From: Oculina patagonica
Lineage: Eukaryota
Direction of reading: 5' to 3'
DNA: 64,000 bases
NCBI RefSeq assembly: GCF_052425735.1
Contig: NC_135761.1
Location: 8,494,001-8,558,000 of the forward strand
Shown piece by piece: positions 1 to 64,000 of the stretch (position 1 is its first letter; each line of letters begins with the position of its first letter). A program made the translations under genes and the position numbers. The notes beneath the pieces are model-generated. The model worked only from the letters and a program-made list of their open reading frames with translations. It was not told where the DNA came from and did not search any database.

Positions 1-495
1 CTGTTACATATGGCAGCTTACTCCCTAAGCGTGTTACACCAATTTTTTTTTTTTTAAATTGTGCTGGCGTTAAATGTCACCCAATTTATGAAAACCGGCT
101 TTTGACACAGCCTCATCCATCATGGTAACCGATACCGATTTCCTCGGTATAGGCGATATGATGAGCGTTAATTTAATTTGGTGAATTTTAATCAGTAAAC
201 GCTATTTGTGTTACTGAGATAATGGAAAAAGTCACGTCACAAACGATGTGCCTTCCAATTTTAAATTAGCCTGAATTTCAGCCGTCTGTTACATATGGCA
301 GCTTACTCCCTAAGCGTGTTACACCAATTTTTTTTTTTTTTTAAATTGTGCTGGCGTTAAATGTCACCCAATTTATGAAAACCGTCTTTTGACACAGCCT
401 CATCCATCATGGTAACCGATACCGATTTCCTCGGTATAGGCGATATGATGAGCGTTAATTTAATTTGGTGAATTTTAATCAGTAAACGCTATTTG
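1..495. repeat. Tandem duplication, ~285-bp period (1-208 repeated at 286-495)
   Basis: 1-208 recurs almost identically at 286-495; the inverted paralog near 52568-52853 has one copy only. Confidence 0.9.
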
Positions 496-1304
496 CTTGC
501 TCGGCTTCAGTTTGCAATTCACGAAAACCCAATGGTCGCAGGATGTCTTTCTAATTTTCTTCAGCATATTATTTGGATGCGCTAAGAAGTTTTTTTTAAT
601 TAAATTTGCAAACTCTCTTTGTATACATTGAGCCTCGATATTGAAAATAAATTGTTAATAAATATTACTGTATACAGAATCGCTTAAAATAGCTGTAGTG
701 AGTCACTCCGAAAAGTTTTAAAATTAATTTACACGTTATTGCACACGTCCTTAAGCCTGACAAGTGCTGACAATGTTTGTTAATTTCCAAATTGCTTTGA
801 TCAAAGATGATTTATATTCGCACGTACTTTCCATTTCACTAACAAATTATTTAAAATCTAATTGAATTAATCACTCTTAAATAAATGTTTGTTTTTTTCA
901 GCTTTTTCTTTATTACAAATTAGATTGCTGTAAAAAGGGCGTCGTCGAATGAGATCACACTGGGTATTTCACATCCAAACTTGAGATAATTCTTAGCTTG
1001 TACGCTTGTACGCTTTGCTTGTACTGGTTTAAAAAACTCGATTAACAGTTGATTTAAAACGTTTGGCCAAAATGGTAATTTTTACTCTTTGATCTGACGT
1101 CAAAACATGTACATACGGTCAAAGATCCTTTTCTTTGTACGCCATGAAACTTTGGAACGACCTACCTTTTTTATAACAAACAGTCTAAGAGCATAGCGTT
1201 TTTTAAAAAAAGAACCTTAAAACATTTCTTTTTTGTAATAAGGGTCTTGATAGCACAAGTGTTGCAAATATTTTTAAAAACACAACAACGCTTTTCAGTT
1301 TTCG

Positions 1305-1338
1305 GAACATGTTTCGATGTTTCAAACATCATCATCAG
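1305..1338 (-). ncRNA. Minimal hammerhead-like motif in a Penelope-like terminal fragment
   Basis: Minus strand CTGATGA-T-GATGTT-TGA-AACATC-GAAAC-ATGTTC; stem I weak. Mirror copy at 51725-51758 (+). Confidence 0.55.
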
Positions 1339-1863
1339 CCATAATGAATATATAAGGTTTACAGTATGATCGTTATTATATATGTAACAGCCTATACAAT
1401 GAGCCTTTATAAATTCAAATTCAACAGGTGTTTAAGGCTAGCTATATATTAAGGCTAGTTATTCACTGTCCATTTTTTGGCCTTCGTTCATAAAGCAGTT
1501 CAAGACATTGTTAAAATAACACGTGCACCCTTCGCTCTAGCTCCGCAACCAACTGTAGCTACGTTGTAGTTGCAACCGGAGATCATCTCTTTAATACCAT
1601 ACCTAGCACCATGCAAGACCAATGATTTTTGCATGTGAACTTTATTTTCTTATAGATCAAGCCTATAAAGATTTTTTTTTTAATTTTTAGCAGTTCTAGT
1701 TTTAAGAATAAATATCAACGCTAAAAGTACATGACGTTTCGGCGACGACATGTCACCATTATCAAATGCAAATTTTACATAGTACATAACGATATTTATG
1801 GAAAAGAAAGTGTGAAACTAAATTACAATAAATGAGGCGTGGAAAACAGAAAAATGTGCATAA

Positions 1864-1927
1864 TTAAGTAAACAGTTTCGCTGGAATGGAGTCCTTTTGA
1901 GTGTTCAGGGATGGTTTCTTTTTCCTA
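1864..1927 (-). pseudogene. C-terminal tail of the PLE GIY-YIG endonuclease (RKKKPSLNTQKDSIPAKLFT*)
   Basis: Joins in frame to ...YEMLLI at 9735 when 1928-9733 is removed; typical PLE end motif PsLNxQxDSixAKLF. Confidence 0.85.
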
Positions 1928-2325
1928 ACAAGAAGCTTGAGAAGCTTGAGAAGCTTAAAATCGGGCGCTTAATAATTAGCTATCTGTTTTGACTTGAAAA
2001 GCAGGGTACAGTACAGTAAAAATCACTGGAAAAACAGTCACTTAAACCTATTCAGGCCGGGAGGGGGGGGGGGAGCTTTTGAGGCCCGCGCTGACTTTGG
2101 ACGCTTATAACTTTTTCAAGATTCAACCAAACGCTGCCAAACTTTGCGCGTTTATCTAAAATTTATCTCGCAATAATCTGGTAGGATTAGTTATTGTGCC
2201 AGTAACTTGAAATCACCATGGCAACGTCATTTTGACAGGCTTGTTTTCCCAAATGTGAATTTTTCGTGTTTCTATTTAATAATGAAAATTCTGGAATGTT
2301 TACAAGATTGCATTATAATTACTTA

Positions 2326-2840
2326 GGGCCTGTTTACAAGCAGGTAGGGTAACCGTAGGTGCTAGGGTTATCCTAGCAAGAGGGTTACAAGATAGCCCGG
2401 GTTTACAAGCAAAATTCGCAGGTAGGGTAACCCTACTTACCCGGGTCAACTTACACCGGTTACGCTTCAGTTAACCTTGTAAAATTTTGTCGTTAGAAGC
2501 TGTTATTCGAAAACAATTCCGTTCCAGTGCAAAAATACGACAAATTGTGAATGAACACGATGTTTCTTGGTCACAATTCGCTGTTTTTGTCGGTATTTTT
2601 AAACATATTTAGCTTCTTGGAGCCAAAATAAAGTTGTCCCGGGTAGGCGAGTTATCCCTAGCAGAGCGTTTACAAGGCGCTAGGGTTACCCTAGCACCTA
2701 GGGTAACCCTAGCACTCAGCTAGGGTTACCCTAGGTGCTAGGGTAACCCTAGCGCCTTGTAAACACGTCGATGAAAATAAGAAGAAATGTGGGAGCGCTA
2801 GGGTAACCCTCCTGCTAGGGTAACCCTAGCACCTAGGGTA
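2326..2840. mobile_element. Truncated MITE with GGGCCTGTTTACA terminus and palindromic GGGTAACCCTAG repeats (PIF/Harbinger-like)
   Basis: TTA-GGGCCTGTTTACAAG start; many CTAGGGTAACCCTAG units; right end missing. Lies within a piggyBac-like end (TTAA-ACCTATTCAGG) beginning ~2042. Confidence 0.5.
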
Positions 2841-4039
2841 TTAATGACATAATGGTCTCAATTTATAAAAATATATTTCGCACAATACAAATAAACGATT
2901 GAACTAGACGTCTAGAAGATATAAATTTGTAACACTTAGCAAAGTGCAGCCTTTTCGCAATACTTAATAAAGGCGGGGTTTTACCTGAAGACCAATTTTT
3001 CCAACGCTTTAGGTGGCTGACGCATTTCTCCTAATCAGGTAACTACTATTGTCAAGAAAATGATCACAACTTTTTGACCAATGATTAGGTATTTGTTTCA
3101 TACCATTACTGTAATAGCAACTGGTGAAGAATAGTAGTACTGACTTAAAGTATAAGGGCTGGAAAACACTGAAAACCATTTCAGCCGCGTTTCAAGGATT
3201 CCAAAAAAGCTTTAATTATCCCATATATATTTGTTTTGCAGTATTTTGTTAATTTTTGGACGATTTTGGGGGATGTCTGGGAGGCGATAGTTTTTCTCAA
3301 AGGATTAGTAAAATTTAGACAAATAAGAAATATTGGAGATTTAATGTGATTTTAAAATTTAAATTTGAAGTTAAAAATTGGTGGACGGACACCAAACAGT
3401 CTCCTGACAACCCGGAGTGCTCTTGCGAGGGGGTCAACTGTTTGGAGGTGTTTCCATTCTTTTCTTCAATCCCTTCTTTAAATCTCTTAAAGTTCCATTC
3501 AAATTCAGGTAGAACCCCACCTTAAGTTTTGTTCTTGTGAGAAAACAACAGAAGTCAAAGGTTGCGTGATATAACCAAGCATGGATTTTAATTCTCCCTC
3601 CCTTTCCATCTCCTTAGCCTTTCACCCCCACCTGTCCCTCCCTTTCTACTCTCATTCAATTTAATGTTTGTTTACATTTCCTAACCAATTCAGTATCGTA
3701 CTAATCTGTGCCAAGCAACCAGATAATGACAGAAATTTGCCTTAATTTTGATCTCCCATACCAAGACCTTAGAGTATAAACCGCTAATAAAACAAAACAC
3801 ACTTGATAATAATTATCTGAGGTTATACACCTTGCAGTATTAACGTACTAACGAACTTGATAACAAACCCCATGTCGTACTAAGGATTTTTACTGATCAA
3901 CATAGAAAATAAGTTCACAATGGTTTGTTCCCAAAACGTTTTTTACTGTACAGAGGGTCTGTATATTGACCTGTAACTTGTATACCGTATTGAAAACTTC
4001 AGAACGAACCGACTTCTGCCCGCTACCATGATATCATGT

Positions 4040-5421
4040 TGAAAAATTAGCTCGTTCGAAACCGTAGTAAAATCGTTAGAGACAGACAAGATACAGCCGT
4101 TTACTGGTAGTCTTTGAAAATCCTGAATTTCGTCAAAATGAGCCAAAATAAAGTTTTAAAATTTCCTTTATCAATATGGTTCTTATCTTTTAATTCAATT
4201 CTATGAACTGCTTTTATGCAGTACTGTCCACAAAGATTTCAATTTCCTCAAAGTTTCGGGACAAATGGATACAAAATATTTCGTGCAGAATGTAATTTGA
4301 TTAAGCGAATGTTTTCGCGTCTATAAATACTCCAAGCAGTGAATGGAAAACCGTTTTGTTTTAATCGATGAGTACCACTTTCAAATAGTTATAATCCATA
4401 AAAAATAACAATCAGATCAGAATACAATAATTATTAATGTAAGGTCTCGCTATTATGTCTCGGCAGAGATACTTCTTTTTGCAAGTTCAAATGTATGCAA
4501 ATTTCGTGTGAAATGTAATTCGATTCCATTGTCTTGTTTACAAAGTCTTTCTTAAGAAAGTTGTATTTTCGTGAATAAAACCCATTGGCCTGTTTTGTTT
4601 TCCTGATCATGTTTGTCTGTGATTTTTACAAAACATGTGGTCTTTTTTTTCGGAACTTTAAGTTGTACAAAAATTCCTATTTTGAACACAGATGTCACTT
4701 CCGGAATTTCTCATCTAAAATTCAATTGGTATTTAATTATAATTATTCGAAGTTTTCATTTTCGAGTCATCTTTTCATTCGATAGCATTACTGATCTCGT
4801 AAAAAATTCCATTCAAGTTCACACCAATACTGTACATTGCCAATGTTTTGCTGACGTCTTGAGAAGTGTCTTACTAACGTCACTAGTCAAATCTAAAATA
4901 TATCCAAACCAAGTTGTGCAAACATTCTACTCTTTGTGACAGGCGACTTTGACGCCCAACTGTGCGGAAATGAAAATCGACATACTTCTTGCTAAATATA
5001 TAAAAAATAGTTTTAAAGTGGAGTCCGCCTCAAAAAAATGTACCGCCAGATCACACTGCTATTTGTAGAAACCAGCAAAGCGTCTAGTTTCAAAGTTTCC
5101 CACAAAAACATTGCGTGACATGAATGACGTTACCCCTTTTATTTACAAAAATAGCTTCAACTTGTCAAAGCAACTACAGTTTCACAATGGTGATTATTAG
5201 TACTTTACCCGTTAAGCTTTTTTCTCTGTCCTCCCGCCGAAGCAAAGAAGAGAATCAGATTGCAGATTAGCCCAAAAGTCGACCCAGTGTTCCTACAACG
5301 ATTTACTGTCAAAACTGAAATGAAACCGATTGGCCCAGGCTATCCCCGTCATTTTTAGCCGACAGAAGACTATCGTCTAGGACGACCAAAGGGTAAACTA
5401 TAAATCGGCCACGCCCGATTA
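4040..5421. repeat. Diverged direct duplicate of 7515-9733 including a second HINE 5' terminus
   Basis: Colinear but clearly diverged similarity once the 8427-9479 MITE is removed; both copies end in CCAAAGGGTAAACTATAAATCGGCCACGCCCGATTAA. Confidence 0.85.
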
Positions 5422-6429
5422 ATAAGTCCTTGACGGTTCTTGTCGTTTTTCGGTGCCTATTCATCTTCGGCATCTTTCTCATCCACCTCTCGTTCTGTCC
5501 TGTGTCTGTCATCACACGAAAGAAAAGCTGATTCTCAAAAAATCTGCCACAAAAGGAAATTGACAAAAACAATATGACAACCATATATCGAAAGTTTCTT
5601 ATTCTAAAATTTTATCATACGTCTTAATTCAGAGCTACAAAGAAGTTCCTCCTTTTGAGTTATTGATACTGTTCTTACAGTACCTCTTTCCACTAGCGAA
5701 ATTTTACAAAATTCCTTCGCGGCGAAAAGGTAGCGCGAATCCAGAACAGACTCCAATCGAGAGTGGGTTAATTCTAGATTACTATTAATTAACTATTACA
5801 ACATTCATTTTTAAAATAGTTTCCCAAGCCGACTAAGCTAACTAAACGTCGAGTGTATCTTTCAGTAAACGGGTGACCCTATTCGGCGGAATGGCGGAAT
5901 GATGGAATGGCACGGCGGAATGGCGGAATGGCGGAATATCCTAAAACGCGGAATGACGGAAAATCCTAAAATGCGGAATGCGGAATATCCTAAAACGCGG
6001 AATTGTGAAACATTAAAAAAAGAAGCAACAACAGCAACAAAAACAAACAAAAGGAAAATTATAACTGCTAACTTTCTCAGACGACGATTAAGGGTAAGAA
6101 TGTCGCTAAGAATGATTCAAGTACTTAAACTTGTGGATATTCGTCGCTGTGACAGAAAAGCCAACTTGTTTACAGCGGCTGCTAGCAGTAGAAAACCAGA
6201 AAACAGTAAATATAACCCATAGACGAAAGGTTCTTTATATATCTTCTTAATCCTTCGAAGGATACTCGAGCGCATCGTGATCGAGGGAGGATTTCGTTAT
6301 TTTACAGAGTTCTTGTCCCGCTCGAGACAATGAACGTATAAAGCCGATGTACGCTAACGAAGCCGTTAGAAAGAAAACGAAAGGGCCTGAAATTAACTGA
6401 GTTTGTACTGAGAAATTAAAAAAAAGGAA

Positions 6430-6546
6430 ATCCACAACAAGGGGTTTCCAGATGGTCACCCATCCAAGTACTAACCCCGCCCAACAGGGCTTAACTTTGG
6501 CGATCGGATGAGAACCGTTGTTTTCCATGTGGTATCAGAAAGAGCG
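6430..6546 (-). rRNA. 5S rRNA-derived unit (divergent/pseudogene) in left TIR
   Basis: Minus strand ATACCAC...GGTTCTCATCCGATC...AGTTAAGC...TTAGTACTTGGATGGGTGACC followed by oligo-T; 5' helix I degenerate. Confidence 0.8.
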
Positions 6547-6656
6547 CGTAAATCAGCTTATAACAGTGTAAATCCACTTAAATCATCGTTCAAAAGATCC
6601 ATTATAACCAGGTGTTTCTGTTCTTTATTTGCACGACTCTTGTAAGTCTTTGCTTC

Positions 6657-6773
6657 GTCTGGGACTGATACCACAAGGAAAGCACTGGTTCTCGTCTGAT
6701 CGCCAAAGTTAAGCCCTGTTGGGCGGGGTTAGTACTTGGATGGGTGACCATCTGGAAACCCCTTGTTGTGGAT
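6657..6773 (+). rRNA. 5S rRNA-derived unit (near full length, divergent) in right TIR
   Basis: 117 nt colinear with metazoan 5S; A-box AGTTAAGC and C-box TGGATGGGTGACC intact; T-run terminator from ~6778. Confidence 0.85.
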
Positions 6774-8426
6774 TTCCTTTTTTTTTTAATTTCTCAGTAC
6801 AAACTCAGTTAATTTCAGGCCCTTTCGTTTTCTTTCTAACGGCTTCGTTAGCGTACATCGGCTTTATACGTTCATTGTCTCGAGCGGGACAAGAACTCTG
6901 TAAAATAACGAAATCCTCCCTCGATCACGATGCGCTCGAGTATCCTTCGAAGGATTAAGAAGATATATAAAGAACATTTCGTCTATGGGTTATATTTACT
7001 GTTTTCTGGTTTTCTACTGCTAGCAGCCGCTGTAAACAAGTTGGCTTTTCTGTCACAGCGACGAATATCCACAAGTTAAAGTACCTGAATCATTCTTAGC
7101 GACATTCTTACCCTTAATCGTCGTCTGAAAAAGTTAGTAGTTATAATTTTCCTTTTGTTTGTTTTTGTTGCTGTTGTTGCTTCTTTTTTAATGTTTCACA
7201 ATTCCGCGTTTTAGGATATTCCGGCATTCCGCGTTTTAGGATTTTCCGTCATTCCGCGTTTTAGGATATTCCGCCATTCCGCCGTGCCGTTCCGTCATTC
7301 CGCCATTCCACCGAATAGGGTCACCCCAGTAAACAAAACATGCCGTTATGACGCTGGAAATCCAGCTCACGCATACTATACCCCGTGACTCACGCAAACC
7401 TCCGACTTACGTGCTACTACAGTCATTCCTTTCTAAACATTTTTTTTTGACCACCACCGTACCTTTCTACCCAAAAAACTCATGAAACCGCCCGGTTTTA
7501 ACCTGTTTTAACCTTTCAAAAATTAGAGCGTTCGAAACTAAATAAGATCCGTAATCACAAACAACATACAGCCGTTTACCAGCACTCTTTAAAACTCCTG
7601 AAACCCTTCAAAATCAGGCAAAATAAATCTTTGAAATAACCTTTATCAATGTTTCTTATTTTTTATTCAGTTCTATAAAATGCCTTTCATACACTACTGT
7701 CAAACAAAAATTTCAATTTCCTCAAAGTTTCAAGACAAAAGAATAACAAATATTTCGTGCACAATGTAATTTGATTAAGCCAATATTATCACGTCTAAAA
7801 ATACTTCAAGCAATTCAGTGAAAACCCGTTTTTTTTTCGTATCAACGAAAACCACTTTCGAATAATCAATACATGAAAATAACAATAAGATCAAAAGGAA
7901 GAAAGGAACCTTTCTAATTATTTGAAGACTTTCAAAGCCGTGATATTATGCATCCAATCCGCGATAAAATTTAATTACAACAAAATCCAAGTTCTCATTT
8001 TGAAGTCCATTTTTTTCAGTTGATACCTTTATCCAACTTGTGAAAAATTCCATTCAAGTTCCTATTAATACTGTACATTCCCAATGTTTTGCTCAGGTCT
8101 TCAGAAGCGTCTTACTAACCAAATCTAAAATAATTCCAAAACATGCTGTACAAACATTCTACTCTTTGTGACAAACGACTTGACGACCAATTGTTCAGAA
8201 ATGAAAATCGACACAGTTCTTGCTAAATAAAAAAAAAGTTTTACGGCGGAGTCAGGCTCAAAAAATATACCGCAAGATCACACCCCCATTCATAGTCAGA
8301 AACCAGCAAACCATCTAGTTTGCTAAAAAAAACACTGCGTGACATCAATGACGTTACCTTTTTCATTTACAAAAATAACTTTAACTTGTCAAAGTAAGTG
8401 CAATTTCACAATGGTGAATATCAGTA

Positions 8427-9479
8427 CAGTATGGGGCCCAGTTCTCGGCCGGGTCCAGTTCTCGGCCACTTTGTGTTTAACGCGTTTTTTCACACTCCAG
8501 TTGAATTAAAAGAAAAAGGTATTTCCTTCAAACGATAGACTGATTCATGTGCTTTAAGTATCTTGAGTTTGATCGTTCAATTCGATATAGAAAGCTCACA
8601 CGTCGAGTTTACGCGGAGGTAGGTGAATTTGCATTCCCGAAAAATTTGTTTGTTTACGGCTCCTTAAAATTCATGGATGTAGTTAAATTCGTATTTTATC
8701 CAAAAGCCCCCACCATACGAGCTAATTTTTGGCATGTGAAACGTAGAATAATTCAGCTTTCTGCTTTAGTTAACTTTTCGTTGAACCGTTGTATTTTTTG
8801 GTCTTAATTTACTTCGAATTTTTTTCTTGCGACGTTTGCGTATTTGCCAGTTCTCGGCCACCCTGCTCGCTATCACAGCTTAGCGCTTGGTTTTTAATAT
8901 AATTTCATCTGCTGCTGCCAGAATGAAAGAAATAAATGTTTTAAAAATAAAGTTCAATCTTATCTCTAAGTTTTGAGCTGACTCTTGTCTTGTCTATTAT
9001 TTCTACAACACCTAACTCTTTCAAGACCTTTGCACTGCAAAATAAACCATCTAAATGCATTGGTCACACAATGCGGTTTTGCCAGAACCTGCACATAGGC
9101 AACTAGGCGCGTTAAAATCCTTCTTTTCTAAAGTAAAACAAAGCCTCATAAAAATAATTTGGGATCGATATAACATAAATAGGTTTACAGAGTGATTTTA
9201 TGACTGTGAAAATTAATTGAGCATTTTTTTTACAGATAATTACGCACAAGCTTTTTAGTGGCCGAGAACTGGGCCAAGGTGGCCGAGAACTGGGCCCACA
9301 AATGGAGCTTTTATTTTTATTATTGCTCGGGCAAATTAATTTTTGACCGGTCGATAGCTTTACACCAAAAAGCTGAATAATGTAGCTAGCTCTGGGAGAA
9401 ATTTCAAGTTCCTGCGGTTCTTCTGAGGTAAGAAATACAAGTTTACGTCAAAAGTGGCCGAGAACTGGGCCCCATACTG
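8427..9479. mobile_element. Tc1/mariner-type MITE, TA TSD
   Basis: TIR CAGTATGGGGCCCAGTTCTCGGCC; TA on both sides; empty site AGTACTTT near 5199 in the internal duplicate. Confidence 0.9.
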
Positions 9480-9734
9480 TACTTTGCCCCGTAAGCTTTT
9501 TTCTCTGTCCTTCCGCCGAAGCAAAAAAACACAACCTGATTACACATTAACCCAAAAGTCGACCAAGTGTGCCTGCAACGATTTCCTGTCAAAACTAAAA
9601 TAAAAACCATTGAGGTATGCGTCACCCGTAGCGGTTTTGTAGCAACCCCAAGCTATCCCCGTCTTTTTGGCCGACAGGAGACTATGCTCTAGGACGGCCA
9701 AAGGGTAAACTATAAATCGGCCACGCCCGATTAA

Positions 9735-10005
9735 TTAGGAGCATCTCGTAAATTAGGCACTCAAACTTTCCGCGGCATTTCTTTAGGATGGCAAATTGGC
9801 TGTGAAGGTCGATCGGCTTTTGATTGTGTTGTTCTTGAAGATGTTTACCAATTACGGAGTATCTGTGCTCCTCGATGCGCAGGTGAAGGTGGCGACTCGT
9901 GTAGCCAATATAATTCGCATCGCACGAATTACATTTATATTCATATACTACACTTTGTTGGTTTACTAGAGAGGGCTTTGTTTCCGTAAACTTCAATTCT
10001 TCAGC
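9735..10005 (-). pseudogene. PLE GIY-YIG endonuclease fragment
   Basis: VVYEYKCNSCDANYIGYTSRHLHLRIEEH...FECLIYEMLLI: VVY/YIG motifs, CxxC, and conserved R, H and E. Confidence 0.9.
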
Positions 10006-10029
10006 CTGTCAATTTTAATATTTTCACTT

Positions 10030-10386
10030 AAAACAAAAATGAAAAACAAAGAAAGAAACAAAAACAAAAACGGCTGGTCAAAACAAAATATAAAAACAAA
10101 AAGGAAAAGGAAAAACATTAAAACAGAAATGAAAAACAAAGAAACAAAAACAAAAACGGCTGGTGACCCTTCTGGGCCGTAAATGAAATGAATAAACTAA
10201 AAAAAAAAGGAAAAGGAAAAAAATTAAAACAAAAATGAAAAACAAAGAAAGAAACAAAAACAAAAACGGCTGGTCAAAACAAAATATAAAAACAAAAACA
10301 AAAATGAAAAGGAAAAACATTAAAACAGAAATGAAAAACAAAGAAACAAAAACAAAAACGGCTGGTGACCCTTCTGGGCCGCCGTA
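10030..10386 (-). repeat. A-rich tandem repeats plus one transposon-like terminus (TA-CGGCGGCCCAGAAGGG)
   Basis: Four copies of AAACAAAAACAAAAACGGCTGGT; no partner terminus found. Confidence 0.5.
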
Positions 10387-11059
10387 CATTTGATAATGGT
10401 GACATGTCGTCGCCGAAACGTCATGTACTTTTAGCGTTGATATTTATTCTTAAATGTATTTCAAAATCTTCTGTTATCAGAGTTCTAGTTTTTACATGTA
10501 AATTTCCGTAAATGAATGTGTTTAAACTTCTGTTAAGTCGTTTGCGATTTCTTGCAAGTTGTAATTACCTCTCGGAAAATGCGTATTAGATGTTAGTTCT
10601 TAATCAACTCATTGTGATTGTTAAATATATTGGATGTTACGTTTCTTTTTGTTTTTAGACTTCCCGTATTTTAGACCCTTTGGTTTGCAATTTCAATTTA
10701 GACGGAAGGGTTTTTTTTAAATAGCTTTTCCATCAGGCTAGAATCTTGTCAATTTCACTAAAAGAAAAGTAACTCGGGTCTGTATTCAGCTGAAATTCGT
10801 TCAATAGCCAAAACTGTCATCATTGTTAAAAGCCTCTCATTCTTTCCAATTTTGAAGCCTGTCTTTCACGAATGCGAAGAATTCGTACACAGGAATGCAA
10901 AAAATCTCCTTATATGCTCATGTCACGTGTCTAGACACGTGGTGACACGCAGGAAAAGTGGCTAGTGGCGACTTTCCTACAGGGACGTAAAGGTGACATT
11001 CGCTGGCCACAATTATCACTGGGTTCCTCCCTTGGATACTTACAAAATGATAAAAAAAA

Positions 11060-11131
11060 TTCCCACGACGGGAATCGAACCCGGGCCGCGGCGGTAAGAG
11101 CGCCGAATCCTAACCACTAGACCACGTGGGA
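11060..11131 (-). tRNA. tRNA-Glu body with CTT (Lys) anticodon; T-stem mismatch
   Basis: TCCCACGTGGTCTAGTGGTTAGGATTCGGCG-CT-CTT-AC-CGCCGCGGCCCGGGTTCGATTCCCGTCGTGGGAA followed by a T-run. Confidence 0.9.
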
Positions 11132-11964
11132 TGTGGCGGTTTGAAGAGAATACTTCAAATCAAGTAGTGGATATGTCAAATTAAAAAAAATAGCATTGTT
11201 TAAAAAGTGTTCAAGAACTGAAGTTTACAAAGTAAAAATCTGATATTTCACTCGCATATAGCTAGGGATTAAAGAGCCACATTTTTTAAAGGTTGTCCCG
11301 AAAAATCTAGCTGGTTCAGTAAGGGAAAGAGAAAGAAAGTTAAAAAAGCTGAACAATGGATTTCTAACATTGAAAGAGAAGAGAATGAGCTGATGACACA
11401 GAGAAGCTTCTGGAACACAAATGCAACAAAAATTCTAAAGTTGCTGAATTTAGACTCAGACGACCAGGTACAAGGCAAATTAGCATTTAAAACCAACATT
11501 TCCCGTACTATAGTTTCTCTTCTGTATTAAAAATCCATTTGAAATGAAGCGTGTGTCTTGCCGAATAAAAGAACCTCTTGAGACCTCATACGCAAAACGG
11601 AGCCGTTCATTTCTTTTAAGACTCTATTGTTCTCTTGCAAACGCGAAGCGTTATTTGGTTATTTGCTTAATTTTAATAATAAATAATAATAAATTTTAGT
11701 GACACTTAGATTAAAGTTGACTAAATACTTCAAAGGGACCACCCCGAGTTTTCTTAGAATTTTACAGAAACTTCCAATGAACAGTTAAAATTCTGCTTTG
11801 GTACATCTTCATGTTTTGTTATTGTTTTTGTATTTTGCAACATAAACTTACTACTTGCTAAAAATGGTGAAAATTTAATAAGCGCCCATCCTCGAATAAG
11901 CGCCTACCTCAAATAAGGGCCTATTCTCAAGGTGTATAAATTTAAAAAGCGCCCAAGGCGCTGA

Positions 11965-24415: not shown

Positions 24416-24793
24416 ATGACGGGTCGCGGTAAAGGCAAAGCTCCCGGAACTAAGTCCAAGAGCCGGTCATCCAGAGCAGGTCTTCAGTTTCCTGTTGGTC
24501 GCATCCATCGTCTCCTTCGTAAAGGCAACTACGGCGAGCGCGTCGGGGCGGGTGCTCCAGTGTACTTGGCTGCCGTGCTAGAGTATCTGAGTGCTGAAAT
24601 TCTCGAGTTGGCCGGAAATGCTGCTCGCGACAACAAGAAATCCAGAATCATTCCGCGTCACCTACAGTTGGCCGTCCGAAACGACGAAGAGTTAAACAAA
24701 CTTCTTGCCGGTGTGACTATCGCGCAAGGCGGAGTTCTCCCCAACATACAAGCCGTGCTGTTACCCAAGAAGGCCGAGAAGAAACAACATTAA
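24416..24793 (+). CDS. H2A: Histone H2A
   Basis: [24 protein letters not shown]...[18 protein letters not shown]; intact ORF. Confidence 0.98.
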
Positions 24794-24821
24794 GCTGCCA
24801 GCTTAATTACAAACCACAAAC

Positions 24822-24837
24822 GGCTCTTTTAGGAGCC
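24822..24837 (+). terminator. Histone 3' stem-loop (H2A)
   Basis: AAAC-GGCTCTTTTAGGAGCC-ACCA. Confidence 0.9.
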
Positions 24838-25228
24838 ACCAAATGTTGAAAAAAGTCATGATCAATTTTGAAGTGAAGCGACATTAGTTAACTAGTGTCC
24901 GTACTGTAACATCTCATCCCAGACGCGAGCGAACGATAAAACCGCCATCTTTTATGCATGTGTCAAAACCAAAAACAAGGCGATAAGGTTGGGAAAAAAG
25001 TTTGTCTACAGACCAAATACTAACGTACTAAAACGGAACACCTGATTAGAGATTTAAAAAAAGCAAATCGAGTTCTACAACCACGCACTCCTAAAAAACA
25101 AAACAAAAGGTAACATGTTTCACTTCACCAACCATTGATGGAAAGTTGTTTAGTGTGTATTTGACTAGCGGCGCCGGTTCCACAACAAACAACGAAAAAC
25201 AAGACCAGGATGTCGCGAGGGAAAATAA

Positions 25229-25410
25229 AAGGAACGCAACGGTTCTTCGCGCCAAGCCATCGAAAAGTACATCAAAGCAAACTACAAGGTCGGAGATACA
25301 GCAGCCCAGCACATCAAAACAGCTCTGAAGAAGGGTGCAGCCAGTGGTACATTGCTCCACACCAAGGGCGTGGGAGCATCGGGATCATTTAAGCTGCCAA
25401 AGGAACAGAA
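25229..25410 (+). pseudogene. H1: Internal histone H1 fragment (~180 bp)
   Basis: Apparently identical to 22332-22513. Confidence 0.92.
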
Positions 25411-25785
25411 TACTGTTTAATTACCGTAATTTGTTTTGTTAACAGCAGCACACGGGATCGGAGTTCCCAACTGAAATCATACAGAATTGCCATTTCTAAA
25501 CTACACAATTCATTGAAGTTAAATCAAACCTGTCAAATATATTTTTATACCCCTGAGTGTTCTCAAACTCGTAACAAACTCACCATGTTTAGTTTTCGAC
25601 TAAGAATTGTTATTAACGCACTCGAGACAATGCTTCATCCTACATGTATTTCAAATCACCTCGAAGCTCTTTAGTCAAAAATACCCCGCTGCATGTCATA
25701 CAGTTTTATTTCTCTCTTTTTAAAAAGGTGATGATCATGCTCCGTCTCTAGTATCTCGTATTTAATATTTTAAAGACTCTCTGTT

Positions 25786-26688
25786 TCAGTTCTTACTAAG
25801 AGTATTCTTAACAGCTTGTCGTATCTCTCCAATTCTCCAGCAATACACAAACGGATTTATGAATGAGTTAATATAAACAAGAGTTGCTGCGTAGTCATAG
25901 GCTATATTCACCGTTAATGTGTATCCAGTGAATGTCTCCACAGACATCGTCACACAAAATGGGAGATAAAATATCACGAACAATCCATAAACATAAAGCA
26001 CAGTCACGGCAGATTTTCTACACTTGAGCACGTTCACCGTGTTGTTTTGAACACTTTGCTGCTGCTGACTTATCTGGCGCGGATGTCTGCGAACGATCTG
26101 AAATATTTTCCAGGTGCTCAAGGTTGTAACAAGGAAGTTTATAACGGCTATTACCACAGGAAAAAGAACCCAATGCTGGCGAATCCAGAATCTTAACATG
26201 ACGATTGTCACAGATAGGACCCAGAAGACAACCACAGTTTGCAATATACGTTGAACGGTAACAATGGTGCTGTATCGAAGATTCAAGGTTAAAGCGAGAA
26301 GACGATCGATGGAAACTGCGCTTAAAATTGTCAAAGACACGCCAGATGTTGTAAAGCCAGATATGTTCAGAATAATTCGCAAGACACAGTACGCTCTTGA
26401 GTTGTCCTTAAGTTCGGCAATCTTATACGCCACATAAAATGGCTGACAAATCAGTCCAACGATGAGATCCGAAGCAGCGAGGCAAAACAAAAGGACGAAA
26501 GATGGCGAGTGAAGTTCTTGTTTTTTCCAGATGACACGCAGGATAATAAAATTCCCAGTAGATGTTAACAGAGAAAACACTGCATTTAGAACACATGTCA
26601 CAATGCTTGCTATAAAAGTATCTACAGTTTTTTCGAAGTTTACGTCCAGAAAGGAGCAGTTAAAATTGTTTTGCCGGGTTTCGTTCAT
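25786..26688 (-). CDS. Intronless class A orphan GPCR (more divergent paralog)
   Basis: 300 aa, 7TM, SIDRLLA, NPFVY. Confidence 0.95.
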   Translation of the reverse strand: MNETRQNNFNCSFLDVNFEKTVDTFIASIVTCVLNAVFSLLTSTGNFIILRVIWKKQELHSPSFVLLFCLAASDLIVGLICQPFYVAYKIAELKDNSRAYCVLRIILNISGFTTSGVSLTILSAVSIDRLLALTLNLRYSTIVTVQRILQTVVVFWVLSVTIVMLRFWIRQHWVLFPVVIAVINFLVTTLSTWKIFQIVRRHPRQISQQQQSVQNNTVNVLKCRKSAVTVLYVYGLFVIFYLPFCVTMSVETFTGYTLTVNIAYDYAATLVYINSFINPFVYCWRIGEIRQAVKNTLSKN

Positions 26689-28315
26689 TTTGAGATAAAA
26701 TAATCGCGACCAGTTATAACGGAATATAAAACCTACTTTACTGTTAATTTTGGGTGCTTCAGCTTATATATAATTTATGACTGCCATTTTCAATAGTTTT
26801 GTGATTGATGGACGAGAATGAACTGCCTTTGTTTTCTTGATATAATTTTTAGATTTCGTATCGGAGAGCTCAATAAAGTCAATTGGATGGAGTAGAAAAG
26901 GTTCTCGATCTTAACCAATCTCATCACACTGGAATCTCTATATTCAAGCTTTTAATTAAGTTTTTCAATTGAAAATAACTCATAACTGAAAACAAGAAAT
27001 ATAAAAGTGCTTTATTTTTAATTTACTGCTGTCCTGATAACATTTAAGGAGGCTGATCCTGTTTTGTACGTATTTCTTACTACGCTAAGAAAAAGCTAGT
27101 ATTATTTCCTGGTGATTATTTATCCATTTGACAGTCTAGTTAAAGATCTGCAGCCAAGTCAGTATATGAGAAAATTTCTAAAATGAGTACATTTTATTTT
27201 TATAATATGCCAAAAAAGTAATTACAAATTAAAATAAAAAACAACTGAACAAGCAAGTTTTGTCAATACGTATACCAGGGCGCACTCAAGGGAGCCACAT
27301 CCCGAAGCCCAATGAGACGACGGAAAAGTAGGTTGAAAAAGATAATAAAAGGTTAAACGAAACACCTTTCTTGAACCGGTTAATAGGAAAAAGCTTACAA
27401 GCTAAGAACTATCGCAAGTTTGGATGTGAAATCCCTAGTGTGATCTCATTCGACGACGCCCTTTTTATAGCAATTTAATTTGTAATAAAGAAAAAGCTGA
27501 AAAAACCAAACATTTATTTAAGAGTGGTTAATTTAATTTGATTTTTATTTATTTGTTAGAGAAATGGAAAGTACGTGCGAATTTAAATCATCTTTGTTCA
27601 AAACAATTGGGCAATTAACAAATATTGTCAGCACTTGTCAGGTTTCTGGACGTGTGCGATAAATTGTACATAAATTTAAAAAAAGTTTTGGATTATGAGT
27701 GCACCTTTTTCTAAGAATTGAAGAAAATGAGATCATCTTAGGCTTAGTTCGAATAAAGATCAAGAACGTTCGCCCCGGCCAAAATAGTGCAGCTAATTTA
27801 AGCGATTTTATATACGGTAAGATTTGTTAACAATTTATTTTCAATACCGAGGTCAGTTCAATGTATACAAAGAGTTTGCAAATTTAATTAAAAACCTCTT
27901 AGTGCGTCCAAATAATACGCTGAAGAAAATTAGATAGGCTGAAACGAATTGTCGTGTAAATTTCTCGGATGCCACTGAAAGGCCAAATCTCGTTCAAATT
28001 TAACAGGACACTCTTTAAATTTAACAGGAACAATAAAAAAAAAGTTAACACCTTTTCCTAGGATAGAAAACGTAGTAAGCAAACCAGAGACATCCTTTGA
28101 TGGGGTTTTCGTGAATGGCAAACTGAAACCGAGCAAGAAAATAGTTAAAATAATTATCTAATTTAAATTCACCAAATTTAATTTACGCTACGTAAACTTT
28201 TCCAATAAAACAACTTGAAAAGAAAACATGCCGCCTATACAGAGGAAATCGGTTACTAGGATGAAAGAGAGTGTGTCAAAAGACAGTTTTAATAAATTGG
28301 GAAACATTCAATTAA

Positions 28316-31300
28316 GAATGCCGGTCTCTAAGAATCAGACAATTTCTCGATTTCGCGGCAAGAGGATGGAACTTCGATTTCTTTCATACTTTTATGTTAG
28401 ATAGGCTAGGGTATAACTTAAAACACTGTATAGTTCTTTCGATTGAATATCCTTTTATTTTAAAGAAAAATGCAAATAACAAAAATCCGTTAAAATCGTC
28501 ATTTGAGGCGCTAAATTATTCATGATTTTTGCACGAATTTGAGAGCCTCGCGTGCAAAAACAAATCACTCTACCGTCTTTTTAACACTCAAACCATAGTT
28601 AGCAATCTCTAAACATCTACTGAAATGATTTTGGGAAATATTGCGTTGTTCTTTGTAGACAAAATAATTTTATTTCGAAGGCATACAATTCACTGCCGTA
28701 AAAGTACTTGGTAAATAAAATTAATTTTCACCATGTGGGAAACCTTCAAATCGTTTAAGCTTCTGGTGGTTGAATGGGAGAAGAATGGTGTATAAATCCC
28801 TGTAAAAATTTCTCCGGGCAAATGATTAAAAGCGACGTGAGATCTTTTCGAATTCGGTTAAATATGCAAATATTTGACCTTCCGCGGTCAACTTTGAAGT
28901 TACGGGTCAGAAATAATTTTTGTTCCGTGTTCCAAGTCCTAACCCATTTAAGACCAAATTAAGCATATGAAAAAAATATGTAATTTTCTAACCTTAATCT
29001 GCTGTAAAAGGTAGGTTCGAAGGCCATTTTAGCATGATTACGGCTCTTATGTCTCTTATCATTCGTCGCATCTGAGCTTCGTTTTCATTCCGCGGTCAAC
29101 TTTGAAGTTACGGGTCAGACATGAATGACATGAATGACATGAATATTTCAATCCGTGCACAAGTCTTAACCCATTTTGGGTCAAAATAATCACACACAAA
29201 AACATTATGAAATATTCTAACCTTAATCTGCTGTAAAAAGCAGGTCTGAAAGCCTGTTAAGCACGATTCCGGCTCTAAGCATCCGTAGTAATTTGAGCTT
29301 CGTTTTAAGTCTGCACCGAGCCAACTGTCAACGTGCAACATACTCAGTGGTCTAAAACCAAAGAATCTCTCATCAACTTTCGGCGCATATCGTCACTAGT
29401 GCATCTTCTTCGACGGCTTTGTCATTTGTTAAGTATTGTTTGGTTTATAGTCCACAAATATAATACATCTGATCGCTGCTAAAATGATACAATAATGTTG
29501 ACGCTTATCTTTGCAGTGCACGAAGTCACGTATCTGTTTGTTCGTCACGCAAGTCATGGGGATTTAGCAGGTGGCGGGGGGAGGGAGGGTGGATTAGAGC
29601 GTCATTTGTCGTGAACTAGAATTACCGAATTCCTAGGTCAAATGAACGATACTCTTTGCTACAGTTATAATAAAATACGTAAAAAAGAAATTCGGTATAA
29701 CAAAACTTCGATTCGTAACAGTGAACACATTTTTGCGTGTCTCTTAATTAACATTCGATATACAACCTTAACCCTTATATCAAGGTTCAACTGTTCATAA
29801 TCTAGCCTTGGAATACACATACAGGACTGATTTAAGAAAAAGAAAACGTGTATTAGAATAGTTTTGGTTTTCTTTGCTTGCGTTATCTATTCTTTACCCT
29901 GAACCGCGAATTTATCACTGGTTACATGCTAACGCTTTTAATATTCTAAGTTACAAGAGCTTTTCGGGGCCTTACCAAAATCGTAGAACAAACACCACAG
30001 TTAAAAAGCTTGTCCAAGGTTATAACAGCATGCCAATAATTGGTTAATCGACTAGGCACGGCTGACCATGGGTTATGTGCTAATTGCTGCTGGTAGGAGT
30101 TCAGTTCTCTACGGGTAGGTGCTGCGCCCAACAGAATACGGTGCTCTTTGTGGCTAAAGGGATGAGCAAAATCAACTCACCTTAACTGGTAAATACAGTC
30201 GGAAATGTTAAAAAATGCGCTGTATTTAAAGTGATGGGCAACACTTAGGTACTGGTAATTTTTACTTTTTTGGTTGGAGAGGGGGAGTGAGGTGGGGGAA
30301 GCGCGTCGGAGGAGATTACAGTCGAAGCTCTCATAAGCGGACACCCTCGGGACGCGAAAAAAGTGTCCGCAACTGGAGCTGGCCGCTTACGAGAATGGTT
30401 CTTGTGAGCGGCCACTAGAGGTGTAGGGGATAGATGGCCGCTTACGGGAGCTTGCCCAGCTAACATAATGGTAATATGCATGTTGGTGGTGTTTCGAAAT
30501 GTAACCGGACGTGGATGACGACCGAAAAACACTAAAATTTCGTACGGTAATTACAGAAAAATCATTGTGACGAACGGCGATGTGAAGTTGATTGATTAAT
30601 ACAAGATACATAGGTTTTTTATATGATTTTCTTTGCGGTGTCCGCTTACGGGAGCTTAAAAACAAAGAAAAAGTCTAAGTCGTAATCTCGGAAAGTGTCC
30701 GCGGCCGCTTACGGGAATGTCCGCTTACGAGAATGTAAAAATACAGAGTTTGTATGGGAGTAAAAACGGGGTTTCCAACAAGGTGGCCGTAAGTAGAGCT
30801 GTCCGCTTACGAGAGTGTCCGTTAACTTAAGAGAGCTTCGACTGAAGTATAAAAGGAGCCCGTATTCTGATATCTCTGAGTAACAGTTATACCTTTATTC
30901 AAATATAATACATTAACTAATCATTATGGTGCAAACTGGAAACAGTGGTCTCGGTTCAAATTTTATACGCACTTCCATCCTCCACTTATCTTATTTTGAA
31001 AACAAATAAGTAGCGCACCCACCCAGCAATCCCTCACGAAACATTTGGAGGGGTACTTTCATAAATTTCGAATAGGGTTTAAGGGTAAAGAAAGCGAACA
31101 TTGATACCCCTTTTTAAGGCCCAAAACCGAAAAATAACAATCTATTCAAGGGGAGGAAAAGCGTTCCTTGCCGACACAAATAACAGCTAACCGCACACGG
31201 CAAAACACAAATCTTTATAAAATCGCTTTACTAGTACTTGAACAAAAAGTTCAGTTTTAAGATACCTTTTTTCGTTTAGCTTGGCGTTTATTTTAGCTGA

Positions 31301-33833
31301 TAGAATTTAGGTACCCTATCTAAGGATCACACCCGGAACACATTGCCAAAATGATACCCTACTTATGGACCGAGAACCTCAAAAAATATTCCCTATCCCG
31401 GAGTTTTCATAATCTGCGATCAGGCGTTATTTTTCTTGCGGCGGAGAAAGCCGCTGATCGCAGGTTAGAGTTTTCAGAGCAACTCTCACCCGGACGATCA
31501 CACTTCACGACCTGATACTGGGTTCAAACCATTTACTTCTTTCCTATATTAAGACTGTTTTCAAGAGCTACCTTATAACACCAAACAAATAGCTTGCTTC
31601 TGAACTTTGGTTTTTCACGGGAAAGAGTCATGTTAGACGGTTAACTAAATTAATACTGGGACTTGTGACTGCTGATATCCTTCTCACACGACAGTAGAGG
31701 AACGATTTCAGTGTGACGCTTTCGATCTTTAGAATCAAAACCGCAAACTCCACGAACAAGGGCCTTAAAAGAACAACAACCTTCCATTTCCAGTGAAATA
31801 AACTGAACTTTGAAAAATTGTTCACGCGCTGCCTTTAAGCAAACAGACGGTGCCAATAACTAGCACGGCAAGGTTTTGTTTACTTAGGAAGCCACTAAAT
31901 TAAATTTGGCGATTTTTTCACACGCCGAATTGCCATAGCAATTTGCTTATCCTTTTTAGCATAGAGTTTTAGCACTGAGTTGTTTTAACATGTTTTAATT
32001 TCGTTTAAACTTCAAATTAGTTATTGTTGAATTTAGACATCATGAATTCGACAGTATGTTCAAAACGGCACCCCAAGAAAGTACTTTGTTACAGGTTGGC
32101 GAATGACCACCCGAAGCCACAGGTCACCCAGATTTACCATAGGGCGAAAACAAAATGCGATGTAATGTTTTTATTAAGTTGCCACTCGATCACGAAGAAA
32201 AAAAATCAAAACTTATCGTTACTTCTATCATTAACCATTTATACAGGACATGCGATATTTGGTTAGGTTTTTTTGTGAAAAAAAAAAAAATAAAACTTTG
32301 CTAACCAACTAATCAAGAACCCCATCAATTTCGTTCAACTGTAGATTATTATCCCAACCATGACGTATCAATCAAGAGTTTTTTTCTTCGTTTTCGGTTC
32401 TACAGTAAAAAAGGGAATAACTAATTAAAAATTATACCTGTTTAGTAAAGATTTATATCCTCCTTCCATCCCCGGTATTACAACCAACCCCGCGCGAGCA
32501 ACCGAATTCGCTAACAGTTGCATTACACTGTACCAAACGCTTATCAACTGACAGTACGTGTGCATTGTCTTGTCTGCCTAAAGATATCTCTGTACTTGTT
32601 GTTGTTGTTGTTGTTGCACACCCACCTACCACCCCCTAAAAAATGTCCATGACACAGTATTGCGTGACGAACAGACGGCCCATTGCAAGATGGGACTGTA
32701 AGCTACTATAAGCGCCGACATGATGCCGTTTAGTGATCAGATGTTATTTTTTTGTGTACTATTAACGAGGCAATACTAACAATCGGCGTATGCCGTCGAA
32801 GAAGATGCAGTGGTGACGAGAAGCGCCGAAGTTTATCACAGATTGGATTTCGACCACTAAATACTTACACAAACGAAGCTCAAATTACTACGGATGCTTA
32901 GAGCCGGAATCGTGCTTAAAAGGCTTTCGGACCTGCTTTTTACAGCAGATTAAGGTTAGAATATTTCATAATGTTTTTGTGTGTGATTATTTTGACCCAA
33001 AATGGGTTAAGACTTGTGCACGGATTGAAATATTTATGTCATTCATGTCTGACCCGTAACTTCAAAGTTGACCGCGGAATGAAAACGAAGCTCAGATGCG
33101 ACGAATGATAAGAGCCGTAATCATGCTAAAATGGCCTTCCAACCTACCTTTTACAGCAGATTAAGGTTAGAAAATTACATATTTTTTTCATATGCTTAAA
33201 TTGGTCTTAAATGGGTTAGGACTTGTAACACGGAACAAAAATTATTTCTGACCCGTAACTTCAAAGTTGACCGCGGTGGGTCAAATATTTGCATATTTAA
33301 CCGAATTCGAAAAGATCTCACGTCGCTTTTAATCATTTGCCCGGAGAAATTTTTACAGGGATTTATACACCATTCTTCTACCATTCAACCACCAGAAGCT
33401 TAAACGATTTGAAGGTTTCCCACATGGTGAAAATTAATTTTATTTATCAAGTACTTTTACGGCAGTGAATTGTATGCCTTCGAAATAAAATTATTTTGTC
33501 TACAAAGAACAACGCAATATTTCCCAAAATCATTTCAGTAGATGTTTAGAGATTGCTTACTATGGTTTGAGTGTTAAAAAGACGGTAGAGTGATTTGTTT
33601 TTGCACGCGAGGCTCTCAAACTCGTGCAAAAATCATGAATAATTTAGCGCCTCAAATGACGATTTTAACGGATTTTTGTTATTTGCATTTTTCTTTAAAA
33701 TAAAAGGATATTCAATCGAAAGAACTATACAGTGTTTTAAGTTATACCCTAGCCTATCTAACATAAAAGTATGAAAGAAATCGAAGTTCCATCCTCTTGC
33801 CAAGAAATGTTGGATTCTTAGCGACCGGCATTC
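28316..33833. mobile_element. Non-autonomous DNA transposon with ~1-kb TIRs and TTAA TSD (Sola3- or Kolobok-like)
   Basis: TTAA-GAATGCCGGTC...GACCGGCATTC-TTAA; arms 28316-~29310 and ~32870-33833 near identical; flanks rejoin into sequence paralogous to ~52690-52720; no transposase ORF. Confidence 0.88.
30319..30844. mobile_element. Tc1/mariner-type MITE
   Basis: TIR CAGTCGAAGCTCTC, left TA, internal CCGCTTACG repeats. Confidence 0.8.
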
Positions 33834-34218
33834 TTAAAGCCTAGCACAGTTTAAAAATATTTGCCCTGACTGCTAAGGAAGTAAACTGCCATAACAGACG
33901 GCCGAAACTCAGGCCAATTCATCGTCGTTTGTGACGTGAATTTTGCCATTAACTCAGTAACAACGATAGCCACATGACCAAACTGATTAATACTAAGAAA
34001 TTCTGATCACGGAAAAAGAAATTACAAAGGGAAAAGACCAATCAATTAAACTTCCAGCCAAAATCAAGTGTATGTGTGAGACAACCGGCTACGAATAATG
34101 AATACTAGCGTTATCAAATTATATCTCAACAATTAACAATTAACAAATTATATCGCTTCGCAATTCGACCTCTTCCCTCGAGCACACGAAATTAATTAAA
34201 TTGCCGACATTTAAGTAA

Positions 34219-35181
34219 TCATAACCTTGACACTGATCCAAATGTTCGCTCCAAAACAATGACCTCGTTGTTGGTTTTCCTCAGTGCATTTTTCACAGCT
34301 CGTCGTATCTCCCCAATTCTCCAGCAGTACACAAGAGGATTAAAAAAGGAGTTAATAAAAACAACAGTCGTAACATAGTCTTTGGCAATTTTCACTGTTA
34401 TTGTGTACCCAGTAAACGTCTCCACGAAGATTGTCAGAAAAAGAGGAAGATAAAAAATTAATAACAAACCATAAACATAAAGTACAGTTACAGAAGATTT
34501 TCTACATTTGAGGGCGTTTACGATGGTTCCATGAACACTCTGTTGTTGCTGGGATATCTGGCGCTGATGTCTGCGAACGATCTGAAATATCTTCAAGATG
34601 CTTATGGCGGTAACAAGAAACGTTACCAGCAATATGACAACAGGAACATAAATCCACTTATCGGTACTCATCCAAAACCTCGAAATAACAACAGTAGTCG
34701 ATACCATCCAGACTGCAATAGCAGTAGCTATTATCCGGGGAACAGTAACAATCATGCTGTATCGCAGATGAAGGGTTAAAGCGAGAAGACGATCAATGGA
34801 GATTCCGCTTAATGTTGCCAAGGACACGCCAATAGTAGTATAGCTTGATATGCTCTGAATAATTCTCAAGGCACAGTAAGCGTTAAAGTCATCCATGAAT
34901 TCTGCAATGTGATAACCCACGAAAAATGGCTGACAAATCACTCCAACGACGAGATCCGAAACTGCGAGGCAAAACAAAAGGACGAACGATGGCGAATGAA
35001 GTTCTTGTTTTTTCCATATGACATGTAAAATAATAACATTACCGGTAGATGTTAACAGAGAAAACGCTGCGTTAAGAATACATGTCAGAACATTTGTCAT
35101 GAAGGTACCACTCGTTTGTTCCAAGTTAACGTTTAAAAAGAAGCAGTTAGGATGAATAACGCCGCTTAAGCCTCTATTCAT
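34219..35181 (-). CDS. Intronless class A orphan GPCR (start at MNRGLSG, 320 aa)
   Basis: ATG at 35181 aligns with paralog starts (MNRT/MNRS); 7TM, SIDRLLA, NPLVY. Confidence 0.93.
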   Translation of the reverse strand: MNRGLSGVIHPNCFFLNVNLEQTSGTFMTNVLTCILNAAFSLLTSTGNVIILHVIWKKQELHSPSFVLLFCLAVSDLVVGVICQPFFVGYHIAEFMDDFNAYCALRIIQSISSYTTIGVSLATLSGISIDRLLALTLHLRYSMIVTVPRIIATAIAVWMVSTTVVISRFWMSTDKWIYVPVVILLVTFLVTAISILKIFQIVRRHQRQISQQQQSVHGTIVNALKCRKSSVTVLYVYGLLLIFYLPLFLTIFVETFTGYTITVKIAKDYVTTVVFINSFFNPLVYCWRIGEIRRAVKNALRKTNNEVIVLERTFGSVSRL

Positions 35182-36615
35182 GTCGAAGATGAACTGGTCG
35201 CTGCGTGACAGAGACCTTTCTAGATCTTGGCCAGCTAACCTATCTGTTATTTGTGTGTAGCTGATGTAAATTATATTTAATTTATACATGCCATATATTC
35301 GGTGACTGTAACTGAGACGTAGCTGTCTTACTTCACCTGTTACTTGTGTACTTAACTTCGTAAAAAGAAACAATTTTGATGTCAAACTGTCATCCGCTAA
35401 CTTTACGTTGAGCCCACTCAAATCATGAACGGAGATAGCTTTACGTTTACGTTATGTTTACTTTAAAAAAATGTCAGTTCACGGCCATTATTCAAGGTAA
35501 CGACCGAGACATTTATTTTGACCGTTTCCCCTCGTTTTTGCAAAGACAGAAATCTTGAAATGGTAACGATTTTTTGTGCAAACATGAGGCCTTATGGCTT
35601 AATAGATCGACGAGCTTACTAATTTTATTTCCTGTTGTTGTTCTTCAGCAAAAGTTGCGTTATAGGGTGGGGTGATATGCGATGTACGATATACGATATA
35701 GGATCAGCTCGGCCGTTTTAGTAAGGTCAAACGCTGCTTTGATCCCATCGCTTTGAAAGTAAAGATGCCAGAGATGACTGTTTTCTTTCTAATACTAGAA
35801 CTGATAAAATATAATTGGTCTCTTTCCTTTATATTTTGTAATAGTCCTTCCTAACTGCCCGACTCAATTTTAGTTTGTGGTCTAAGCGGCGAGGATTTTT
35901 TGTTGAGTTAAACACTTATACAAAATGCGTATTACGCGGTTAAAATCCCTCTGCCCCATCCTCCCTGCCTCATCTAGTGGCTGACGACAGATAATCCCTA
36001 ATGATTAAGCCAATCAAAATGCGTGACGTAGAAAAAGCCCTACCTAAAAAAACTATTAATTAAAATCCCCTCTCTCATACCCCCTTCAACATCCGGGCAC
36101 TTTCAAGCGACCGATGAAAGATGACCTGTAGTAATCCAATCAGAATTCGTGACCTTCAAAGCCCTTCCTACAAAAACAAGAAGCTACGGAGTAGCTTGAA
36201 ACCGGGTGGTTAATGTTTAACCACTCTTTTGGATAACAAGAAAGCCTGAGGCTTCTAGACCAACCCAGTAGCGTTTATATTTCCTTTGGTTGCTGTTCAA
36301 CAAGAAGTGCGTTATGTTGAAGCGTGACATGCGGAGTGATGTAGCAGCTATCGTAAGACTCTTTCTGATTGGCTAAGAGCTTTCCTGGTTAAATTTCTTA
36401 TTAATAAGAAGTTTGCTTATCATTTTTTTAAAAGTATAAAAACAGTTAATAAATGATAGGGAGTTATTTAGTGATACAGGTAGAAAGAGAGAGAGTCATA
36501 GAGGGTTAGAGAAAAAGGGTTATGCTATTACAGTAGAGGGAGAGTTATAGAGAGTTATTGAGAGAGCGGTATGGAGGAAAATAGAGAGTTATTCAGACAG
36601 ATAGACAATATTAGG

Positions 36616-37312
36616 GAGTATCCAGGTTATCCTGAGTATCGAGAGCATCCTAAGTATCCAGGGTATCCAGAGTATCCAGAGTATCCAGGGTATCCAGAGT
36701 ATCCAGAGTATCCAGGGTATCCAGCGTATCCAGAGTATCCAGGATATCCAGGGTATCCAGCGTATCCAGAGTATCCAGGGTATCTAGGGTATCCAGAGTA
36801 TCCAGGGTATCCAGGGTATCCAGAGTATCCAGGGTATCCAAGGTATCCTGGCTGGGTATCCAGGGTATCCTGAGTTTCCAGGGTATCCAGAGTATCCAGG
36901 GTATCCAGAGTACCCAGGGTATCCAGAGTATCCAGGGTAACCAGAGTATCCAGGGTATCCAGAGTATCCAGGGTATCCAGAGTATCCAGGGTAACCAGAG
37001 TATCCAGAGTATCCAGGGTATCCAGGGTATCCAGAGTATCCAGGGTATCCAGAGTATCCAGGGTATCCAGGGTATCCAGAGTATCCAGGGTATCCAGGGT
37101 ATCCAGAGTATCCAGGGTATCCAGGGTATCCAGGGTATCCAAGGTATCCTGGCTGGGTATCCAGGGTATCCTGAGTTTCCAGGGTATCATCCAGAGTATC
37201 CAGGGTATCCAGGGTATCCAGAGTATCCAGAGTATCCAGGGTATCCAGGGTATCCAGGGTATCCAGAGTATCCAGGGTATCCAGAGTATCCAGGGTATCC
37301 AGGGTATCCAGG
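36616..37312 (+). repeat. 9-bp minisatellite G(G/A)GTATCCA
   Basis: Direct tandem array. Confidence 0.97.
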
Positions 37313-37499
37313 GTTTGTTAGCTCTTGAAATATAAGGCTTTAATCCATGCAGTTTTAAGACGCCAAGGGGTAAAACTAGAGAACGACGTACATTGTCCTA
37401 CTGAAATGAGTGTCCTTGTAATAAAGGTCTGTAAGATTCTTGTTAATCAGAAGGTCCAGGAAATGTTTCTTAGTACCAGGACACGAGTCTACATTGAAG

Positions 37500-38700
37500 T
37501 TCAAATTCTTATGAAATGAATTAAGCTGAGAAGAAGGTGCTGGCGTTTGATGCAATGTGCCTCTTTGTTTAGGAGAAGATTACAACTATTGTCACAATCT
37601 AACACTGTTGTATTATCAAGGACTACTTGGGTGAAATATTCTTTGTCACAACTAACAGGAGGTGGAACAATATCAGTATTTACAGTATCCGGTAAATTAC
37701 ACAAATTGCGAATGAAAAGTAGATGATCACAAGTTCGCAAGTGTTTTTAAATTGCGCTCCCTTTGTCAGAGATAGCGTGTTTATGTGTTCAGACGAAAAG
37801 AGTTCTGTCCGTTTAGCCGATTTACACTGATTGACAACCAGGGCAATTGAATTTTTAAATAACGTGATTTTTTTCAAAAGTGGCACTTGATCTTTGTTGA
37901 TTGTGTAAAAACATAGTTTCTTTGTTTTGTTTTGTTTTTTTTTTTCGCATATTTTTATCTCAAGTTTGCAAGACATCTACGAAGCTTTCTTCCGAAGGAT
38001 CTTACAGCAAGGCGCCCAAATGTGTGACCACTTTTAATTTATTCACATTCTTTCGTGCAGATTTAATCGGATTTAATCCAATCAAAAGCCGTGGATAGCT
38101 TGCAGTTGACTTCTGATTGGATTAAATCTGCACGAAAGAATGTGAATAAATTAAAAGTGGTCACACATTTGGGCGCCTTGCTGAAAGAGTTGCGATGTTT
38201 TATGTCCAATGTACGGAACAGAAAGCCAGATTGTTATGGAGCCTTCCTTGTCTTTGTTCCCTCCTGTACGGATCTTTATATTCAGGGCATCATACGAGAA
38301 CCGGCGAATTACTCATCCACATACCTAATGCAGAACTTAATCATATTATCTGAAAGCAATTTAGATATAATTTGGTCATCCAATTCTGTCATAATAATGT
38401 TAGCTAAGACAGGGCCTAGGTAAAAACCTATAGACACTCCATCAACCTGCTTATATTATTTGTTGTTAAAACTGAAAGCGCTTTATTGCATGAATCCAGA
38501 ATAAGTTTCTTCAAATATCTTTTGCTAAAGGATGTAGATAAAATATCTGATCTTATTATAGATTCTGTCTAAAATAAGGTCAATAGTTTTCTTAAGAGGC
38601 ACATTGGTAAATTAAGATTCAACATCAAAAGAAACAAAGACATAACCTTGTTCAAAATTATGAGTGTTTATTTCATGAAAACGTTGAGCTGCCTCACAGG
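37500..38700 (-). pseudogene. Degraded PLE reverse transcriptase / GIY-YIG fragments
   Basis: Minus strand FVSFDVES*FTNVPL, YKQVDGVS..LGPVLANIIMTEL, IRYVD, WLSVPYIG and LLLNKEAHCIKR, with stops and deletions. Confidence 0.8.
38006..38183. mobile_element. Short palindromic MITE
   Basis: ~63-bp perfect TIR CAGCAAGGCGCCCAAATGTG...; flanks TA/AA; removal restores the PLE frame QLLRS. Confidence 0.8.
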
Positions 38701-39162
38701 CAGCCCAAGCTAACGATAAGAGCCACAGTCGTCTAAGACTCAATTTATAAGAATTTGTAATTAATAATTTCAATGTTTCTTTTGATTTATTTGATTGGTT
38801 TGTTCAGTTTTTACTAATTCAGCAAGACGTTTATTTGGCAACCTCCCTACTTTACATTTTACGCAAATGGCAAGTTTATAATATCAACTCAAACTTTTTC
38901 ACTGGATATGAGTTTAGTCAGATGAAGTTAACGAGGAATTCTATTTTATTTATTATTCTTTTTTGGTACTCCATTTTCAACCACTCTTGGGTGTATTACA
39001 GATCTGCTATACAATGGATTTTATTGCTTCGAAGCAATTTTGGAGAGAAACTTGGACGGTGCTACAAAAATATATATGTGGAATTTGTGGTGTGCTGGAA
39101 GAAGTTTATCTTGGTGACGAATATGAAAAGAACTGTTACAGCTGATAAAGTAGCATTTGTGA

Positions 39163-39496
39163 CTCAGGATACCTTGGATACTCAGGATACCCTGGATACC
39201 AAGTATACCCTGGAAACTTAGAATACCCTGGGTACTCGGGATACCCTGGATACCTAGGTTACTCTGGATCATACCCTGGAAACTCAGGATACCCTGGATA
39301 CCCAGGATACCTTGGATACCCTAGATACTTAGAATACCCTGGATACTCAGGATACCCTGAATACTCTGGATACTCTGAATACCCTGGATATTCTGGATGA
39401 TACCCTGGAAACTCAAGATACCCTGGATACCCAGCCAGGATACCTTGGATACCCTGGATACTTAGAATACCCGGGATACTCAGGATACCCTGAATA
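39163..39496 (-). repeat. Degenerate inverted copy of the 9-bp minisatellite
   Basis: GGATACCCT/GGATACTC units, reverse complement of the 36616-37312 unit. Confidence 0.92.
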
Positions 39497-41107
39497 CTAT
39501 GTAATATAAATGCCGCAAATCTGAGACTAAAAGCAACAACAAGCGATATTTGAATGACTCCATGACTACAGCAACGATAATGAACCACGTGACTCCCTAT
39601 GAGCAATATTATTGGTTTGCTACCCTCGCTACCTTTCACACATCACGGGCCAATCACAGTAGACCTTACGATAGCTGCTACAGAACTGGACATGCGATAT
39701 ACAATACTCGGCCGTCAGTAAGGTCAAAGGCACTTTGATCGCTTTTGAAGACTTTGAAGGTGGATATATCAGAGTTGTTTCCGTTTAACTTTTAAAAGTC
39801 ATAAAATATAACGTGACTCTTTCATTTATATCTCGCAGCAGCAATTCTATTTTGCACTGTGGTCTAAGCGATGATTTATTGTTGAGTTAAACACATGGAA
39901 AACGCGTATAACGCACGTAATGTTAATCCCTCAAATGGCAAGTAATCTAAAACATTTCCCCCGTCCTATTCCCCTTCCTCCATTGTGGCAATTTCAAGTA
40001 GGCGATGAAAAATGACCAGTTTTAAGCCAATCAACATACGTGACCTTCAATGCCCTATTGACAAAAAAAAAAACTAAATAAAAAAACCGAAGGTAGATTA
40101 TGAACCGGGGGCACCAGACCCCCACCCGGTTAACAAAGTCCTTTCCCGAAAGTATGAGACGGGCTTCGGCAGCTGGCGACCTGGGCCCGTCTAAAAAGAA
40201 CAAAGAAACAGGTATTTCTCCGACGGCAAGCATGCGCTATATATACCCACACTTAACAACATAACATAAGATAACTTTATTTCCTCACAACTTTTTTAAT
40301 AGGCTGCAAAGCACTCAACTAGAATGGTAAAATGTTCTTTGGGAGAAAGAAATTTAAATATGATTCCATATCAACCATCACCAAACAGCAAATTGGAACT
40401 GCTAAAATACCGCGCTACCGCTCATGTTTGCGCTGCTCGTTTTACGTAGCAAAACCTTTTTGTCTGCAAAGACAAAAATCCTTTGCAGACAAAAAATCGT
40501 CAGATAAACGCTACTTTTCTTATTAGAGGCAAAACTCCCTCCAATTTTCTTTCGTGCGTGAAACCACTACATGTATATGTAATTTGAGACAATGCTTCCT
40601 CTCCGTCTTACAGGCGAGAATCACACGCCTCAAAAATCAAACCAAACATAGAAAAAAAATATTTGCCATACTGTCATTCTCCTGATTAAATAACTGGCAC
40701 AAAAGGCAAAAGAATTGCACATTAATTGTTCAATGTATAGTTGTCGATGGCAAAGCTTTAATAGCAACTAAAACGCCAGTGAGTGTGCGAAGCATTAAGT
40801 TATCGATAACATACGGCTCTAAACAGTTTTCCTTTTCAACAGGAGAACTAGTTTAGTTGTCGATATCTGCTTGACAGCCAAAAGAGTGCAATTATCTGCA
40901 GCGAGTCTTTGTGTAAATACATTTACGAATATGCCAAACCATTAATGCGAAAAGACAGCTAATCCAATAAATTTGTCAATACCAAAGTTAAAGAGAGAAA
41001 AGAAAGGATTTTCAAATTTAATTATTAAATTAAAAACAATATAACGTAACAAGTGCCAAATTACCTGTACACTGACCCATTGGCATGAGACTAAACATTG
41101 CACCTTC

Positions 41108-41283
41108 GAGGAGCAGGGATGGCGCAGTGGTAAGAGCGCTCGCTTCCCACCAATGTGGCTCAAGTTCGTTTCCCGGACCCGGCGTCATATGTGGATTTAG
41201 TGTGCTGTTGGTTCACGTCCTTGTTCCGAGGGTTTTTCTCCGGTTTCTCCGGTTTTCCTCCCTCAACAAAAACTAACACTTCT
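41108..41283 (+). mobile_element. tRNA-derived SINE (truncated)
   Basis: GGATGGCGCAGTGG A-box, GTTCGTTTCC B-box, GGGTTTTTCTCCGG..TTTTCCTCCCTC core. Confidence 0.8.
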
Positions 41284-42965
41284 ATATAAGATTTTTATCT
41301 GCCATTTTCAATAATGAGCATTTGATTAAGAAGACTGAAATGTCACTGTTGTCTCAATTCATTTTCAGAGTTCACATCAGGGAACGCAGCATAAGTGACA
41401 ACCTTTGAATATAAAAGAAACGGATCTTGTTGCCAACAGGGGCGTGACTAGCAAGAGGCAAGACAAGGCACTTGCCTCGTCTATATTTGAACTCAAAATG
41501 AGAAACCAAGATATGTTTTGTTGGGAAATAATCCCCAGTTGAAAAAGATTGATTCTTTTGGAGAAACATCATACGAAATATGTTGAAAAAGTGTTTCAGA
41601 GTTTCTAGATTTCAAAATTTTCTGGGGACATTACCGCAGAGGCCCCTAGCAATATTTTGCCTTGTCTATGCCCGAAGTCTGATTACGGCCCTGGCCAAAG
41701 GTTTACGATCAAAACCCATCACATACGGGACAAAAGCTTTGTCTAAAATGACCATCAGGCGACAAATCGATTCATTATGGTAAATTTATTGGAGAAAGAA
41801 TATGAGAACAAAAACAGTAGACAGGAAAAAAAATTGCATTAAACCATGGTACTTTTTCCTCACTGATAAAAAGAAATTTTACTAGTTGCTGGTCAACTGT
41901 CCAGTTGGTCATTTCCATAATGCCAGTGTTAGGCAATGCCAGACATGTCATGCAGATCATTATCAAGATAAAGAGGCCCATGTTTCAAATCTGAATATGT
42001 TTCAAATGTTTCAAATCTGAAAGAAAAAAGTACAACAGATAAACAACTTTAAAGTTAAACAGCATTTTAGTCGTTCATGCTCATGGCAAAAAATCTTATT
42101 TTGCAGATACTGCTTAGTGGGCAAAAAAGCTCGTGTGTTGTTCGGTTGACGGGGTATTACATATCCATTTGAGAGCTCAGTTTAAGATATATACATGTAT
42201 TTATTTTTTTTAATCTGAGCCCAGTCAACTTTTGAGAAAATTTGCTAAAGGTGCTTTTTTAATTTAATTTAATTTTAATATGCCGAAAAGCAGTTATAAA
42301 TTGTAATCATCCACAATTCAACTAAACAACTTATTTTCTCATAATCAATGTCAAGCTCGGTTGTGAAATCTCTAGAATAGTTTGAATCGACTACACCTTT
42401 CTTCTTACAGGAACCTTTGAGATTCACACTTTAATATAATTTTACCCAAAGTTCACTATAAATATAAAATTCGGTTATTTAATCTTTTTTTTCGTTTGTT
42501 GTAAAAATGGCAAATACGTGCTGGTATAAATTGGAAATAATGTGGAAAATAACATTGTCAGCACTTGCCCGAGACTGAGACGTTCACATGTTTAATGTAA
42601 ATACGTTTTAGAGTGACTTTCTGCAAAACCGTAATGCACCCTAGCCTCTTCTTAAGATAAAACAGAATATCTCAGCCTGAAATCGTCTTTAGATCAAACC
42701 GTTCCGTCTGACAGCCGAGAGAGTGCAATTATCTGCAGCGAGTCTATGTATAAATAATTTTACGAAGGTTATTTTTATTTAATTTTAAAATGCTAAAACG
42801 TTAATGTGAAAAGACAGCTAATTCAACAAATTTTGTCAATACTGATGTTCAAGGGAGACAAGGAAGGGTTTTCAAATTTAATTATTAGAAACAATTTAAC
42901 GCACTGAATAAGCTTAAGGCAATTAAAAAAATAGATAAACTGGCAGTTCATGAACCTCAAAATGG

Positions 42966-44850
42966 GGGATCGGCTATTTACCGAGTTAGAGGTTGAGTTG
43001 AGTTTGAGTTGAGTTTGAGTTAAGATTGAGTTAAGATTGAGTTACCGTATTTCCAGTGTCTTTTCCTTTTTTTACAATAGAAAGTTCAAAATCGAAGGTT
43101 CTCATTATATTTACTGAAATAATACTTAACATCTTACTGACAAATTTACACTATTTCGCGTTTTACGCTAAGAACAATTCAGCTCTCGTGTTTTGTTGCT
43201 TGCAAATCATTACCTTTTATCGCGGTGTTGACTACAAGCAGTCCATCATTAATTTTCTTTCAGAGATAGTTTTATTCAGGCTATTCGAGAAACGCGAGAG
43301 GAAGAAAATAGGAGAGGCTAACATAATATTTTTTCTTTTGTCTCGCGCGTCGACTAGCTATGTTCAAACCGACATTTCAATTTTTGAAACCCTCTATCCA
43401 CCAGCTACTAAACTATTTTTTTTAAAGGCAAATGGAGACCCGATTAGAAAAATTAGTCTTAGCTCAGGGGTTCTGGCTACAAAATTTAATTTTGTGATAC
43501 GAAACTGATTTCACCATTATCCCGCAGTTTCTCTGTCTAGCCTTTCTTCGGGCTAATGCGAATTCTTTCCCACGGCAATCGCACGATCAGATCGGAATTC
43601 GTCTGAATGCCATGGTAACTCCACAATGGACAGAGAAATAATTCGCCTTTTCGAATTCTGGATATTTGGAGAACAACGTGTTTTAAGTGCGTTGAAGATC
43701 ATTCTTATCATTTGTTTTGTCCATTACGGTCGATCATGGAGTCTATAAGTAGCGATTCGGATTGTGACTCTGTTGCCTCCTACGCTGATGTAGTCAAAGG
43801 GGAGTCTCTTTTTAGTTCTTCACCAGCGCGCCTTACCAACAGCTGTTGGTTTAAATTCCAAGTCGAAAGTGAAGAAGAAGCAATGCAAATTGCCTTAAAG
43901 AAATCTGCCAGTGATGCACAGGTAACTGTCCGTTTGCCGCATCGTTGGTTTTCTGATACGAGAAAAAGGAAAAGCCTATGTTTTATCTGCTTTAAAAATT
44001 TAGGGTGACGAAATATCTGATGATGGAAGAATCAGTTTTCAGCGGGAGATATTTGCATTTCAGTAGAGGGCCTGTATGTACCTTCAAATGAAACAGCTGA
44101 TGGAAGGAGCTTTGCGGTGGAACGTACTTTTCGATTTTGTGCAAGAAAAGAATGTATTAACACACAACCAAAACAAAGCAATTTGATTGTGCCTCCAATG
44201 ACTATCATGCTTCCAGAAAATGTCAATGTTACACCTGAAGAATATCAGAATTTAATTAACGAGGAGATAGTTTGATCATACATTAGAGAATAATGAACGG
44301 TATAGTGGACAACACAAGATCGAAGTAGAGCTGATTGTTTTATTTACGTTAAAATTTAGTATCAACCACCATGTTGCGTAACATTTAATATTGTTGGATT
44401 CAATTTAGACATTGTATTTTAGTTTATTTTTTTTTTATTTTAACAACACGGAAATAAACAAAAATGTATTGGATTGTTTTTGGAAAATGTTTCGCATTTT
44501 TTCTTTTCTTTCACCGGCCCAGTGTACCAGCAGTTCGTTCAATGCGCTTTCACTGAATAATGAACAAAAAAAAGTTAGAAGGGGACTGGGTGGGTGGGGG
44601 GGGGGGGGGGTGTGGTGGGTTAGGACACGAAATGAGGATAACATAATTCTCTAAAATACAAAAGTATCAGTTTTCTTGCTTATTTGGTCGTAAAAAGTGA
44701 TTCGCATCTTAAATTAAACACTTTTTTAGCAAATACAAATGGAAAACGGTAACTCAATCTTAACTCAATCTTAACTCAATCTTAACTCAAACTCAACTCA
44801 AACTCAACTCAAACTCAACTCAACCTCTAACTCGGTCATTATCTTATCTC
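42966..44850 (+). mobile_element. Mutator-like element, 9-bp TSD, with internally deleted spliced gene remnant
   Basis: TSD TCAAAATGG at 42957-42965 and 44851-44859; empty site ~14975; ~100-bp TIRs with GAGTTGAGTTT/GAGTTAAGATT repeats; exon-like pieces 43737-43921 and 44004-44275. Confidence 0.88.
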
Positions 44851-46229
44851 TCAAAATGGACGTGCTGATTTTCTAAAAGCCTAATGCTATATTTCTATTA
44901 AAGAGCGCGTAATTTACATTTCAAAGTAAATAGATAACCTCTTTTTATGGCAAAAAACGTTAAATTCAAGACAAAAAAAAAATAAAATTTGAGACAACCT
45001 TTGGCCTTGGGAACTCCTGAGGAGAAAGAAGCATTTAAAAATAGCAATTTCTGGGTTTATCGACAAAACTTTAATTCAAATAAACGCAACAGTTGTTTTC
45101 GAAAGCAAAAACAGTTCTGTTTTGTTTCACTGGTGAAATTTGCACACCTAAATTTAGCCACCTTCCTCTTTGTTCAATCGCCGGGATCATGTCGTACACC
45201 TTTGAAGCCTAAATAATGAACTTTATTTGAATTTGAATCGAAATATCACTTACATGTTTGTTGAGAAATAAATTTTCTTGTTTTGTATTATGTCTCGGTA
45301 TTTTCTTCGATCGAATCGTTACAGCAACACGTTATATAAAAACTACACTCTACCATACAGGTATTTTTTGCTTACTCTTAAGTATTATATGGACACACAA
45401 AAAAATAAGGTTTTAAAAAATTGAACACAAAAGTCGTGATGTTACATAGAAGAGGAAATAAAGGAAAAATACAAAATCAATATGCCGAAACTGAATTGAG
45501 GAAATCGAAAGTGTAGGCAATGACGTTAAAAATTCTGATTGTGGCGTAAAAAATTGTGCACGGTTTGCCGGTTTGTCGGTCAAGATAATTTATCTTGATC
45601 GTGAAGTGTCGTGCCTGGAGACTGATTGACAAGTTCATGTGACAAGTTTCACGCACTTACGCTTGTAAAGCAACAAACTATAACAAGTATTTTTTTTACT
45701 CTCCTTGTTCAATCAGGGAAAACCTTTTTACTTAGCAAAACGTGCTTGGGAGCGCGACTTGACAAGAAACATCAGTTAAGGACAGTTACGAAATCTTTCT
45801 AGTTTCTAGGACACTTGTTTGGCGGTATATTCACCTTATAAAAAAAATCCAGAGAAACATTTCATGAACTAAATAAGTATACACGAGCAAATAGAACTTG
45901 TCAGACTCGCATGGCAAGGAAAACAGTAACTGCTGTTCGTGCTTATATTTAAAAAAATATCCGTGCTACAGTACAACCCTTACAACCCTTCCTTAACACA
46001 ATCATCCCACTTTGCATCGGATCGAACAACATTCTCGTTCCCAGCCTTTTGTCTTCCTTTTTGTTCTGAAAACGTTACCAAGATTTGGTTGTGCTTGCTT
46101 TGTAGCATGCCCCACAGTCTCGCGTCAAAAATGACGGCGCTACTCTACAATACGTGGTCATCCCAAGGGTACATGTTCTTTGGGCTATGTTTCCATTAAA
46201 ACTGGAACAATTTTGGCGTGGTTAGAAAA

Positions 46230-49200
46230 ACTTGCCAAAATACCTTATTTAACCTACTTTGTATATATATGGTATCACATCTCCTTGGTGAGCAACATTT
46301 ATTTTCAATGTCCTGCGGCATGATTTGGCACATGCCACACTGGCATCATGGTATGGTGCTGCTCCCAGAAGAAGCTCGAGATGTAGGGCCAGGAGTTCCT
46401 TCTATGCTAGTAAGCTGCTCTTCTGTTGAAGTGCCAGGGGTGGGGATTATGTCACTGCTATTCAATGACTCATCCTCAAGGTCATCTTCCATAATTAGGA
46501 GACCGTGTATGTAGTCCATACTACCAATTCCCCTCCGAAGGCTTCTGATGCATAGCTTACGGACCATTGATTCATCAAGTGTATGAATGAATTCCTAAAA
46601 GAACATGCAGAAATAAAATATAGTAGTTTGTGGAGGTTATATACAGTGTGATTGGTTTATTTTGGATTGAGCTACAGCTGTGTCCAAGGTGTATATTGAT
46701 AGTCTCCATTAGTGTTTTGGCCAAAAAAGTGAGGCTGTTAATTTGAATCATCAAGTATTGTTTCAAAACAAATCTTGTTTGACCAGCTGTTGAAACCAAG
46801 TGGTGGCATCATGTGAAACTGCAATACTCTTGAATTGGTGGTGTTGCAGTATTGACAGCTATACTGTATGTATTTTGCTTAGGTGCCAAAAAATATAAAA
46901 ATCTTATAAATTATGAAACCTCACCTTTACATCATTGTTCTTTTTTATTCGCTCCTCTTCTTCGCTCGGTCTAGATTCCATGCCAATTGCAACTGATATG
47001 GCTGCGGACGACTCTGTGATCCTACAGCTGTCGTTGTACTTGCACCAGGCTTGATAGGAAGAAAGGGTACTCAGTGAGTGACTGATACATTTCAAGTCGC
47101 ATAAAAGATTGAATCTTAATCAGCTCTCTTAGAAAACCTTTCAGCTCACAGAATAGGCATCCAAAAATACAACAAAGGCGAAACTTCTAAATGTTTCAAT
47201 GAACAAGAGAACTGCTGTACACGTGAAATAAGCACTGAATAATAATTGAACATAAACAAAGCATGGCCTAAATGATTCGATTTTTGTTGTTCCATTCGCG
47301 TCCAGCATCAACGATCTACACACAAAAATACAAACCAACTTAAAATAAAGTTCATAATTCAACGCAATCTCACTTTGTTTCGACACGGCTTTGCTGTCGA
47401 TCCACATCTGCAGTGGTTGCCACATGTTGTCCCTGCGGTTTTGCAAGGGCAGCCGTGATCAGCCCGGCACAGTTATCAGATTTGATAACCACGGCCAAAA
47501 CAAACCATTAGCCAATCAACCCCCAAGTTTGAGCTCATGTGACATGTTATCATGGCAACAGTTCTCATTTTAATATGGCGGCCATTTCAAGAAAGCTTGT
47601 TTATACGGCTCTCAGTTAAATGCGATTCAAATTGTACACTAAATTAAAGATAAATAAGTCTTGATTTGAATTTCCTCTTGGCCGCATGCATTTACGTTTA
47701 AATTCTTGTCTAAAATAACAGACAAAGCACATTTAGATTAGGTCATCGAACGCGCGCGGTCTTAGATCTTAGGTCTTCCGGAGTTTATTAGCTTTTATTG
47801 TATTCCCCTTGCTTGTAAAATAGTACTAGTATTTCTCCAAATTTGTTGAGACTTTTGAATTTGTCCAAGTGTACTGGTACACCAACAAAACCGTGAATGC
47901 CTTTATTTGAAGCAATTTCATCACCAACGCTGCTAATATTTATTAACTAAGACAAGAACGAAACCGATACAAAGGTAGAGAAATAAAAGATGCGTTGTTT
48001 ATTGAGTTTACACTCAGAACTTCTTCGTTTCAGTGCCTTCGGCGGTCAGTTGCTTCGATGATCTGTTGAATAAAGAAATATTTGGGTTAATAAGCGTGAC
48101 AAGATGAAAGAGGAAAATATACCGTCTACCGTAGTCACGCGCTTTGAATTTACATAACAATTGTTCGGAGCCGATATGTTGAAGATTGAAAAGTAGATGT
48201 GTTTTACTCGCTCTGAAAGCGTGTTGCGCGAAGAATAAGTTGAATAGATCTGTTACTCGTTCTGTAAGCGGATTGCACGAAGGATATATGTTGAACAGAT
48301 GTGTATTACTCGTTGTGAAAGCGTGTATAACAAACAAAATAAAGCCCGCTCATTAAAATATTCAAAGACTTTGTGACTGCGTGCCGCGATAACAATTGCT
48401 CATAATACTTCGCTAATTTCCCTGTCTACCACTAAACGACTGTAGACGGTACCACTTCGCCCTTTAAACATAAGCAGTAAAGAAACAAACAAACGATTTT
48501 CTAGATCTGTATGCAAAATGAAAGAGATAAATATACCGTCTACCGCAGTAACGCAGTTCATGATATTACATAACAATTGTTCGAAGGATATGTCCAAGAT
48601 TGGAAAGTAGATGTGTAGTACTCGTTCTGAAAGCGTGTTGCGCGATGGTTAAGTCGAATAAACAGATAAATGTGTATTATTCGTTCTGTAAGCGGGTTGC
48701 GCAAAGGATAGGGCGAACTGAAAGCGTGTTTAACAAACAAAATAAAGCCCGCTCAAATTCCATTGCGCATACAGCGGCCATTCTCTAAACACTCATAAAT
48801 TCAAAGACTTCGTGACTGCGTTCCGCGATAGTGTTGCTCATACTTCGCTGATTTCACTGTCAACCACAAAAGGACTACGGACGGTAGCACTAAGCCCTCC
48901 AAACATAAGCAGTAAAGAAACAAACGAACGATTTTCTGTATGTGAAAATCCATTATTTAGCCATTTAAGTTTACTCATTCTATAGAACGTACACTAGAAA
49001 CACAAACAATTAAACATGGCGGTCAGTAGAGGAATCAGAGAGCAAATCACAAAACCATAGTGCCCTCGTACATTTCTTTGTGCCCTCGGATGAGCAAGCG
49101 ATAAATCGAAAGAAAAATAACTGAAGAACACAGCATTTTTTCTACGTGTTCCACAAAAATGCGCAACTGACTTAAAATTGACGGCAAAGAATATAAACAT

Positions 49201-49882
49201 ACCTGGAATGAACTGTCATCCTCGAGCGATCTCTTCAAATCGTCAAACAAATATCCGCACAACTCACCACCGACGCTCGCCATTTTATGCACTTTTGAAG
49301 TTCATCTTTCTCTCAAGGTCATCGCGTAGAACTATGGGTAGAACACACGAACACAACCGAAAAATAGACGAACAAACGAAATATCCTCCGAAATCTCACC
49401 GAGTTGCGAAATGGCGCCATGTTGTGACGTCACGAGGTTATCAAATCTGATAACTGTGCGGGACTGGTGATTTGAATTTGCTGTCCGTTTTGTCGAACAA
49501 GTGCTTTTGCACGAACAGGATATGCGATTTTCCTTAATGACAAGAACAGTAGAGATCATAAATGACCGTTGCGTTCGAGCATATATCGAAAAACTACGAA
49601 AATTTTCACAAGTTAGAGTCTCTCACCTAATCGACATCGAAGGAAACTTTCCGCCACATCCTCTCTTGCCTCATCTGCGTCCATAATTTCGATTCTAAAA
49701 TATCGCACCGACGAAAAGTACTTCATAAACAAAGCAAAACCACGTTGTAATTTAGACGTAGAAGGGCTCATTTTGCACAAAATTCGACGACTTCGCTTAA
49801 TTCAAAATGGCGGATGCCTTTGAAACTCAACGAGAACTAAATGAAATCTCGCACATGCGCAGGTCATGACGTAACGCCTTTC
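46230..49882 (-). mobile_element. Mirror copy of the Kolobok-like fragment, interrupted by a 2-kb insertion
   Basis: Reverse complement of 11965-13600 with the same TGA. Confidence 0.55.
47460..49466. mobile_element. DNA transposon with 31-bp TIRs and 5-bp TSD (unclassified, possibly hAT5-like)
   Basis: TSD GTGAT at 47455-47459 and 49467-49471; TIR CAG(C/T)CC(G/C)GCACAGTTATCAGATTTGATAACC; empty site ~12375; internal ~415-bp diverged tandem duplication at 48105-48945. Confidence 0.9.
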
Positions 49883-50713
49883 AGCGCCTTGGGCGCTTTT
49901 TAAATTTATACACCTTGAGAATAGGCCCTTATTTGAGGTAGGCGCTTATTCGAGGATGGGCGCTTATTAAATTTTCACCATTTTTAGCAAGTAGTAAGTT
50001 TATGTTGCAAAATACAAAAACAATAACAAAACATGAAGATGTACCAAAGCAGAATTTTAACTGTTCATTGGAAGTTTCTGTAAAATTCTAAGAAAACTCG
50101 GGGTGGTCCCTTTGAAGTATTTAGTCAACTTCAATCTAAGTGTCACTAAAATTTATTATTATTTATTATTGAAATTAAGCAAATAAGCAAATTACGCTTC
50201 GCGTTTGCAAGAGAACAATAGAGTCTTAAAAGAAATGAACGGCTCCGTTTTGCGTATGAGGTCTCAAGAGGTTCTTTTATTCGGCAAGACACACGCTTCA
50301 TTTCAAATGGATTTTTAATACAGAAGAGAAACTATAGTACGGGAAATGTTGTTTTTAAATGCTAATTTGCCTTGTACCTGGTCGTCTGAGTCTAAATTCA
50401 GCAACTTTAGAATTTTTGTTGCATTTGTGTTCCAGAAGCTTCTCTGTGTCATCAGCTCATTTTCTTCTCTTTCAATGTTAGAAATCCATTGTTCAGCTTT
50501 TTTAACTTTCTTTCTCTTTCCCTTACTGAACCAGCTAGATTTTTCGGGACAACCTTTAAAAAATGTGGCTCTTTAATCCCTAGCTATATGCGAGTGAAAT
50601 ATCAGATTTTTACTTTGTAAACTTCAGTTCTTGAACACTTTTTAAACAATGCTAATTTTTTTAATTTGACATATCCACTACTTGATTTGAAGTATTCTCT
50701 TCAAACCGCCACA

Positions 50714-50785
50714 TCCCACGTGGTCTAGTGGTTAGGATTCGGCGCTCTTACCGCCGCGGCCCGGGTTCGATTCCCGTCGTGGGAA
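50714..50785 (+). tRNA. tRNA-Glu body with CTT (Lys) anticodon; T-stem mismatch
   Basis: Identical to the 11060-11131 copy; anticodon at 50747-50749; T7 terminator at 50786. Confidence 0.9.
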
Positions 50786-53589
50786 TTTTTTTATCATTTT
50801 GTAAGTATCCAAGGGAGGAACCCAGTGATAATTGTGGCCAGCGAATGTCACCTTTACGTCCCAGTAGGAAAGTCGCCACTAGCCACTTTTCCTGCGTGTC
50901 ACCACGTGTCTAGACACGTGACATGAGCATATAAGGAGACTTTTTGCATTCCTGTGTACGAATTCTTCGCATTCGTGAAAGACAGGCTTCAAAATTGGAA
51001 AAAATGAGAGGCTTTTAACAATGATGACAGTTTTGGCTATTGAACGAATTTCAGCTAAATACAGACCCGAGTTACTTTTCTTTTAGTGAAATTGTAGCCT
51101 TTGTGACAAGATTCTAGCCTGATGGAAAAGCTATTTAAAAAAAACCCTTCCGTCTAAATTGAAATTGCAAACCAAAGGGTCTAAAATACGGGAAGTCTAA
51201 AAACAAAAAGAAACGTAACATCCAATATATTTAACAATCACAATGAGTTGATTAAGAACTAACATCTAATACGCATTTTCCGAGAGGTAATTACAACTTG
51301 CAAGAAATCGCAAACGACTTAACAGAAGTTTAAACACATTCATTTACGGAAATTTACATGTAAAAACTAGAACTGCTAAAAATTAAAAAAAAAATCTTTA
51401 TAGGCTTGATCTATAAGAAAATAAAGTTCACATGCAAAAATCATTGGTCTTGCATGGTGCTAGGTATGGTATTAAAGAGATGATCTCCGGTTGCAACTAC
51501 AACGTAGTTACAGTTGGTTGCGGAGCTAGAGCGAAGGGTGCACGTGTTATTTTAACAATGTCTTGAACTGCTTTATGAACGAAGGCCAAAAAATGGACAG
51601 TGGAATAGCTAGCCTTAATAGCTAGCCTTAAACACCTGTTGAATTTGAATTTATAAAGGCTCATTGTATAGGCTGTTACATATATAATAACGATCATTCT
51701 GTAAACCTTATATATTCATTATGGCTGATGATGATGTTTGAAACATCGAAACATGTTCCGAAAACTGAAAAGCGTTGTTGTGTTTTTAAAAATATTTGCA
51801 ACACTTGTGCTATCAAGACCCTTATTACAAAAAAGAAATGTTTTAAGGTTCTTTTTTTAAAAAACGCTATGCTCTTAGACTGTTTGTTATAAAAAAGGTA
51901 GGTCGTTCCAAAGTTTCATGGCGTACAAAGAAAAGGATCTTTGACCGTATGTACATGTTTTGACGTCAGATCAAAGAGTAAAAATTACCATTTTGGCCAA
52001 ACGTTTTAAATCAACTGTTAATCGAGTTTTTTAAACCAGTACAAGCAAAGCGTACAAGCGTACAAGCTAAGAATTATCTCAAGTTTGGATGTGAAATACC
52101 CAGTGTGATCTCATTCGACGACGCCCTTTTTATAGCAATCTAATTTGTAATAAAGAAAAAGCTGAAAAAAAACAAACATTTATTTAAGAGTGATTAATTC
52201 AATTAGATTTTAATTAATTTGTTAGTGAAATGGAAAGTACGTGCGAATATAAATCATCTTTGATCAAAGCAATTTGGAAATTAACAAACATTGTCAGCAC
52301 TTGTCAGGTTTAAGGACGTGTGCAATAACGTGTAAATTAATTTTAAAACTTTTCGGAGTGACTCACTACAGCTATTTTAAGCGATTCTGTATACAGTAAT
52401 ATTTATTAACAATTTATTTTCAATATCGAGGCTCAATGTATACAAAGAGAGTTTGCAAATTTAATTAAAAAAACTTCTTAGCGCATCCAAATAATATGCT
52501 GAAGAAAATTAGAAAGACATCCTGCGACCATTGGGTTTTCGTGAATTGCAAACTGAAGCCGAGCAAGCAAATAGCGTTTACTGATTAAAATTCACCAAAT
52601 TAAATTAACGCTCATCATATCGCCTATACCGAGGAAATCGGTATCGGTTACCATGATGGATGAGGCTGTGTCAAAAGACGGTTTTCATAAATTGGGGGAC
52701 ATTTAACGCCAGCACAATTTAAAAAAAAAAAAAATTGGTGTAACACGCTTAGGAAGTAAGCTGCCATATGTAACAGACGGCTGAAATTCAGGCTAATTTA
52801 AAATTGGAAGGCGCATCGTTTGTGACGTGACTTTTTCCATTATCTCAGTAACACACAACGATATCCACATGACCAAATTGATTAATACTAAGAAATTCTG
52901 ATCACGGAAAAATAAATTACAGAGGAAAAAGACCAATCAGTTAAACTTCTACCCAAAAAACGTACGTGCGAGACAATCGGCTAAGAATAATGAATACTAG
53001 TGTTAAAAACTTACTAAACAAATTAGATCCAGTTTCGACCTCTTCCCTTACAGAGCACACGAAATTAATTAAATTACCGACATTTAAGTATCATAACCTT
53101 GACACTGATCCAAATGTTCGCTCCAAAATAATGACCTCGTTGTTGTTTTTCCTCAGTGCATTTTTCACAGCTCGTCGTATCTCCCCAATTCTCCAGCAGT
53201 ACACAAGTGGATTTAATCAAAAGCCCTCTGGGCTTAGTGTCTTGTGACTCTTTTCAGAGTTTAATTTATTTGAAAATAGACCGCTTTTCACGTCTATTTA
53301 TTGCTTGTAAAGATATCGAAAATTAAAAAGCGTGCATCTAACATAAAGAAACATTTAGACTCCTCACCCCTAAAATTTAAACTAAAACTAAAGCTACTTT
53401 TGTCGCTCGATAAAAGTTGTGACATTCACAACACGATATACGAAACTCTTGATTCACTTGTCAATTCAGAAACCTTTGTCGTGAATGCTTGCGCTGAACT
53501 TCACGATTTCACAGCTAAAGATAAAAACAAAGGTTTATTCCAACTACAAAAGGTTCTCACGCGAAAGGCTTAAAATCCAACTAAAAAAT

Positions 53590-53945
53590 ATATATAAGAT
53601 TTGGGACCTGAAAGACAACAACACCGAATTTTCGATCAAGTGGTCCATTGTCACGAGAGCAAGCGCTTACAGGGGAAACCCGTCACGCTGCAATTTGTGT
53701 CTGACGGAGAAGCTCTGCATACTATCAGCCGACAGATCCACCTTTTTGAACAAAAGATCTGAGCTTGTTACCAACTGCAGGCACGAAAACAAGTACTACG
53801 GGCCAATCAGAGACAGGATCGTTCCAACCGTCCTCCATGAACGTAGTTTAAATTGTATTTCACCACATCTAACGACACAGTCTGATGATCGCTTCGTGCG
53901 TGAAACTCTGAGTAACTGTCCATGAAGTTTCTATCTTTAATTATT
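53590..53945 (+). mobile_element. PLE 3' fragment (endonuclease C-terminus)
   Basis: IWDLKDNNTEFSIKWSIV...RCNLCLTEKLCI...LNKRSELVTNCRHENKY followed by a hammerhead motif. Confidence 0.75.
53877..53919 (+). ncRNA. Type I minimal hammerhead ribozyme candidate
   Basis: ACAGT-CTGATGA-T-CGC-TTCGT-GCG-T-GAAA-CTC-T-GAG-TA-ACTGT; stems I-III pair; U.U at 10.1/11.1. Confidence 0.7.
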
Positions 53946-54868
53946 GTATAAGATTACATGCTTAAAGTTTTGAAATCGATGCCTTAATAGTATCCATTCC
54001 GATCACTATCACGGTAATTAAGCGTCCATCTTGATTCATACTAATTGATCGTTGCTATTTCTGTCAGGCGGATAATGTTTGTACTTATTATTGTCACGCG
54101 ACTTGTTTCCGACACCTTATCAAAAGCGATTTTTCCAAGCAGCCGAAAGTAGGCTTGACTTAAATTCAAAGTACACTCCAGCATGTAGCCGTTGAACAGT
54201 TATAGGACTCCGATAACAGCACAAAATGAATACAGACACACACAGATTCATAAGCATTTATCTGTCACAGATAATTCTTAAATATCTTAAAAAGGTCAAC
54301 AAAGTCACAGATTCTCCTTTGTTGTTTTGTGTCTGTGACTGATAAGAACGTTTTCAGCCTCACGTTTCAATAAACTCACGCACACTACCAAGCAAAGTTT
54401 CATGGTTGACCTTTCGCGTGTGTCTTCGAGTAATACTCAAATTGAAGACACACAAGGAAAATAATGTCCACGGGATCAGTTGTTTTGAACTAGTTTAATC
54501 AGCACAAATTCTAACTTGCCTAAGCTAGCTAGTCAACTGAAGTAAAGGCACACATGTGGTTCGACTACTACGGATTACATCTTTGAAATAGGATCTAATC
54601 AAAAATGGAAACGGCAAAAAAAGGTTTTCCTGACATATTGTCGGTCGACATACCTACAGTTCTGTAAGGCGCAATCCTGTTTAAGACATGCTTTTCCCCT
54701 ATTGCTGTATCAAAATCATAAAACACATTGTTCTCACGAAACGGTAGCTATTATCAGATTGACTAATATGACTAGAATGGTGGGAATCTCGTGTGATTGC
54801 TTTTATCACTAAGAAAAACAAACAAAAAGCTTAAAAATAAACGCAACTGTCAGTGTAAACAGCATCTG

Positions 54869-55107
54869 CAGACCTCTCAAGTCTCACGATTTTGTCTTGA
54901 GACTCACGGTTTTCACTTCAATCCCACGACGAGAAACAGAAATCTCACGAAAAAACAGAGTAACAAGTCATTTGATTAGCGCCTGGTTTAAGGACTCTTT
55001 TAGTTATTTTTGTCCGTCAGTTGATCAATCTCCCGGTTTTTACTGAAATCTCCAGATTTTTTTACCTCAATCTCTAGATTTCCAGTGCTTTGAGGTTGAG
55101 AAGTCTG
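54869..55107. mobile_element. MITE with 6-bp TSD (hAT6-like)
   Basis: TSD CATCTG; TIR CAGAC(C/T)TCTCAA. Confidence 0.75.
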
Positions 55108-58100
55108 CATCTGTTTTGTTTAAATCTGATGATCGCATTTTTCGGCATTTACTAAAAAAAGAAAATTTTGACATGGCGGGAAAAATATTGACATGGCGGG
55201 AAAATTCCGCGGCCTCAGAAAGCAAATACGCATGGAATGCACCTTGTCCCCTGTAGTATTATCTTGTGTCGTCATGACTACGTCATGACGTCACAAGACA
55301 AAAAGGAGTTAATAAAAACAACAGTCGTAACATAGTCATAGGCAATTTTCATCGTTATTGTGTACCCAATAAATGTTTCCACGAAGATCGTCACAGAAAG
55401 AGGAAGGAAGAAAATTAATAACAAACCATAAACATAAAGTACAGTTATAGAAGATTTTCTACATTTGAGCACGTTTACCATGTTGCTTTGAACACTCTGT
55501 TGTTGCTGGGATATTTGGCGTTGATGTCTGCGAACGATCTGAAATATCTTCAAGGTGCTTATTGCAGTAACAAGAAACGTTACCAGCAATATGACAACAG
55601 GAACATAAATCCACTTATCGGTACTCATCCAAAACCTCAAAAGAACAACAATAGTTGATATCATCCAGACTGCAATAGCAGTAGCTATTATCCGGGGAAC
55701 AGTAACAATCATGCTGTATCGCAGATGAAGGGTTAAAGCGAGAAGACGATCAATGGAGATTCCGCTTAATGTTGCCAAAGACACGCCAATAGTAGTATAG
55801 CTAGATATGCTCTGAATAATTCTCAAGACACAGTAAGCGTTAAAGTCATCCATGAATTCTGCAATGTGATAACCCACGAAAAATGGCTGACAAATCACTC
55901 CAACGACGAGATCCAAAACTGCGAGGCAAAACAAAAGCACGAACGATGGCGAGTGTAGTTCTTGTTTTTTCCAGATGACATGTAAAATAATAACATTACC
56001 GGTAGATGTTAATAGAGAAAACACTGCATTGAGAATACATGTTAGAACACTTGCCATGAAGGTACCACTTGATTGTTCCAAGTTAGCGGTTAAAAAGAAG
56101 CAGTTAGGATGAATAACGCTGCTTCGATTCATCTTGAAGATGAACTGGTCGATGCGTGACAGCTACCTCTTTTGGCCAGCTAACCTATCTGTTATTTGCG
56201 CTGCAGCTGATGTAAATCATATATAATTCATACATGCCAAATATTCGGTGACTGTAACTGAGACGTAGCTGTCTCACTCCACCTGTTACTTGTGTTGTGT
56301 ACTTAACTTCGTAAAAAGAAATAATTTTGATGTCGAACTGTCATCCGCTACTTTGAGCACACTCAAATCATGAACGGAGTTGGCTTTACGTTTACGTTAT
56401 GTTTACCTTTAAAAAAATATCAGTCACGGCCATTATTCAAGGTAACGACCGAGACATTTATTTCCACCTTTCCCCTCGTTCCGGGCCCTCCCCAAGTTTT
56501 TGCAAGACAGAAAATTATCTTGAAATGAAAATGATTTTTTTGGAAACAAGAATCCTTTTGGCTTTATAGACAAGCTTAGTTCCCTCAGTTGTTCTTCAGC
56601 AAAAGTTGCGTTATATTGAAGGGTGACATGCAAGATACGATAAACGATCAGCTCGGCCGTAGTAGTAAGGTCAAACGCTGCTTTGATCGCATCGCTTTGA
56701 AAGTAAAGATGCCAGAGATAACCGTTTTCTTTCTAATACTAGAACTGATAGAATGTTATTGATCTCTTTCCTTTATATTGTGCAATAGTCCTTCCTAACT
56801 GCCCGACTCAATTTTACTTTTTGGTCTAACCGAGGATTTCTTGTTGAGTAAAACACTTATACAAAATGCGTATTAAGCAGACAGTTAAAATCCCTCTGCC
56901 CCATCCTCCCTGCCTCATCTAGTGGCTGATGACAGATAATCCCTAGTAAGCCAATCAAAATGGGTGACGCCCTACCTAGAAAAACAATTAATCCCCTGTT
57001 CCATGTACCCCCTTCAGCATCCAGGCAAATTGAAGCGGCCGACGAAAAATGTCCGGTAGTAAGGCAAATCAGAATGCGTGACCTTCAGTGCCCTTACTAC
57101 AAAAAAAAAACAAAATCCTTACCCGAAAGCATGAGACGGGCGTCGGCAGCTAGCGGCCAGGGCCCGTCTCAAGAGAACAAAGAAACGGGTATATCTCCGT
57201 CAGCAAGCATGCGCAGAACATGCATACAATTAACAACAAAACATAACATAATTTTATTTTCTCAGAGCGTTTTTAATAGTCCGCAAAGCTCTAAACTGGA
57301 ATGGTAAAATGTTCTTTGGGAGAAAGAAATTTAAAGATGATTCCATATCGACTATTACTCACCAAACAACAAATTGGAACTGCAAAAATACCACGCTGGT
57401 ATTAATGAAAATAGATTAATAGCGCGTAGCTCAAAACTAGGCGGAAGGCCTAGTTGCCTATGCAAATTTTTCATGTTTGTGCAGCTCGTTTAACTAAGCA
57501 AAATCCTTGAATAAACAGACATAAAAAGACAAAAAGGCTTCGCAGACAAAAAAATAGTCGTCAGATAAACGCTACATTTCCTATCAAAGACAAAACTCCC
57601 TACAATTTTCTTTTGTGCGTGAGACCACCTCATATGTTATTTGAGACAACACTTCCTCTCTGTCCAACAGGCGAGAATCACACGCATCAAAGATCAAACC
57701 AAACATAGGAAAAATATATTTACCATACTGCCATTCTCATGATTAAGTTACTGGCACAAAAGGCAAAAAAAGAATTGCACATTAATTGTTCAATGTATAG
57801 TTGTCGATGACAAAACTTAATTGTTAACAAAAACGAAAGTGAGTGTGTGAAACTTAGGTTATTGATAACAAACGGCTCTAACAAAACTAGCCTATCAACA
57901 ACTTAACAGTATAGTTTTCCTTTTTAAAAGGAGAACTACGCCTGACAGCCGAAAGAGTGCAATTATCTGCAGCAAGTCTATGTGTAAATTCATTTACGAA
58001 AGTTGTTTATTTAGTTTTAATATGCCAAAATATTAATGTGAAAAAAGACAGCTAATCCAATAAATTCGTCAATACCAAAGTTTAAGGGAGAAAAGAGAGG

Positions 58101-58195
58101 ATTTTCAAATTTGATTATTAAAAACAATATAACGTAACGAGTGCCAAATTACCCGTACATTGACCCAATGACATGAGACTAAACATTGCACTTTG

Positions 58196-58470
58196 GGGGA
58201 GCAGGGATGGCGAGACGATGAGAGCGCTCACCTCCCACCAATGTGGCTCGAGTTCGATTCCCGGAACCGGTGTCATATGTGGGTTGAGTTTGTTGTTGGT
58301 TCTCATCCTTGCTCCGAGGGTTTTCCTTCGGGTTCTCCGGTTTCCTCCCTGAACAGAACCCAACCCTACTAAATTCCAATTCTCTCTGGAATCAGTGGGA
58401 TCAAGAAGAGTCACAATGTGGAAGATGCTACTGTAAACACGGTGGGCACAAAGTGACCCAAAAACGCTCA
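58196..58470 (+). mobile_element. tRNA-derived SINE
   Basis: Same family and same paralogous flank (CATTGCAC) as 41108; longer 3' part. Confidence 0.8.
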
Positions 58471-58700
58471 CCTTCATTCATCTTTTTCGTTTTTGATACT
58501 GGCTACCTGAAATTTTGCATAAATATAGAACTCGTCATTCTGAAAAATCGTATGTTTTTTGTTTTTCGTATTTCGAATTTTTTGGCGGGAAAATGACGTC
58601 ACATAGTTGACGCCAAAATTTTTTTTAATTAATGTGGAACATTTTATGACAATTTCTGAAAGAACTTGTCGCAAAGATCCTAAAATTGAAAAAATTTACG

Positions 58701-59766
58701 TTTACGTTTTTAAATTTTGATAACGACTGCACTGAAAGCCAACTGACTACTCGTTCAATAGTGATGCACCGAACCACGCAAATTATAACTAAAATCTTTC
58801 CGTACAAACACAATATTTCCCTTGCGGTGTTCGCGACTCGTTCACAGTTACAAAGAAACAAAACTCAAATCCCCTTTAAAGCGTGCGTAAACATTTTATC
58901 GCAGTTTCACCGCATCACGGTTTTTCTTTTCGCTTGTTGACGATTCACGGAAAAAATAAAAATTTACAGAGCAGTGTTGATAATAAACTGCGTGTTACAA
59001 ACGGCACAGAGTAATATGTGTAACTTTAAACTTGCTTGCACTTTCATCACTTGTTATGTGTCTTACCAACAGCTGATTGGGACTTGCTCGCTAGCCTACA
59101 AAATAACAAAACTTTAAATTTGGCGCCCGTTTCTTTGCGCCTTTTATCTCAGTTACATGTGTTTTTACTTCAGCTTTCGTATTGCACACGGTCAATCAAG
59201 AAGGAGAATATATGATTATAATATGATACAATATTGGTCATTGCTTTTATTTATTTGGTGGCTCCTAAAAGAGCCGTTTTGTTTATTTGACGCCGAGTTA
59301 AGAGTGCTTCTTTACTTCTTCTTGGTCGCTGTAGTTTTCTTGGTACCTGCCGGCTTTTTGACCTCCTTCTTAGTGCCAGGTTTCTTTGCGGCCACCTTCG
59401 ACTTTGTTGCTGTCTTCGTGGCTGATGGCTTCTTGACTGTGGACTTCTTTGACGGAGCTTTCTTGGAAGATGGACTTTTGGCTTTTGTAGCAGACGTTTT
59501 CTTAGAAGGAGTTTGTTTCTTGGCTGCAGGTTTCTTGGCTGCAGTTTTCTTTGTAGCAACGGGTTTCTTAGCCTTGGCTGCGGGTTTTTTACTCGGCACG
59601 GCGGGCTTTTTGGACGGCTTTTTCTGTTCCTTTGGCAGCTTAAATGATCCCGATGCTCCCACGCCCTTGGTGTGGAGCAATGTACCACTGGCTGCACCCT
59701 TCTTCAGAGCTGTTTTGATGTGCTGGGCTGCTGTATCTCCGACCTTGTAGTTTGCTTTGATGTACT
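58701..59766 (-). repeat. Inverted duplicate of 22369-23449 (H1 3' part plus downstream DNA)
   Basis: Near-identical; ORFs 23210..23509 and 58686..58940 mirror each other. Confidence 0.93.
59312..59766 (-). pseudogene. H1: Histone H1, 5'-truncated, 15-bp in-frame deletion
   Basis: Starts at YIKANYKV; stem-loop at 59260-59275. Confidence 0.92.
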
Positions 59767-59842
59767 GGATGATACTGGCCTATAAATTTCAAAAAAAGTG
59801 AGATTATTATTTGTTAACATCTTGGTCTAAATTATATTATTG

Positions 59843-60784
59843 CAAGGGCTGATCCAGGGGGGTGGATTGGGTTGCTAGTCATCTCCCTTGCATTGATCAA
59901 CTAGAAAAATGAAAATAAAGACATTAAAATAGAAAATAACGACAATGACACTGGGTAATGTGAAAATGTGTTTATATTTTTAGCTGAAGTAATTATGAAA
60001 TATTTGTTAACATCCACCTTCCTTAGCCAGGCGGCCGTTCAAAGTTATGGATGGTTACTTTTCTTCTTTTTTTTGACAGCCTATATATTTACGAACTTCT
60101 GTGCTTAATGAAACAAAACGTGTGTATAATTTAAAAAAAAAAATACATTCCTTTTAGCTCTCAAGAGTTGTTTTAGCCTTGCTGGTATTGTTTTCTTCTC
60201 CATTTAACAACTTTTTAGCGAGTTTCTTACCGTTTTCTTCGCATGGAAGCGATTTCACATGCAAAGCCGCTGTTCTTAAAACATTGACTCACCAAATTGT
60301 CCCAATGCCACTTTGCCAAGGGCACGTGGGTGAGCAAAACAACGCATATCTGCTCTTTCGTGTAAGTTCGTGGCGTGTCAAGTGAACTTAAAATTTCAAT
60401 CACTGTTCATACAAAATAGAGTTTCTGTCCCAAATATAATTCGAGGTATATGTAAGTTAGAGAAAAAATAGTTTTGCCAAATTATCAAGGAAAAACAGCA
60501 GTTTAATAAGTTAATTGAAAGCTGTTTAAAGCTGCCCAGAATCGCGGGCATCACGTCTAAGAGCTTCAACTTTTCAAACTTTTCTGAGGGTGACATGCCC
60601 CCAGACCCCCCTAGGGGAAGTAGCCTCAGACCCGAAATAATTTGGACTCCCTCTTTCAAAATCCTGCCTAAAAGCCTGATACTCCCCCCATCCCCCATAA
60701 AAAAGCTGGGGATAAAACAAGAAAGGAAACAAAAATATTGGTAAACAGCCACCCCTCTTTGCAAAACCCTGGATCCGCCCCCTG
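59843..60784. mobile_element. Degenerate MITE (CAGGGGCGGATCCAGG-type termini)
   Basis: CAAGGGCTGATCCAGG ... CCTGGATCCGCCCCCTG; no clear TSD. Confidence 0.5.
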
Positions 60785-63105
60785 TGTTGTTACTTTCGAT
60801 AGTTTGGGTGTAATTAAACTGGATTTTCTTTAGCCTCAAGTTTGCAAATAAACATAATTGAAATGCTGGAACCAAAGTAGAAGATTTTGGATGAGGGCTG
60901 AAGCAGTTCAATCCTGTGAACATTTTCATCATCATCGAACCATTTAAGCAAAGGTTACATCACAATAAAAAGGGCACTTATAAAACTCAGCTTTTCTCTA
61001 AGAAGGAACTTTTTCTTAAATTCCTCATACTGGCTCTCAATTTTTTTAAACTCTTCATAATCGAAATGGTTGGAAGATTAGCACTTTTGATAGGAATTGG
61101 AAAGCTTGAACATTTATTTTTTGGTTCAAGCGCCCAATGGGAATTCATACGTTCGCTAATAGATATTACAGGCATTATTTAAGAATTTTTGTACGGTTTT
61201 AGGCCAAGTTTGTCTTGTCTAAGTACGAGAAGTGCGCGCTGAAATCCGCCGAGGCATTTAACGTACTAATCTTGGCTTGTCTTGGTAAAATATAATTTTG
61301 TCATATCTTGAGATCATGGATTCCAATTCCATTGATGTCCAAAAAAATTCTTTTCCTTCACGTGCAACCCGACAGACCTTTTTTAGCCTATTTGTCATTA
61401 TTTTGTGTTCGTACAAATTGCCCTCCAACGTCGCTTCAAGTTCAAACTTTTTTTGTTCTTTGCAAAAAAAACTTTTTAATTCTTCGTTTAATTATACTGA
61501 TTGTTCTTATGCCCCTTTGGGTATTAATCAGTGTGATGAAATTTGTCGTTAAATATGTATGGATTAAATGAGACTGAACACATAATCAGAGCACAGTGGT
61601 CAACAAACAAAAGAAGTCATGGTATCTGGCAACGGATCTTGAGTTCTGGATTTTCTGACTTGAGTATTGTTGCGAGGAACTATCACGTTGACAACGAGAA
61701 AAATTTAGCAGCGGGAGGATAGATCACTAAAAAGGCAATAAGTTTGTGCTTTTGTAATTTTTATTCATAGATTAACAATATTAAACGATGAAAGCCTGAA
61801 TAATATTCAAAAAATAAAAATAATTAAAACTTCTAAAGCGCAAATTTTATAAAAATGATCAAATGTGCTTATACCATGGATAAAAAGATACAAAGTAAAA
61901 ATGATAATAATATATAAAAACTTAAAAAAATAGCTTAAAACTGCAGGCTACAAGTGAAAAGCAGGGTGCGTCTTAAAAATATGTTTTTTTACACTGACAA
62001 AAGATTGAATTAGATATAACGAATTTTTACTGGGAAAACTACTTCAGAGTTTTGGCGCAGATGAAATTGAATAAAAACTATAACTCCCAGACTTTCGATA
62101 CGAATTTACCATGCGGAATATTTAATATGAGGTGAATTACAGAGAAGAGTATAAAAGGTTAAGTTTTAAGAATAGCGTTATGAATTTGTTTTGCCAATTT
62201 TATTCGAAATCCCGGAAAAGTGACATTCCATTTAAGTTTTGATCCGGAATTTTAAACTGTGGGCGAAAGGGAATACAAAAAAAGTTCAACAGTTTGTATA
62301 CCTCTTTTATACCAAGATTTCTGCAAAAACATCCCCTAATCCAGGCCGTAGCCATACCTTTGCCATAAAAGAGGCAAGATATTGCTACGGGGCTCTGGGG
62401 GGGAGGCCCTCCCCCCAGAAATTATGAAAACTAGAAAATCTAAAACGTTTTTTCCCGAAACTGTTTAGAAGGTATTTTTTGAGAAAAGTCAATCTTGTTC
62501 AGCTGGGGATTTGGGTTAAAATGTAGACAACGTGAGTGCCTTATGTTGCCTCTTGCTACGTAGCTGTAATCTTGTAATCTTAGTGTGGATCATGCGTTTG
62601 GATCTGTCTATTGATCAGGAAATGCCAGCCACAGACAAGAGAGTATAAATATATCTTCCGCCACTCTGTATCCGATAAAATTTTTATTAAAATTGCTTTA
62701 TTTAATTTTAATATGCCTGTACGTGATTCTTAATTAAAGAAAGATAGCTAATCTAAAAAATTTTGTTCAAGGAAGACAAATAGTGTTTTCAAATTTAATT
62801 AAAAAACTCTCAAAGAGAATTTAAAAGTTAACCTGATACTTATCAGCCCTACACTACATTTTCCTCAAATTAAAGAGGACACTATTTACAGTTTACAGAA
62901 CAATAAGGAGATAAAAGTTAACATCTCTCTGCTAGGCAGCAGATGATATCAAAGACCAATGTTACTATAGCTGCGGTGAAAAAAAATATCCAGCAAAAGC
63001 AACTACTAATTCATTTTCCCCAAATTCAAAACATTTTCTTTGATGCAAGATAATGAACCTGTATTTCATACAACAATATTCCTTTCCTTGCTTATCGCAC
63101 AAAAT

Positions 63106-64000
63106 TCATAAAACTACGATCCAAAATTTAAGCTTTGACACTGATCTAAATGTCCGTTCCACAATGATGTCCTCATTGTGATTTTTTCTCAGTGCATTCT
63201 TTACAGCTCGTCGTATTTCTCCAATTCTCCAGCAGTACACAAGAGGATTTAAAAAGGAGTTAATGAAAACAACAGTTGTCACGTAGTCATATGCAATTTT
63301 CAATGTAATTGTGTACCCAGTAAACGTTTCCAGAAAAATCGTCACAAAAAGTGGAAAAAAGAAAACTAATAACAAACCATTAACATAAAGTACAGTTATA
63401 GAAGATTTTCTACATTTGAGCACGTTTATCGTGTTGCTTTGAACACTTTGTTGTTGCTGGGATATCTGGCGCTGATGTCTGCGAACGATCTGAAATATCT
63501 TCAAGGTGCTTATGGCTGTAACAAGAAATGTAAGCAGTAGTACTACCACAGGAACAAAAAGCCACCCACTCATCCAAAACCTCAGCAAAACGACTGCAAA
63601 TGAAACTACCCACACGACAAAAACAGAAACCGTTATTCTACGAACGGTAACAACCTCGTTGTAGCGCAGATGAAGTGTTAAAGCGAGAAGTCGATCGATG
63701 GAGATTCCGCTTAGTGTTGCCAAGGACACGCCAGTGGTAGTATAGCTAGATATGCTCTGAATAATTCTGAAGGCACAGTAAGCGTTCGCGTTACCCACTA
63801 GTTCCGCGATGTGAAAGGCGACAAAAAAAGGCTGACAAATCACTCCGACGACAAGATCCGAAGCTGCGAGGCAAAACAGAAGGATGAAAGATGGCGAATG
63901 AAGTTCTTGTTTTCTCCAGATGACATGTAAAATAACAACATTACCAGTAGATGTTAACAGAGAAAACACAGTATTAAGAATAGACGTTAGAACACTTGCG
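63106..64000 (-). CDS. Intronless class A orphan GPCR, 5' end beyond window
   Basis: Open to the window edge (ASVLTSILNTVFSLL...); SIDRLLA, NPLVY. Confidence 0.93.
   Translation of the reverse strand, partial: ASVLTSILNTVFSLLTSTGNVVILHVIWRKQELHSPSFILLFCLAASDLVVGVICQPFFVAFHIAELVGNANAYCAFRIIQSISSYTTTGVSLATLSGISIDRLLALTLHLRYNEVVTVRRITVSVFVVWVVSFAVVLLRFWMSGWLFVPVVVLLLTFLVTAISTLKIFQIVRRHQRQISQQQQSVQSNTINVLKCRKSSITVLYVNGLLLVFFFPLFVTIFLETFTGYTITLKIAYDYVTTVVFINSFLNPLVYCWRIGEIRRAVKNALRKNHNEDIIVERTFRSVSKLKFWIVVL

Follow-up and report, generated by a model that had tools for sequence, protein, structure and literature searches.

A stony-coral family of foldback DNA transposons with an ancestral pair of 5S rRNA-derived units in its terminal inverted repeats

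Promoters of small-RNA genes drive SINEs and a few TRIM retrotransposons, with the Pol III transcript serving as the transposition intermediate. Among class II elements, Mutsu and Dada insert into small-RNA genes, 5S among them, and the foldback elements are typified by Drosophila FB and by Galileo of the P superfamily, with target-site duplications of 9 bp and 7 bp, respectively. We know of no foldback that holds a Pol III gene-derived unit in its arms. Here we present the sequence analysis of a palindromic element of 1456 bp from Oculina patagonica, which occupies positions 5871-7326 of the window (the whole stretch of 64,000 nucleotides that was analysed) and is bounded by an exact 8-bp target-site duplication. 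The element is one member of a stony-coral family of class II DNA transposons of the foldback (long-TIR) type that is non-coding, non-autonomous and recently mobile, and its pair of 5S-derived units is an ancestral and integral part of the arms that is kept throughout the family.

Cassandra of plants and Ajax of nemerteans are TRIM retrotransposons in which both terminal repeats contain a Pol III promoter derived from 5S (PMC10886601; PMC10946416 Table 2). The coral element resembles them in being short and non-autonomous and in having a 5S segment in both terminal repeats, with the promoter boxes conserved and the RNA no longer folded as 5S. However, Cassandra and Ajax belong to class I, with direct LTRs, a primer-binding site, a polypurine tract and 5-bp duplications, whereas the repeats of the coral element are inverted and its duplications measure 8 bp, and membership in this TRIM group (TRIMp3) was rejected on these grounds. 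The Pol III transcript of Cassandra and Ajax is the transposition intermediate, while each unit of the coral element is terminated at once, so that a Pol III transcript of it cannot template transposition; signs of an RNA intermediate, whether an A-tail or a tail of the SINE or LINE type, were not seen.

SINE3 and other 5S-headed SINEs share with the coral element a 5S head, a better-kept internal promoter and homology from +1. They end, however, in a LINE-derived, A-rich or simple-repeat 3' end and generate duplications of variable length, neither of which is present here, TIRs and a cut-and-paste signature being found instead. Membership in SINE3 was rejected in view of these TIRs, of the constant 8-bp duplications and of the T run and arm sequence that follow the unit. 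The likeness to foldbacks (FB, Galileo and long-TIR MULE derivatives) extends to dominant arms, short subterminal tandem repeats, a small loop, absence of coding sequence and arm homogenisation, but the duplications of 8 bp, rarely 9, and the termini set the coral element apart from FB and Galileo. Mutsu and Dada likewise associate class II elements with 5S, although with the 5S outside as a target, whereas the coral element has it within its TIRs and inserts into unrelated 8-mers. Pokey and mPok of the piggyBac group contain internal repeats derived from the rDNA spacer (PMC10946416 Table 2) and are comparable as a DNA transposon or MITE holding rDNA-derived sequence, but the repeats of Pokey come from the intergenic spacer rather than from a 5S unit, lie outside the TIRs, and the element targets TTAA in 28S. 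In the papers searched, no description was found of a DNA transposon whose TIRs contain 5S, and 5S parts were reported only in SINEs and the Cassandra/Ajax TRIMs; SINE3 and Cassandra had already been named in a preliminary description of this locus.

Architecture of the element and its 5S-derived units

The features of the element are as follows (window coordinates; strand where applicable).

5863-5870: left copy of the target-site duplication, cagtaaac; the 8-mer is single in paralogous copies of the host repeat
5871-5886, plus: left terminus, 16 nt, starting GGGTGACCC; 171 exact genomic matches against 1 for a control; ends conserved in all copies
5871-6538, plus: left arm, long terminal inverted repeat of 668 nt
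5884-6005, plus: subterminal direct repeats, 8-nt GGCGGAAT-type units and ~25-nt units; well conserved between subfamilies
6418-6425, minus: T8 run directly past the left 5S unit, resembling a Pol III terminator
6426-6547, minus: left 5S-derived unit, aligned to host 5S
6449-6466, 6474-6479 and 6482-6496, minus: box C, intermediate element and box A of the left unit, from the host 5S alignment
6539-6664: central non-palindromic loop, 126 nt, with the 5' ends of both 5S units and their upstream spacer; least conserved between subfamilies
6657-6773, plus: right 5S-derived unit, complete from +1; start at 6657 set by homology to the host gene
6665-7326, minus: right arm, long terminal inverted repeat of 662 nt; subterminal repeats at ~7195-7317, terminus at 7311-7326
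6707-6721, 6724-6729 and 6737-6754, plus: box A, intermediate element and box C of the right unit, from the host 5S alignment
6778-6787, plus: T10 run past the right 5S unit, resembling a Pol III terminator
7327-7334: right copy of the target-site duplication, cagtaaac; contigs of four public runs join 5862 to 7327, sharing 8 letters

Alignment of the left arm with the reverse complement of the right arm gave 644 identical columns out of 671 (96.0%), with 99% identity over the central 410 nt of the arms. The arms account for 91% of the element and are combined with subterminal tandem repeats and a short loop, as in foldbacks generally. Genome-wide, the 16-nt terminus has 83 forward and 88 reverse matches, compared with 1 and 0 of the reversed control, and therefore does not recur by chance; it is identical, or differs by at most one mismatch, at both ends of 24 copies. 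The subterminal repeats are common to relatives of the L035 type, which lack 5S, and are putative transposase-binding sites. The ends of the element recur in these relatives and in MITEs of 200-260 bp that likewise lack 5S. No Pfam family was recognised in either of the two arm ORFs.

The two 5S units are arranged head to head and point outward. Both score far above the Rfam RF00001 gathering score of 38 bits, the left at 71.2 bits (E 4.8e-13; 6426-6545, minus) and the right at 75.1 bits (E 4.6e-14; 6658-6773, plus). The size of the element, its exact 8-bp duplication, TIRs of ~660 bp, an outward-facing 5S-like gene at the inner end of each and the oligo-T terminators had all been described beforehand and are confirmed here. 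The species' own 5S gene (L022:1501-1619, 117 bits) served as host reference. The right unit is 84% identical to it, while homology in the left unit runs from ~+11 on, the first ~10 nt being replaced and the 5' strand of helix I absent. Six mismatches separate the left and right units, and all of them fall within the 5' halves, where a difference between the arms had been reported. Host homology of the unit begins exactly at +1 and stops at the terminator, and upstream of +1 there is no homology to the host gene.

The layout of a type-1 Pol III promoter is present, consisting of box A (14/15 identical to host 5S), intermediate element (6/6) and box C (16/18) at unaltered spacing, followed by a T-run terminator. 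Box C differs by a GC to AT change at +93/+94, so that the C box, previously called intact, is near-intact. C63T and an altered 3' end are further variants specific to the element. At least T4 lies directly past every unit in every subfamily, which makes the long hairpin RNA envisaged earlier an unlikely Pol III product. A TATA-like TTTAAAT precedes host 5S, at about -32 to -26, and no equivalent is found upstream of the element's units at the host distance; should the 5S genes of this coral depend on an upstream element, the units may be only weakly active or silent.

The 5S genes of the genome lie in tandem arrays with periods of 2005 bp and ~518 bp, score 94-117 bits and comprise several classes. 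Origin from a variant class was rejected, since the C10, C12 and C9 genes resemble the element's units no more closely than does the gene of the main array. The units were likewise rejected as functional 5S rRNA genes, given scores of 71-75 bits against 117 in the arrays, non-canonical minimum-energy folds and the missing helix I strand of the left unit. For the right unit, which had been proposed to form the 5S helices roughly, hand pairing does recover 8 of 9 helix I pairs, but the minimum-energy fold is not 5S-shaped.

Family-wide retention, mobility and the search for a transposase partner

All 24 of the extracted full-length copies keep two 5S-derived segments, one of which is internally deleted in L046 and L047, and Rfam returned 36 5S matches across 18 of 18 loci. 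The diverged relative L058 also has foldback structure, one of its units being of the right type and the other of the left type. The interpretation first put forward, a foldback DNA transposon with 5S as an integral arm part, thus extends to the family, and counting copies with differing duplications, as then suggested, gave 17 insertions, each with a different exact 8-bp target-site duplication; duplications of 9 bp occur in only 2. The insertion targets are unrelated 8-mers. At empty paralogous sites, the other copies of the surrounding repeat are uninterrupted and hold the 8-mer once, and contigs of public runs skip exactly 1464 nt at the element site. Copies of the host repeat of the window element are 97-100% alike, so this insertion is recent. 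Allelic polymorphism was rejected as a reading of the "empty site" contigs, given that the flanking repeat has at least 40 near-identical copies and the contigs are probably paralogous sites. The family also occurs in contigs of independent runs from several organisms; an element-specific 26-mer had no match in a metagenome scan. Box C as an alternative transposon end, which the identity of its core to the 8-mer GGGTGACC at the start of the terminus might suggest, was unsupported; the solo-arm copy L050 ends a few nt beyond this motif without a duplication and is therefore a truncation.

Since the element has no coding capacity and yet integrates with 8-bp duplications, a transposase must be supplied in trans. 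For this partner, ~125 terminus coordinates were cross-matched to genome-wide domain matches of the MULE, hAT, IS1595/Merlin and P types, and no transposase domain was found within 10 kb inside the terminus among ~150 listed of the 171 exact terminus matches. Pairs of termini separated by 2-10 kb (L034-L038) were considered as autonomous partners and proved to be interrupted 5S foldbacks without transposase, L036 being interrupted by an insertion with a reverse-transcriptase fragment. None of 18 PF10551 (Mutator/MULE) matches lies near a listed terminus, and the 8-bp duplications, against at least 9 bp usual for Mutator, argue against classic Mutator; the MuDR partner anticipated earlier was not found. 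For hAT, no PF05699 match was located inside a terminus pair among the 150 scored of 386 candidates; the 8-bp duplication fits this superfamily, and the terminus starts with GGGTG, which does not fit the usual hAT YARNG-type motif. Fifteen PF21787 matches of the P superfamily, for which a duplication length of 7-8 bp fits, are all far from the listed termini, and PF12017 had no match. Duplication lengths of 8-9 bp also fit Merlin/IS1595-like elements, with none of 44 PF12762 matches near the listed termini.

Probable palindromisation and growth of the arms

Arms cluster by subfamily before side. Both arms of subfamily A have a 5' end of the right type, which gives it two complete units and a palindrome spanning the whole 5S; this subfamily also shows an insertion of 4 nt and a T run no longer than T4. 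All main-subfamily copies and the diverged L058 differ between left and right in the 5' part of the units, and this difference is therefore ancestral. Some copies are nested in a larger palindrome that includes 425 bp of a neighbouring transposon copied to the opposite side. The native outer element of these composites was identified, their duplications are 9 bp, and the composite presumably moved using the borrowed ends of the neighbouring transposon. Homogenisation of the arms from the termini inward, as the preliminary description had it, is not borne out by this ancestral 5' difference, by the extension of the palindrome through the 5S in subfamily A and by the outward growth of the composites.

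It can be envisaged that one complete 5S copy, spanning +1 to the terminator, lay beside the centre of the element, and that palindromisation copied the 5S from ~+11 on to the other side, which would leave a complete right unit and a left unit with a replaced 5' end. The copying process would still be acting, as suggested by the two complete units of subfamily A and by the loci at which the palindrome grew outward over 425 bp, while constraint would fall on the control regions, at the level of the DNA rather than of RNA structure. We assign this explanation as a whole, namely a foldback family with an ancestral 5S pair, an origin by palindromisation and constrained control regions, a probability of roughly 0.8. 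The composites also offer a dated, sequence-level view of foldback growth, with one flank copied across and new ends gained.

Probable constraint on the control regions and competing readings

Between +50 and +97 the unit shows 3 differences from host 5S in 48 positions, whereas the remainder shows 16 in 72 (Fisher p=0.02; p=0.05 when the first 10 nt are omitted), which amounts to ~3.5-fold fewer host differences in the internal control region than in the rest of the unit. Within the family this region is again the least variable, with a minor-allele frequency of 0.026 against 0.084 and 0.059 in the flanking unit parts. Identity between the main subfamily and subfamily A is 0.83-0.96 at the termini, 0.90-0.95 in boxes A and C and 0.5-0.8 in the mid-arms, placing the control region at a peak of conservation alongside the putative transposase-binding ends. 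These comparisons make a moderate, sequence-based case for conservation of the promoter. The family alignment showed no covariation (term -0.38, 1 compensated pair), a negative outcome of the check proposed for the RNA, so that any constraint is on promoter DNA; selection on RNA structure had been considered from C29T and G48A in the right unit, which resemble a compensatory change of one pair, and was rejected, both being CpG transitions.

Main-subfamily copies are conserved to nearly the same degree throughout the element, and the arm stretch 6802-6826 is as conserved between subfamilies as the promoter. Both observations favour a reading in which the foldback is real while the 5S units are inert captured pseudogenes, kept by whole-palindrome copying and re-homogenisation, bound by no Pol III factor and of no benefit to the element. 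Host-fragment capture is common in non-autonomous DNA transposons, and the lost 5' end of the left unit, the 4-nt insertion and bare T4 of subfamily A, the internal deletion of the left unit in L046 and L047, the absence of covariation and that of a host-like upstream TATA-like element point in the same direction. The low divergence and variability of the control region, its between-subfamily peak and the persistence of at least T4 after every unit in every subfamily nevertheless count against inert units. So do the host states at +63, +93 and +94, which are never restored in the element units, so that conversion from host genes does not explain the similarity. We give passive retention somewhat less than an even chance.

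On the preferred explanation of constrained control regions, these would most likely still bind TFIIIA/TFIIIC and drive 5S-like Pol III transcripts of ~120 nt ending at the T runs, judging from the sequence. By its spread the family would then have placed Pol III promoters or TFIIIC sites at a few hundred positions across the genome; the gain to the transposon is speculative, with open or insulated chromatin as one possibility. A bolder version can be offered only tentatively and is, in our estimate, rather doubtful: the family would be a class II counterpart of Cassandra and SINE3, a lineage selected to keep two live Pol III promoters, whose TFIIIA/TFIIIC binding would keep copies open or insulated, which would seed hundreds of sites and 5S-like RNAs across coral genomes, and which would enlarge itself by copying flanks, including the ends of other transposons.

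A one-off event, in which a single SINE3 or 5S retro-copy entered one transposon copy and was inverted locally, most members lacking 5S, had been named at the outset as the refuting case and is very improbable, being refuted by the copies extracted. Homology from +1 to the terminator does fit an RNA-derived origin of the first captured unit, but the pair is present in 24 of 24 full-length copies and in diverged relatives, the unit is followed by a T run and arm sequence rather than by a SINE body, LINE-derived tail or A-tail, and any retro-copy source would have been acquired when the family arose rather than by the window copy. Inverted dispersed 5S variants (orphons) or an assembly artefact of 5S rDNA, to which Rfam scores above threshold and several genomic 5S gene classes might point, have a negligible chance against precise common ends, differing 8-bp duplications, empty paralogous sites, recurrence in contigs of independent runs from several organisms, and true 5S genes that sit in tandem arrays (2005 bp, ~518 bp) at 94-117 bits.

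With a 5S promoter retained in an element that moves by cut-and-paste and has no need of an RNA intermediate, the family offers a new setting for Pol III promoters. For the same reason, any selection on the coral promoter must serve another purpose, such as chromatin state, insulation or small RNAs, which raises the testable question of what mobile DNA gains from Pol III and TFIIIC sites. Contig depth was rejected as a measure of expression, for the runs were only guessed to be RNA, the untranscribed spacer was included and the centre was better kept in runs of unrecorded type too; the better-kept centre in contigs points to sequence conservation rather than expression. Annotation of coral 5S is also affected, as each copy of the element passes the Rfam 5S threshold twice.

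The window copy and its family

A near-palindrome of 1456 bp lies at 5871-7326 of the window (C4:8494001-8558000 of a 529-Mb genome), with the following components.

5863-5870 and 7327-7334: target-site duplication cagtaaac, immediately abutting both element ends
5871-6538 and the reverse complement of 6665-7326: arms, 644 of 671 columns identical (96.0%, gapped alignment)
6539-6664: non-palindromic loop of 126 nt
6426-6545, minus strand: left 5S unit, Rfam 71.2 bits, outward-facing, head to head with the right unit
6658-6773, plus strand: right 5S unit, Rfam 75.1 bits, outward-facing

The arms reach 99% identity over their middle 410 nt, the outer ~130 nt of each being made up of short direct repeats (8-nt and ~25-nt units), and the two arm ORFs of this copy matched no Pfam family. 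The element is inserted in a host repeat with at least 40 copies, 97-100% identical, of which L061 and L062 are uninterrupted at the insertion site and carry cagtaaac once. Contigs from four public runs, representing three organisms, show this too: position 5862 continues directly at 7327, so that 1464 nt are missing, and the joint has 8 letters in common; because the flank itself is repeated, these empty sites are probably paralogous and not proof of allelic polymorphism. Run labels ('coral metagenome') suggest a stony coral as the source. The empty sites prove the insertion in the window and its 8-bp duplication, and the element must have arrived after an already very young repeat copy was in place. 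The hosting repeat (window ~3772-5870 plus 7335-8274) is itself very abundant and very young, its scored copies being drawn from 1487 first-look candidates. The surrounding region is rich in tRNA and histone genes, with four tRNA genes (11060-11131, 15878-15949, 19608-19679 and 50714-50785; at least two near-identical) and four histone 3' stem-loops (22870-22915, 23599-23643, 24817-24862 and 59235-59280).

Many foldback copies occur genome-wide at 77-95% identity, and the 16-nt terminus has 83 forward and 88 reverse occurrences, where the control has 1 and 0. Of 24 extracted full-length copies, 15 are flanked by exact 8-bp duplications, all different, as are locus L015 and the outer pair of locus L019; in one further extracted copy the duplication is 9 bp long, and in three it is imperfect. 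Two divergent Rfam 5S matches were present at all 18 scanned loci (36 matches; threshold 38 bits, far exceeded by both window units), and two segments resembling host 5S in 24/24 extracted copies, the left one being internally deleted in L046 and L047. Weaker Rfam scores led to two further diverged relatives with element-type units and element-type flanks, one of which, L058, is also a foldback, in which one unit is complete and the other 5'-replaced. The paired units in 24/24 copies and in L058 exclude a scenario in which most members lack 5S. We put at about 0.95 the probability that the family is real and mobile and that the 5S units are integral to it.

The 5S units and their promoter boxes

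The main host 5S genes (117 bits) form tandem arrays of 2005-bp period on contigs C1 and C1187, and a second class (94-96 bits) is arrayed on C10 with a ~518-bp period. These two classes (C10:9461610-9469043, loci L051 and L052; C1:45938691 onward, loci L022-L027) are 88-89% identical and occupy separate arrays with distinct flanks. The element units share 80-84% identity with the main gene over the full 5S body, and a variant class was rejected as their source, the units being no closer to any such class than to the main gene.

Host homology in the right unit runs from +1 (6657) through to the T run, with identity at chance level upstream (10/30 positions), and in the left unit it begins only at about +11, the first ~10 nt and the upstream region being other sequence. 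This left/right difference is common to L058 and to all copies of the main subfamily, and is therefore ancestral and no product of decay after insertion. The A and C boxes, initially described as intact, retain host spacing and match the host at 14/15 and 16/18 positions, but C63T in box A and GC to AT at +93/+94 in box C depart from it; the intermediate element matches at 6/6. T10 and T8 runs follow the window units, in keeping with the oligo-T terminator of the preliminary description, and at least T4 is kept in every unit of every subfamily. The host gene's TATA-like TTTAAAT (about -32 to -26) is not matched by anything at that distance in the element units. As a side observation, the transposon terminus starts with GGGTGACC, the 8-mer that also forms the box C core in the host 5S gene (window 5871-5878, 6454-6461, 6742-6749), each arm thus being bounded by an inverted pair of it (chance expectation roughly 0.03-0.05); its use as an alternative transposon end found no support in one truncated copy (L050).

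The right unit differs from the host at 3/48 positions of the control region (+50 to +97) versus 16/72 elsewhere (Fisher p=0.02; 0.05 without the first ten positions), and the same test of the left unit gave p=0.002 (0.03 without the first ten). Within the family, minor alleles have a mean frequency of 0.026 across the control region, compared with 0.084 in +11 to +49 and 0.059 in +98 to +119. Comparison of the main subfamily with subfamily A gives an identity of 0.83-0.96 over the terminal 175 nt (except for a single bin at 0.72), as expected of transposase-binding ends, 0.5-0.8 in the mid-arms and 0.90-0.95 in boxes A and C; the arm stretch 6802-6826 reaches 0.93, like the promoter boxes. 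The main-subfamily copies, which are closely related, show an almost flat profile among themselves.

The RNA structure is not maintained: minimum-energy folds of both window units are not 5S-shaped, and in the covariation test proposed earlier the consensus that RNAalifold built from 24 units is non-canonical (covariation term -0.38). The helix III pair C29T/G48A of the right unit was given no weight as a compensatory change because both are CpG transitions. Moderate evidence from these comparisons points to constraint on promoter DNA, not RNA. Conversion from host genes was ruled out as the cause of the promoter similarity, since no element unit has regained the host states at +63, +93 and +94. 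The odds are slightly better than even that at least some copies have units active as Pol III promoters, and it is doubtful that the units benefit the element.

Public runs contain the element as contigs, the RNA status of the libraries being a guess. These contigs include the spacer, a part that Pol III transcripts running outward would leave out, and the central 373 nt is better represented than the whole element in the runs guessed to be RNA and likewise in a run of unrecorded type, which reflects conservation among copies. The long hairpin RNA suggested earlier is unlikely to come from Pol III because a T run directly follows each unit.

Relatives, transposase and known systems

Among the termini listed, no MULE, hAT, IS1595/Merlin or P-type domain match lay inside an element, and the autonomous MuDR sought on the strength of the preliminary description did not emerge; longer terminus pairs, considered as autonomous partners, were foldbacks split by other insertions. 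The 8-bp duplication (rarely 9 bp) is a better fit to hAT, P or Merlin than to Mutator, and the foldback terminus is not hAT-like. The same termini bound other kinds of element:

L035:501-2425 (G000:C5:5118547-5120471): 1.9-kb relative with the foldback's termini and subterminal repeats and an unrelated interior without 5S
C12:2438664, C13:21506465 and C4:22094112: other loci of the 1.9-kb relative
L040:201-464 (264 bp) and L041:201-402 (202 bp): MITEs with only the terminal 30-40 nt in common with the 5S foldback

This sharing makes a transposase common to all three likely. The 1.9-kb relative (at least four copies; 9-bp duplication with one mismatch) could have arisen by deletion from a putative autonomous element. 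Separately, a 72-nt segment within it (L035:816-887) is a short interspersed repeat present at dozens of loci (92-93% identity) and not a tRNA by Rfam.

In the table of rDNA-derived transposons of a 2024 review, 5S is confined to SINEs and to the TRIMs Cassandra and Ajax; the sole DNA transposon is Pokey, carrying spacer repeats (PMC10946416). The account of TRIMs with Pol III promoters by Kojima (2024) contains no 'transposon' (except 'retrotransposon'), TIR, inverted repeat or MITE (PMC10886601). Our literature search found no DNA transposon with 5S in its TIRs, a prior Repbase or Dfam entry being possible. In its mode of movement the element is unremarkable for a foldback or MITE-like member of class II; what appears new is its pair of Pol III promoters, which is unusual, present throughout the family and apparently under constraint.

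Palindrome dynamics and composites

In a tree of 48 arms, grouping follows subfamily first and side second, and in subfamily A both units have a complete right-type 5' end and an identical 4-nt insertion. That both arms of a lineage carry its diagnostic changes implies that one arm is occasionally overwritten by a copy of the other.

At L002, L004, L008, L010 and further loci, a foldback without its own duplication has inverted 425-bp copies of one sequence on its two sides, with 93-99% identity between loci; this sequence is the left part of a separate ~850-bp element with ~90-bp TIRs and 9-bp duplications.

L004:1072-1499 and 2981-3408 (also L002, L008, L010, L014): outer arms of the composite, the foldback at the exact centre of the larger palindrome
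L069:51-897 and L070:51-889: native neighbour element, termini beginning GAGTTTGATCG, with 9-bp duplications

Past the junction point, native copies continue into unrelated sequence, where composites have the left 425 bp again in inverted orientation. This contrast indicates that the foldback inserted into the ~850-bp element and that the palindrome then grew outwards as far as the neighbour's end. The resulting composite measures 2.3 kb and has the neighbour's end at both sides. Different 9-bp duplications flank it at four loci, its outer arm abuts the foldback terminus at at least eight, and it has since transposed to several loci on borrowed ends. If it acted once beside a lone 5S copy, the same copying process would also account for the head-to-head pair and its inner boundary at +11. 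Elsewhere, three partial foldback copies (query 55-1043) recur with a period of ~2.5 kb at G000:C6:38483374-38490408, where a fragment was apparently amplified in tandem.
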